Below are positions 1-45,883 of a stretch of 45,883 nt of DNA, piece by piece. Source of the stretch: Anaerolineales bacterium (GTDB taxonomy: Bacteria; Chloroflexota; Anaerolineae; Anaerolineales; JABWBV01). The DNA lies in assembly GCA_013359445.1 (NCBI GenBank), contig JABWBV010000002.1, positions 1 through 45,883 on the forward strand, in the 5' to 3' direction. The notes beneath the pieces are model-generated. The model was given only the letters and a program-made list of their open reading frames with translations. It made no database searches and was not told the origin of the DNA. The first letter of the stretch is position 1. Every line of letters starts with the position of its first letter. The position numbers and the translations under genes were made by a program.

Positions 1-533
1 GCATAGCTTTGTAGTTCATAGGGCATGGTGTTTTTGTCGTCGGTGCGGCTCCGGGAGCCGCGAATATATTCTCCGACTTCAAGGCGATCTACGGTCCAGC
101 CCCAGTAGGAGAGGGTGGTGGCGAGGGTGGAGGGGCCGCAGTAGTTCCATAGGCCGTGTTGGTGTTGGTATTTGAAACCGGATAGCCGAACGGTTTCCGG
201 GAGGGGGGTGGGGGTCAGGGTGGGAGGGGGCGTGAGGGTTGGGGTGAAGGTTGGCCCCGGTTGGGTGGCGGTGGGGGTGCTGGTAGGGGAGGGGGTGGGG
301 GTGTTGGTGGGGGCGAGGAGCACCTGCAGGGTTTGGGTTACGGAGAGGTCAATGGCGTCGATTTGTTCCTGTGGAATAAATACAACTTCTTCGGGCGGGT
401 TGAGTTTGTAGCGGATTTCTGCCACCCACAAATCCAGGCGGTTCCGCACCGGGGGGAGAAATGATCCTGCGACGCCCAAAAATATGAGCACGGGCAGGAT
501 GATCATGAGGGGTTTTGCGAATTTTCGAGACAT
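1..533 (-). CDS. C39-family cysteine peptidase, membrane-anchored, with Pro/Thr-rich linker (5' part only; runs off the window)
   Basis: Not in the ORF track. Manual translation from ATG 533: MSRKFAKPLMIILPVLIFLGVAG (TM/signal) ... TNTPTPSPTSTPTATQPGPTFTPT linker ... YQHQHGLWNYCGPSTLATTLSYWG, a C39-like Q..C motif. Confidence 0.8.
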   Translation of the reverse strand, partial: MSRKFAKPLMIILPVLIFLGVAGSFLPPVRNRLDLWVAEIRYKLNPPEEVVFIPQEQIDAIDLSVTQTLQVLLAPTNTPTPSPTSTPTATQPGPTFTPTLTPPPTLTPTPLPETVRLSGFKYQHQHGLWNYCGPSTLATTLSYWGWTVDRLEVGEYIRGSRSRTDDKNTMPYELQSY

Positions 534-629
534 AATGGGCATTGTATCAAGGCTTGATTAAGAGGGGATGTGTCTCCCTTTGGGCATGAGTCCCCATGTG
601 TTTCTGGCGTGGTGTCAGGGGGTGAACTT

Positions 630-1088
630 TTAGGGTAAGTTTACAAGAATGGTCCACAAGCCTGCCCCCACTAAAAAACTTGCCCATGCAAAACAGAAAC
701 TTAAAAACAGGAGATCGAACTTTGGCAGTCCGGGTTTAAGCACGGAAATGCCCGGACTACCCGGGTGATAAAACACGACGACGAGCGCGTAGGCTTCGTA
801 TTTCTCGATCATTTCGACGGTATTGGGACGCGCCAGGGCAAAGGTAATATTTTTCGATGTGTACCATTTTCCATTCACCAGATATTGGTAAACGATGTCT
901 GGGTATTGGTCGTTCTTGCCCAAAAAGCTCCATTTTCGGAGCCTGGAACGGAGAATTTTGCCTGAGACGCGGAGCCACTTTTTGCTGGCCAGACCACCAT
1001 AAAGGCGGAATGCTAACCATCCCCAGACCCCCAAGATAAAGAGATAGGTCAGGCTCCAGACGAGAATAAGGCGTAGGTCGTCAAACAT
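630..1088 (-). CDS. DUF3592-like membrane protein
   Basis: N- and C-terminal TM helices flank YPDIVYQYLVNGKWY...VVVFYHPGSPGISVL. Confidence 0.75.
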   Translation of the reverse strand: MFDDLRLILVWSLTYLFILGVWGWLAFRLYGGLASKKWLRVSGKILRSRLRKWSFLGKNDQYPDIVYQYLVNGKWYTSKNITFALARPNTVEMIEKYEAYALVVVFYHPGSPGISVLKPGLPKFDLLFLSFCFAWASFLVGAGLWTILVNLP

Positions 1089-1124
1089 TACGTGGGCAAA
1101 GACTCCTCTGAGATGTGCGAAAAA

Positions 1125-2576
1125 TTACCACCCGCGTGCCCGTGCAATGGCCCAGGCGAAAATTTCCGCATATCTTTTCGCGGAGGTTTCCCAAGATAAA
1201 TCCTGGTTCATGGCATTTTTTTGGATAGTTTGCCAATGGGGGCGGTTGTGATAATACGTTTGTAACGCCCGATACATGGCGTTCCAAAACGCGTCGATGG
1301 TGTAATCGAAAAAGGTAAACCCTGTAGACCCATCGTAGACGGTATCGGCCAGGCCCCCTGTCATCCGTACAATGGGCACGGTGCCGTAACGCATGGCGAT
1401 CATTTGCCCCAGGCCGCACGGCTCAAACCGGGAGGGCATCAAAAACATGTCTGCGCCGGCATAAATCAACTGAGATAACATTGCATCATACGTCAGGTAC
1501 GCGCGCATTTTGTCTTTGTGATAATGCGCCAGACGCGTGAACATCTGCTCGTATTCATCCGCACCCGTCCCCAGCACAATAAACTGCGCCTCCCCGCCCC
1601 CAAAGCCGTTGAGAAGCATGTGTAGGGGGTGCCCCATCAAGTCTAGTCCCTTTTGGAAGTCCAAACGAGAGACCAGGGCCAGGAGGGGGACATCATCCCG
1701 TTGGGGGAGGCCCGCCCGCGCCTGGAGTTCCCGTTTGTTGAAAATTTTGGCTTCCAACGAATTCGTGTCAAATTTATGAGCGATGTAAGTATCCGTGGCA
1801 GGGTTCCAGACATCCGTATCAATGCCATTCAAAATCCCGTGGACGTCGAACGCACGGCTGTGCAGGAGTTTATCCAGGTGGGCGCCGTATTCGGGGGTCA
1901 TGATCTCGCGCGCATAGGTCGGGCTGACGGTGTTGATCATGGTTGCATGGTGAATGCCGCGGGCCATAAAGTTGACTTCGTCATAATTTTCTTCTGCTAA
2001 GCCATAGGTTTGCACCCCCATGTAGTCGAAAATTTTCCAATGGGTCCGCCCCTGGTGCGCCAGATTGTGGATTGTGAAAACGGTCGGAATGTTGCGGAAC
2101 CGGTCATCCTGTGTCCCCGCGGTCGCCAACCAGGTAATGAGCGGGGCGGCGTGCCAATCGTGGGCATGGATGACATCGGGCCGCCAATCCAGCGCGGCAA
2201 GCAATTCGACTGCCGCTTTACAAAAGAAGGCGAACCGGTAAGCATCGTCGCTGTACCCGTAAATTTCAGGCCGCCCAAACAAATTCCACTCGGCAATGAA
2301 ATAAATCGGCACATCCGATCCCGGCAGGGTTCCCCGAAACCCCCCAGCCGGACTCACCCCTACACCCGTCGGAACCCATAACTGACCGGGGAGGGCTGAT
2401 AGGCCATATTTGTTGGTCGTGTGATATTCATGTTCCACCTTTTGATAGGCTGGCATCACCACGCGCACATCATGTCCAAGTTTTTGGAGATATTTGGGCA
2501 AGGCCCCACACACATCGGCTAGACCGCCGGTTTTGGCAAAGGGGGCAACTTCCGCGGAAATAGAAAGAATTTTCAT
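1125..2576 (-). CDS. glgA: Glycogen synthase (GT5)
   Basis: KTGGLADV ADP-glucose motif, HAHDWH, FTIHNLAHQG, PSRFEPCGLGQMIAMRYGT. Confidence 0.97.
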   Translation of the reverse strand: MKILSISAEVAPFAKTGGLADVCGALPKYLQKLGHDVRVVMPAYQKVEHEYHTTNKYGLSALPGQLWVPTGVGVSPAGGFRGTLPGSDVPIYFIAEWNLFGRPEIYGYSDDAYRFAFFCKAAVELLAALDWRPDVIHAHDWHAAPLITWLATAGTQDDRFRNIPTVFTIHNLAHQGRTHWKIFDYMGVQTYGLAEENYDEVNFMARGIHHATMINTVSPTYAREIMTPEYGAHLDKLLHSRAFDVHGILNGIDTDVWNPATDTYIAHKFDTNSLEAKIFNKRELQARAGLPQRDDVPLLALVSRLDFQKGLDLMGHPLHMLLNGFGGGEAQFIVLGTGADEYEQMFTRLAHYHKDKMRAYLTYDAMLSQLIYAGADMFLMPSRFEPCGLGQMIAMRYGTVPIVRMTGGLADTVYDGSTGFTFFDYTIDAFWNAMYRALQTYYHNRPHWQTIQKNAMNQDLSWETSAKRYAEIFAWAIARARGW

Positions 2577-2798
2577 AGGATCAAGTGCAAAGAATAAGTT
2601 AAAGCCATAATGAAGGAGACATTCACATATGAATTTTACTTTATTTTATAAAGTCTGTTGGGGCAGAGACCACAATTCTCGAGGTGGATATGAACGGACG
2701 AACGACTTTCCTAAAAAAAACGCGCGGAAATCAACAGATCTGCATAAAGATTGCCGTTCGTTGAAACGGAGAATTGTTTGGGTGGAGAAACGAAGCGA

Positions 2799-2826
2799 TT
2801 GTCGCACCTGATCGAGGTGGTATAAT
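2799..2826 (+). promoter_or_regulatory. Putative sigma70 promoter of prfA operon
   Basis: TTGTCG-N16-TATAAT with extended -10 TGn, about 130 nt upstream of prfA. Confidence 0.55.
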
Positions 2827-2958
2827 GCCACGCGCACAGCATCACGCACAGAAAACAACCAATCTGGCGTGTGACCTTCACAGCTCATCCCAACGTACTC
2901 TGCATGAGTACAAGAAATCATCCACCAGGTTCGCGCTCAACCTAAAGAAACTAAATTT

Positions 2959-4026
2959 ATGCTCGACAAAATCAATATCATCGAAACGCGTCTGCACGAA
3001 ATAGACGAAGAACTTGCCAGTGTTGGGGGCGACTACGAACGGATCGCCCAATTGGGGAAAGAACGTGCCGAAATTGAACCCCTCGTGACCAAAGGCCGAG
3101 AATATCGTCAGGCCCTGGAAAATTTAGCCCAGGCGCGCGACCTCATCAACGGAAATGATGCCGAAATGGCCGAACTGGCCGCCCTCGAAATCGAAGACCT
3201 AGAACCGACCATTGCCACGCTGGAAAAAGAAATCCGGTCGATGCTCCTGCCCAAAGACCCCCGCGACGAACGCAACGTCATCGTCGAGATCCGGGCCGGC
3301 GCGGGCGGCGATGAAGCGGGCATTTTCGCCGCCGATCTCTTCCGCATGTACACTCGCTATGCCGAACGCCTGCGCTGGAAAATCGAACTACTCGACGAAA
3401 ACGAAACCGGTGTGGGGGGGTACAAAGAAGTCATCTTTATGATCAAAGGCAACGGCGCCTTCTCCCGCCTCAAATACGAATCCGGCGTTCACCGGGTCCA
3501 ACGCGTGCCCGTGACCGAGTCGCAAGGCCGCATCCACACCTCCACCGCCACCGTCGCTGTCCTGGCCGAAGTGGACGAAGTGGAAGTCGATATTCCCGCC
3601 AACGACATTCGGATTGACGTATTCAAATCCGCTGGTGCAGGCGGACAAAACGTGCAAAAGAACGCCACCGCCATCCGCATTACCCATCTCCCCACCGGCA
3701 TGGTCGTCACCTGCCAGGATGAACGTTCCCAAACCCAAAACCGGCTCCGTGCGATGGGCATTCTCCGCGCCCGCTTGTTCGAAATGGAAGATGAAAAACG
3801 TCGCCTCGAAATCGAATCGGAACGCCGTTCCCAGGTGGGCAGTGGCGACCGCTCCGAAAAAATCCGCACCTACAATTACCCCCAATCCCGCGTCACCGAT
3901 CACCGCATCAACGTCTCCTCCTACAACCTACCCGTCGTCATGGACGGCGACCTGGACACCTTCATCGACGAACTCGCCACCCGCAACGAAGCCGAACGCC
4001 TCGCCGCGGCCGGGCTGGACAATTGA
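2959..4026 (+). CDS. prfA: Peptide chain release factor 1
   Basis: GGQ motif (SAGAGGQNV), RF1-specific PxT ([14 protein letters not shown]), followed by prmC. Confidence 0.97.
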
Positions 4027-4113
4027 AAATAGTGAAAGATGAATAGTGAATTCTTAATGGTTAATGACCTCCCTCATTCACAATTGACCATTCATCATTC
4101 ACTATTGACCATT
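4021..4113. repeat. Imperfect inverted array of 7-mer repeats at prfA/prmC junction
   Basis: aatagtg/aaagatg/aatagtg/aatggtt units followed by complementary cattcac/aattgac/cattcat/cattcac/tattgac units. Confidence 0.6.
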
Positions 4114-4986
4114 AAATCCCGCCTCGCCCCGTACACGGACACCCCCTCCCTGGACGCGCAAGTTCTCCTTGCCCATCTCACCAAGCAACCTCGCGCGTGG
4201 CTCCTCGCCCATCCCGAAGCCCCCCTCAGCCCCCCCCAACGCCAACACCTCGAAGACGCCCTCCAGCAACTCGAAGGTGGCCTTCCCCTCCCCTATCTCC
4301 TCGGTGCGTGGGAATTTTTCGGCCTCACCTTCAAAGTTACCCCCGCCGTCCTCATCCCCCGCCCGGAAACCGAACTACTCGTCGAAACAGCTTTAGAATG
4401 GCTAAAGCCTTCCTCCTCTCCTGCCGGAAAAGGGGCGCGTTTGTCTTTCGAACGCCGGGGTGAGGGATTCCACGCCGCCGATGTGGGCACCGGCTCTGGG
4501 TGCATCGCCATCTCCCTCGCTGTCCACTGCCCCCGACTCCACCTCCTCGCCACCGACCTCTCCCCCGCCGCGCTCAACATCGCCCGCCACAACGCCCAAA
4601 CCCACCAGGTCTCCGACCGCATCACCTTCCTCGAAACCGACCTGCTACCGCCCAACCTTCCCCCTTCCACCTTCCACCTGATCTGCGCCAACCTCCCCTA
4701 CATCCCCACCGCCACCCTCCACACCCTTACCATCTACGGGCGCGAACCCACCCTCGCCCTGGATGGTGGCCCGGACGGACTAGCCCTGATTGAACGCTTC
4801 CTGACTCAAGCCGCAACCTCCCTTGCCCCCGGCGGGTTAATGCTCTTGGAAATCGAAACCACTCACGGCGAATCGGCCCCTACTCTCGCCCGCCAACATT
4901 TTCCCACCGCCGACATAAAAGTCAAACCCGACCTCGCCGGACACCCACGCCTGCTTTGCATCCAAACATCCTCTGATGCAGGTTAG
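4039..4986 (+). CDS. prmC: Release factor glutamine methyltransferase (start uncertain)
   Basis: VLIPRPETELLVE, DVGTGSGCIA SAM motif, NLPY (NPPY variant), ALDGGPDGL; position after prfA. Confidence 0.93.
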   Translation: MNSEFLMVNDLPHSQLTIHHSLLTIKSRLAPYTDTPSLDAQVLLAHLTKQPRAWLLAHPEAPLSPPQRQHLEDALQQLEGGLPLPYLLGAWEFFGLTFKVTPAVLIPRPETELLVETALEWLKPSSSPAGKGARLSFERRGEGFHAADVGTGSGCIAISLAVHCPRLHLLATDLSPAALNIARHNAQTHQVSDRITFLETDLLPPNLPPSTFHLICANLPYIPTATLHTLTIYGREPTLALDGGPDGLALIERFLTQAATSLAPGGLMLLEIETTHGESAPTLARQHFPTADIKVKPDLAGHPRLLCIQTSSDAG

Positions 4987-5028
4987 TTTGCTGGTTTGAT
5001 GAATCGCTGAATTGCTGAATCGCCCCGT

Positions 5029-5655
5029 ATGAAAACCACCCTCCTCTCCGCCAATGATCCCTATTCGCTTCGCCACGCCGTAGATGTCCTGCGGAATGGT
5101 GGCATGGTTGCCTTCCCCACCGACACTGTCTACGGCCTGGGTTCTTTAGCCTTTGACGCCATGAGCGTAGATCGGTTGTACATCGCCAAAGGGCGGAGTC
5201 ATGAAAAAGCCATCGCGATTCTCCTCAATGGCGCAGACCAACTCTCACAAATCGCCCAAAACCTCAGCGAAGCCAGTCTAAAACTAGCCGAAACATTTTG
5301 GCCAGGGCCACTCACCCTAGTTGTCCAAAAACACCCCAGCGTGCCCGACGCCCTTTCCCCCCTGCCCACTGTGGGCGTGCGCGTGCCCGATCACCTCGTG
5401 GCGCTCAAACTGCTTGCCATGGCAGGCCCCCTCGCGGTGACCTCCGCCAACGTATCTGGCGAAAAAAACACCAACTCCGCCAAAGAAGTCATGGATCAAT
5501 TGGGCGGACGGATTCACCTGATTTTAGACGGGGGCCGTTCCCCCGGCGGAATCCCCTCCACCGTCGTCGATTGCACCACCCCTAGCCCCACCGTTCTCCG
5601 CCCCGGCCCGATCTCCATTCGCGACATCGAAAAAGTTCTGGAAAACCCCGGATAA
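5029..5655 (+). CDS. tsaC: L-threonylcarbamoyladenylate synthase (TsaC/Sua5, YrdC domain only)
   Basis: VAFPTDTVYGL, KGR, FWPGPLTLV, TSANVSG, PSTVVD. Confidence 0.93.
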   Translation: MKTTLLSANDPYSLRHAVDVLRNGGMVAFPTDTVYGLGSLAFDAMSVDRLYIAKGRSHEKAIAILLNGADQLSQIAQNLSEASLKLAETFWPGPLTLVVQKHPSVPDALSPLPTVGVRVPDHLVALKLLAMAGPLAVTSANVSGEKNTNSAKEVMDQLGGRIHLILDGGRSPGGIPSTVVDCTTPSPTVLRPGPISIRDIEKVLENPG

Positions 5656-5846
5656 TCCCCCGCCTCCCTTTCAATCACAGCATACTTCCGAAGGTTCAAC
5701 CCAACGTGCTTTCAGAATGGTCTCAAACTTCAAAAATTTTATCGTTGTCAATCTTTGGAAGCCTGCCGTCCCTCTCACCAAACCTTTAACTCTGATTCAT
5801 ACGATGTTTAAGTCCCCGAGGATAATAGAGATACATCCTCCTCCCC

Positions 5847-5885
5847 AAAAAAGCCGCACTCAGGAAAACCTGATGTGCGGCTTTT
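5847..5885. terminator. Intrinsic terminator-like hairpin (bidirectional)
   Basis: aaaaaagccgcactcagg-aaaa-cctgatgtgcggctttt. Confidence 0.7.
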
Positions 5886-5899
5886 AGGTTAAAAGGGTT

Positions 5900-5922
5900 T
5901 GGTATAATTCGGCAAATAGGAG
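5900..5922 (+). promoter_or_regulatory. Extended -10 promoter and RBS of Uma2 gene
   Basis: TGGTATAAT at 5900-5908; AGGAG at 5918-5922, 7 nt before ATG 5930. Confidence 0.55.
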
Positions 5923-5929
5923 TTTTCCA

Positions 5930-6640
5930 ATGGTTACATTTGTTGCCCCACAAGAATTATCCGCCTCCGACCGCACCCCAAAGCGGATCAAGATGAGCTA
6001 CGAAGAATATCTCCAATTCACTACCGATGCCCAAATCGTAGAATGGGTAGAAGGGGAGGCGATTGTCTACATGCCGCCAATTCATTTACATCAACGCATT
6101 GCGAATTTTTTGAATCTCTTAATTAGTTTCTTTGTTGAGCGTCTTGATTTAGGGGTAGTTATCATTCCCCCCTTTGAAGTCAAACTTTGGCCCGGCGGCC
6201 CCTCCCGCGAACCAGACCTGATCTTCATCAGCGCCAGCAACAAAACCTCTCTCACGCGGGAAAGATTTAAAGGTGCGCCTGATCTGGCTATCGAAATCGT
6301 CTCTCAGGGCAGTGCCACCGAAGACCGTGTCCGCAAATTCACCGAATATGAAAAAGCAGGCGTCCGCGAATATTGGCTGATTGACCCACGCCCACGGAAG
6401 CAACAGGCCGATTTTTATGTCTTGGGCGAAGACGGGTTCTTTCACTCCCAACCGATTGAAGACGACGGCGTTTATCGTTCGACCGTTATCCCCGATTTCT
6501 GGTTCAACGTAGATTGGCTTTTTGGCGAGGAACTACCCCCCGCCCAATCTGCCCTCGCCGAAATCATGCTCACCCACCCAAACGTATCCCCGGAAGAAAA
6601 AACGGCCTACGAAATTCTCCTCAAAGCCAAACGAAAATAA
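5930..6640 (+). CDS. Uma2 family (DUF820) PD-(D/E)xK putative endonuclease
   Basis: REPDLIFI, GAPDLAIEIVS, YEKAGVREYWLIDP. Confidence 0.92.
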   Translation: MVTFVAPQELSASDRTPKRIKMSYEEYLQFTTDAQIVEWVEGEAIVYMPPIHLHQRIANFLNLLISFFVERLDLGVVIIPPFEVKLWPGGPSREPDLIFISASNKTSLTRERFKGAPDLAIEIVSQGSATEDRVRKFTEYEKAGVREYWLIDPRPRKQQADFYVLGEDGFFHSQPIEDDGVYRSTVIPDFWFNVDWLFGEELPPAQSALAEIMLTHPNVSPEEKTAYEILLKAKRK

Positions 6641-6665
6641 AAAAAGCCCGAAAGGGCTTTTTTTT
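6639..6665. terminator. Bidirectional intrinsic terminator between Uma2 and tsaD
   Basis: A-run, gccc-gaaa-gggc, T-run between convergent genes. Confidence 0.8.
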
Positions 6666-6672
6666 ATCAACA

Positions 6673-7701
6673 TCAAACTTCCGTCAACGGCCAGTTCGGT
6701 AACGCATCAAAATCCAACCCATCCCGCTGTCCCTTCATAAACCGAAAATGTCCTGCCCCGGCAATCATCGCCGCGTTATCCGTACACAAAAACAACGGGG
6801 GAATATGCACCGGGAGCAGAGTCCGCATCCCAAACGCCTTCCGTAACTCAGAATTTGCCGACACCCCGCCTGCCACAATAATCCCCTTCGCCCCAAACTT
6901 CTTCGCCGCCTCGATGGTTTTGACGACCAATACTTCTACCACCGCCGTTTGAAAACTCGCCGCCATATCCGCGGCGGGAATCGCCTTCCCTTTTTCTTCC
7001 AACCCGCGGACTTCTCGCAGAACTGCCGTTTTCAGGCCGCTGAAGGAGAAATCCCAACCGCCTTCCAGCCACGCGCGGGGGAACTTAAATGTGAGGGGGT
7101 TGCCACCCTGCGCGGATTTCTGAATCGCGGGGCCGCCCGGATAGCCCAGGTCGAGCAGGCGCGCCACTTTGTCAAACGCCTCCCCCGCCGCATCGTCGAG
7201 CGTGCCTCCCAATCGTTCGTAGGTAAGATGATCGCGCATCAGAATCAATTCCGTATGCCCCCCGGAGACGATCAACACTACGAGCGGAAATTCCGGCTCG
7301 GGCACGGGGTCCGCCCCCGCGCGGGCGAGCCACGCCGAATACAGGTGCCCCTCCAGGTGGTTGACTCCGATCAGGGGTTTGCCACTCCCGAGCGCTAACC
7401 CCTTCGCCATGTTGATCCCCACCACGAGCGACCCCGGCAGACCCGGCCCGCGGGTGACTGCGATCGCGTCCACGTCCCCCAGGCTGAGGTGGGCTTGTTT
7501 GAGGGCTTCATCCACAATCGCGTGGATGGTGACAATGTGCTGGCGCGAGGCCACTTCCGGGAATACCCCCCCATATTTCGCGTGAATAGTCTCTTGTGAG
7601 GCAACCACGTTCGAGTGAATCACGCGCCCGTCTTCCACGATGGCCGCGGCGGTTTCATCACATGAACTTTCAATACCAAGAATACGGGTGGGAGCGCTCA
7701 T
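6673..7701 (-). CDS. tsaD: tRNA N6-threonylcarbamoyladenosine transferase
   Basis: ILGIESSCDETAAA, GGVFPEVASRQH, NHLEGH, VSGGHT, DDAAGEAFDKVAR, CTDNAAMIA. Confidence 0.97.
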   Translation of the reverse strand: MSAPTRILGIESSCDETAAAIVEDGRVIHSNVVASQETIHAKYGGVFPEVASRQHIVTIHAIVDEALKQAHLSLGDVDAIAVTRGPGLPGSLVVGINMAKGLALGSGKPLIGVNHLEGHLYSAWLARAGADPVPEPEFPLVVLIVSGGHTELILMRDHLTYERLGGTLDDAAGEAFDKVARLLDLGYPGGPAIQKSAQGGNPLTFKFPRAWLEGGWDFSFSGLKTAVLREVRGLEEKGKAIPAADMAASFQTAVVEVLVVKTIEAAKKFGAKGIIVAGGVSANSELRKAFGMRTLLPVHIPPLFLCTDNAAMIAGAGHFRFMKGQRDGLDFDALPNWPLTEV

Positions 7702-7741
7702 TTACCTTATCTACCTTATCTACTATATTTACCGTATCTAC
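7702..7741. repeat. Short 9-mer tandem repeat (tatctacct family, about 4 degenerate units)
   Basis: ttacct tatctacct tatctacta tatttaccg tatctac; same unit as 43618-43777. Confidence 0.75.
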
Positions 7742-8982
7742 CCCCGCACCGGAATCACCAAATCCAACGGATACTCCGCGAGAATTTCCATGACCCCATC
7801 CGGGCGCACCCAGACGGTGTCTTCGAGCCGGACGCCCATGCCTTTGCTGGGGTAGTACAGGCCGGGTTCCACGGTGATGACCGCGCCAGGGAAGAGAACG
7901 TCTTTGTCGGAAGCGTATTCCTTGTTGCGGAAGGAGGGGGCCTCGTGGACATGCAGACCGAGACCGTGCCCGAGCGAGTGGATGTACCCTTCTTGCAGGG
8001 TCAAATCCCCGCGGATGGTTTTGTGGCCGAGGGCTTCGAACATGTCGCAGACTTTTTCCTGGTATTGGGCACCGGGGGCGTTGAGTTTGAGTTCGCCCAT
8101 GATGGTGTCATAGGTGGAGCGCACGTCGTCGTACAGGCTCTCGACGCCATCGGGGGCATAGCCGAGGCTCCAGGTGCGGGTGAAGTCGTAGTAGTAGCCG
8201 CCACCGGCCTCACAGGGGAAGATGTCGAAGATGATGGTTTTGCCCGTTTCCAGGGCTTCGTCGGGGTTGCCCTGGCTGTGGGGGACGCCCGCGTCGCGGC
8301 CCTGGGCGAAGATGAAGCCTTCGGGGGCTTCCGCGCCGCGTTCGGCGAGCCAGAAGTTGATCTGGCGTTTCACATCGCCGATGGTGAGCGGGTTTCCGTC
8401 GGCTTTGGTCAGTTTGCCGTTTTTCGCGGGATGGCTGGATAGGAATTCGGCGGTCAGGCCGACGACTTCGGTGGTGATTTTGCCCATCTTGCGGATGCGT
8501 TCGATTTCGGTTTCATCTTTGGTGGCCATCGCTTGCAGGAGGAGGGAGTTGCCGGGGGCTTCGCCGATGATTTCGAGGTCAGGGGCAATTTTTTGCAGGC
8601 GGGTGAAGATGGCAAAGGCGTCGTTGAGTTCGGTTTTGCCGTAGAGGGCCACGCGCCCGGAAGTGATGTCGTGGTCGGCGAGCATTTGCTGGTAGCGGAG
8701 GGCGGAGGCGAGGATGCGGTCGCCGTTGGCTTTTTGGAGCAGGTTTTTATAGTTGTAGTCGCTGAGGTTTTTGAGGGTGAGGCCGGATTTGGCGGCTTCA
8801 TCCCGCTCCATCGTGCCGTGGAAGAGGACAGGGGCCGCGCCACGCGGTTTGATCAGGTCGGCGTGGGTGAGGGGCGCGCCGCCGGTGAGGTAGTACATGG
8901 CGGGGTTGTGTTGCCCCGCCCCGGTGACGAGGAGGGCGGCGAGGTCATTTTCTTGCATGAGACGGTCGAGGTCGGATTTCAT
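7738..8982 (-). CDS. M24 family Xaa-Pro aminopeptidase/dipeptidase
   Basis: DFTRT, HSLGHGLGLHVHEAP, TVEPGLY, GVRLED metal-binding motifs. Confidence 0.92.
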   Translation of the reverse strand: MKSDLDRLMQENDLAALLVTGAGQHNPAMYYLTGGAPLTHADLIKPRGAAPVLFHGTMERDEAAKSGLTLKNLSDYNYKNLLQKANGDRILASALRYQQMLADHDITSGRVALYGKTELNDAFAIFTRLQKIAPDLEIIGEAPGNSLLLQAMATKDETEIERIRKMGKITTEVVGLTAEFLSSHPAKNGKLTKADGNPLTIGDVKRQINFWLAERGAEAPEGFIFAQGRDAGVPHSQGNPDEALETGKTIIFDIFPCEAGGGYYYDFTRTWSLGYAPDGVESLYDDVRSTYDTIMGELKLNAPGAQYQEKVCDMFEALGHKTIRGDLTLQEGYIHSLGHGLGLHVHEAPSFRNKEYASDKDVLFPGAVITVEPGLYYPSKGMGVRLEDTVWVRPDGVMEILAEYPLDLVIPVRG

Positions 8983-9006
8983 GTGTGCTTCCTTTTGACA
9001 CGAATT

Positions 9007-10380
9007 TTACGAATGATACGAAGGTGTGGCATTCAAGCAGGATTTTACCGCGTGAAGAAGGTTTTCGTCTTGTTCGTCTAAAACGGTTCGCGGATCGAAT
9101 ACGACTTGATCGTTTTCGACACGGGCGATGAGGGGCGGGGTGGCTTTGCGGAGGGTGGAGAGGAATCGTTGGGGGGAGGGGACTTTGAGGGCAAGGAGGG
9201 TGGTGAGGAGGGTTTCGCCGGGGAGACTGCCACCGCCGATGGTGGATTCACCGGAGATCAGTTCGCCCGTCCCGAGGGCGTCGCGCCAGGTTTGCGCGCG
9301 GGTGCGGATCGCGTCCGGGGTCAGGCTGATCATCCGCCAGATGGGGATTTCGCGTGCGGCTTCGCCTTTCAAATAGTGGAGCAGGGTGGCGGAGAGGGCG
9401 GCGTAGGTGAGTTTGTCGGCGCGGAGGGCGCGGGCGAGGGGGTGTTTTTTGAGTTTGGCGACTAAATCGGCGCGCCCGGCGATGATGCCTGCCTGGGGGC
9501 CGCCGAGGAGTTTGTCGCCGGAGAAGGTGACGAGGTCTACGCCCGCGGCGAGGGATTCTTGGACGGTGGGTTCGTGGGTGAGCGTCGCTCCGCTTACAAG
9601 CGCGGTGTCGAGGAAGGTGCCGGAGCCGAGGTCTTCGACGTAGGGGAGGTGGTGGGCGTGGGCGAGGGTGGCGAGTTCGGCGCGGGTGGGTTCGGTGTGG
9701 AAGCCGAGGATGCGGAAGTTGGATTGGTGGGCGGAGAGGAGGAGGGCGATGGGTTGTTCGGCGAGGGCGGTTTCGTAGTCGCGGAGGTGGACGCGGTTCG
9801 TCGCGCCGATTTCGACGAGTTTGGCCCCGGATTGGGCCATCACGTCGGGGATGCGGAACCCGCCGCCGATTTCGACGAGTTGGGTGCGGGAGATGAGGAC
9901 TCGGCGACGTTTGGCGAGGGCGGAGAGGACAAGCATGACCGCGGCGGCGTTGTTGTTGACGACGAGGGCGGCCTCGGCCCCGGTGAGGCGTTTGAGCAGG
10001 TCTTCGGCGTGGTCGTAGCGGGAGCCGCGTTGGCCTTTGGGGAGGTCGTATTCGAGGTTGGTGTAGCCGAGCGCGGCGGTTTGCATGGCCTGGATGGCGG
10101 CGCGGCTGAGGGGGGCGCGGCCCAAGTTGGTGTGGATGATGACGCCGGTGGCGTTGATGACGGGTTGGAGGGTGGGGGTTGTCCAGGTGTGGAGGAGGTG
10201 GGTCGCGCGGGCGATCAAAGCATCGGGATCGGGGGCCTCGCCGCCAGAGGTTTGGAGGCGGGTGCGGGTTTCGTCGAGGGTGGCGCGGAGGGCGTCGGTG
10301 GTGAGGGGGCGTCCGAATTCGAGGAGGAGGGGTTCGGAGAGGGTGAGGAGGCGGTCTATGGAGGGGAGATTTCGGAGCAT
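9007..10380 (-). CDS. selA: L-seryl-tRNA(Sec) selenium transferase
   Basis: Start taken at MLRNLPSIDRLL; VINATGVIIHTNLGRAPL, VVNNNAAAV, LVEIGGGFRIPDVM, FSGDKLLGGPQAG (PLP lysine). Confidence 0.96.
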   Translation of the reverse strand: MLRNLPSIDRLLTLSEPLLLEFGRPLTTDALRATLDETRTRLQTSGGEAPDPDALIARATHLLHTWTTPTLQPVINATGVIIHTNLGRAPLSRAAIQAMQTAALGYTNLEYDLPKGQRGSRYDHAEDLLKRLTGAEAALVVNNNAAAVMLVLSALAKRRRVLISRTQLVEIGGGFRIPDVMAQSGAKLVEIGATNRVHLRDYETALAEQPIALLLSAHQSNFRILGFHTEPTRAELATLAHAHHLPYVEDLGSGTFLDTALVSGATLTHEPTVQESLAAGVDLVTFSGDKLLGGPQAGIIAGRADLVAKLKKHPLARALRADKLTYAALSATLLHYLKGEAAREIPIWRMISLTPDAIRTRAQTWRDALGTGELISGESTIGGGSLPGETLLTTLLALKVPSPQRFLSTLRKATPPLIARVENDQVVFDPRTVLDEQDENLLHAVKSCLNATPSYHS

Positions 10381-10403
10381 AGGAAGGTTAGGAGGAGGAA
10401 GGT

Positions 10404-10835
10404 TTATCGCCAAATCAGGATGGCGCGTTTTCGATTCATTTCCCAGGCTTGTTCAAAGGGCGCGCGAGGGGAAGATTTGCGGCCAAATATTGGATCGAGA
10501 TAATCCACCATATCTTCGTGGATATTTTCAAGCACAACGGCATGATTTACCCACAACGCATGAAGGGGGTATAAATTGAGGAGGGCGATGGGGTAAATTC
10601 CTTCCGAAAGCCAGGCTTGCAGTTTTTGCCAGGGGACATCACGTAATTCTTCTGCGGACAAATTGTATTGCCGCGCGCAAGCGACCACTTCACTTGCACG
10701 TGTCCCTTGTTGGGTGGTTTTACAACATAAGCGTAACATGGATTCGTCAGATTCAATTCCCCAATGGAAAAGCACCATTCGTAGACAGGCGACTGTACAA
10801 GAAACACGCGTTTCTTGTGGGAAAAAAGTTAACAC
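10404..10835 (-). CDS. Stand-alone C39-family cysteine peptidase domain
   Basis: PQETRVSCTVACLRMVL (Q..C), HAVV, YLDP..G, FEQAW; no signal peptide. Confidence 0.8.
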   Translation of the reverse strand: MLTFFPQETRVSCTVACLRMVLFHWGIESDESMLRLCCKTTQQGTRASEVVACARQYNLSAEELRDVPWQKLQAWLSEGIYPIALLNLYPLHALWVNHAVVLENIHEDMVDYLDPIFGRKSSPRAPFEQAWEMNRKRAILIWR

Positions 10836-11176
10836 TAAACCCCCGGCAAACGTACCGATGCAAAAGCGGTTTCCAAGTTTGCCCCATTTTCTGTATTCAA
10901 GCGGTCAACATTTGCCTCAATGTCTTCCACGGTTGTCCACGCTGTGATGTGTCCAAATTCTTCGTCTACCACCAAAACCCCAACCGTGCCGACGATGCCG
11001 TAACCGGGTGAGGTGAGAACGAGTGGAACCACCCACCCAGAATGAAGAGCGGAGACCACATGCCAGGGAGAACCAATGCTAATTTGATCGCCAAGATGAT
11101 CGGCTACGAAATCTTCACCAATGCGTTGGGCGTCTTGTTGGGTAATTTGGGTAGTTTTTAATAGGGGGGTAACCAT
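10835..11176 (-). CDS. Hypothetical protein (113 aa)
   Basis: Stop overlaps the C39 start (TAGTG); GGAG upstream; globular alpha/beta-like sequence. Confidence 0.75.
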   Translation of the reverse strand: MVTPLLKTTQITQQDAQRIGEDFVADHLGDQISIGSPWHVVSALHSGWVVPLVLTSPGYGIVGTVGVLVVDEEFGHITAWTTVEDIEANVDRLNTENGANLETAFASVRLPGV

Positions 11177-11179
11177 TTT

Positions 11180-11338
11180 TTAGGCTCCAATCTCATGCTC
11201 AGAGGTAATTTCAAACTCCATATCCAATGCATTGGGATCATCAAACTCAGTGAAATCATGCGTGTCCCAAAACTCTCCCATTTCTTCGTAAGAACTGGCC
11301 TTTGAAATACTGCTGAGAGGCTTACTTTCTTCTTCCAT
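11180..11338 (-). CDS. 52-aa acidic peptide resembling the N-terminus of CopG/BrnA-type antitoxins
   Basis: Below the ORF-track cutoff. MEEESKPLSSISKASSYEEMGEFWDTHDFTEFDDPNALDMEFEITSEHEIGA; EFWDTHD motif; ends 3 nt before the next ATG. Confidence 0.7.
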   Translation of the reverse strand: MEEESKPLSSISKASSYEEMGEFWDTHDFTEFDDPNALDMEFEITSEHEIGA

Positions 11339-11362
11339 TTTCTTTGAGTATATCACACCCCC

Positions 11363-11713
11363 CTACCCTTGATGTTCCAACCCCAACTCCGCCGCCAACG
11401 CATAAAACCGCTTTGCCTCCTCCACCTTCCCCAACTCCTCATACGATTTCCCCATGTTGACATACAACGACGGATAAAACGCCTTCACCCGTTCGTCGTT
11501 CACGGCGTCTGCCCGGTTGAGCGCTTCCTGATTCCAACGAAAGGTCTCTTCGGGCGTGTCCTGAAAGCGGGCGACGTAATGGGCGGCGATGCAGGCTTCG
11601 TAGTCGTCGGTGGCGGAGTTCCAGGCTTGTTGGTAGAGGGCGCGGGCATCGTCGGGGCGGTGTTGGTATTCGGCTTCGGTGCCCTGGATGCAGAGTTGGA
11701 GGGCGAGACTCAC
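11363..11713 (-). CDS. Small TPR-like helical protein
   Basis: Start taken at GTG overlapping the upstream TGA; ARALYQQAW..DDYEACIAAHYVAR..FYPSLYVNMGKSYEELG. Confidence 0.75.
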   Translation of the reverse strand: MSLALQLCIQGTEAEYQHRPDDARALYQQAWNSATDDYEACIAAHYVARFQDTPEETFRWNQEALNRADAVNDERVKAFYPSLYVNMGKSYEELGKVEEAKRFYALAAELGLEHQG

Positions 11714-12099
11714 GGCCTCCAAGCTCCTCTTTCCCTCAGCCGCAACAGCCACTCCACCAACCCCAACCCCGCGGCGATCCACAACGCGAGCGGAAACGTG
11801 ACCACGCGCCCGATCTGGAGCCAGGCCAGGATGCACCCGTACAGACCGATCCACGTCGCCTGCCGGATGATGACGGCCTGAGTAGCCGGGGCTTCGCTGG
11901 GAAAACGGCGGTTGAGAAACGCCATCACCGGCAGGGAAACCCCGGTCAGCAGGAGGAACCAGCACAAGAAAAAGAGCCACCGCGGGCCAACGGTTGGCAG
12001 GGTGTAAATCAACAGCCAACCGAGGCCCGCAAGGCCCAGGCCGCCTAACAGAATGGAGGCCGGGAGAAATTTAATGACAGGGGGAGAAGTATTTTCCAT
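11710..12099 (-). CDS. Hypothetical 4-TM membrane protein
   Basis: Four hydrophobic segments; overlaps both neighbours. Confidence 0.75.
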   Translation of the reverse strand: MENTSPPVIKFLPASILLGGLGLAGLGWLLIYTLPTVGPRWLFFLCWFLLLTGVSLPVMAFLNRRFPSEAPATQAVIIRQATWIGLYGCILAWLQIGRVVTFPLALWIAAGLGLVEWLLRLRERGAWRP

Positions 12100-13274
12100 T
12101 ACCCCTCAAAAATCGCCACCTGCGTCTTTCCGGTGGACGGATCAGCCGTAATCGTCACGGTGGCAGTTTTCCCATCTTTGGTGAAGGTAAGCGTCACCAG
12201 GCCGGGCAGGGTGATTTCTTCGCCCATCGTCCATCCGGCGGCAACCAGTTCGGTTTTGTAGAAAGTGGTCAGTTCTTCGACCGTTTTCCCTGAAGAATAC
12301 GTCGTGATGCCGGTCATCGAAAACAGATCGGCGGCGTCATCGGGAAGGGGGTAATCACTGCTTCCAGTGGTCACGCCTCCGCCCGCGTCCTCGGTGCATC
12401 CTGCGGGGATGGCAATGTTCACGGGTTGGTTGTAATCGGAGTAATTGATTTCGTAATGCACATCCCCGATCAAATCCGAGACTTCACTGGCCACGGTGTT
12501 TTTCCCGCGCCCATCCATCACAAGCCGCACGATGTAGCCCCCATCTTGGGCCAGATAGAGCCGCCCGAAGGTGATTTCGGTCACTTCCTGCGTGGTGGGG
12601 TCGCTGGTGTCGAGGTTGGCTGAGGTGATTTCGTACACGTACACGGGGATGCCGTTGATGGTTTCATCCGGTTGGATACGGGTGGCTTGTCCGGTCAGGA
12701 ACCCGCCCGTGTCCAGCAATTCTTCGTAAGGATTGCTCGTTTCCGCCTCGTCCACGGGCAGGGAGAAACACCCCAGATCGGGACTGGACATGTATAGATT
12801 GTTGTCCATTTGAACGATTTCGATGGTGCCTGCGGGCACGTCGGCGCTAGACGTTTGGAAGATAAAACTCAGTTGCGCCGGGTCCACGGAATAGGCGCCT
12901 TCCCCTTGAATCGAACCGTTGATGGGGGTGCCATCGGGGGCCTGCCCGGAAAAGGTGAATACCAGGTTGAGACGGTAGGAATTGACCTCGGCAGGGGCGG
13001 CAAAAAAGGTGGGATCATCCAGGTTGAGGCTATCGGCGCCCGCAGTGGTGCCCTGCCCGGAATCGCCGCCCTCGGGGGCCGGGGTGGGGTTGGTCACATC
13101 CGGGACGGTGACGGTGGGTATTTCAACCGAAGGAATTTCCACCGTGGGAATATCTACGGTGGGCACGATCACAGTCGGGATGGTGGGGTTTCCTCCTGAC
13201 AGAGTGGCACAAGCCAGGGATGCCAACATTAAAACCAATAAGGGAACAAGAAAGCGGTATATTTTTGTGTTCAT
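12099..13274 (-). CDS. Acidic lipoprotein with xPTVx pentapeptide linker
   Basis: AGGAG RBS, MNTKIYRFLVPLLVLMLASLAC lipobox, IPTVIVPTVDIPTVEIPSVEIPTV repeat. Confidence 0.8.
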   Translation of the reverse strand: MNTKIYRFLVPLLVLMLASLACATLSGGNPTIPTVIVPTVDIPTVEIPSVEIPTVTVPDVTNPTPAPEGGDSGQGTTAGADSLNLDDPTFFAAPAEVNSYRLNLVFTFSGQAPDGTPINGSIQGEGAYSVDPAQLSFIFQTSSADVPAGTIEIVQMDNNLYMSSPDLGCFSLPVDEAETSNPYEELLDTGGFLTGQATRIQPDETINGIPVYVYEITSANLDTSDPTTQEVTEITFGRLYLAQDGGYIVRLVMDGRGKNTVASEVSDLIGDVHYEINYSDYNQPVNIAIPAGCTEDAGGGVTTGSSDYPLPDDAADLFSMTGITTYSSGKTVEELTTFYKTELVAAGWTMGEEITLPGLVTLTFTKDGKTATVTITADPSTGKTQVAIFEG

Positions 13275-13339
13275 AAAAACTCCTGTGGATACTGTAAACC
13301 AGTATAATTGATTTTCAAATCTTTTTACGGATAAGTAAG

Positions 13340-14209
13340 ATGACAGTTTCTGAACCCAAGACCCTCGTAGTAATTTTAGCCCATCCCGATGATGAATCTT
13401 TTGGCATGGGGGGGACTCTGGCCCTGTATGCAAGACAAGGCGCAAAAGTCTATTACATTTGCATGACCGGCGGAGAAAGTGGCACGGTGGACCCTCATTT
13501 TTTGGAGAAGTACAGTTCGATTGCCGACCTCCGTTACGACGAACTTAAATGTGCCTCAGAAAAACTCGGGTTGGCGGGCTTTCTCATGGCCGGATACCGT
13601 GACTCCGGGATGCCCGGCACGCCCGATAACGCCCACCCCGCCGCGTTGGTGAACCAGCCGGTGGAAGCCGTGGCCGCGCGGCTGGTGCATTTCATCCGGG
13701 AACTACGCCCGCAAGTGATCGTCACCCACGACCCGATCGGGGGGTACAAACACCCCGATCACATTGCCACCCACCACGCGGTCCTGCGCGCGTTTCACAC
13801 CGCCGGAGACGCCTCCGCCTACCCTGCCGAACCCTTGCCCCCGTTCGCCCCGCAGAAGTTGTACTACACCACGTTTCCCAAAATGTGGATGAGACTCCTG
13901 GTGTGGCTTATGCCTTTGTTTGGGCAAAACCCGCGTCGGTTTGGACGAAACAAAGATATTGACATCCTCTCGTTGGTAGAAGAAGGCGATTTTCCTATCC
14001 ACACCCGTGTGGATTACACCGCGGTCGCAGGCATCCGGGACGCGGCCTCTGCGTGTCATGCCAGTCAGCTGGAGGGTGGCCCGCCCAGGCGTGGCCTCGT
14101 CAGTTGGCTTTTTCGCCTGATGCGGCAAAAAGACACCTACATGCGCGCCCACCCGCCCGCAGAAAACAGCCTGCGAGAACGCGATTTGTTCGAGGGGGTC
14201 AGTGGGTAA
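13340..14209 (+). CDS. PIG-L/LmbE family deacetylase (MshB/Mca-like)
   Basis: AHPDDE, GYRDSGM, GGYKHPDH, CHASQ. Confidence 0.92.
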   Translation: MTVSEPKTLVVILAHPDDESFGMGGTLALYARQGAKVYYICMTGGESGTVDPHFLEKYSSIADLRYDELKCASEKLGLAGFLMAGYRDSGMPGTPDNAHPAALVNQPVEAVAARLVHFIRELRPQVIVTHDPIGGYKHPDHIATHHAVLRAFHTAGDASAYPAEPLPPFAPQKLYYTTFPKMWMRLLVWLMPLFGQNPRRFGRNKDIDILSLVEEGDFPIHTRVDYTAVAGIRDAASACHASQLEGGPPRRGLVSWLFRLMRQKDTYMRAHPPAENSLRERDLFEGVSG

Positions 14210-15521
14210 ATTTTTATTCACGACCCTGCCTTCCAACGATTTGGGGTTATTGACGCGTTCTCTGCCTCTCGCGCACGAACTACGCACGCGGGGCCATCAC
14301 ATTGTCTTTTGCAGTCCCGCCCCCGCGCCTTCTCGTCTCATTGCGGAGGCCGGGCTTACGAACCTGCGCCCCCGCGACCCCTTCTACGCCCTCGTCTCCG
14401 GGGATTTTCGCCCGACAACCTTCGCCCATCTGTTGCGTGCCCCACGCGCGGCATTCAAACTCGCCCTGTTGACCGGGTTCGCCCGGCAGATGTTGCGCCT
14501 CACCAGCGAAATCTGGCACATGGATCACTTTATAGCATTATTGGGGGGGCAAAATGAAAATTTTGTTCAACTCAATGTTGAGCTACTGGTCAGCCTGATC
14601 GAGGAAACCCAACCGGACGCTGTGGTAGATTTCTGGAACCCGTTCGCCTGCCTGGCCGCGCGCGTGGCGCAGAAACCCCTCATCACCGTCATCCAGGCGG
14701 ATATGCACCCCCTCAGCCAGGGGTTCATCTGGTGGAAACCCCCACCCCCCCACCTCCCCACCGCCCTCCCCGCCTTCAACCGGGTACGGCACACGTTCGG
14801 CCTCCCCCCCCTGCACGGGATCAGCGACCTGTTCCTCGGCGATCAAACCCTTCTCCTCGGCACGCCCGAAACCGATCCCCTGCCCCCCCACGCCGCAGGG
14901 ACATACATTGGCCCGATCTTGTGGCAGTCTCCTAAAGAAAACCTTCCCGCCTGGGTCGAATCCCCGCCCCCTGCCCCACCCCTGATCTGGGTTTACTCCG
15001 GCAATCCCCGGTACGCGCCCGGCGTGCGAACTGCGTTCGATTCCAGCGTCGTGCTTTCCGCGTGCATCGAGGCTTTACGGGACGAACCTGTCCGGGTGGC
15101 GCTCAGTACTGGGCATCACCTCCTGCCCCGCAAATTTCTTCCCCTGCCCGATAATTTTCACTACGCGCCCTACCTCCCTGGCCTCGCGATGGCGGAGCGC
15201 AGTGCCCTGCTTGTTCATCATGGCGGGTACGGCTCTTGCCAAACCGGGTTGTATACCGGCACTCCGGCGCTCATCCTGCCCACCTATTCCGAGCGCGAAT
15301 CCAACGCCCGCCGCGTTGCCGCCCTCGGCGCGGGCGAAATGCTCCTCCCCGAAATTGGCAACGGGGGCAAAAAGACCGTCAGCCCCCTGGAGTTTCGCGC
15401 GAAGGTACGCCAACTTCTTTCCACCCCTGCATATAAAGAAAATGCCATGAATATCCGGGAAAAACTTCGTCGTTACGGTGGCCCCGCTCAAGCCGCCGAC
15501 CTAATCCTCGCCGCCCTCTAA
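14202..15521 (+). CDS. GT1/MGT-type glycosyltransferase
   Basis: LAHELRTRGHHIVF, VHHGGYGS..TGLYTGTPALILP, NARRVAALGAG. Confidence 0.85.
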   Translation: MGKFLFTTLPSNDLGLLTRSLPLAHELRTRGHHIVFCSPAPAPSRLIAEAGLTNLRPRDPFYALVSGDFRPTTFAHLLRAPRAAFKLALLTGFARQMLRLTSEIWHMDHFIALLGGQNENFVQLNVELLVSLIEETQPDAVVDFWNPFACLAARVAQKPLITVIQADMHPLSQGFIWWKPPPPHLPTALPAFNRVRHTFGLPPLHGISDLFLGDQTLLLGTPETDPLPPHAAGTYIGPILWQSPKENLPAWVESPPPAPPLIWVYSGNPRYAPGVRTAFDSSVVLSACIEALRDEPVRVALSTGHHLLPRKFLPLPDNFHYAPYLPGLAMAERSALLVHHGGYGSCQTGLYTGTPALILPTYSERESNARRVAALGAGEMLLPEIGNGGKKTVSPLEFRAKVRQLLSTPAYKENAMNIREKLRRYGGPAQAADLILAAL

Positions 15522-15536
15522 CCTTACGCTCTGCGT

Positions 15537-15821
15537 TCAACACGTCTCCCCCTCGTCATCCACATAACAAAAATCGCCCTGAAACATCCGCCATTGCGCG
15601 GCGAATTTCTCAAAATCGCGGAGAAATTTCGTCAACGCCTCCTGCCCGAACGCCATCCGTTCTCCATCTCGCAAAACCGGAAGGGTCACCGTTTCCCCGA
15701 ACCGTTGCGCGGCCTCGGTCGGGGTCAGGATCACGCGGTCATATGCCACCACCATCTCTCGCAATTCTGCCTCCACCCAATCACCTGCAGGACTATTTTC
15801 TTCTCGAAAGACTTCTAACAT
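15537..15821 (-). CDS. Hypothetical protein (possible thioredoxin/glutaredoxin-like fold, C-terminal Cys pair)
   Basis: 94 aa; LPVLRDGE segment; ends FQGDFCYVDDEGETC. Confidence 0.7.
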   Translation of the reverse strand: MLEVFREENSPAGDWVEAELREMVVAYDRVILTPTEAAQRFGETVTLPVLRDGERMAFGQEALTKFLRDFEKFAAQWRMFQGDFCYVDDEGETC

Positions 15822-15827
15822 CCGTTC

Positions 15828-16232
15828 TTAAGGCAAAAACTGCTCAATATAGTTCAAATACCCCTGCGGTCCACCTTCTTTTGTCCATAGGCGGAGTGAC
15901 TTTCGCAGGCGTTTCAGGCAAGCGAGAATCACTTCGTGTGACACGGGGGGAATCTCCGGGCTAGATGTACCTTCTTCGTTTTCGAGGGAGGCGCGGCCCA
16001 AACGCCATTCGCACATCGTTTGGACTTGCTCGTAAACCATACGCGTAACAGGATTTTGGGGAATCACTGCCGCCCGTCCGCGTAGCTCGCCCATATACGT
16101 GCGTTCGAGCGCTTCGAGTGCGTTATCCACATTGGCATCTGCCAACGTCTGGTTTTGGCGATACACAGAATGGATTGCCATTTCCATATTCTGCAAAATA
16201 TCCATATATTCTTCTTCAACATTTTGAATCAT
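15828..16232 (-). CDS. Hypothetical helical protein
   Basis: AGGAG RBS; 134 aa; co-oriented 6 nt from the next gene. Confidence 0.75.
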   Translation of the reverse strand: MIQNVEEEYMDILQNMEMAIHSVYRQNQTLADANVDNALEALERTYMGELRGRAAVIPQNPVTRMVYEQVQTMCEWRLGRASLENEEGTSSPEIPPVSHEVILACLKRLRKSLRLWTKEGGPQGYLNYIEQFLP

Positions 16233-16275
16233 CGTTTTCTCCTGGTAATAGACGCAATTTCAGTAGACGGGCCAG

Positions 16276-16320
16276 AGTGACGATTTCAATCGTTCCCCTA
16301 ACGCCGGAAGTCGTCGCTAC
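16276..16320. repeat. Degenerate GTAG-type REP-like palindrome
   Basis: agtgacgatttcaatcgtt..aacgccggaagtcgtcgctac, similar to 25201-25248. Confidence 0.6.
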
Positions 16321-16356
16321 CAAATTGTGGTAATTACTCACCAGCGTAGAAGCTTC

Positions 16357-16410
16357 CGAAAAAAAGGATGGATGGGGGGATAGACATCCCCCCATCCATC
16401 CTTTTTTTCG
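16357..16410. terminator. Perfect 25-bp hairpin with A/T tails (terminator-like)
   Basis: cgaaaaaaaggatggatggggggat-agac-atccccccatccatcctttttttcg. Confidence 0.8.
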
Positions 16411-16564
16411 AGACGACCCCTGTCAAGGGTGAGTAACGACAAAATTGTGATCGATTTTGCGGAATTTAGTACAGCGTAAAGTAAGTTTTGGTAAGTTTGT
16501 AAACGGGTAAAACTTCAGAAAACTTCCTTTACAAACCATTTAGGCGTGTTTTTCATTTTGCGTT

Positions 16565-17950
16565 TTATGCTTTACTTTCTAGTTCCGAGGCCTTGATCGC
16601 CAACCCGCCGACAATCGTCTCAAAGGGATTTAACGCTCGCAGGCGTTCGGCGCCAAACCGCTGGGCCAGCATTTCGATGAATGCGGGGATTTCGGCACTG
16701 CCACCAGTACGGAGAACGGCGTGAATCTGACCGGGGAGGAGACCGCTTTGGGCCAGGACCGCGTCTACCGCGTTTGCCGCCAGTTCCAATTCCTCGCGAA
16801 TCAGCCCTTCAAACTGGGCGCGGGTAATCCATTCGTCAATGTCGGTGCCATTGATCGTGAAGTGAATTTTGGTCTTCGTTTCTTTGGAAAGACGAATTTT
16901 GGCTTGTTCCAACTCCTGAAAGAGCGCGAACCCCAGGTTGGCACGCACCAGTTTTTCGAGCCGTTGAATGGCCTCGGGGTGACTGCCTTTTTTCCCCTGG
17001 ACGAACACGTTGTAGTAGCGGGGGCGACTCAGATTCACCATCATTTGCCAGCTTTCCAGCATTTCGGTGACGTGGGCGGGTAGGGGCGAGCCGTCCGCCA
17101 GGGTCGCGCCCTCGCCGAAGTATCGTTTGAGGGGGCGGATCAACGCCCGGTCCAGATCATCGCCGCCGAGCAGGACCCCGTGCGTTGCCAGAATCTCTAG
17201 GGGTTCGTTGTTGCCCACTTTCATCACGGTCAAATCCAGGGTGCCGCCGCCAAAGTCAAAAACGAGCAGGTTTTCTCGGACGGGGGTTTGATGGTGGTAC
17301 ACGTAGGCCGCGGCAACGGGTTCGAGTTCAAAGTGGATTTTTTTGAACCCGGCAAAGAGCGCCGCCTGGCGTAAGATGGCTTCTGCTTTTTCGTCCGCGC
17401 CGGGTTCGTCGGAGAATTTGACTGGGCGGCCAATGGCGACCCCTTCGACGGGGTGGCCGAGCGTTTTTTCTGCGCTGTCCCGCATGGCGCGCATGATCAG
17501 GGCGATCAGGTCTTCGACGGGGTACAGGCGGTCAAACACCTGCACGCGCGGGGAATCCGAGCGCCCGTGGGTGAAGACGTTAGGGCGGCGCAGGGTGGTT
17601 TTGATAGATTGGAGCAGGCGTCCGTAGGCGGCGGTGTCCACCTCGGCGGTGACATCGCGGATTTCGTGTATGGCTTCGCCCCCTGTGCTGGGGACCCCGG
17701 CCCACACGTTTTCAATGGTTCCCACTTTGACCGTTTCCCAATATACGGGGCGGCCTGTTTCATTGGTTAGGTATTGCTCAATCGCTTCCTTGCCCAGAAA
17801 ATGATCATAACTGCGGATCAGGTAGATAAATGAGCGCAGGAGGTGAGGGTTGATATTTTTGGGGTCAATTTCAAAAAATTGAATTTGGCCCTTATCGAAA
17901 CGGGCTATGGATGAGTTGCTCGTTCCGAAATCCATGCCGACGTAGATCAA
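16565..17950 (-). CDS. Hsp70-family protein, YegD-like (ATPase domain only)
   Basis: TTG start with CAGGAG RBS; GMDFGTSNS, IGRPVKF, EPVAAA, VFDFGGGTLD, RTGGSA; no substrate-binding domain. Confidence 0.88.
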   Translation of the reverse strand: MIYVGMDFGTSNSSIARFDKGQIQFFEIDPKNINPHLLRSFIYLIRSYDHFLGKEAIEQYLTNETGRPVYWETVKVGTIENVWAGVPSTGGEAIHEIRDVTAEVDTAAYGRLLQSIKTTLRRPNVFTHGRSDSPRVQVFDRLYPVEDLIALIMRAMRDSAEKTLGHPVEGVAIGRPVKFSDEPGADEKAEAILRQAALFAGFKKIHFELEPVAAAYVYHHQTPVRENLLVFDFGGGTLDLTVMKVGNNEPLEILATHGVLLGGDDLDRALIRPLKRYFGEGATLADGSPLPAHVTEMLESWQMMVNLSRPRYYNVFVQGKKGSHPEAIQRLEKLVRANLGFALFQELEQAKIRLSKETKTKIHFTINGTDIDEWITRAQFEGLIREELELAANAVDAVLAQSGLLPGQIHAVLRTGGSAEIPAFIEMLAQRFGAERLRALNPFETIVGGLAIKASELESKA

Positions 17951-17982
17951 GGGGAACTCCTGAAAAATGATTTGAGTGGATG

Positions 17983-18097
17983 ATGTCATTCCGAACGTAG
18001 TGAGGAATCGCTGGCGCGACGGTGGCAACAGTCTGCCCGTTGGGGGAAATTCCTCGTTCCACGTTCCAGGGATTTCTCCCGTTGGTCGAAATGACAT
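17983..18097. repeat. MITE/REP-like element with terminal inverted repeats
   Basis: atgtcattccgaacgtagtgaggaatc ... gatttctcccgttggtcgaaatgacat. Confidence 0.6.
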
Positions 18098-18179
18098 GAA
18101 TATGTCTCGTGGACACGGTATTTTACTCAAAAGTTGAAGAATGGCGAATAGGGATATTAAGGTCTCCCTGCCAACCTTT

Positions 18180-18665
18180 TCATCCCTTCTCTAAATACGT
18201 TCGTATCCGCACCACCATCCCCTCCATTTCCTCCTCCGACAAATCCAAAACGCCCCTTTCCACGCTCAGCGCGGCGAGTTGCTGTTCTTTGAAGGGGATA
18301 CCCGGTGGGAGCGGGGCAATGTGCCAGTGAACGTGTCGGTTCCCTTGTTGGCTTCCGAGCGACAAAATGTACACCCGCTCCGGGGCAAATGCCTTTCGTA
18401 CCGCTTCCGCCACCCGGTAAACGGCCTTTTGGAGTTGCAGATATTCTTCCGGGGAAAAATCACCGGTTACTTGCTCTTTGTGCTGGATGGGGGCGACAAG
18501 GGTGTGCCCGTATAGGGTCATCCATTTACTCAAAAAAGCGATGAAATGTTCATCCTGGTAAATGATGTGATTCCCCTCCAACCGCCCGGCAATCATTTCA
18601 CAGATGAAACAGGGGCCGGTTTGAATCCTGTGGATGTAGGCGTCCTCATCGAAATTCTTCGCCAT
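18180..18665 (-). CDS. HIT family nucleotide hydrolase
   Basis: CFIC, GHTLVAP, HVHWHI histidine triad. Confidence 0.9.
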   Translation of the reverse strand: MAKNFDEDAYIHRIQTGPCFICEMIAGRLEGNHIIYQDEHFIAFLSKWMTLYGHTLVAPIQHKEQVTGDFSPEEYLQLQKAVYRVAEAVRKAFAPERVYILSLGSQQGNRHVHWHIAPLPPGIPFKEQQLAALSVERGVLDLSEEEMEGMVVRIRTYLEKG

Positions 18666-19326
18666 AACGGTTCCCTCGGTTTTTAAAAATGGCCGGTTTC
18701 GCGGGGGCGGATGCCAGGGCTGGTTCGCCTTTTAGGGCCAGGAGCAGACGCGCCACCTTTTGGGGGTCGGAGATGTTAAAAAAGCCGATTTGGACGGTTT
18801 CGGTGCGGGTTCTCGAAACCATGTGCTTGCGTCCGGGACGCGTTTCGAGATAGGTAACCCGCTTGCTTCGGCGGTCAAAAATCACATCCCCTTCCGTGTC
18901 ATCCCCTTCCGTGTTGACGAACCGAATCTGGCCGGGGGCGTACGCTTGCACGCCATTGGCGGAAAGACGGTTGAGAATCAACGCGCGCTGATTCGTCACC
19001 GCATAAACGAGATTCTTCGCCTGCAAATAGCGCCAGAGCGGCATGAGGATAATCCCCACCCCGATCAGCATCATCGCGATTAAGACGGTGGAAAAGAGGA
19101 CGTCGAATGAAGTCGGCTTGCCTAAATCGCCGGGCATGATCACGGCACGCGGGGTATTCATGGTGCGGGTGTACATGAAGGCGAGCAGGCCTGTCCAGAT
19201 CACCCCGACGACGGATTCTTTGCGGGCTTTGCGGGCCGCGCTCATCGGGTTGGGAACTCCGATCCATTGCACGGTTTCGTCCGGGTCGAGAACTTTTTGT
19301 ACTTCGTTTGATAACTCACTTTCCAT
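18646..19326 (-). CDS. Hypothetical 2-TM membrane protein (bacterial PH-like C-terminal domain possible)
   Basis: LDPDETVQWIGVP, two TMs, YAVTNQRALI, GDVIF, IGFFNISDPQKV. Confidence 0.75.
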   Translation of the reverse strand: MESELSNEVQKVLDPDETVQWIGVPNPMSAARKARKESVVGVIWTGLLAFMYTRTMNTPRAVIMPGDLGKPTSFDVLFSTVLIAMMLIGVGIILMPLWRYLQAKNLVYAVTNQRALILNRLSANGVQAYAPGQIRFVNTEGDDTEGDVIFDRRSKRVTYLETRPGRKHMVSRTRTETVQIGFFNISDPQKVARLLLALKGEPALASAPAKPAIFKNRGNRYGEEFR

Positions 19327-20158
19327 AAAATGAGGCTTCCTTTTCAATGAGGTTCCACGGTCGTGCTTCGACCGGGGCTTCCAGGTTGAGTAAATTTCGC
19401 AACCCCCTCTGCAATTGTTCTACCGCCCCTGTCGTCAAAAAACGGACCTCGCCCCTCGCTCCTTGCCCCTCGCCGCTTGCCTCCCCCACCATCCTCCCGA
19501 CCTGCCGCGCCACCGCGGGAGATGGATCGATCACCCGCACGTTTGGGCCTGCGATTTCTTGAATCAACGGGATGACGAACGGGTAGTGGGTACAGCCGAG
19601 AACTACGGTGTCAATCCCCTGATTCAACATCGGGTGAAGTGCGTCTTCGAGGATGTGCCGCGCCCCGTTGCCGTGGACCGCGCCCTGTTCGATTTCGTTC
19701 ACCAGGCCGGGGCAAGTGTGTTGCAGGACGTTCACCCCCTGCGCGAACCGTTCCACCACGGACGCGTACAGCTCGCCCTGAAAGGTGACGGGGGTTGCCA
19801 GGACGCCCACCACGCCCGTTTGGGTTTGTTCGGCGGCAGGTTTGACGGCAGGTTCCATCCCCACGAACGGGACCTCGGGGAATTTTTGACGGAGAAAATG
19901 GAGCGCGGCCGCGGACGCGGTGTTGCAGGGGATCACGATCATTTTCGCCCCCTGCGCGAGGAGCCAGCGGGTGATGGTTTCGGAAAGGGCGCGGACTTCT
20001 TCCAGGGTGCGCGCGCCGTAGGGGACGTGGATTTGATCGGCAAAATAAAGAATGTTTTCGTGCGGGAGTTGTTGGCGGATTTCCCGAAGAACGGAGAGAC
20101 CGCCCACGCCAGAGTCGAAGAGGCCGATGGGGGATGATGAATGGAATTGGGATGACAT
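19316..20158 (-). CDS. murI: Glutamate racemase
   Basis: IGLFDSGVGGLSV, CNTAS, VLGCTHYPF catalytic Cys motifs. Confidence 0.96.
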   Translation of the reverse strand: MSSQFHSSSPIGLFDSGVGGLSVLREIRQQLPHENILYFADQIHVPYGARTLEEVRALSETITRWLLAQGAKMIVIPCNTASAAALHFLRQKFPEVPFVGMEPAVKPAAEQTQTGVVGVLATPVTFQGELYASVVERFAQGVNVLQHTCPGLVNEIEQGAVHGNGARHILEDALHPMLNQGIDTVVLGCTHYPFVIPLIQEIAGPNVRVIDPSPAVARQVGRMVGEASGEGQGARGEVRFLTTGAVEQLQRGLRNLLNLEAPVEARPWNLIEKEASFYGK

Positions 20159-20173
20159 AAGGGGTATTTTAAC

Positions 20174-20224
20174 CCGCAAAAAAAGGTTGTGCGGGAGACC
20201 TCCCCGCACAACCTTTTTTTGCGG
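20174..20224. terminator. Strong intrinsic terminator of the carboxylase operon
   Basis: ccgcaaaaaaaggttgtgcggg..cccgcacaacctttttttgcgg. Confidence 0.85.
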
Positions 20225-20236
20225 CAGTTTTATCGT

Positions 20237-20734
20237 TTATTCTACCGTTAAGAGTACCTGTTTCTGCTCCACACTCGTTCCCACGTTGACCCGAATTGCC
20301 CCGACTGTCCCTGCTTTGGGCGATTTTAGCTCGTTTTGCATCTTCATCGATTCCAAAATGACCAGCACCTCCCCCTTTTTCACTTCCTGCCCTTCACTGA
20401 CGGGAATCGCGACGACCAATCCCGGCATGGGGGCTTTGAGATTAAATTCCGCGTGTTCCTTGCCCGACCCAACCGCCGCCGCACGGAGCCGCCGTTCCCG
20501 TTCATCTTCCACCCGCACCTCGTACAGATTCCCGTGCAACATCACTTGCCACTCGTTCTGATTGGGGGACACAAACGCCTCGTACGAATGCCCGTTCACG
20601 ATGAGCGAATAAATGGGCTGTCCACTGACCGACTGATAATCCACCGTCAGTTCTGTGCCATCAATATTAACCCGCCCCTCTTCCATAATTTCGACCTGAT
20701 ATTCACGTTCGTTGATTGTGACGACATATTTCAT
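20237..20734 (-). CDS. Biotin carboxyl carrier subunit
   Basis: KAPMPGLVV, ILESMKMQNE biotinyl-Lys motif. Confidence 0.93.
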   Translation of the reverse strand: MKYVVTINEREYQVEIMEEGRVNIDGTELTVDYQSVSGQPIYSLIVNGHSYEAFVSPNQNEWQVMLHGNLYEVRVEDERERRLRAAAVGSGKEHAEFNLKAPMPGLVVAIPVSEGQEVKKGEVLVILESMKMQNELKSPKAGTVGAIRVNVGTSVEQKQVLLTVE

Positions 20735-20776
20735 TTCGTATATCCTATTTCGTTTAACGTGCTACGCTCTGCGTTC

Positions 20777-22291
20777 CTACCGGTGCATCCGCTCCCAACG
20801 CCCCACCCACTTCCAGTTGCTCGTGTCACGCTCGTTGCGCTGGACGATTTGGGCGGCGGCTTGCGTTTGTTCGTGGGAAACCAGCGCGGCCAGAATCGCG
20901 GCAATTTCGGGGTGATCCACTTTGCCCTCTTCCGCGTCTTCCATCGAAAAACGCTCCTCGACAAACTTGGTATCGAACTGCCCAGCCATAAACCGGTGTT
21001 GGTTCAACAAATGCAGATGAAAGGGGATATTTGTCTTCACACCCAGGATCAGGTACTCTTCCAGGGCGCGGCGCATCCGCAAAATCGCTTGCGCCCGCGT
21101 CTCGCCCCACACGACCAGTTTCGAGATCATCGGATCGTAGTACGGCGAGATTTCAAACCCCGGAAACACGCCCGTGTCCACCCGCACGCCCGGGCCGGTG
21201 GGCACCAGACTCAGGTTGATCTTGCCCGTCGAAGGTAGAAAATTATTGTACGCATCCTCCGCATTGACCCGGCATTCCATCGCCCAGCCGTTCATTTTGA
21301 TGTCTTCCTGCGCGTACCGCAACTGCCGCCCGCGCGCGATGCGGATTTGCTCCTTCACAATGTCAATCCCCGTTACCATTTCCGTAATCGGATGCTCCAC
21401 CTGCAGACGGGTGTTCATTTCCAGGAAATAATAATTGCCGTCCTTGTCCACGATAAATTCAATCGTTCCGGCGTTGGAATAGTTGACTGCCTGCGCGGCC
21501 TTCACGGCCACCGCCCCCATTTGCTGGCGAAATTCTTCATTGTGATAAATGAACGGGGACGGGGCTTCTTCGAGCAGTTTTTGATGTCGCCGCTGGATCG
21601 AACATTCCCGCTCGCCGAGGTGGATCGTATTGCCCTGAGTATCCGCCAAAATTTGAAATTCGATGTGGCGGGCGTTTTCGATCATTCTTTCGAGATAGAC
21701 ATTGCCATCCCCAAACGACGCCTCCGCCTCGCGCCGCGCCGATTGCAGAAGGGCGGGCATTTCTTCCAGATTTCGCACCGCGCGCATCCCCTTCCCCCCG
21801 CCGCCCGCCGTCGCTTTGATCAACAACGGGAAACCGACGCCAGGAGCCAGGCGGAGCAAATCTTCATCCGTCAGCCCATCCGCGTCCATCGTGCCGGGGA
21901 CGACCGGAACGCCCACCGCGGCCACCGTTTTCCGGGCGACCATCTTATCCCCCATCTTCGCAATCGCGTCCGGGCGCGGGCCGATGAATGTGATGCCCTC
22001 ATCCAGGCAGGCTTGCGCGAAATCTTCCCGCTCCGCGAGGAAGCCGTACCCCGGATGAACGGCATCCGCCCCCGCGCGTTTTGCCACCTCGATGATCTTA
22101 TCCACGCGGAGATATGATTCCCGCGCGAGCGGCGGCCCGATCAAATACGCTTCGTCCGCGTACCGAACATGCAACGCCTGCCGGTCCGCCTCGGAAAATA
22201 CCGCTACCGTCTGTAACCCCACTTCCCGGCAGGCGCGAATGATGCGAACGGCGATTTCGCCGCGGTTGGCGATCAAAACTTTATTGAACAT
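20777..22291 (-). CDS. accC: Biotin carboxylase subunit of acyl-CoA carboxylase
   Basis: KVLIANRGEIAVR, HPGYGFLAE, GGGGKGMR, ERECSIQRRHQK, EMNTRLQVEH. Confidence 0.93.
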   Translation of the reverse strand: MFNKVLIANRGEIAVRIIRACREVGLQTVAVFSEADRQALHVRYADEAYLIGPPLARESYLRVDKIIEVAKRAGADAVHPGYGFLAEREDFAQACLDEGITFIGPRPDAIAKMGDKMVARKTVAAVGVPVVPGTMDADGLTDEDLLRLAPGVGFPLLIKATAGGGGKGMRAVRNLEEMPALLQSARREAEASFGDGNVYLERMIENARHIEFQILADTQGNTIHLGERECSIQRRHQKLLEEAPSPFIYHNEEFRQQMGAVAVKAAQAVNYSNAGTIEFIVDKDGNYYFLEMNTRLQVEHPITEMVTGIDIVKEQIRIARGRQLRYAQEDIKMNGWAMECRVNAEDAYNNFLPSTGKINLSLVPTGPGVRVDTGVFPGFEISPYYDPMISKLVVWGETRAQAILRMRRALEEYLILGVKTNIPFHLHLLNQHRFMAGQFDTKFVEERFSMEDAEEGKVDHPEIAAILAALVSHEQTQAAAQIVQRNERDTSNWKWVGRWERMHR

Positions 22292-22324
22292 AGTTTTTAT
22301 ATTACCAAGAGTGTGTAAAGCCCA

Positions 22325-22377
22325 ACGAGTAATCAGTAATGAGTAAATGTTGCTTACTCGTTACTCGTTACGCATTA
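22325..22377. repeat. Inverted 7-mer repeat array in pccB/accC spacer
   Basis: acgagta atcagta atgagta ... ttactcg ttactcg ttacgca. Confidence 0.65.
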
Positions 22378-23928
22378 GAGAGGAATATTCCCATGTTTCT
22401 TCGCCGGATTCATATCTCGCTTATTCGCGAGCATTTCCAGGGCGTTGATCAGGCGGGGGCGGGTGTCGCGGGGTTCGATCACGTCGTCAATGTACCCGCG
22501 CGAGGCGGCGACATAGGGGTTGGCGAACTTTTCGCGGTAATCGGCCACCAGTTCGGCTTTTTTCGCAACCGGGTCTTCAGCTTCTTCCAACTCTTTGCGG
22601 AAGATGATGTTTACCGCTCCATCCGGGCCCATGACGGCGATCTCGGCGGTGGGCCACGCGAGGTTCACGTCGCCCCGGATGTGTTTGCTACTCATCACGC
22701 AGTACGCGCCCCCGTAGGCTTTCCGGGTGATGACGGTCAGTTTGGGTACGGTGGCCTCACAATAGGCGTAGAGCAGTTTCGCCCCGGAGCGGATGATCCC
22801 GCCGTGTTCCTGAATCGTGCCGGGCAAAAAGCCGGGGACATCTTCAAACGTCAGGATGGGGATGTTGAAGGAGTCGCAAAACCGAATGAGTCGGGCGGCT
22901 TTTTCCGAGGCGTTGATGTCCAGCACACCCGCCAGCACCATCGGTTGGTTGGCGATGATGCCGATGCTGTGCCCCCCCAATCGGGCGAACCCGACGACGA
23001 TATTGGCGGCGTAATTTTCGTGAATCTCGTAAAAATCGCCATTGTCTACCACCAGCCGGATCACGTCTTTGATGTCGTAGGGTTTGCCGGGGTCAGCGGG
23101 GACGATGTCGTTGAGGGCGGCGTCGCGGCGGAGGGGGCTGTCTTCGGTTTTGGCGAAGAGGGGGTCTTCCATGTTGTTTTGGGGGAGGTAGGAGAGCAGT
23201 TTCCGCACCATGTACAGGGCGTCGGCGTCCGTTTGGGAAACGACGTGGCACACGCCGGACGTTTCGGAGTGGATGCTGGCCCCGCCCAATTGCTCAAAGG
23301 AGACATCCTCGTGTGTCACGGTTTTGACCACTTCCGGCCCGGTGACGAACATGTAGGAGGAATCTTGCACCATAAAAATGAAGTCGGTCAGGGCGGGGGA
23401 ATAGACCGCGCCGCCTGCACACGGCCCCATGATCACGCTGATTTGCGGGATGACGCCCGAGGCGAGGGTGTTGCGGAGGAAGATGTCGGAATATCCTGCC
23501 AGGGACACGACGCCCTCTTGGATACGTGCCCCGCCGGAGTCGTTTAACCCGATGATGGGCGCCCCGTTTTTCATCGCCATATCCATGATTTTGACGATTT
23601 TTTCGGCATGAACTTCGCCCAAACTGCCGCCCATGACGGTGAAATCTTGGGAAAACACGTAGACCAAGCGCCCGTCAATCGTCCCCCAGCCGGTCACGAC
23701 GCTATCGCTCATATATTTGCGCTGGTCTAGCCCAAAGTCGGTGGTGCGGTGGGTGATGAAACTGTCGATTTCGCGGAAGGAGCCGCGGTCGAGCAGGAGT
23801 TCAATCCGTTCGCGGGCGGTGAGACGGTTGTTTTTGTGTTGGCGGGCGATCCGTTCTGGCCCGCCCCCCAACGCGGATTGGATGCGAAGTTCTTGAAGGT
23901 GCTGAATTTTGGGGTTGATGTCGGTCAT
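22375..23928 (-). CDS. pccB: Acyl-CoA (propionyl/methylmalonyl-CoA) carboxyltransferase beta subunit
   Basis: [57 protein letters not shown]. Confidence 0.9.
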
Positions 23929-24003
23929 GTACCTCTCCGAAAGGGAATAAAATCTGACTTGAAGATGGACGGGATTTCTATCGATTTTCTGCGACTTTTT
24001 ATG

Positions 24004-24399
24004 TTATCTGCTGAAAAATGCCCTGGCTGGTTTGCGAAATAAAATCCAGGCGGTAAAGATTGTGATGAAAAGACTAATCGCAATGGCAAAGGGCGTGTTC
24101 ACCCTGGCGGTTTGTGATTGCGTCATCCATAGCCGGTCAAACCAAAAAAAGATGAGCAAAGCACTCAGGTAGGCAAAGGTATAGCGCGGACTCCAGGGCG
24201 CTCCCCGCCAGAGGCCCCAAACGGCCAGCAAGCCAGCCAGGCCAACGAGTAATCCTGTCGCGACCAAATAGCCAGGAGAAATGGTGAGCGTGTTCAAAAA
24301 AGCCCAAAGGCGAATGGCCTGGCCTGCGCGGACGAGGCCAGCCAACGCAAGGGTTAAAACACCAATTGTTAAGAGCGTTACGGAATAGGGGCGGGCCAT
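24004..24399 (-). CDS. Hypothetical 4-TM membrane protein
   Basis: MARPYSVTLL start; four hydrophobic segments. Confidence 0.7.
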   Translation of the reverse strand: MARPYSVTLLTIGVLTLALAGLVRAGQAIRLWAFLNTLTISPGYLVATGLLVGLAGLLAVWGLWRGAPWSPRYTFAYLSALLIFFWFDRLWMTQSQTARVNTPFAIAISLFITIFTAWILFRKPARAFFSR

Positions 24400-24449
24400 A
24401 GGAATGGGAAGGGGGATTGGCGATTGAGCGCCGTGCTTTACCGTGTGAA

Positions 24450-24944
24450 TCAAGAATTCATTAGGACTTTTAGTCGTTCGATGGTGCCCCCAGTTTCCTT
24501 TCGTTTGACAAGGGTGCCAATCGCTTTTTCTGCTACGGTTTGGATGAGTTCAACAGGTTGCTTCATCCAGTCTGTTTCATTGACCCAATCCGGGAAGGCG
24601 GTTTCATTCAGCGCCATAGCCCGCCGAATACAGCGATCTACCTCAGCTAAGTCTCGGGGAGATAGTTTTCCGACTTGATGCACGACTAGAGACGCTTCTA
24701 TCGCGGCAATCTTGGGCCGAACAAAAGAAGGCTTGGGTAGCCCTGCTATTTTCCAGTCCGCTAATGAATAGTCTAACAGCGGATTTACTTTCGCCATTTG
24801 CGAGGAGACATAAGCCATTAACAATTCGGAGCGATGGCGATGATAAAGCTCGCCGCTCACGATCACGGCAGGGCGTGTTTTCGTCGCGGTTAAATTCGTA
24901 AAAGGAAAAGGAATCAGGACAATCTCACCCCGTTGAAAGGCCAT
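24450..24944 (-). CDS. PemK/MazF family toxin with C-terminal extension
   Basis: RGEIVLIPFPFTNLTATKTRPAVIVS, AGLPKPSFVR, VGKLS. Confidence 0.88.
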   Translation of the reverse strand: MAFQRGEIVLIPFPFTNLTATKTRPAVIVSGELYHRHRSELLMAYVSSQMAKVNPLLDYSLADWKIAGLPKPSFVRPKIAAIEASLVVHQVGKLSPRDLAEVDRCIRRAMALNETAFPDWVNETDWMKQPVELIQTVAEKAIGTLVKRKETGGTIERLKVLMNS

Positions 24945-25167
24945 AAAGCTCCCTCCAATTATCGTAAATGGCATCTTCCTCGTTATCCCAATCTTTTTCA
25001 AACGCGGCCAGGCTCATTTTCATCCAATCCTGTTCATCTTCCTCATCCGTGAGCAAACTATCGAGTAATAATTTTGCCAGGGTCAAACGTTCCACGGGGG
25101 TAAATTGTGCGGCTGTCCCTAAAATTTTGGTTACACGAGGGGTAACGGATAAATTCATCATCGTCAT
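24925..25167 (-). CDS. Putative antitoxin of the PemK/MazF toxin
   Basis: Small gene overlapping the toxin start; acidic C-terminus AFEKDWDNEEDAIYDNW typical of such pairs. Confidence 0.75.
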   Translation of the reverse strand: MTMMNLSVTPRVTKILGTAAQFTPVERLTLAKLLLDSLLTDEEDEQDWMKMSLAAFEKDWDNEEDAIYDNWRELYGLSTG

Positions 25168-25200
25168 ACTCCGGTCTTAAATCGTTTTTTTCATCTTGTT

Positions 25201-25248
25201 GTAGTGACGACTTCAGTCGTAATGACAAACGACTGAAACCGTCACTAC
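25201..25248. repeat. GTAG-type REP-like palindrome
   Basis: gtagtgacgacttcagtcgt-N8-acgactgaaaccgtcactac (20-bp arms, 2 mismatches). Confidence 0.75.
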
Positions 25249-25285
25249 GATCAAAATCCGTGGCTGAATTTTACTACATCTGTCT

Positions 25286-26317
25286 CTACGGAATCGCGAG
25301 CGTGATTTTACCCAACTGTTCCCCTTTTTCCAACCGTTCGTGTGCGGCGCGGACTTCTTGCATCGGGAAGGTTTTGTCGATCACCGGGCGGAGTTTGCCC
25401 GCAAAAAGGAGCGCGAACACGTCGGCAAAGTCTTTTTTCGTCCCCATTGTGGAGCCGATGATCGAAAGCTGTTTGCCAAAGATGAACCGGTTATCAATCT
25501 CGAACTTTGGCCCACCCGTGTTACCGACGGTGAGAATGCGCCCGCCCTTGCGCGCGGCACGGAAACTGAGCGGGTACGTGGTCCCAACGTTATCCACCAC
25601 CACATCCACCCCCCGCCGGTTTGTGAGTTTGAACATCGTCTTGGACCAATCTTCCTCCTTCGTCCGATCCACCAGGACATCGGCCCCCAACACTTCCGCC
25701 AGCGCGAGTTTTTCCGCCCCCGCGCCGACGACGTACACCGTGGCCCCGACCAGTTTGGCGATTTGAATGCTCGCCGTGTTCACCCCGCCCGACGCGCCGA
25801 CGATCAGCACATTTTCGCCGGGGCGCAGGTTCGCACGCGTGATCAGGGAGTGCCACGCGGTGAGGTACACGAGTGAGGCCCCCGCCGCCGCGTGGTAGTC
25901 GAACCCGTCCGGGAGGGGGAGGACGTTTGCCGCGGGGACGGCAAGCAATTCGGCGTTGGTGCCGCGCACCGTTTCTCCGAGCAGGTGCCACGTTCGGCAG
26001 AGGTTGTCCTGCCCGGCCAGGCAGAAGTCACAGGTGCCACAGCCCAGGTTGGCGTTGATCACGACGCGCTGGCCGATTTCGATTCCGGTCACCCCCTCGC
26101 CCAACGCGGCGATTTCTCCCGCGCCGTCGGAGCCGGGAATATGGGGGTATTGCAGTTTGATGCCGGGCCAGCCGTTGCGCGTCCAGAGGTCCACGCGATT
26201 GAGCGCGGCGGCGTGCAGGCGGACAAGCACTTCGCCCCGCGCGGGTGCGGGATCAGGGAAATCGGCATATTCGAGGACTTCGGGGCCGCCGTGGGTGTGG
26301 TAGAGGATCGCTTTCAT
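25286..26317 (-). CDS. Zinc-binding dehydrogenase (MDR superfamily)
   Basis: HIPGSDGAG, CGTCDFCLAGQDNLC structural Zn site, GASGGV, GKITL. Confidence 0.92.
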   Translation of the reverse strand: MKAILYHTHGGPEVLEYADFPDPAPARGEVLVRLHAAALNRVDLWTRNGWPGIKLQYPHIPGSDGAGEIAALGEGVTGIEIGQRVVINANLGCGTCDFCLAGQDNLCRTWHLLGETVRGTNAELLAVPAANVLPLPDGFDYHAAAGASLVYLTAWHSLITRANLRPGENVLIVGASGGVNTASIQIAKLVGATVYVVGAGAEKLALAEVLGADVLVDRTKEEDWSKTMFKLTNRRGVDVVVDNVGTTYPLSFRAARKGGRILTVGNTGGPKFEIDNRFIFGKQLSIIGSTMGTKKDFADVFALLFAGKLRPVIDKTFPMQEVRAAHERLEKGEQLGKITLAIP

Positions 26318-26371
26318 GGATGACTCCTGGTATGTTGGTTTGCTGATTTACTGGTTTGTTGTTTTTGTCAG

Positions 26372-28645
26372 TTACTTGAGCCGCACTTCCCAGAGGTGGA
26401 CGTGGCCGGGTTCGCCCTGGCGGAGGTCGTGAATTTCGAGGCGGAGGACGGCGATCGGCACCGTTTCGCCTAAATCCATGAGCACGCGGGGGTTGTCCAA
26501 AAAGCCTTCCAACTCCTGGGTAAAGACAAGGGGGTCTGCGCCAAATTCGGGGTAGGCGTACACCGTGACGTTGACCCGCGCGGCCCCGATCACCAGGTCT
26601 AGCGCACGCACGGGGCGGGTCTCGGGGAGGTACATTTCGATGATGAGCGGGTTGGCTTCGGCGGTGCGGATCAGGGTGTCGTCGTTGTCGTCAAAGATGT
26701 TGGGGACTTCACCCATGTCGAGTTGGGGATAACGAACGGGGATGGCGACTCCTTCAAAGTAGGCGGAGGTGTCGTACAAAAAGCGGCGGGCTTCGGCTTC
26801 CTGTGCCAAAATTTCGTCAATGTTGTCCACGTATGCGGCTTTGACGAACAAAAATCCGGGGCTACCTGTTGGATAATCGATTGTGCGCTCGATTTGGAAG
26901 TTAAGTTTGCCATTGCGCCCCAATTCGATATATTCACCGATGGTGATGACAAATAATTGGTTCGGGTCAATTTCCCGATGCTCGTATTGGTAGGGCAACA
27001 AACTGCCCAATTGGATGGGCAGAGGGTCAAACAAAAAGAAGCGGGCGAGATTTGTGGCACCGTTGGCAAAATCGGGGGTGAGGACAATTTGGACGTTGGG
27101 GTTTTCGGCTCGGAGATTTTTGATCTCGCGGAAAACCTGCCGCGCCCCGTATTGCATCCCGTTGAAAGAGTAATCGGCATAATAAAAGGGGCCGTTGACC
27201 AGTGCATCCAGGAGAAAAACCAGATTGCACAGGGCAAGGAAGATGAAGATAACTTTTGGGAGGGTGTTACCGGGGGGGGCGGGGGGCCGGTAACGGGTGT
27301 AAAGGGTTTGTGCCCAGGTCAGGGTTTGGATGAACCCCAACGTGGTGAGCAGGGTGATCGGGATGACGAAAAAGAGCGCGCGAGTGACTCCCAACCCGGC
27401 GACCGCGGCCCCCACGGGGGAGGCCAACCCCGCGAGGACGAGCGTGCGCCACGCGGGGGTGCGGAAGTGCCAAACTGCCTGCCCCAGTCCTATCGTCGCA
27501 AAGGGCAGGGTGATCCACAGCAGATTGCCATGGGTTCCCATCAAATGCCGGGGGATGTCGATGAAGTTGGGGAAGTACCAGTAAAGCGGGCTTAATCCGG
27601 TGAGGTATTGTTTGAAAAAGATTTGGGCTTTTTCGAGGGGGGTGAAATTGCCGATCAAGTAGGAGGAGGATTCCCGTAGGTTTTCTGCGACCGCGCCTGG
27701 GTGGGTGAGTTGAAACCGCACGTAGGGGAGCGCAAACAGCACGAGCATCGCCACCCCGCGCATCCCCACCTGGCGGTGTTCCCAATGATACCGAAAATCC
27801 ACGATCAGCAAACTGATCCCAAGTGTTCCCATAACCAGTTGCCCCGGTGCGTAGCTGTAAAACGTCAGCGCGCCAAAAATGAGTGCGGGGTACAAGTGGT
27901 GAGGCGCGTGTGTTCGGTAGCGCAGGTAAAAGTATAGAAACGCGGCAAAAAAGGAGGTGGCTACGGCGGTTTCGAATGCGGTGCGGGAGTGCAGGAACCA
28001 CGCGGGGGCGATGGAAAGGATGAGCGGCCCCATCCACCAGTCGGGTTTCTTAAAAATCTGTTTAAGAATCAAGCCCACACTACCTGCCGCGAGCAGGGTG
28101 AGGAAGACGGTGGTACCCCGCACCACCCACACCGATTTTCCAAAGAGAAGGGCCGGGAGGAGGCTGAGGTACACCGTCGCCCCCAGGCTGAATTTGCGAT
28201 CATTTCGGAAGTAGGTGGGCAGAAAGGTGTCGCCCTCGTAGATGAAGTTGTCCCGCACCAGATCGAGGGCGAGGAGGGTTGGGATGGCCTCGTCGGAGAA
28301 AAAGTAGATGGGGTAATCGGGCAGGGCGATGAGCCGCACGCCCAGGTAGACGATCAGTCCGAGGACAAATAGCCGGGTCGTCAGGGACCAGTTTCGGGGT
28401 AGAGACAAGCGCCAGGGGCGAGCCGGGAGGGGGGCGTCGGGCGGGAGGGGGGGGTGAAAGGCCAGGGTTTCTTCGTAGCGGCCTTGCCCGGGTGGGGCGC
28501 TCACTTCGATGGTGCCGCGCTGTTCCGGCTTGCCGGTTTCGTTGAGCAGTTCGACCGTGACGCGGACGCGCGCGCCTTCTGCCAGGCGGAGGGTCATTTC
28601 CACCGGGTTTGGGGTGGGGGCGTCGGGGGGAGGGGCGGGGGTCAT
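26372..28645 (-). CDS. GT-C (ArnT/PMT-like) membrane glycosyltransferase with extracellular C-terminal domain, paralog A
   Basis: FFSDEAI acidic loop, many TMs, WFLHSRTAFET, C-terminal beta domain ending HVHLWE. Confidence 0.8.
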   Translation of the reverse strand: MTPAPPPDAPTPNPVEMTLRLAEGARVRVTVELLNETGKPEQRGTIEVSAPPGQGRYEETLAFHPPLPPDAPLPARPWRLSLPRNWSLTTRLFVLGLIVYLGVRLIALPDYPIYFFSDEAIPTLLALDLVRDNFIYEGDTFLPTYFRNDRKFSLGATVYLSLLPALLFGKSVWVVRGTTVFLTLLAAGSVGLILKQIFKKPDWWMGPLILSIAPAWFLHSRTAFETAVATSFFAAFLYFYLRYRTHAPHHLYPALIFGALTFYSYAPGQLVMGTLGISLLIVDFRYHWEHRQVGMRGVAMLVLFALPYVRFQLTHPGAVAENLRESSSYLIGNFTPLEKAQIFFKQYLTGLSPLYWYFPNFIDIPRHLMGTHGNLLWITLPFATIGLGQAVWHFRTPAWRTLVLAGLASPVGAAVAGLGVTRALFFVIPITLLTTLGFIQTLTWAQTLYTRYRPPAPPGNTLPKVIFIFLALCNLVFLLDALVNGPFYYADYSFNGMQYGARQVFREIKNLRAENPNVQIVLTPDFANGATNLARFFLFDPLPIQLGSLLPYQYEHREIDPNQLFVITIGEYIELGRNGKLNFQIERTIDYPTGSPGFLFVKAAYVDNIDEILAQEAEARRFLYDTSAYFEGVAIPVRYPQLDMGEVPNIFDDNDDTLIRTAEANPLIIEMYLPETRPVRALDLVIGAARVNVTVYAYPEFGADPLVFTQELEGFLDNPRVLMDLGETVPIAVLRLEIHDLRQGEPGHVHLWEVRLK

Positions 28646-28650
28646 GGGGG

Positions 28651-31062
28651 TTAGCGCAACCAGAGGTCCCAAAGATGCACGTGTTCCGGTTCGCCGCGTT
28701 CGACGAGGAGGACTTCGAGGCGGAGCGTTTGTACGAGGTACGTCTCCCCAAAGTTTATCACTTTCTCGCGGGGGAGGTCACGTCCGTCTACGATTTGGGT
28801 GATGACCACAGGCGGTTGATCGGACGCGGTGGTGAGGGAGGTGGTGATTTGGGTTTTATCGCCGCCGATGCGGAGCGTTAACTCTTGGAGGGGGCGTGGT
28901 TCGGGAAAGATGATTTCCAGGATGAAGGGGTTCGCTTCCAGGGTGCGGATGACCGTTTGATCGTTTCCGTCAAAAAGCTCTGGGAGCGTGCCCATGTCCA
29001 ACAAGGAGTAGTGAACTTGAAGCGAGGTTCCATCCGCCAGGGTGACGGTGCCCTCCTGCAAGACGTGCCGCGCGTCCCGTTCTTCGGCCAAAATCTCTGT
29101 GATGTTGTCCACATAAACCAGGTGGACGAAATAAAAGCCTGGTTGTCCGTTGGGGTAAGGAAGCGTATACGCAACTTCGACCGATGCAAATTTGCCTGAT
29201 GCCTGGGCTTGGGCGTACTCTTCCGGGGTCAATACAATGAGATGCATGGGGGCAAGGTCTTTGACCGTGTTAAGGAACGCATCAATACTTGCGAGTTCGA
29301 TCTCTAACGGCTCATCCAAAAAAAACGCGTTCAGGACATCTGAATTATTGGCCCAATCCGAGGTGAGGGTGATCTGGATGGTGTTATAAGCATCTAGATA
29401 CGTGTCGATTTTGTCAAACAATGGTTCCGCGCCATACTGCATTCCCCCAAACCCATAATCCTGATGCCAAAATGGCCCGTTGCGAAGCGCGTCGGTGGTG
29501 AACGCCCACAACCCCAGCCCAAGCACGGCGAACAAACCGGGGGCGAAGGCAAATCGCCAGGACGGGCGGGTGGCGCGCACGTGTGTTTCCGCCCATCGCA
29601 GAAGGGTGAGCAATCCCGCGGCGGTCAAAAGCGTGATCGGGAGCACAAAGGTGAGCACGCGGGTGTTGCCAATCTCGGCGATGGTGCCGGGCAAGGGGGC
29701 AATCAACAGGGCAAGGAGAATTGTTCGGTACGTCAGGCGGATGTGCGTCTCCGCGGGGGCCTCTTCTCCCCAAAATGAACGGACTTTCTCCGGTAGGAAC
29801 GCCCTCAAGCGTTGAACCACCTTCCCCGGCAAAACGGCTTTGAGCGCCACGGCGACCCCCACCAATGCGAACGGCAGGGTGATCCCCATCAGATTCCCGT
29901 AGGTGCCCATTTGATGCCGGGGGATGTCTTTAAAATTCAAAAAAAACCAGTATCCGGGGGAAAGACCATAAAAATACAAAGAGAAAAACCGGGCCAACTT
30001 TTCCGACAAGGGCCACGGTTGAAGCCAATACGATTCCACCTCGCGCAAATGCGTCAAGACGGCGTCAGCCGCTTGCAAACGAAACCGCAGGTATGGCAGG
30101 CTCAACACGAGCAACCAGGCCAACCCGCCCACGCTGGTTTGCCAGTGTTTGAGGTGGTAAGGCAAGTCCAACAAGAGAAGCGCCGCGCCGCACGCGACGA
30201 TGACGACTTGGGCGGGGCTGTACGCGTAAAACGTGAGCGCGCCAAACGCCAACGCCGCATACAGGTGTTTGGGAGCATCCAACCGATAACGCAAATAAAA
30301 ATACAGAAACCCGGCATACATCGAAACAGATAAAACCGTCTCAAACGCCGTGCGGGAGTGCAAAAACCACACGGGGGCCAATGCCAACAACAACGTCGCC
30401 GCCCACCCATACGGCAACTTAAGAAAATCGCGAACGATCAGCGCAACGGTCAGGGCCGGAATCAAAGTCAGCAGGATAGATGTGCCCCGCGTAACCAAAA
30501 CGGACTTGCCAAATAGCAAAGTGGGGATAATTTGCACATACACAGAAAGACTCAGGTTGTACAATTGTCCGTTTTTGAAATAAGTAGGCAAGTACGTTGA
30601 GTCAACATACCCCTCATGCTCAATGAGATTTGCCGCATGGACGGTGTGGATTGCTTCGTCCCCATTGAAATACACGGGATATTGATCGAGACCCACAAAA
30701 CGGGTGAGCAGATACAGTGCCAACGCCGCGCCCAGAAGGATCACCTCCGCGCGGGGGAACCACCCTGTGTAGGCGCGCCCCACGCGCGTAAGCCCCTCCC
30801 CCGCGCGAGCCACGAAACTCCACGCGGGCGCCGGTGCCCCAACCGGGTGCAAATCCACCGTGCGGGCGGGCACCTGCGCGGGCAGTGGCGTTTCCACGCG
30901 CCGAATTTCTAACCTGGAAACACGTTTGGGACCGAAAATAGGCGGAACCCGGCGTGGCACCCCCCGATTTTTGCGTTTTCGCCAGCGCCAAAACAGGTAG
31001 CCTTCCAGCGCGAGGGTGATCGTGAGGATCACAAAAAGGGCAAAAAACGAACTGGCATTCAT
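28651..31062 (-). CDS. GT-C membrane glycosyltransferase, paralog B
   Basis: FNGDEAI, PTYFKNG, WFLHSRTAFET, ending HVHLWD; colinear with paralog A. Confidence 0.8.
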   Translation of the reverse strand: MNASSFFALFVILTITLALEGYLFWRWRKRKNRGVPRRVPPIFGPKRVSRLEIRRVETPLPAQVPARTVDLHPVGAPAPAWSFVARAGEGLTRVGRAYTGWFPRAEVILLGAALALYLLTRFVGLDQYPVYFNGDEAIHTVHAANLIEHEGYVDSTYLPTYFKNGQLYNLSLSVYVQIIPTLLFGKSVLVTRGTSILLTLIPALTVALIVRDFLKLPYGWAATLLLALAPVWFLHSRTAFETVLSVSMYAGFLYFYLRYRLDAPKHLYAALAFGALTFYAYSPAQVVIVACGAALLLLDLPYHLKHWQTSVGGLAWLLVLSLPYLRFRLQAADAVLTHLREVESYWLQPWPLSEKLARFFSLYFYGLSPGYWFFLNFKDIPRHQMGTYGNLMGITLPFALVGVAVALKAVLPGKVVQRLRAFLPEKVRSFWGEEAPAETHIRLTYRTILLALLIAPLPGTIAEIGNTRVLTFVLPITLLTAAGLLTLLRWAETHVRATRPSWRFAFAPGLFAVLGLGLWAFTTDALRNGPFWHQDYGFGGMQYGAEPLFDKIDTYLDAYNTIQITLTSDWANNSDVLNAFFLDEPLEIELASIDAFLNTVKDLAPMHLIVLTPEEYAQAQASGKFASVEVAYTLPYPNGQPGFYFVHLVYVDNITEILAEERDARHVLQEGTVTLADGTSLQVHYSLLDMGTLPELFDGNDQTVIRTLEANPFILEIIFPEPRPLQELTLRIGGDKTQITTSLTTASDQPPVVITQIVDGRDLPREKVINFGETYLVQTLRLEVLLVERGEPEHVHLWDLWLR

Positions 31063-31072
31063 ACCGCTTACT

Positions 31073-33070
31073 TTACCATGTCCCTTCGTAGCGCGTGTAC
31101 AACAAAACCCCCTCGTCGGTGTGCACCTCGCGCAGGGTGCCGCCCGGATAAAGTTGTTGAACCTCAGTCAGCTCGGCCTGATAAGCGGGGAGAAAGACAA
31201 ACACCACCGACCCCGTGATGGGCGGCTTCGGCGGGATCGTCACGTCGTGCCCTACCACGTGCGGGGCCAGAAAAGGCATACTGGCATGGGAATAGAACCC
31301 CATCTGAGGCGCGCCATAAAAAAAGATCTGGGTGTTTTCGGGCTGGGCGGCAAAATGATGCGCCAGATCATTGGCCACCCAGTTGGTGTCATAAAGCGCC
31401 TGCGCGCGGGGGGCAAAATCCCAAAAATAAAACCGCACATCATCGACAGCCATCCATACCACTCCGGCAAAAATCAGGCCGGTCAAAACGGTGCGGGCTT
31501 GCGGCATCAGTTCGCTCAAAATCTGTGTGAGTTCGTGCAGGGCAAACCCAATCAGTAACGCCACTGCAGGTGCCGCCGCAACAAACCGTTGTGCCGCGGT
31601 CGGTTCGTGGGTGATCCCCGTCATCATGCCAAACCCCACCAACCACAAAAAGACTAGCCATGCGCGGGTCTCGCGCGCATGGAGGCTGAGCAAGGCCAGC
31701 CCTGCCAAAAAAACGCCTCCGGCCAAAGGGCGGAGCATTGGTGTCTCCGGCAAATAAAACCCGACCAGGTTTTCCCGCACATACGCCTGCAAACCTAAAA
31801 ATATCTGGCGCAACACCACCCACCAGGCAGAGGTCCCGGTTCTTTGGGCATTGCCTGCAATCCACGCCCCATCAATCGCCACCCGACGCATCGGGGCCAA
31901 AAATTCGTTGGGATTGTTGAAATAAAACCACCCCAACGGCGCGGCGACGACAAACGCAACGGCCCCCATCCAAAACAACCCCGGCAGGGCACGGCGCAAG
32001 CGCGCCCGATCCAAAATCCCCGCCACAAACACCCACGCCGGAATCAACACAAAGAGCAAACGGGCACTGGCATAGAGATAGATACTCAGCCCCAAGGCCA
32101 CCCCCGCGATGAGAAAATAAACCCGTTTGCCATTCTGCCAACCCGCCCAAAGCCCCCCAATAACGACGATAAACACCAACCCATCCCACACATTGTTCAG
32201 CCCCAAACGGCTAAAGTGGATATGAAAATGAAACCCCACCAAAAAGAGTGCCCCCACCAACGCCGCCCGTGCCCCAAACAACATCCGCCCCACCAAATAC
32301 GTCCCCCCCACGGTCAGCGCCCCAGCCAGTGCAGAAAACACCCGCAAGGCCTCCATGTTTTGCCCCAAAAGCCACAGGGAAAAAGATTCGAGATAATAAA
32401 ATAACGCGGGAAAAGAATACCAACCGACGTTAAAAAGGTTATTGGTTTCACCTTTTACAAACGCCATCGCATTCAAACCCATGGAAGCTTCGTCCGAAGT
32501 CAAAAAAGGCGGATATTGGGCGGTAAACACCCCTCGGGTGAGCAAAGCCAACAACGTCACCCCGCCCGTGATGCCCCACACCCGGCGCGAAGGCCACCGG
32601 TTTGCCTCCTCCCGCCACCCCGCCAACCAGACGCTCCCGATGCCCAGCCCCCAAATGGAATACGTGATAAAAGGCGCACGCAATTTTGGCCCAAAATCAA
32701 TCGTCCGCGCGGCCAAAACAGCATACAACACCCCCACCACAAGAAAGATTACCTGAGATTCGTGAACCCCCAACCTCTGCCCCACCCCTTGGAGCGGGCG
32801 CGCCACCCAGGCGGGCAAACGCTTTGCATACGTTGCCTGAACCCCCACCAACACCATGATCCCCCCCAACCCCAACACCCCCGGCACCCATTGTTGTGCC
32901 GCCGGGGGAAACCCCTGAATGAACTGAGCGACAATCAAAGTCACCAACCCCAAAATCACTAAGGTGGCTTCGGGTTTATTTTGGGCTACTCCGGCAAAAA
33001 TCCCGGCGGCCCGCGGGGGAGATGTCAAAGGGGAAGGCGAAGAGGGGGGCTGGTTCGCTGAAGGTTTCAT
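31073..33070 (-). CDS. GT-C (family 39/83-like) glycosyltransferase, paralog C
   Basis: LTSDEASMG, HIHFSRLG, YLYASAR, many TMs; start taken at MKPSANQ. Confidence 0.8.
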   Translation of the reverse strand: MKPSANQPPSSPSPLTSPPRAAGIFAGVAQNKPEATLVILGLVTLIVAQFIQGFPPAAQQWVPGVLGLGGIMVLVGVQATYAKRLPAWVARPLQGVGQRLGVHESQVIFLVVGVLYAVLAARTIDFGPKLRAPFITYSIWGLGIGSVWLAGWREEANRWPSRRVWGITGGVTLLALLTRGVFTAQYPPFLTSDEASMGLNAMAFVKGETNNLFNVGWYSFPALFYYLESFSLWLLGQNMEALRVFSALAGALTVGGTYLVGRMLFGARAALVGALFLVGFHFHIHFSRLGLNNVWDGLVFIVVIGGLWAGWQNGKRVYFLIAGVALGLSIYLYASARLLFVLIPAWVFVAGILDRARLRRALPGLFWMGAVAFVVAAPLGWFYFNNPNEFLAPMRRVAIDGAWIAGNAQRTGTSAWWVVLRQIFLGLQAYVRENLVGFYLPETPMLRPLAGGVFLAGLALLSLHARETRAWLVFLWLVGFGMMTGITHEPTAAQRFVAAAPAVALLIGFALHELTQILSELMPQARTVLTGLIFAGVVWMAVDDVRFYFWDFAPRAQALYDTNWVANDLAHHFAAQPENTQIFFYGAPQMGFYSHASMPFLAPHVVGHDVTIPPKPPITGSVVFVFLPAYQAELTEVQQLYPGGTLREVHTDEGVLLYTRYEGTW

Positions 33071-33111
33071 AATCAAGACCCAAATATTTCGGCTTGTGCT
33101 CCCCACTGTGT

Positions 33112-33135
33112 GCCCCTCCCCGCGCGGGGAGGGGC
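33112..33135. repeat. GC-rich perfect palindrome (REP-like) downstream of acyl-CoA dehydrogenase
   Basis: gcccctccccgcgcggggaggggc. Confidence 0.6.
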
Positions 33136-33151
33136 GTGGGTCAGCGAGAGG

Positions 33152-34324
33152 TTAACGTAACCCCGTTTCCGTGCGGGCAATAACCATGCGTTGAATTTCG
33201 CTGGTGCCCTCATAAATTTCGGTGATTTTGGCATCGCGGAAGTAGCGTTCGACAGGCAATTCTTTGGAATACCCCATCCCCCCGTGAATTTGCACCGCGT
33301 GGTGGGCACAAAACATCGCCGTCTCAGACGCATACAATTTCGCCATCGAAGCGGCTAACGTAAACCGCTCCCCGGTCTTTTTCCAGTGTTCTTTGGCAAA
33401 ACAAGCATTGTAAATGAGACTGCGCGCGGCCTCGATGCGGGTTTTCATATCCGCCAGTTTGAACTGGGTCCCCTGAAACGCCCCAATCGGCTGACCAAAG
33501 GCCTCCCGCTCGCGGGCATATTGCAGACTGGCCTCGTAGGCGGCTTCCGCAATGCCTAACGCTTGCGAGGCGATGCCGATCCGCCCGGCGTCCAACACCG
33601 TCATCGCGATCTTAAACCCCTCCCCTTCCTTCCCGATCCGGTTTTCTGCGGGGCACCGGTAATCCTCAAACAGAATCTCACTCGTGGCGGAGGCGCGAAT
33701 GCCCAGTTTGGGTTCCTTTTTGCCTCGGCTGAACCCCGGTTGGGTGGTATCAATCATAAACGCGGAGATGCCGTTGTGCCCCCGTTCGGGGTGGGTGGGG
33801 GTGAAGAGCAGGATCAAATCCGCGACCGGGGCAGATGTCACCCACGATTTCCGCCCGTTGATCACATAATGATCGCCGTCCAGTACCGCGCGGCTTTTCA
33901 TACTCCCCGCGTCGGACCCGGACATCGGCTCGGTCAGGGAATAGGCCCCGATCATTTCGCCGGACGCGACCGGGACGAGGTATTTCTGCTTTTGTTCCTC
34001 CGTGCCAAACATCGTCAGGGCGTTGCAGAAAAGCGAATTGTTTACGGACATGATCGTGCCGTGGGAAGCGTCCACTTTGCAGATTTCTTCGAGGGCGAGG
34101 GCATAGGCGAGCGTGTCCATGCCCGCGCCGCCGTACTGCTCGGGGACTTCGATGCCCATAAAACCCATCGCACCCATTTTTTTGATGGTGTCGTAAGGGA
34201 ATTCGCCGCTTTCGTCGTGTTCCGCGGCAATCGGGGCGATCTCTTTTTGGGCAAAGTCCCGCGCTGCGTCGCGGATCATGCGGTGCTCGTCAGTGAGCAA
34301 GTATTCAAAAGAAGGGGTAGTCAT
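33152..34324 (-). CDS. Acyl-CoA dehydrogenase (short/branched-chain type)
   Basis: YSLTEPMSGSDA, NGRKSWVT, LDAGRIGIA, QIHGGMGY, IYEGTSEIQR; AGGAG RBS. Confidence 0.95.
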   Translation of the reverse strand: MTTPSFEYLLTDEHRMIRDAARDFAQKEIAPIAAEHDESGEFPYDTIKKMGAMGFMGIEVPEQYGGAGMDTLAYALALEEICKVDASHGTIMSVNNSLFCNALTMFGTEEQKQKYLVPVASGEMIGAYSLTEPMSGSDAGSMKSRAVLDGDHYVINGRKSWVTSAPVADLILLFTPTHPERGHNGISAFMIDTTQPGFSRGKKEPKLGIRASATSEILFEDYRCPAENRIGKEGEGFKIAMTVLDAGRIGIASQALGIAEAAYEASLQYAREREAFGQPIGAFQGTQFKLADMKTRIEAARSLIYNACFAKEHWKKTGERFTLAASMAKLYASETAMFCAHHAVQIHGGMGYSKELPVERYFRDAKITEIYEGTSEIQRMVIARTETGLR

Positions 34325-34533
34325 TAAAGGGAAACTCCTGATTGAAGGGTTGTACTCAGGCCATAATGGAAGCATCCTGAGCGGTAAATGCTCAAAGTGC
34401 TGAGGTCATTTCAGGGCAATCGAAGGATGCGGGGCTGAGTGATTACTTTTGGCGATTATAGCGCGGAAAGGGAAATTCTTGGTTACACCCCACCCGATGC
34501 CTTGTCCAATAAATGCCCCCTGTCCTGAAACCG

Positions 34534-34908
34534 TTACAAATACCCCTTCACCGCATCGAACAACGCCTGCCATTCCGCAGGGGACTTCGGCTCTGCACCC
34601 CGCCGGGGGATCCGCGCCAGACGATCCACCATCTCGAAACTTAACCCTGCTTGCAGGGCAAAATCCCGCAAGGCCGGTGGGATGAGCGTATGTGCTTCTT
34701 GCGCTTCCCCGGTCAATTCTGCCGGACCCACCCCCAACGCCGCGGCCAGACTTTGTAAGACGTTCAACGACAGGTTGGCCGCTTCCGCCCGCTCGATCAG
34801 CGACACGTAATTCCGCGAAATCCCCGCGCGATCCGCCAACTCGCTTTGGCTAATGCCCAGCGCGCGGCGACGGTTGAAGACTTGATCGGCGAGAAATTGA
34901 GGAGTCAT
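34534..34908 (-). CDS. XRE-family HTH repressor, DdrO/CapH-like
   Basis: SQSELADRAGISRNYVSLIER HTH; C-terminal IPPALRDF..LARIPRRGAEPKSPAEWQALF resembles the DdrO C-domain. Confidence 0.85.
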   Translation of the reverse strand: MTPQFLADQVFNRRRALGISQSELADRAGISRNYVSLIERAEAANLSLNVLQSLAAALGVGPAELTGEAQEAHTLIPPALRDFALQAGLSFEMVDRLARIPRRGAEPKSPAEWQALFDAVKGYL

Positions 34909-35040
34909 GGTGATGCGGAATAAGGGATACGTGATGCGTGATGAATTTTGCACAATGCTCATCACACAATATGAATTCTTCTCAATTTTAACGAACCCCT
35001 CGTCCTCTGTCAACTCCAATGTGCAAATGCACAATAAATG

Positions 35041-35088
35041 TTGACAAATTAGAACGGAAGTGCTATATTATTGGTCAGTTGACCAATA
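35041..35088 (+). promoter_or_regulatory. Sigma70 promoter with LexA-like box and palindromic operator
   Basis: TTGACA-N17-TATATT; AGAACGGAAGTGCT at 35051-35064; tattggtca-gt-tgaccaata at 35069-35088. Confidence 0.7.
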
Positions 35089-35166
35089 GAGTTGTCAAAT
35101 GCAAAACTGGTAAATAGGAATACTTCAAAATTGACAACCCCACACTACTTTTTTTTGGAGGTTCGG

Positions 35167-36300
35167 ATGTTGGAAAAACTAGATACTGTCAACTGGAGTG
35201 AATTAACCCATGCGTTTGGAGAGGCCAGTGATCTGCCAATTTTGATCCGTGCGCTGGCTTCGGAAAAGGCGCATATGCGAGAAGAAGCCTTGAGTGTGTT
35301 GTTTACCAACATCTGGCATCATGGCGTCGTGTTTGAGGCCAGTGCCTATGTGGTGCCTTTTTTGGCGGAACTGGCCCAAAATCCAGATGTTGCCGACCGA
35401 AATGAATTACTCGTTTTGTTGGCCCATCTCGCCACCGGGAATTCTCTGCTCGAAGTGCATGAACAAATCGATGGCCCGGAAGCGCTCGAAAACCCCGAAC
35501 TGAAAGCCCAACTTGCTCGCGAACGTCAGTGGGTTTTACGCACGCGCCAGACCGCCCACAAATTTGTCCCCGCGTATGTGCGTTTGCTGGAAGACCCCGA
35601 CCCGGATGTGCGTGCGGCTTCGGCGTACTTACTTGCCTGTTTTCGCGGCGAGGCTCGAAAAATTGCCCCGGTCATTCTCCGGCGTTTGGGCAAAGACTCG
35701 CATCCTCGTGCCCGCGCGAGTTTGGTGTTGTGCCTGGGCGCGCTCGCCAACGGCAACCCCTCCTATCTTCAAACTTTCGCCAGCATCCGAAAATCCAAAC
35801 TGCCCGAACTCGTCCGCCTCGCCGCGGCGATGGCCGAAGCCCGCAACCTGCGTGAAAACACCCCCATCGAAACGCTGGAATTTTTGGTGGATGTGATCAC
35901 GACCCTTGACCCGCTCCTCCCCGCCGAATACAAACGCCTGCCCTGGGCGGATGGGCATATCGCCGGGGATGCCAGTCTGGTCCTCTGTTATTTTGGCCCA
36001 ACCCGGGCGGCGCAAGCCATCCCCGATTTGTTCCAGGCGATCAATTATGTCGATGCCCACAGCGCGTTGCATATTGCCTACACTCTGCTCTTTGCCGCCT
36101 TTGGTGGGCGCAAGGGCCACCTCTGGCAGGTCAAAGAATTGACGGACATGCAACGTCTTGTCCTGACAGCCCTGCTGGATAACGACACCGTCTGGGAACA
36201 AAACCTGGACATGTCTGAACTCCTGCGTATGTTTGGCCTGCCCGATTGGCCGGATACGTTAGCGGAATTTGTGGGGCAGGGGGGGAGAGAAGGAAAATAA
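35167..36300 (+). CDS. HEAT-repeat protein
   Basis: GGAGG RBS; LDTVNWSELTHAFG.A.DLP.LIRAL, LLEDPDPDVRAASAYLL, ELVRLAAAMA. Confidence 0.85.
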   Translation: MLEKLDTVNWSELTHAFGEASDLPILIRALASEKAHMREEALSVLFTNIWHHGVVFEASAYVVPFLAELAQNPDVADRNELLVLLAHLATGNSLLEVHEQIDGPEALENPELKAQLARERQWVLRTRQTAHKFVPAYVRLLEDPDPDVRAASAYLLACFRGEARKIAPVILRRLGKDSHPRARASLVLCLGALANGNPSYLQTFASIRKSKLPELVRLAAAMAEARNLRENTPIETLEFLVDVITTLDPLLPAEYKRLPWADGHIAGDASLVLCYFGPTRAAQAIPDLFQAINYVDAHSALHIAYTLLFAAFGGRKGHLWQVKELTDMQRLVLTALLDNDTVWEQNLDMSELLRMFGLPDWPDTLAEFVGQGGREGK

Positions 36301-36312
36301 AGAAAATAAGGT

Positions 36313-36354
36313 AAAAAAAACAGATACGGGAATGTTCCCGTATCTGTTTTTTTT
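36313..36354. terminator. Bidirectional intrinsic terminator
   Basis: A8-cagatacgggaa-tg-ttcccgtatctg-T8 between convergent genes. Confidence 0.88.
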
Positions 36355-36383
36355 AAAATTACCCTGAATCCCCTAACCTATAT

Positions 36384-38012
36384 TTACCCTTCCCCGCCTC
36401 CGTGCATATGGCAATACATCGCCCCCTCCCGCGCCCGATTGCGGCACGGTTGCCCGGCTTTGGTCACCCCCTGACAGTGTCCGTTGGCGGATGGGATGGG
36501 GGCAGTTTTGGTGGCGCGGGCGGCTTTGAGCGATTCGACCGCTTGGGTCAAATTTTCTAATTGTTTGTGTAATTCGTTCACCATTTCTTTGGTGGGGGCC
36601 ACGGCTCCGGCGACAAATTTCAGGCGGGCGACTTTGGCCTTCATCCCGTTAAATTCCTCGTGGAATTCCTCGACGATGGTTTCGGGGTCGGGGACGAGGC
36701 CGGCGTCGGTTGCCACGCCCAGGAGCACTTCCCCCGCGTAACTCAGGATGCTGATGCCCAGGCCCAGCCGCCCCGATTGGGGAACCCAAAACATCAGGCG
36801 TTTGATCGGTTTACCCGCCAGATAAATGGTTTCGCGCGGGCCGGGCACGTTGGTCATTACGGCGGTGGCTTTCTTTTCAAAAATGTCAACCACGATATTT
36901 TCGATTTCGGTGGGGGTCATGCCCATGGCGGTCAGGATGCCAAATGCGACGGCGGGTTCGGTGGACCCCTTCAACGCGTCCATGCGGCGTTTGAGTTCGT
37001 AGAGACGGTCAATGCTGTCTTCGATGCCAATGGGAAGCGAAACAAATACCAGCCCAAATTTGTTCCCCAATTCGATAGGCCCTTCCAACGGGCGTAAATT
37101 GACGGGGACCGCCGCGCGGATGTTTAGCCCGTCTACCGCTTCCCCGTGGCGGACGAGATACCGGCGTAAGCCCCCGGCCATCGCGGTGAGCAAAACGTCA
37201 TTGACGGTGCCGCCCGTCGCTTTGCCGACCGCTTTGACCTCGGCGAGAGAAATCGGGGCTGACCAGGCGGCTTTTTTGGCGACGTTGAGGCGGCCTTTGA
37301 AGGCGGTTTTTGGATCGGGTGTGCGGAGGACGAGACGGGCCAACGAGACGATGCCATCGGCCCCTAATTTGGTCAGGTCTACGATTTTTTCGGGGGCGCG
37401 GATCATTTCTAGCCCTTCGTGGGCGACGGCTTCGGTTAATTTTTGGGCGGCTTGGGCAGATTTTTGGGCACGGCGTAACATGCCGGCCAGGGGGCTTCGA
37501 CGGGGGCGGTTGGCTCGGGCCGCGGCGAGACGCCAGGGGGCGGTTTCGCTATCATCCGCCAGGGATAGCAGGACGCGGATGAGGGCTACGCCATCTCCAA
37601 TGCTGTGGTGCAAACGCGAGAACAAGGCACTGTCCCCATCTCCATAATTTTCGATGAAATGGTATTCCCAAAGGGGTTTGGAGAAGTCTAATTGGGTGCT
37701 CATTAACCGGCTGGACAGGTCTTGGAGCGCGGCTTGATCGGGGACGTGGGGGGTGAATCGGTAAAGATGGTCGCGAATGTCAAAGTTGGGGACGGTTTCC
37801 CAGTAGGGCGAACTCAGTGGGTTGGTGGGTTGGACCGCGCGTTGGCGGAAGCGTTCGTATGGGAGCAGACGTTCTTCCAAAACGGCGGTGAGTTGCTCGA
37901 AATCCACTTTTCCCTCAAAAGTCATCACGCCACTGATCATCATTAAATTGGTGGGGTGTTCCATGTGTAGCCAGGCGGTATCAACGTTGGAAACTTTTTC
38001 TCGTTTGGGCAT
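36384..38012 (-). CDS. Wax ester synthase/diacylglycerol acyltransferase (WS/DGAT) with C-terminal coil and CCCH motif
   Basis: HHSIGDG catalytic motif, KPLWEYH, GTVNDV, VPVNLR, TNVPGP, SYAG; GAGGAGG RBS. Confidence 0.92.
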   Translation of the reverse strand: MPKREKVSNVDTAWLHMEHPTNLMMISGVMTFEGKVDFEQLTAVLEERLLPYERFRQRAVQPTNPLSSPYWETVPNFDIRDHLYRFTPHVPDQAALQDLSSRLMSTQLDFSKPLWEYHFIENYGDGDSALFSRLHHSIGDGVALIRVLLSLADDSETAPWRLAAARANRPRRSPLAGMLRRAQKSAQAAQKLTEAVAHEGLEMIRAPEKIVDLTKLGADGIVSLARLVLRTPDPKTAFKGRLNVAKKAAWSAPISLAEVKAVGKATGGTVNDVLLTAMAGGLRRYLVRHGEAVDGLNIRAAVPVNLRPLEGPIELGNKFGLVFVSLPIGIEDSIDRLYELKRRMDALKGSTEPAVAFGILTAMGMTPTEIENIVVDIFEKKATAVMTNVPGPRETIYLAGKPIKRLMFWVPQSGRLGLGISILSYAGEVLLGVATDAGLVPDPETIVEEFHEEFNGMKAKVARLKFVAGAVAPTKEMVNELHKQLENLTQAVESLKAARATKTAPIPSANGHCQGVTKAGQPCRNRAREGAMYCHMHGGGEG

Positions 38013-38380
38013 AGGGCCTCCTCATGGGGATGATTAAGAGCTTGTCGGTCAGTTAGGGACGTATCTTCTTTGATCCTGAGCAGTTACCTGGTAGGAACGC
38101 CAGGAAATTTTAAGGTTACAGGAATTGTACCGCGAAGTGATAAAACTTCTGATCGGTTGGGGCTAAGTCACACGTTCGTTTTGGGAATGGTACCCAACCA
38201 GATGGGGACGCGAAAAACTGGCGCGTGTAATGGCGGCATGAGTATTTGAAATGTTTGCCGAATTGGGGGAGGAGCATTGTTATTCTGGCAATTTCTCTGA
38301 AACGAAGGCAGAATTTCTTCACAGGGGTAATTCGGCTAGAATGAGTGTGGAACCGATGTCTCGTTTTATTTTTTTAGCCA

Positions 38381-38776
38381 ATGTCGAAACCTCTTGCTCT
38401 TGTCATTGAAGATATAAAAGAACAGGCCGTGCTGTTCAGCCAGGCGCTCGAATGGGCGGGGTATGAAACCACCCTGGCTTATGATGGGTTGGATGGGCAA
38501 AAACGCCTCTTCGAGAAAGTTCCTCATCTGATTCTGCTTGATCTGCATATTCCCAAAATTTCCGGCGAAGACTTGCTCCGCCTCATCAAAGAAACTCCTC
38601 TGCTCAAAGAGACCAAAATTGTTTTAGCCACTGGAGATTCTTCTCTGGCCGAAAAATTAAATGAAGAGGCCGATCTTGTTCTGCTCAAGCCAATTGATAT
38701 GTTTCAGTTGAGAGATTTGGCCGCGCGGTTGTTGGTGGAAAAAGCATTAAAACCCTATCCCAAAATGGCCGTTTAG
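38381..38776 (+). CDS. Single-domain response regulator (CheY-like)
   Basis: VIED, ILLDLHIPKISG, ATG, LLKP. Confidence 0.9.
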   Translation: MSKPLALVIEDIKEQAVLFSQALEWAGYETTLAYDGLDGQKRLFEKVPHLILLDLHIPKISGEDLLRLIKETPLLKETKIVLATGDSSLAEKLNEEADLVLLKPIDMFQLRDLAARLLVEKALKPYPKMAV

Positions 38777-39007
38777 GGACCCGTGGGAGGAAAATTCAGG
38801 GCCAGGTCTGCAATGTCAGAATTTCTAAACCTGTGGGGAAATGCAAAACCTGACCCCATTCTTTTGCGTAGGTACACTGAGAATCTTAAATCCCCAAGTA
38901 CAATAGAATCCTGTATAGTAAGCTTTTCCGTACTTCCTCCTTTTGGTGAGTGGTACGTTTTTCCAGATTTACAGTATGGGTTAATCTCTGATTTTTGTGT
39001 CCCCCCT

Positions 39008-39808
39008 ATGAATACCACCGCTTACCGCTACCCAAACGAAATCCTCATTCTCACCGGCACACTCTTCCTCGTTTTTGCCGTTATCCTTCTCACTTCCACC
39101 GCTACCTTTTGTCTGAGTGGGATATTTATTGTCTTCTTTTTTGCGATGGCCTATTTCAGCGTCCGTTCCCATCACAGGGCGCTGATGCAACACGGCTACC
39201 GTGTCACCCATCAAAACGCGCCCAAACTGGCTGAAATTTTGGACGACGCGGCAAACCGGCTCAAAGTTGAACCCGTTGAAGTGTACGTCATCCGTAGCAA
39301 TGCCCTCAACGCCTACACCTTTGGTATCAGCACCCCAAAAGTCATTGTCATCACCGATAGTCTGCTCAAAGTCCTCGACGCGGACGAACTGCAATATGTC
39401 ATCGGCCACGAGATGGGGCATGTCAAACTCGGCCACACCTGGCTCAATTCCATCATCGGCGGCATGGCGGGGATTCCCAGCCCGTACCTGGCGTTTGCCG
39501 TGTTGCATCTTGCGTTTCGCTCCTGGAATCGCGCTTGTGAATTTTCCGCCGACCGCGCGGGCATCCTTGCCAACGGCAATCCCCGCAAAGCGATCACCGC
39601 GCTCATCAAAATTGGTTCCGGAGGCCGCGCCCGCACGGACGCCGAACTCGCGCGAGCCTACGCCGCCCTTGATGCCCAAGACGACACCCTCGCCGGGAAC
39701 TTGGGCGAATTATTGGGCACGCATCCGTTGATGATTAAGCGGATCGAAAAAATTAAGGGGTATGCCGGGTCGAAGCAGTATCGCGACCTCATTTCTCAGA
39801 TTAGATAA
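39008..39808 (+). CDS. M48 family (HtpX-like) zinc metallopeptidase
   Basis: NAYTFG, GHEMGH, CEFSADRAG, THP..IKRI; start taken at MNTTAYRYPNE. Confidence 0.9.
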   Translation: MNTTAYRYPNEILILTGTLFLVFAVILLTSTATFCLSGIFIVFFFAMAYFSVRSHHRALMQHGYRVTHQNAPKLAEILDDAANRLKVEPVEVYVIRSNALNAYTFGISTPKVIVITDSLLKVLDADELQYVIGHEMGHVKLGHTWLNSIIGGMAGIPSPYLAFAVLHLAFRSWNRACEFSADRAGILANGNPRKAITALIKIGSGGRARTDAELARAYAALDAQDDTLAGNLGELLGTHPLMIKRIEKIKGYAGSKQYRDLISQIR

Positions 39809-39820
39809 TCATCAAATGTC

Positions 39821-39850
39821 TTGACCCCTCCACAAACCGTATGGTAAACT
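39821..39850 (+). promoter_or_regulatory. Putative sigma70 promoter of the leader/GNAT/ABC operon
   Basis: TTGACC-N18-TAAACT with extended -10 TGn. Confidence 0.55.
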
Positions 39851-39897
39851 GACTTCACTGGCTCAAAAAGCCTGAATTTTTCAAAGGAGACGCACGC

Positions 39898-39999
39898 GTG
39901 AATTACTGCATGTTCAATAACCTCAATGCTCGCTTCACCAAATCCGCCGTTGGTTTTGGTGGATACGCGCCTTGTCGTAGTGCGTCTGTATGCCGGTAG
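39898..39999 (+). CDS. Putative 33-aa leader (attenuator) peptide
   Basis: AAGGAG at 39884-39889, GTG start; MNYCMFNNLNARFTKSAVGFGGYAPCRSASVCR; 3' part complementary to the downstream terminator. Confidence 0.65.
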   Translation: MNYCMFNNLNARFTKSAVGFGGYAPCRSASVCR

Positions 40000-40019
40000 G
40001 TTAACCCCTCATCTCAACC

Positions 40020-40056
40020 AGCCACGGATGCACCAACGACGCTCCGTGGCTTTTTT
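40020..40056 (+). terminator. Attenuator terminator 1
   Basis: agccacgga-N14-tccgtggct followed by a U-run. Confidence 0.8.
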
Positions 40057-40106
40057 GTTTAATTGGGAACTTTTCGGAATTCGTAGGAATTCATAGGAAC
40101 TTCCCC

Positions 40107-40141
40107 AAAAGCCACGGAACCCAGAACCCCGTGGCTTTTTT
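40107..40141 (+). terminator. Tandem terminator 2 (same stem sequence as terminator 1)
   Basis: aaaagccacgg-N11-ccgtggctttttt. Confidence 0.8.
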
Positions 40142-40313
40142 CGTTAAACATTGAAGGAAGAAAAAATGGAACGCATAAAAATGGTAAGAAAGTAAAGAAA
40201 CAGGAATTTGCAGGAACTTTTGCCCCTCAATTCCCCCATTCTCACAGTGACCCTCCTCACCACTCCCCACACTTCACGAGTCACGCATCATGAATCATTA
40301 GGAACCAAAAATA

Positions 40314-43300
40314 ATGACCTCCTCCGAACAAACCTACACCCTCCACCCCTACCACCCCCGCTTCGCCGCCGGGATGGCCCAAATGTGGAACGAATCCGAT
40401 CACCAGTGGCCGGGAACCTTCACCAAAGGCGTCCCCTTCGACGAACCACGCATCCTGGAATGGATGGAACGCGTCGCCGCCATTATCAAATTTGTCATCG
40501 AAGAAGACCAGACCGGCAAAATCGTCGGCTACGGCGACCTCTGGGAAGAGACCATGCGCCCCGGCGCGTGTTACGTCGCCCTGCTCAACGTCCACCCCGA
40601 TCATCAAGGGCACAGCCTCGCTCGTCGGATGTTGCACGAAATGGTCAACTGGGCGACCGAACACGGCTACGACAAGCTGACCATCGGCACCTGGCCCTCC
40701 AACCTGAAAGCCATGCCGCTCTACAAAAAAGTCGGCTTTTTCTGGCAACCGGGCACCGGCGTCTTCATGGAAAACTACGTCCCCGCCGTGCGCCAGCTCC
40801 CCCTGGCCAAAACCTTCTTCGAGCGCCACGACTGGTACCGCGACTACCAACGCGACCTCAAACAGATCGAAGACGAAATGCGCCACCCCAAAACCGGCGA
40901 TACCAAAGTCTACACCCTCCGTTGGGCCGCCGATGGCGACCTGCTGGAAGCGGTCTTTGATCGCAACGGGCAACGCCTCGCGGGCCTCGCCACCAACGAT
41001 TTCGCCGCGTACACCCGGATCGGGGACAGCGAACCCGCGCAGGGTGTCACCTACCCGGTCGAATGGGAAGTGAGCAACACCACCACCGGAGACCGCGCCC
41101 GCACGATGTCCGTGTCCCTGTTCGCAAGCGGCGACCCCGGCATCGAAGTCACCCACCGTGCGACCTTTGACCTTGCCCCCGGGGAAACCCGTCTCCTCAA
41201 CTCCACCTACCGCGTCGCCCACGACGCCCCCAAGTTCGAGGTGGAGGACCACGAAAGGCTGGTGCCGCGCCTCAACACGCTCTTCGTCGTGGACGGGCAG
41301 GTGGTGGAGTTTGGAAGTGGTCTGCGGTATCGCCCCCCTGTCGAATTCAGCCTCGGCCCGAATGGGATCACCCTGATGCCCGGTCAGGCCAAAACCGTTC
41401 ATTTACAACTGAAAAATCGCACCCAACACCCCCTTGAAGTGGCTGTGACCGTCATCCCCGATCCCACGTTTGGGGTAAATTGGACGCGGGAGCATATCAC
41501 CGTCCCCGCGAAGGGGCAGGCGGGCCTCCCGATCACCCTCACCCCTACGCGGGGTGGCGAAATCCCCCTCACCGTACAAGCCTCGTTCACCATCGAAGGC
41601 CAGGCGATCACCACCCCCGCCAAAATCCTGCCTTTGCTTGCCCTCGAACCAGGTGGGCTGGCGGTTGGGCGGGAGGAAGACGCGTGGCTGGTGGAAAATG
41701 ACTTTTTCCGCTTGCATCTCAAACGCAAAGGGGCCTGGGCCACGCTGACGAATAAAACCACGCGCCAACGCACCGTCCTCTTTGCCGAGGAAATCGGGCC
41801 GCCGTTTGTTCCGTGGGAGTTGGAAGATACGCTCTACGACTTGCACGCGGCGCATGAAAACGGCGCGATTCGCCTGACCGCGCGCGCGGCGTCCGCTCGT
41901 TTCCCCGGCCTGGTGGTCACACGGGAAATGATCGTCACCGCGACCCCGTTGGTGGCGATTCGCCATCGCGTGGTCAACACCGGTTCGGTCTCGCACGAGT
42001 TTCAAATCCGCCCGGGCCTGGAGTTTATGCAGTACGAACACGCCCAATTGACCCTGCCCTTGCGCGAACGCCTGATCCAGGAACATGGTTCAATGTTCGG
42101 CGGTGCCCATCACGACATTCCCGAAGACCTCGCGCGCTTTGCCGAACCCTGGATTGCATATGAGGAAAACGGGCAAGTGGCGGGGGCCATCTGGCCTGCG
42201 AGCACGGAAAAAGTGACGCGAAATTGGGAATTTTTCCTCTTCACGCCCAAACAGACGCTTGCCCCCCAGGAAGTGTTTGAAAGTGATGCTTACCACATCC
42301 TGTGCGGGCCGGGAGATTGGCGCGTCGTCCGCCAGACATGGGCGCGGCTGACGGGCAAGTCCATCGAACCTGTGACTCCCAAACGGCACTTCGAGGTTGA
42401 ACTGACCCCTAACCCGTTGCTCACCCTCGCCGAGGACGTGCATGCCTGCCTCAAACTGACGAACACCCGCAAACTCCCCCTGACCGGCACCGTCAAAGTG
42501 ACCGCGCCCGAAGGGTGGCAGGTCAGTTCCAATGGCGCTTCCACGCAATCCTGCGAAGTCCCCTTCGCCGACCTGACCCACGAAACTCCGGTCGAATGGC
42601 CGGTGCGTTTCCACGGCCTGCCCCAACCCGGCGCGTTTGAAGGCCACCTGCACTTTAACACTCAACGGTTTGACCACACCCAACCCATCACGATCCTCCG
42701 GCTTGGGCGCGGCACAGACGTACATATCACCCCCTCTACGCGCGAAGGGTTCGCCCTCTGGCAGATCAACAACGGTCAAACGGCCTGGGAAATCGCCCCG
42801 GACTTTCACCGCGGCATCATCTCCTGGCGCGAAACGGGTCAAGACACCTCGCACCTCTTCACCTCCTTCCCGCAAGACGGCGAACTGAGTTGGATGAAAC
42901 CCTTCTTCGGCGGTTTGCGCCCCACCCTGTACGACCCCAAAGAGGGCCGCGGCTGGCCGGGCAAACTCCACACCGAAACGTTTACCGCCACCCCCGTGGA
43001 AGGTTCCGACATGCACGGGTTGGCCTGGAAAGGTCTCCGTCTGATCGCCGACCTGCAAAAAGAAAATTGTCGGGGTCTGCGCGCCGAACTGGATTACCTG
43101 ACCCTGCCAGGGAGCAACGTCCTCAAGTTTGTCTTCCGGCTCGTCAATTTGACCAGCACCTATCACATCATGGAACCAGGCCTCCTCATCTTCCCCAGTG
43201 TGGATGGGGATCGAGAACACACCACCCTGCACAACGCCGAACTCCATCGGAAACGCACCGACCAAACCGCCTGGGTGATCTCGGACGGATGGGCCGCCGT

Positions 43301-43511
43301 GGAAAATACCGAAACCGGACGCACCCTGGTCGCCATCCCCGCCAGTGGCAAAAAACAGTCCCAACTGATGGACTGGGGCAACGATGGTGGCAACATGCAC
43401 ATCTTTGACACCACCGAACTGGCCCCCAATGCCACGGCTGAACTCGTCGTTTACCTGGCCCTTGCCGGTTCGCTGGAAGAAGCCCGGCGATACGGCGCAT
43501 TGGCGAAGTAG
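40314..43511 (+). CDS. Large GNAT N-acetyltransferase-domain protein (1065 aa)
   Basis: N-terminal GNAT (LNVHPDHQGHSLARRML, NLKAMPLYKKVGF) followed by about 850 aa of beta-rich domains. Confidence 0.85.
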   Translation: MTSSEQTYTLHPYHPRFAAGMAQMWNESDHQWPGTFTKGVPFDEPRILEWMERVAAIIKFVIEEDQTGKIVGYGDLWEETMRPGACYVALLNVHPDHQGHSLARRMLHEMVNWATEHGYDKLTIGTWPSNLKAMPLYKKVGFFWQPGTGVFMENYVPAVRQLPLAKTFFERHDWYRDYQRDLKQIEDEMRHPKTGDTKVYTLRWAADGDLLEAVFDRNGQRLAGLATNDFAAYTRIGDSEPAQGVTYPVEWEVSNTTTGDRARTMSVSLFASGDPGIEVTHRATFDLAPGETRLLNSTYRVAHDAPKFEVEDHERLVPRLNTLFVVDGQVVEFGSGLRYRPPVEFSLGPNGITLMPGQAKTVHLQLKNRTQHPLEVAVTVIPDPTFGVNWTREHITVPAKGQAGLPITLTPTRGGEIPLTVQASFTIEGQAITTPAKILPLLALEPGGLAVGREEDAWLVENDFFRLHLKRKGAWATLTNKTTRQRTVLFAEEIGPPFVPWELEDTLYDLHAAHENGAIRLTARAASARFPGLVVTREMIVTATPLVAIRHRVVNTGSVSHEFQIRPGLEFMQYEHAQLTLPLRERLIQEHGSMFGGAHHDIPEDLARFAEPWIAYEENGQVAGAIWPASTEKVTRNWEFFLFTPKQTLAPQEVFESDAYHILCGPGDWRVVRQTWARLTGKSIEPVTPKRHFEVELTPNPLLTLAEDVHACLKLTNTRKLPLTGTVKVTAPEGWQVSSNGASTQSCEVPFADLTHETPVEWPVRFHGLPQPGAFEGHLHFNTQRFDHTQPITILRLGRGTDVHITPSTREGFALWQINNGQTAWEIAPDFHRGIISWRETGQDTSHLFTSFPQDGELSWMKPFFGGLRPTLYDPKEGRGWPGKLHTETFTATPVEGSDMHGLAWKGLRLIADLQKENCRGLRAELDYLTLPGSNVLKFVFRLVNLTSTYHIMEPGLLIFPSVDGDREHTTLHNAELHRKRTDQTAWVISDGWAAVENTETGRTLVAIPASGKKQSQLMDWGNDGGNMHIFDTTELAPNATAELVVYLALAGSLEEARRYGALAK

Positions 43512-43617
43512 ACCCATCCCAAAGAACACAGATAGATCAAGGAAACACCAATCCCTGATCTATCTGTGTACCCCTGTCACAAACGAACCTTTCACCCCAT
43601 TAATACTGCCTCAAAAA

Positions 43618-43777
43618 CTACTCTATCTACTCTATCTACTCTATCTACTCTATCTACTCTATCTACCTTTATCTACCTTATCTACCTTATCTACCTTATC
43701 TACCTTATCTACCTTATCTACCTTATCTACCTTATCTACCTTATCTACCTTATCTACCCTATCTACCCTGTTTACCT
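43618..43777. repeat. 9-bp tandem repeat array, about 17 units
   Basis: (tatctactc)x4, tatctacctt, (tatctacct)x9, (tatctaccc)x2, degenerate end. Confidence 0.95.
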
Positions 43778-43798
43778 GTCTCTCCTACAGAAAACCTC

Positions 43799-45544
43799 AT
43801 GAAAATCCCCTTACGAGAATACTGGTCCCTCCTCGGCACCTACCTCCGCCCGCAATGGAAGCGTGCCTCGATCATGCTCGTCCTTCTCCTGGCCTCCATT
43901 GGCTTGCAGTTGTACGTTCCGCAGATCGTGCGCGCGTTCATTGACGGGGCCACGGTGGGGACACCCGTCAGCGAACTGACGCGCCTCGCGGTCCTCTTCC
44001 TTACCCTGGCGCTGATCAAAGAAATCGCCAGCGCCGCCACCACCTACGTCGGGCAGGACGTCCGCTGGCGGGCGACCAACGCGCTTCGACGCGATCTGGC
44101 CCTGCATTGTATGCGGCTGGACATGCGTTTCCACAACCTGAAAACCCCCGGCGAGATGATCGAGCGGGTGGACAGCGACGTGGACGAACTCTCCAACTTC
44201 TTCTCGCACTTTGTCGTCGAGATTATGGGCAACGCCGTCCTCCTCGTCGGGGTGTTGGTTCTGCTCTTTCAGGAAGACCTTCGGATTGGCCTAGCGTTCC
44301 TGGGATTCTGCGTCATCACCGTGCTGATTCTCATCCGCGTCATCCCCTTCGCCGTTGGGCAATGGGAAAAAGCGCGCGAAGCGAACTCCGACCTCTTCGG
44401 GTTCCTCGAAGAGCGGCTCGCCGGAACGGAAGACATCGCCGCGCTCGGCGCGGGGCCGTACATCCTCCGCCGTTTTGCCGAGGCCCTCACCGTGTTTTTG
44501 AACGACACGCGCAAAGCTTGGGTCAAAGGCAGTGTGATCTGGCTCGCCTCGCTCATCACCTTCACGTTCGGGAACATCACCGCCCTCGCGATGGGCGCGT
44601 GGCTCTTTCAACAAGGCGCCATCACCATCGGCGCGGTGTACATCATCTTCCACTATAACGAGATGTTGCGCCGCCCGCTGGAGACCATCACCCGGCAGAT
44701 GCAAGACCTGCAACGCGCGGGGGGAAGCGTTGCCCGGATCAAAGAACTGTTCAACATGGCCTCCACCACCCAAGATGGGACGGGCGAACCGCTCTCGGAC
44801 GGGGCGCTGGCCCTGGCCTTTGACGGCGTCACCTTCAGCTACAACGGCGAAGATGTCACCCTGGCGAACGTGGATTTCCGGCTCGAACCGGGGCAGGTGC
44901 TCGGGCTGTTGGGGCGGACGGGGAGCGGTAAAACGACCATCGCCCGCCTGCTCTTCCGGCTCTACGACCCCACGCAGGGGCGCATCCGCCTGAACGGGGT
45001 GGACCTCCGTGAGCCGAAACTGGATGATGTCCGCGCCCGCGTCGGCATGGTCACGCAGGATGTCCAGTTGTTCCGCGCTACTGTGCGGGACAACCTGACT
45101 TTCTTTGACCGGAGCATTCCCGATGCCCGCGTGGAAGAAGTGCTGAAAGACCTCGGCCTCTGGCACTGGGTTGAATCTCTGCCGGACGGGCTGAACACCG
45201 AACTTGAATCGGACGGCGGTGGCCTGTCGGCGGGGGAGGCCCAACTGTTGGCCTTTACCCGTGTCTTTCTCCATAATCCCGGCCTGGTGATCCTGGACGA
45301 AGCCTCGTCCCGGCTTGACCCGGCCACCGAACAACTTATCGAGCGGGCGGTGGACAAACTTTTTGACAACCGCACCGCCATCATTATCGCCCACCGTCTC
45401 GCGACGGTTCAGCGGGCGGACACCATTATGATCCTTGAAAACGGGCACATCGTCGAACACGGCTCCCGCGAATACCTTGCGACAAACGCCTCTTCCCGGT
45501 TCTTCCAGTTGATGCAAACGGGAATGCAGGAGGTGTTGGCATGA
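43799..45544 (+). CDS. ABC exporter, fused permease/ATP-binding (MdlA/B-like half transporter)
   Basis: TM domain, GRTGSGKT, LSAGEAQLL signature, ILDEA, IAHRL. Confidence 0.95.
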   Translation: MKIPLREYWSLLGTYLRPQWKRASIMLVLLLASIGLQLYVPQIVRAFIDGATVGTPVSELTRLAVLFLTLALIKEIASAATTYVGQDVRWRATNALRRDLALHCMRLDMRFHNLKTPGEMIERVDSDVDELSNFFSHFVVEIMGNAVLLVGVLVLLFQEDLRIGLAFLGFCVITVLILIRVIPFAVGQWEKAREANSDLFGFLEERLAGTEDIAALGAGPYILRRFAEALTVFLNDTRKAWVKGSVIWLASLITFTFGNITALAMGAWLFQQGAITIGAVYIIFHYNEMLRRPLETITRQMQDLQRAGGSVARIKELFNMASTTQDGTGEPLSDGALALAFDGVTFSYNGEDVTLANVDFRLEPGQVLGLLGRTGSGKTTIARLLFRLYDPTQGRIRLNGVDLREPKLDDVRARVGMVTQDVQLFRATVRDNLTFFDRSIPDARVEEVLKDLGLWHWVESLPDGLNTELESDGGGLSAGEAQLLAFTRVFLHNPGLVILDEASSRLDPATEQLIERAVDKLFDNRTAIIIAHRLATVQRADTIMILENGHIVEHGSREYLATNASSRFFQLMQTGMQEVLA

Positions 45545-45647
45545 TACGTGATGCGTGAAACGTGAAACAGAATTCACGCATCACGAGTCACAAACCGACA
45601 CCGTGTTCGGGAATCTTCGCCCTTACAAACGCCCCCGAGGTGTCACC

Positions 45648-45791
45648 ATGATTACGATTACGATGCCTGAAGAGGTGGATGAGCCGAAACCCAAAAAGCG
45701 GCCGGGCGATAAAAAGAATCGCCATTCACCCTGGTGGAAGAGATTGCTGGACAAACTCTTTCACCGTTATGAAGAAAACCCAAGTTCGTAG
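45648..45791 (+). CDS. Small hypothetical protein (47 aa)
   Basis: GAGGTG RBS; MITITMPEEVDEPKPKKRPGDKKNRHSPWWKRLLDKLF with amphipathic WWKRLL helix. Confidence 0.4.
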   Translation: MITITMPEEVDEPKPKKRPGDKKNRHSPWWKRLLDKLFHRYEENPSS

Positions 45792-45883
45792 TGAGGCACG
45801 CCAGTGCCGTTCTCCTGCACTCCGCAGACTGCGTGCAGAACTACGAACCTGAATCCCCCGTTCGTAGTGAGGCACGCTAGTGC
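45784..45883. repeat. REP/BIME-like cluster (truncated by window end)
   Basis: gttcgtagtgaggcacgc(c/t)agtgc at 45784 and 45860; inverted actacgaac at 45840-45848. Confidence 0.65.

Follow-up and report, generated by a model that had tools for sequence, protein, structure and literature searches.

The ermK leader of Bacillus licheniformis reportedly carries two rho-independent terminators within a single leader, ahead of a resistance gene. In Bacillus subtilis, the vmlR leader combines an anti-antiterminator, an antiterminator and an intrinsic terminator, and a ribosome stalled on a short upstream open reading frame (uORF) keeps the anti-antiterminator from forming, with read-through as the outcome (PMC9226507). 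The bmrB-bmrCD leader of the same species is induced by ribosome-targeting drugs by way of the translating ribosome (PMC4191407).

The locus described here is best read as an attenuator of this bmrB/vmlR kind. It was found in contig JABWBV010000002.1 of an Anaerolineales bacterium (assembly GCA_013359445.1), in a stretch of 45,883 nt of the forward strand that was analysed as a whole and that we call the window; the leader elements and the two operon genes described below lie on the + strand. Positions 39821-40141 probably comprise the promoter and leader of an operon for a giant GNAT protein and an ABC exporter, with the leader serving as a ribosome-mediated transcription attenuator built from three competing helices. 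The elements follow one another in the order promoter, strong Shine-Dalgarno (SD) sequence, uORF, core motif GTCGYAGTGCGYCT, terminator 1 (T1) and terminator 2 (T2).

The comparison set comprised 80 loci, in which the element was sought by motif and by model R1. The motif search, which accepted the core with ≤3 substitutions plus a downstream T-run, found the core motif in 13 sources; looser core variants were seen in L013, L016 and L017, and also in L034 and L044. Loci with weak R1 scores of 13–23 bits (L051, L062, L076, L067, L037 and L068) were left out of membership. This gave 18 members, namely the window and 17 of the 80 loci, all from uncultured genomes; statistics on uORFs, duplexes and folds cover 16 elements. 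At each of the 17 loci the element shares the strand of the GNAT gene and precedes the GNAT homologue or its operon; the hosts are mostly Chloroflexota/Anaerolineae. Intergenic DNA of the window and of L001 is 77% identical over 348 nt, compared with only 47% for the best GNAT segment. The M48, WS/DGAT and HEAT genes upstream of the element in the window had no tblastn match in the 80 loci; as they are not syntenic, we assign the element to the operon that follows it. An earlier reading of the window, made from its sequence alone (the sequence-only reading), had proposed comparing the regions upstream of orthologous operons, and this comparison did reveal a conserved uORF and covarying stems.

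Searches of the whole window against Rfam 15 at gathering thresholds returned no matches. A permissive search of 39700-40400 gave sub-threshold, terminator-driven matches only, the best of them scoring 18.2 bits (threshold 55) and 17.5 bits (threshold 59); the first was to Phe_leader (RF01859) and covered T2 alone. No tRNA or tmRNA genes were found. The result is a well-supported leader family absent from Rfam, now described by a covariance model and comprising 18 members. To our knowledge, the regulatory RNAs of the Chloroflexota are almost uncharted.

The leader begins with a promoter-like site at 39821-39850 (-35 box TTGACC at 39821-26, 18-nt spacer, extended TG at 39842-43, -10 box TAAACT at 39845-50), which would place the transcription start near 39857. 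On its own the site does not stand out statistically, with 1.6 such sites expected in 3 kb and 2 found; all five genomes of alignment A2 keep CTTGAC and TGGTA..T unchanged, and other members carry TTGACA/TATAAT-like boxes at the equivalent place. The RNA would open with a hairpin at 39858-39874, taken from the RNAalifold consensus for group 1, in which four of the five pairs each show a two-sided change in one sequence or more and which is imperfect in the window (one U-U). A 296-nt stretch folds better than 200/200 shuffles (z = -4.27). A 6S-like or otherwise free-standing sRNA, in which the 5′ end pairs with 39992-97, appeared in a single-sequence fold and was rejected, comparative folding favouring the local 5′ hairpin together with the A:B helix described below.

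The unit is indeed compact, with a strong promoter-like site at its head and a pair of good terminators closing it, and the stretch from promoter to T1 could on that account be a free-standing sRNA (~195 nt) or a small-protein gene, with T2 as a fail-safe and the GNAT gene under its own promoter. Attenuator RNAs and leader peptides can also act in trans (PMC7298713, PMC7968998), and in the window T2 and the GNAT start are 172 nt apart, a gap in which a weak promoter of another type may lie. We nevertheless consider this explanation very unlikely. It does not sit well with the constant strand and position of the element relative to the GNAT homologue, with the lack of synteny of the upstream M48 gene, or with the complementarity between segment B (see below) and the terminator loop, which, though conserved, would have no role in a simple sRNA. 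At five loci (L007, L011, L020, L021 and L026), moreover, the next gene begins only 21–47 nt after T2, which leaves no room for a second promoter. The sequence-only reading had depended on there being no separate promoter beyond 40141, and no sigma-70-like site was found between that position and 40314.

In the attenuator as we read it, the SD sequence AAGGAG at 39884-39889 (AAAGGAGA is invariant in alignment A2) precedes a uORF of 33 codons at 39898-39999 (start GTG, stop TAG; MNYCMFNNLNARFTKSAVGFGGYAPCRSASVCR), which we expect to be translated. An SD-like run and a uORF of 12–33 codons accompany all 16 elements analysed and, by eye, also those of L034 and L044. The promoter, ribosome-binding site, 33-codon ORF and pair of terminators marked in the sequence-only reading were thus all recovered at the same coordinates in the window.

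Relatives of the peptide were sought by translating the loci and scanning for P.RSAS. The five closest genomes share G-x-G-G followed by AP.RSAS..R, and GNAT enzymes are described as acylating some ribosomal peptides (PMC8784127); both observations suit an alternative already raised in the sequence-only reading, that the uORF encodes a precursor (GG followed by YAPCRSASVCR) that is processed after GG, with the GNAT as modifying enzyme and the ABC protein as exporter. However, both Cys residues of the window peptide vary among its relatives (one replaced by S or T, the other by A or G), peptides differ widely between groups, and the frame across the core is one in 11/16 and another in 2/16, while in 3/16 the uORF ends before the core. 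The membrane domain of the exporter begins at residue 25, with no C39 peptidase domain, and comparison of the operons revealed no other conserved maturation enzyme. Because the frame differs and the Cys residues vary, the conserved unit is the RNA rather than the peptide; an unconserved peptide in turn rules out a RiPP precursor and an amino-acid attenuator, and we find the processed-peptide explanation scarcely credible. None of the 16 uORFs contains a run of one codon and no cluster of sensed codons was present in the 16 peptides, so that an amino-acid biosynthetic attenuator was rejected, as the sequence-only reading had anticipated. The pheA leader in L013, by contrast, carries FYFTYY.

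For the RNA itself, the evidence supports three mutually exclusive helices: an anti-antiterminator (A:B), an antiterminator (B:C) and a terminator (C:D). Segment A (AGACGCAC, 39888-39895), the 5′ strand of the anti-antiterminator, lies between the SD sequence and the start codon. Segment B (39974-39989) consists of the core GTCGTAGTGCGTCT(GT), with an 8-nt centre, GTGCGTCT, at 39980-87, and can partner either A or C. Segment C (40024-40040) forms the 5′ arm and loop of T1 and is complementary to B through ACGGATGCAC at 40024-33 and ACGAC at 40036-40.

That 39974-39989 can pair with 40024-40040, and that the 3′ end of the uORF and T1 therefore exclude one another, had been put forward in the sequence-only reading. 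In the window, GTGCGTCTGT pairs with ACGGATGCAC over 10 bp (2 G-U) and GTCGT with ACGAC, giving a duplex of -21.0 kcal/mol (RNAduplex; z = -3.7 against shuffles). Across the elements, B:C duplex energies range from -14.4 to -25.4 kcal/mol, and in 4/16 they do not outdo shuffles (z above -2). Covariation was assessed in alignment A5, a structure-blind MAFFT alignment of 15 sequences from which L017 was omitted, its B segment having been misplaced in alignment A4. For B:C, 84.1% of cells are paired (slid controls 30–59%) and five pairs have changed on both sides; for C:D, 93.3% are paired, four pairs have changed on both sides and 0/500 shuffles reach the observed score. Compensatory changes in both helices, together with the constrained folds below, thus uphold the mutual exclusion.

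The A:B helix did not figure in the sequence-only reading. Eight of its 9 bp are kept in 5/5 group-1 genomes, where they vary by G-U/A-U exchange alone; at the remaining position 2/5, the window included, have a G-A mismatch. Its duplex energy is -17.1 kcal/mol in the window and -14 to -24 kcal/mol over the 16 elements, and it fails to beat shuffles (z above -2) in five of them. Segment A falls on the SD/start region in 16/16, lying in other members either over the SD sequence or over the start codon and codons 2–4. At the other end of the uORF, the stop codon begins 17 nt past the first base of B in 10/16, 11 nt past it in one and 21 nt past it in two, and overlaps the start of B in the remaining 3/16, so a terminating ribosome would cover B in every case.

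The direction in which such a switch would work was modelled by folding the 16 elements with ribosome footprints masked, all structures being equilibrium predictions. With no ribosome on the leader, A would pair with B and leave C free to form T1 with D; since A:B joins the 3′ end of the uORF to the SD/start region, absence of translation would also terminate transcription, and A:B plus C:D is the predicted fold in 15/16. During normal translation a ribosome at the stop codon would mask B, allowing C:D to form again, and with the ribosome on the stop codon C:D is predicted in 16/16 and B:C in 0/16. The leader would switch on when a ribosome is detained on or close to the uORF start, or alternatively when ribosomes queue back as far as that start: with A masked, B would be naked and would capture C as soon as C is transcribed, and the polymerase would pass T1. 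With the ribosome on the start codon and RNA up to C, B:C is predicted in 15/16. Once D is present, with the ribosome still on the start codon, the terminator prevails at equilibrium in 13/16, and read-through would hence need kinetic trapping. Without a ribosome and with RNA only up to C, the minimum-energy fold is B:C, not A:B, in about half of the elements. These predictions favour the logic suggested in the sequence-only reading, in which full translation leads to termination and early stalling to read-through; its identification of a leader-peptide attenuator draws support from conservation in 18 elements, from compensatory changes and from the constrained folds.

T1 occupies 40020-40056 (hairpin 40020-40051, with D, the 3′ arm TCCGTGGCT, at 40043-51, then a T6/U-tract) and T2 occupies 40107-40141 (hairpin 40107-40139, with C′, GCCACGG, at 40111-17 and D′, CCGTGGC, at 40129-35, and a T6/U-tract). 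A simple terminator scanner listed neither, because their loops of 11–14 nt exceed its 8-nt limit. The T1 hairpin and T-run are present in 15/16 elements, the T-run being degenerate in L016, and T2 is present in 16/16. The GCCACGG...CCGTGGC stem that the sequence-only reading had noticed in both terminators has exactly two copies in the 45.9-kb window, where 0.02 would be expected, and 0/100 shuffles contained it at least twice. Between T1 and T2, a spacer hairpin at 40065-40105 (-13.2 kcal/mol) contains four GGAAYTY words exactly 10 nt apart (40066, 40076, 40086 and 40096).

Matching of the T1 and T2 arms extends beyond the window. As the full-leader MAFFT alignment A3 placed the T2 5′ arm wrongly in three sequences, D:C′ statistics were obtained per sequence: D:C′ reaches -15 kcal/mol or stronger in 15/16, the exception being L020, where the arms are mismatched (-12.4 kcal/mol). 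Arm sequences differ by lineage (GCCACGG, the flipped GGCCGTGG, GGCCGCGG in L026 and GGCCGTGGA in L018), and T1 and T2 arms change together across lineages. In permutations of D and C′, 0/5000 reach the observed mean in a test that ignores relatedness, and co-changes counted as independent number only ~3. The cross-pairing foreseen in the sequence-only reading amounts in the window to -17.6 kcal/mol for D:C′ compared with -15.9 for the T2 hairpin. Re-use of B on T2 was also considered and discarded, B:C′ being weak (-6.6 to -16.0 kcal/mol) relative to B:C.

We tentatively propose, at less than an even chance, that one ribosome-sensing switch opens both terminators in series by a hand-over of strand D to C′. 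In this second step, D, left unpaired when B captures C, would take the identical-sequence C′ so that T2 could not form; D:C′ would in this way let a single switch open two terminators in series, with T2 still stopping leakage in the OFF states. Such a hand-over would explain why the arms match in 15/16 although their sequence drifts and flips. It would also explain the hairpins in long spacers, since hairpins shorten the distance from D to C′: all nine spacers of at least 36 nt contain a hairpin and the seven shorter ones are unstructured. With B:C held, the minimum-energy fold contains D:C′ in only 7/16 and the T2 hairpin in 9/16. If the proposal is true, no separate sensor is needed to disable T2, and low leak and full induction are obtained together; co-varying twin terminators would then be a possible design principle (one sensor, two gates, low leak) that could be reused in synthetic circuits. 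The literature searched on tandem or twin terminators in attenuators and on a Chloroflexi GNAT leader, in which subscription journals are thinly covered, describes neither the element nor the hand-over.

Arms that are identical within genomes are also what one sequence-specific binder would be expected to produce, and the equilibrium folding of T2 in 9/16 when B:C is held can be read in the same way. On this account a protein or small ligand would choose between B:C and C:D, and the T1 and T2 hairpins would be two sites for one RNA-binding antiterminator protein. We judge it highly improbable in view of the universal SD sequence and uORF, the variable length and sequence of the spacer between B and C, the lack of a conserved unpaired pocket, the lack of an Rfam match, and the lack, in the operon comparison, of a conserved RNA-binding regulator gene nearby.

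The operon that the ribosome-mediated attenuator would control begins with a gene at 40314-43511 for a protein of 1065 aa, with an N-terminal GNAT domain followed by ~900 aa of all-beta domains (Pfam and an AF2 model with pLDDT 88.3). We found 75 homologues, the GNATs of the two closest relatives (P0003 and P0004) being 76% and 67% identical, and the family occurs in many phyla; a PDB fold search with the C-terminal region gave no useful lead, its matches being generic multi-beta-sandwich proteins with TM no higher than 0.18. The second gene, at 43799-45544, encodes an MsbA-like ABC exporter of 581 aa with TMD and NBD (Pfam; NCBIfam below cut-offs), and an ABC exporter also follows the GNAT in L001, L002, L003, L005, L006 and L012. 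In NCBIfam searches the downstream GNAT, ABC and P-loop proteins all scored under the resistance-family cut-offs (best scores 251 bits against 312 for a DrrA-type family and 32 against 170 for ArsN1a), and only RsgA, a 30S-biogenesis GTPase, passed. Its gene stands between leader and GNAT in L027, L034 and L044.

The natural signal would be translation stress, for example that caused by ribosome-targeting antibiotics. An antibiotic-inducible role in detoxification or export, as suggested in the sequence-only reading, is one that the operon may have. An operon of ribosome homeostasis would accommodate the RsgA gene as well as a drug response does, and the same attenuator might instead sense other physiology, for instance the general capacity for translation or the rate of initiation, the (p)ppGpp level or growth phase, or a lack of one amino acid such as Arg. 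Gating of bmrCD by growth phase (PMC4191407) offers a precedent, and the terminal residue is Arg in 10/16 uORFs, encoded by CGG, AGG, AGA or CGT, which points to selection at the amino-acid level. Yet the uORFs lack single-codon runs and their peptides differ widely between groups, and a ribosome stalled at a terminal Arg would still cover B and so terminate transcription rather than induce it, which makes a physiological signal of this sort unlikely. The leader and, in three lineages, the interposed RsgA gene give a first functional handle on the giant GNAT family, linking it to ribosome status; should the hand-over reading be true, a widespread family of GNAT proteins of ~1,000–1,100 aa, often beside RsgA, would belong to the translation-stress response.

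Among known attenuators, the trp, phe and his leaders resemble the present one in combining a short ORF with alternative hairpins and with an intrinsic terminator. Unlike them, it has no run of regulatory codons, and its first switch segment lies on the SD/start region, not inside the ORF. It shares with ermK, as that leader is reported to be built, a leader-peptide attenuator with two serial terminators. Like bmrB-bmrCD (PMC4191407), it places a leader peptide ahead of an ABC-type exporter and would follow a three-helix logic; in bmrB, however, a single terminator lies inside a 53-codon ORF, whereas here T1 lies at least 20 nt past the stop codon, and the two leaders are not homologous. With vmlR (PMC9226507) it has in common three competing helices and, as proposed here, the same logic with ribosome stalling as the signal, without sequence similarity and in another phylum. 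There an ABCF factor is regulated, by one terminator and an SD-sequestering hairpin; here a giant GNAT and an ABC exporter stand behind two terminators with matching arms. Finally, the vmlR uORF has three codons and sits in the bulge of a local hairpin, whereas the uORFs of this family, with their 12–33 codons, span both strands of the long-range A:B helix, so that a ribosome could mask A while on the start codon and B while on the stop codon.

The leader element lies within a 505-nt gap in the window between a gene for an M48-family peptidase (38783–39808) and one for a 1065-aa protein with an N-terminal GNAT domain (40314–43511), which is followed by a 581-aa ABC exporter (43799–45544). All of the features that a sequence-only reading had described at 39821–40141 were found in the sequence: a promoter-like site (39821–50; TTGACC and an extended-TG TAAACT, separated by 18 nt), the Shine–Dalgarno (SD) sequence AAGGAG (39884–89), a 33-codon upstream open reading frame (uORF) with a GTG start (39898–39999) and two terminators—T1 (40020–40051) and T2 (40107–40139)—each a hairpin followed by T6. 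The promoter match is by itself not above chance (2 sites vs 1.6 expected) and draws its support from conservation among relatives rather than from the motif. The GCCACGG/CCGTGGC stem, which that reading had assigned to both terminators, occurs exactly twice in the 45.9 kb, in T1 and T2 only, and none of 100 shuffles had two copies. A 296-nt stretch was more stable when folded than 200 of 200 shuffles (z = −4.27). A search of the entire window against Rfam 15 returned no matches at gathering thresholds, and a permissive search of 39700–40400 gave only terminator-driven matches, all far under threshold; the leader is a new family outside Rfam.

In the protein collection, 75 homologues of the GNAT protein were found; those nearest to it carry Anaerolineales or Anaerolineae names (76%, 67% and then ≤48% identity), by which the window is probably of Anaerolineales origin. 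A genome scan queried with an alignment of 39 GNAT homologue proteins yielded 80 loci with a GNAT homologue (numbered from L001). The intergenic region of the window matched L001 by blastn at 77% identity over 348 nt and gave shorter matches in L002, L003, L005, L021 and L026, all directly upstream of a GNAT homologue. An ABC exporter lies downstream of the GNAT gene in L001, L002, L003, L005, L006 and L012, and none of the 80 loci has a counterpart of the M48, WS/DGAT or HEAT gene that lies upstream in the window. Members were sought as copies of the core word GTCGTAGTGCGTCT with ≤3 substitutions and a T-run 60–90 nt further downstream, which gave 13 elements; L013, L016 and L017 were added by inspecting further upstream regions. 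A covariance model of 15 elements, with the T1 stem as sole structure, was searched against the window and all 80 loci, where it refound all 15 training sequences, scored L017 at 31 bits and added L044 (32.7 bits) and L034 (31.4 bits) as new members of full length. The total is thus 18 elements among 81 sources, with weaker model matches (13–24 bits) left out of the count; the element was not found before the GNAT homologue in L006, L009, L010, L012, L015 and L019.

Other leaders were seen in the same loci. Those before giant GNAT homologues in Armatimonadota and Hebobacteria (L051 5690–5910, L062 5700–5900, L076 1510–1730) combine a promoter and an SD with a uORF of ~20 codons and only one terminator, GCCGTGGG...CCCACGGC; their model matches are weak (14.5–23 bits), and they may be a distant relative or a same-gene leader invented independently. 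Upstream of the GNAT homologue in a Caldilineales locus (L008 5740–5950) lie two terminators with the same CGGCCACGG stem; the core motif is not recognisable there and model matches are partial. The L013 contig carries a second leader (11590–11790; 24 bits with the covariance model) in front of a prephenate dehydratase gene (PDT + ACT). It consists of a promoter, a uORF of 34 codons that includes FYFTYY, and one terminator; it resembles a classical attenuator for aromatic amino acids, here in an Anaerolineae genome, and has the word GGTCGCTGGT in common with the GNAT leader of that contig.

Members share one order: a TTGAC(A)/TATAAT-like promoter, an SD, a 12–33-codon uORF, a conserved core at the uORF 3′ end (segment B), a variable spacer, T1, a T1–T2 spacer of 17–65 nt and T2. 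A separate promoter after 40141, which the sequence-only reading had named as an objection to its own proposal, was not seen: the 172-nt gap from T2 to the GNAT start in the window holds no sigma-70-like site, and in L007, L011, L020, L021 and L026 the next gene begins 21–47 nt past T2, leaving no space for a promoter. A giant GNAT is present in every operon behind the leader, preceded in some loci by other genes: an ABC-2 transporter, a P-loop protein, a HAD hydrolase and a PF12746 GNAT in L004; two small GNATs, a P-loop protein and a HAD hydrolase in L007 and L011; and RsgA, a 30S-biogenesis GTPase, between leader and giant GNAT in L027 (4822–5817), L034 (4889–5974) and L044 (545–1639). The placement of RsgA in three lineages hints at an action of the GNAT family on the ribosome or alongside it, and the operon content as a whole (GNATs, HAD hydrolases, P-loop proteins, ABC exporters and RsgA) would suit a role in detoxification and care of the ribosome. 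Among the operon proteins, only RsgA passed curated NCBIfam cut-offs. A confident AF2 model of the 1065-aa protein (pLDDT 88.3) has the GNAT domain followed by ~900 aa of almost pure beta structure, for which comparison with PDB structures returned only generic beta-sandwich arrays (TM ≤0.18) and was uninformative. Giant GNAT homologues span many phyla, archaeal MAGs included.

Six plus-strand copies of GGAAYTY lie inside 154 nt of the window (40066–40102 and 40203–40219): four between T1 and T2 at an exact 10-nt spacing (40066, 40076, 40086, 40096) and two, 10 nt apart, between T2 and the GNAT start (40203, 40213). The motif is not enriched over the entire window (31 found vs 39 expected); three of the four T1–T2 copies are present in L001 and they are absent from more distant members. 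The copies may form an array for protein binding in helical phase, serve as GGA-type RNA sites or be no more than the two arms of the spacer hairpin.

The uORF might be conserved for its peptide or for its RNA. The peptides of the five closest genomes share the C-terminus G-x-G-G-[FYI]-[AV]-P-x-R-S-A-S-x-x-R, with CGG, AGG or AGA as the final Arg codon and TAG, TAA or TGA as the stop, a pattern suggestive of coding constraint. Of 16 elements, however, 11 read the core in the register NGU-GCG-NCN (CGU-GUG-CCU in L013) and two in a different frame (L017, L027), and the uORF terminates at a UAG within the core in three (L020, L021, L026). As the frame differs between elements, the conserved object is the RNA word; neither Cys of the window peptide is conserved, and the alternative in the sequence-only reading, a modified and exported precursor, is not supported. 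The conserved traits of the uORF are that one is present, that it has an SD, and where it stops: counted from the first base of B, the stop starts 17 nt downstream in 10/16, 11 nt in 1/16 and 21 nt in 2/16, and it overlaps B in 3/16. The last sense codon is Arg in 10/16, through four codons (CGG, AGG, AGA, CGT), and the word GCNGGTRA recurs around the stop (e.g. window 39991–39999); together these suggest selection on a C-terminal Arg or on termination context.

Three helices compete in the leader: A:B (anti-antiterminator), in which A is a segment at the SD/start; B:C (antiterminator), in which C is the T1 5′ arm plus loop, complementary to B; and C:D (terminator), D being the T1 3′ arm. C:D and B:C were assessed in a structure-blind MAFFT alignment of 15 elements (L017, misplaced by MAFFT in another alignment, was omitted). 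C:D was 93.3% paired, with four pairs changed on both sides and none of 500 shuffles matching the observed score. The pairing of the uORF 3′ end with T1 that the sequence-only reading had proposed is borne out by B:C, which was 84.1% paired over 15 pairs, five of them changed on both sides, against 30–59% in slid controls; at its 10-bp centre, pair 24–87 is C-G in nine sequences, U-A in four and U-G in two. A:B was overlooked in that reading. In the five closest genomes, RNAalifold predicted a covarying 5′ hairpin and paired AGAYGCRC, directly 3′ of the SD, with GUGCGUCU; of the nine pairs, eight hold in 5/5 genomes, with G-U/A-U changes only, and the ninth is mismatched in two, the window among them. 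Elsewhere A falls on the SD (L027, L020, L021) or on the start codon and codons 2–4 (L004, L007, L011, L016, L018), and in 16/16 B finds its best duplex partner between −18 and +14 relative to the start codon. Energies ranged from −14.3 to −24.3 kcal/mol for A:B, −14.4 to −25.4 for B:C and −15.6 to −28.6 for the T1 hairpin. Against mononucleotide shuffles, A:B reached z ≤ −2 in 11/16 and B:C in 12/16, the remainder being indistinguishable from shuffles. With a uORF shared before GNAT homologues in 18 elements and doubly changed pairs in both C:D and B:C, the comparative evidence supports reading the element as a ribosome-mediated transcription attenuator of a known kind.

Every one of the 16 analysed elements has a T2, and one was also seen by eye in L034 and L044. 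The T2 arms (C′ and D′) match those of T1 within a genome, and arm sequence varies from one genome to another: GCCACGG/CCGTGGC in the window, L001, L002, L003, L005, L017 and L027; the flipped GGCCGTGG/CCACGGCC in L004, L007, L011, L013, L016, L018 and L021; and, in both terminators, GGCCGCGG in L026 and GGCCGTGGA in L018. D is therefore complementary to C′. Loops and spacers are dissimilar, which rules out a recent duplication. The cross-pairing raised in the sequence-only reading is strong on energy, D:C′ being ≤ −15 kcal/mol in 15/16 (L020, −12.4), an energy similar to that of the T2 hairpin; D pairs more strongly with C′ than with C in L007 and L021. Mean D:C′ was −19.8 kcal/mol vs −14.9 when swapped between genomes, equalled in 0/5000 permutations in a test that ignores relatedness; only about three independent co-changes were counted. 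Since the T2 loop is not complementary to B (B:C′, −6.6 to −16.0 kcal/mol), B cannot open T2 directly. A hand-over is proposed: while B holds C, the unpaired D would capture the newly made C′ and so keep T2 from forming. In the OFF state (termination), T2 would halt polymerase that leaks past T1. All nine T1–T2 spacers of ≥36 nt form a hairpin (−5.1 to −18.5 kcal/mol) that holds D and C′ close, which counts for the hand-over; the seven shorter ones are essentially unstructured. Counting against it, with B:C held the equilibrium fold contained D:C′ in only 7/16 and the T2 hairpin in 9/16. A sequence-specific protein that binds both hairpins is a possible alternative. We found no description of such a hand-over between terminators in the literature searched; the ermK leader reportedly has two terminators. 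The host phylum has few known riboregulators, and conserved, co-varying twin terminators make this an attenuator variant worth testing.

Switching was modelled by masking a ribosome-sized stretch (−15 to +15 for the start footprint) and refolding the RNA. With no ribosome and T1 complete, A:B plus C:D was the minimum-energy fold in 15/16 (exception, L001). The proposal that full translation gives termination agrees with these folds, a ribosome at the stop codon yielding C:D in 16/16 and B:C in 0/16. Early stalling was proposed to give read-through: a ribosome at the start codon yielded B:C in 15/16 (exception, L026) with RNA up to C only, and the terminator as equilibrium fold in 13/16 once D was present. 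The ON state (read-through) must therefore be a kinetic trap, as it is in other attenuators. With no ribosome and RNA up to C only, A:B was minimum-energy in only about half of the elements, so that OFF without translation also depends on A:B forming first. Because A is located at the SD/start, ON would need a loaded, non-moving ribosome; this would be one arrested at initiation or within the first few codons or, alternatively, a queue backing up from a stall deeper in the uORF.

In the vmlR (PMC9226507) and bmrB (PMC4191407) leaders, a ribosome stalled in the uORF blocks the anti-antiterminator and allows the antiterminator. The present leader most likely follows the switching logic of both and, by analogy, its natural signal would be a ribosome-targeting compound.
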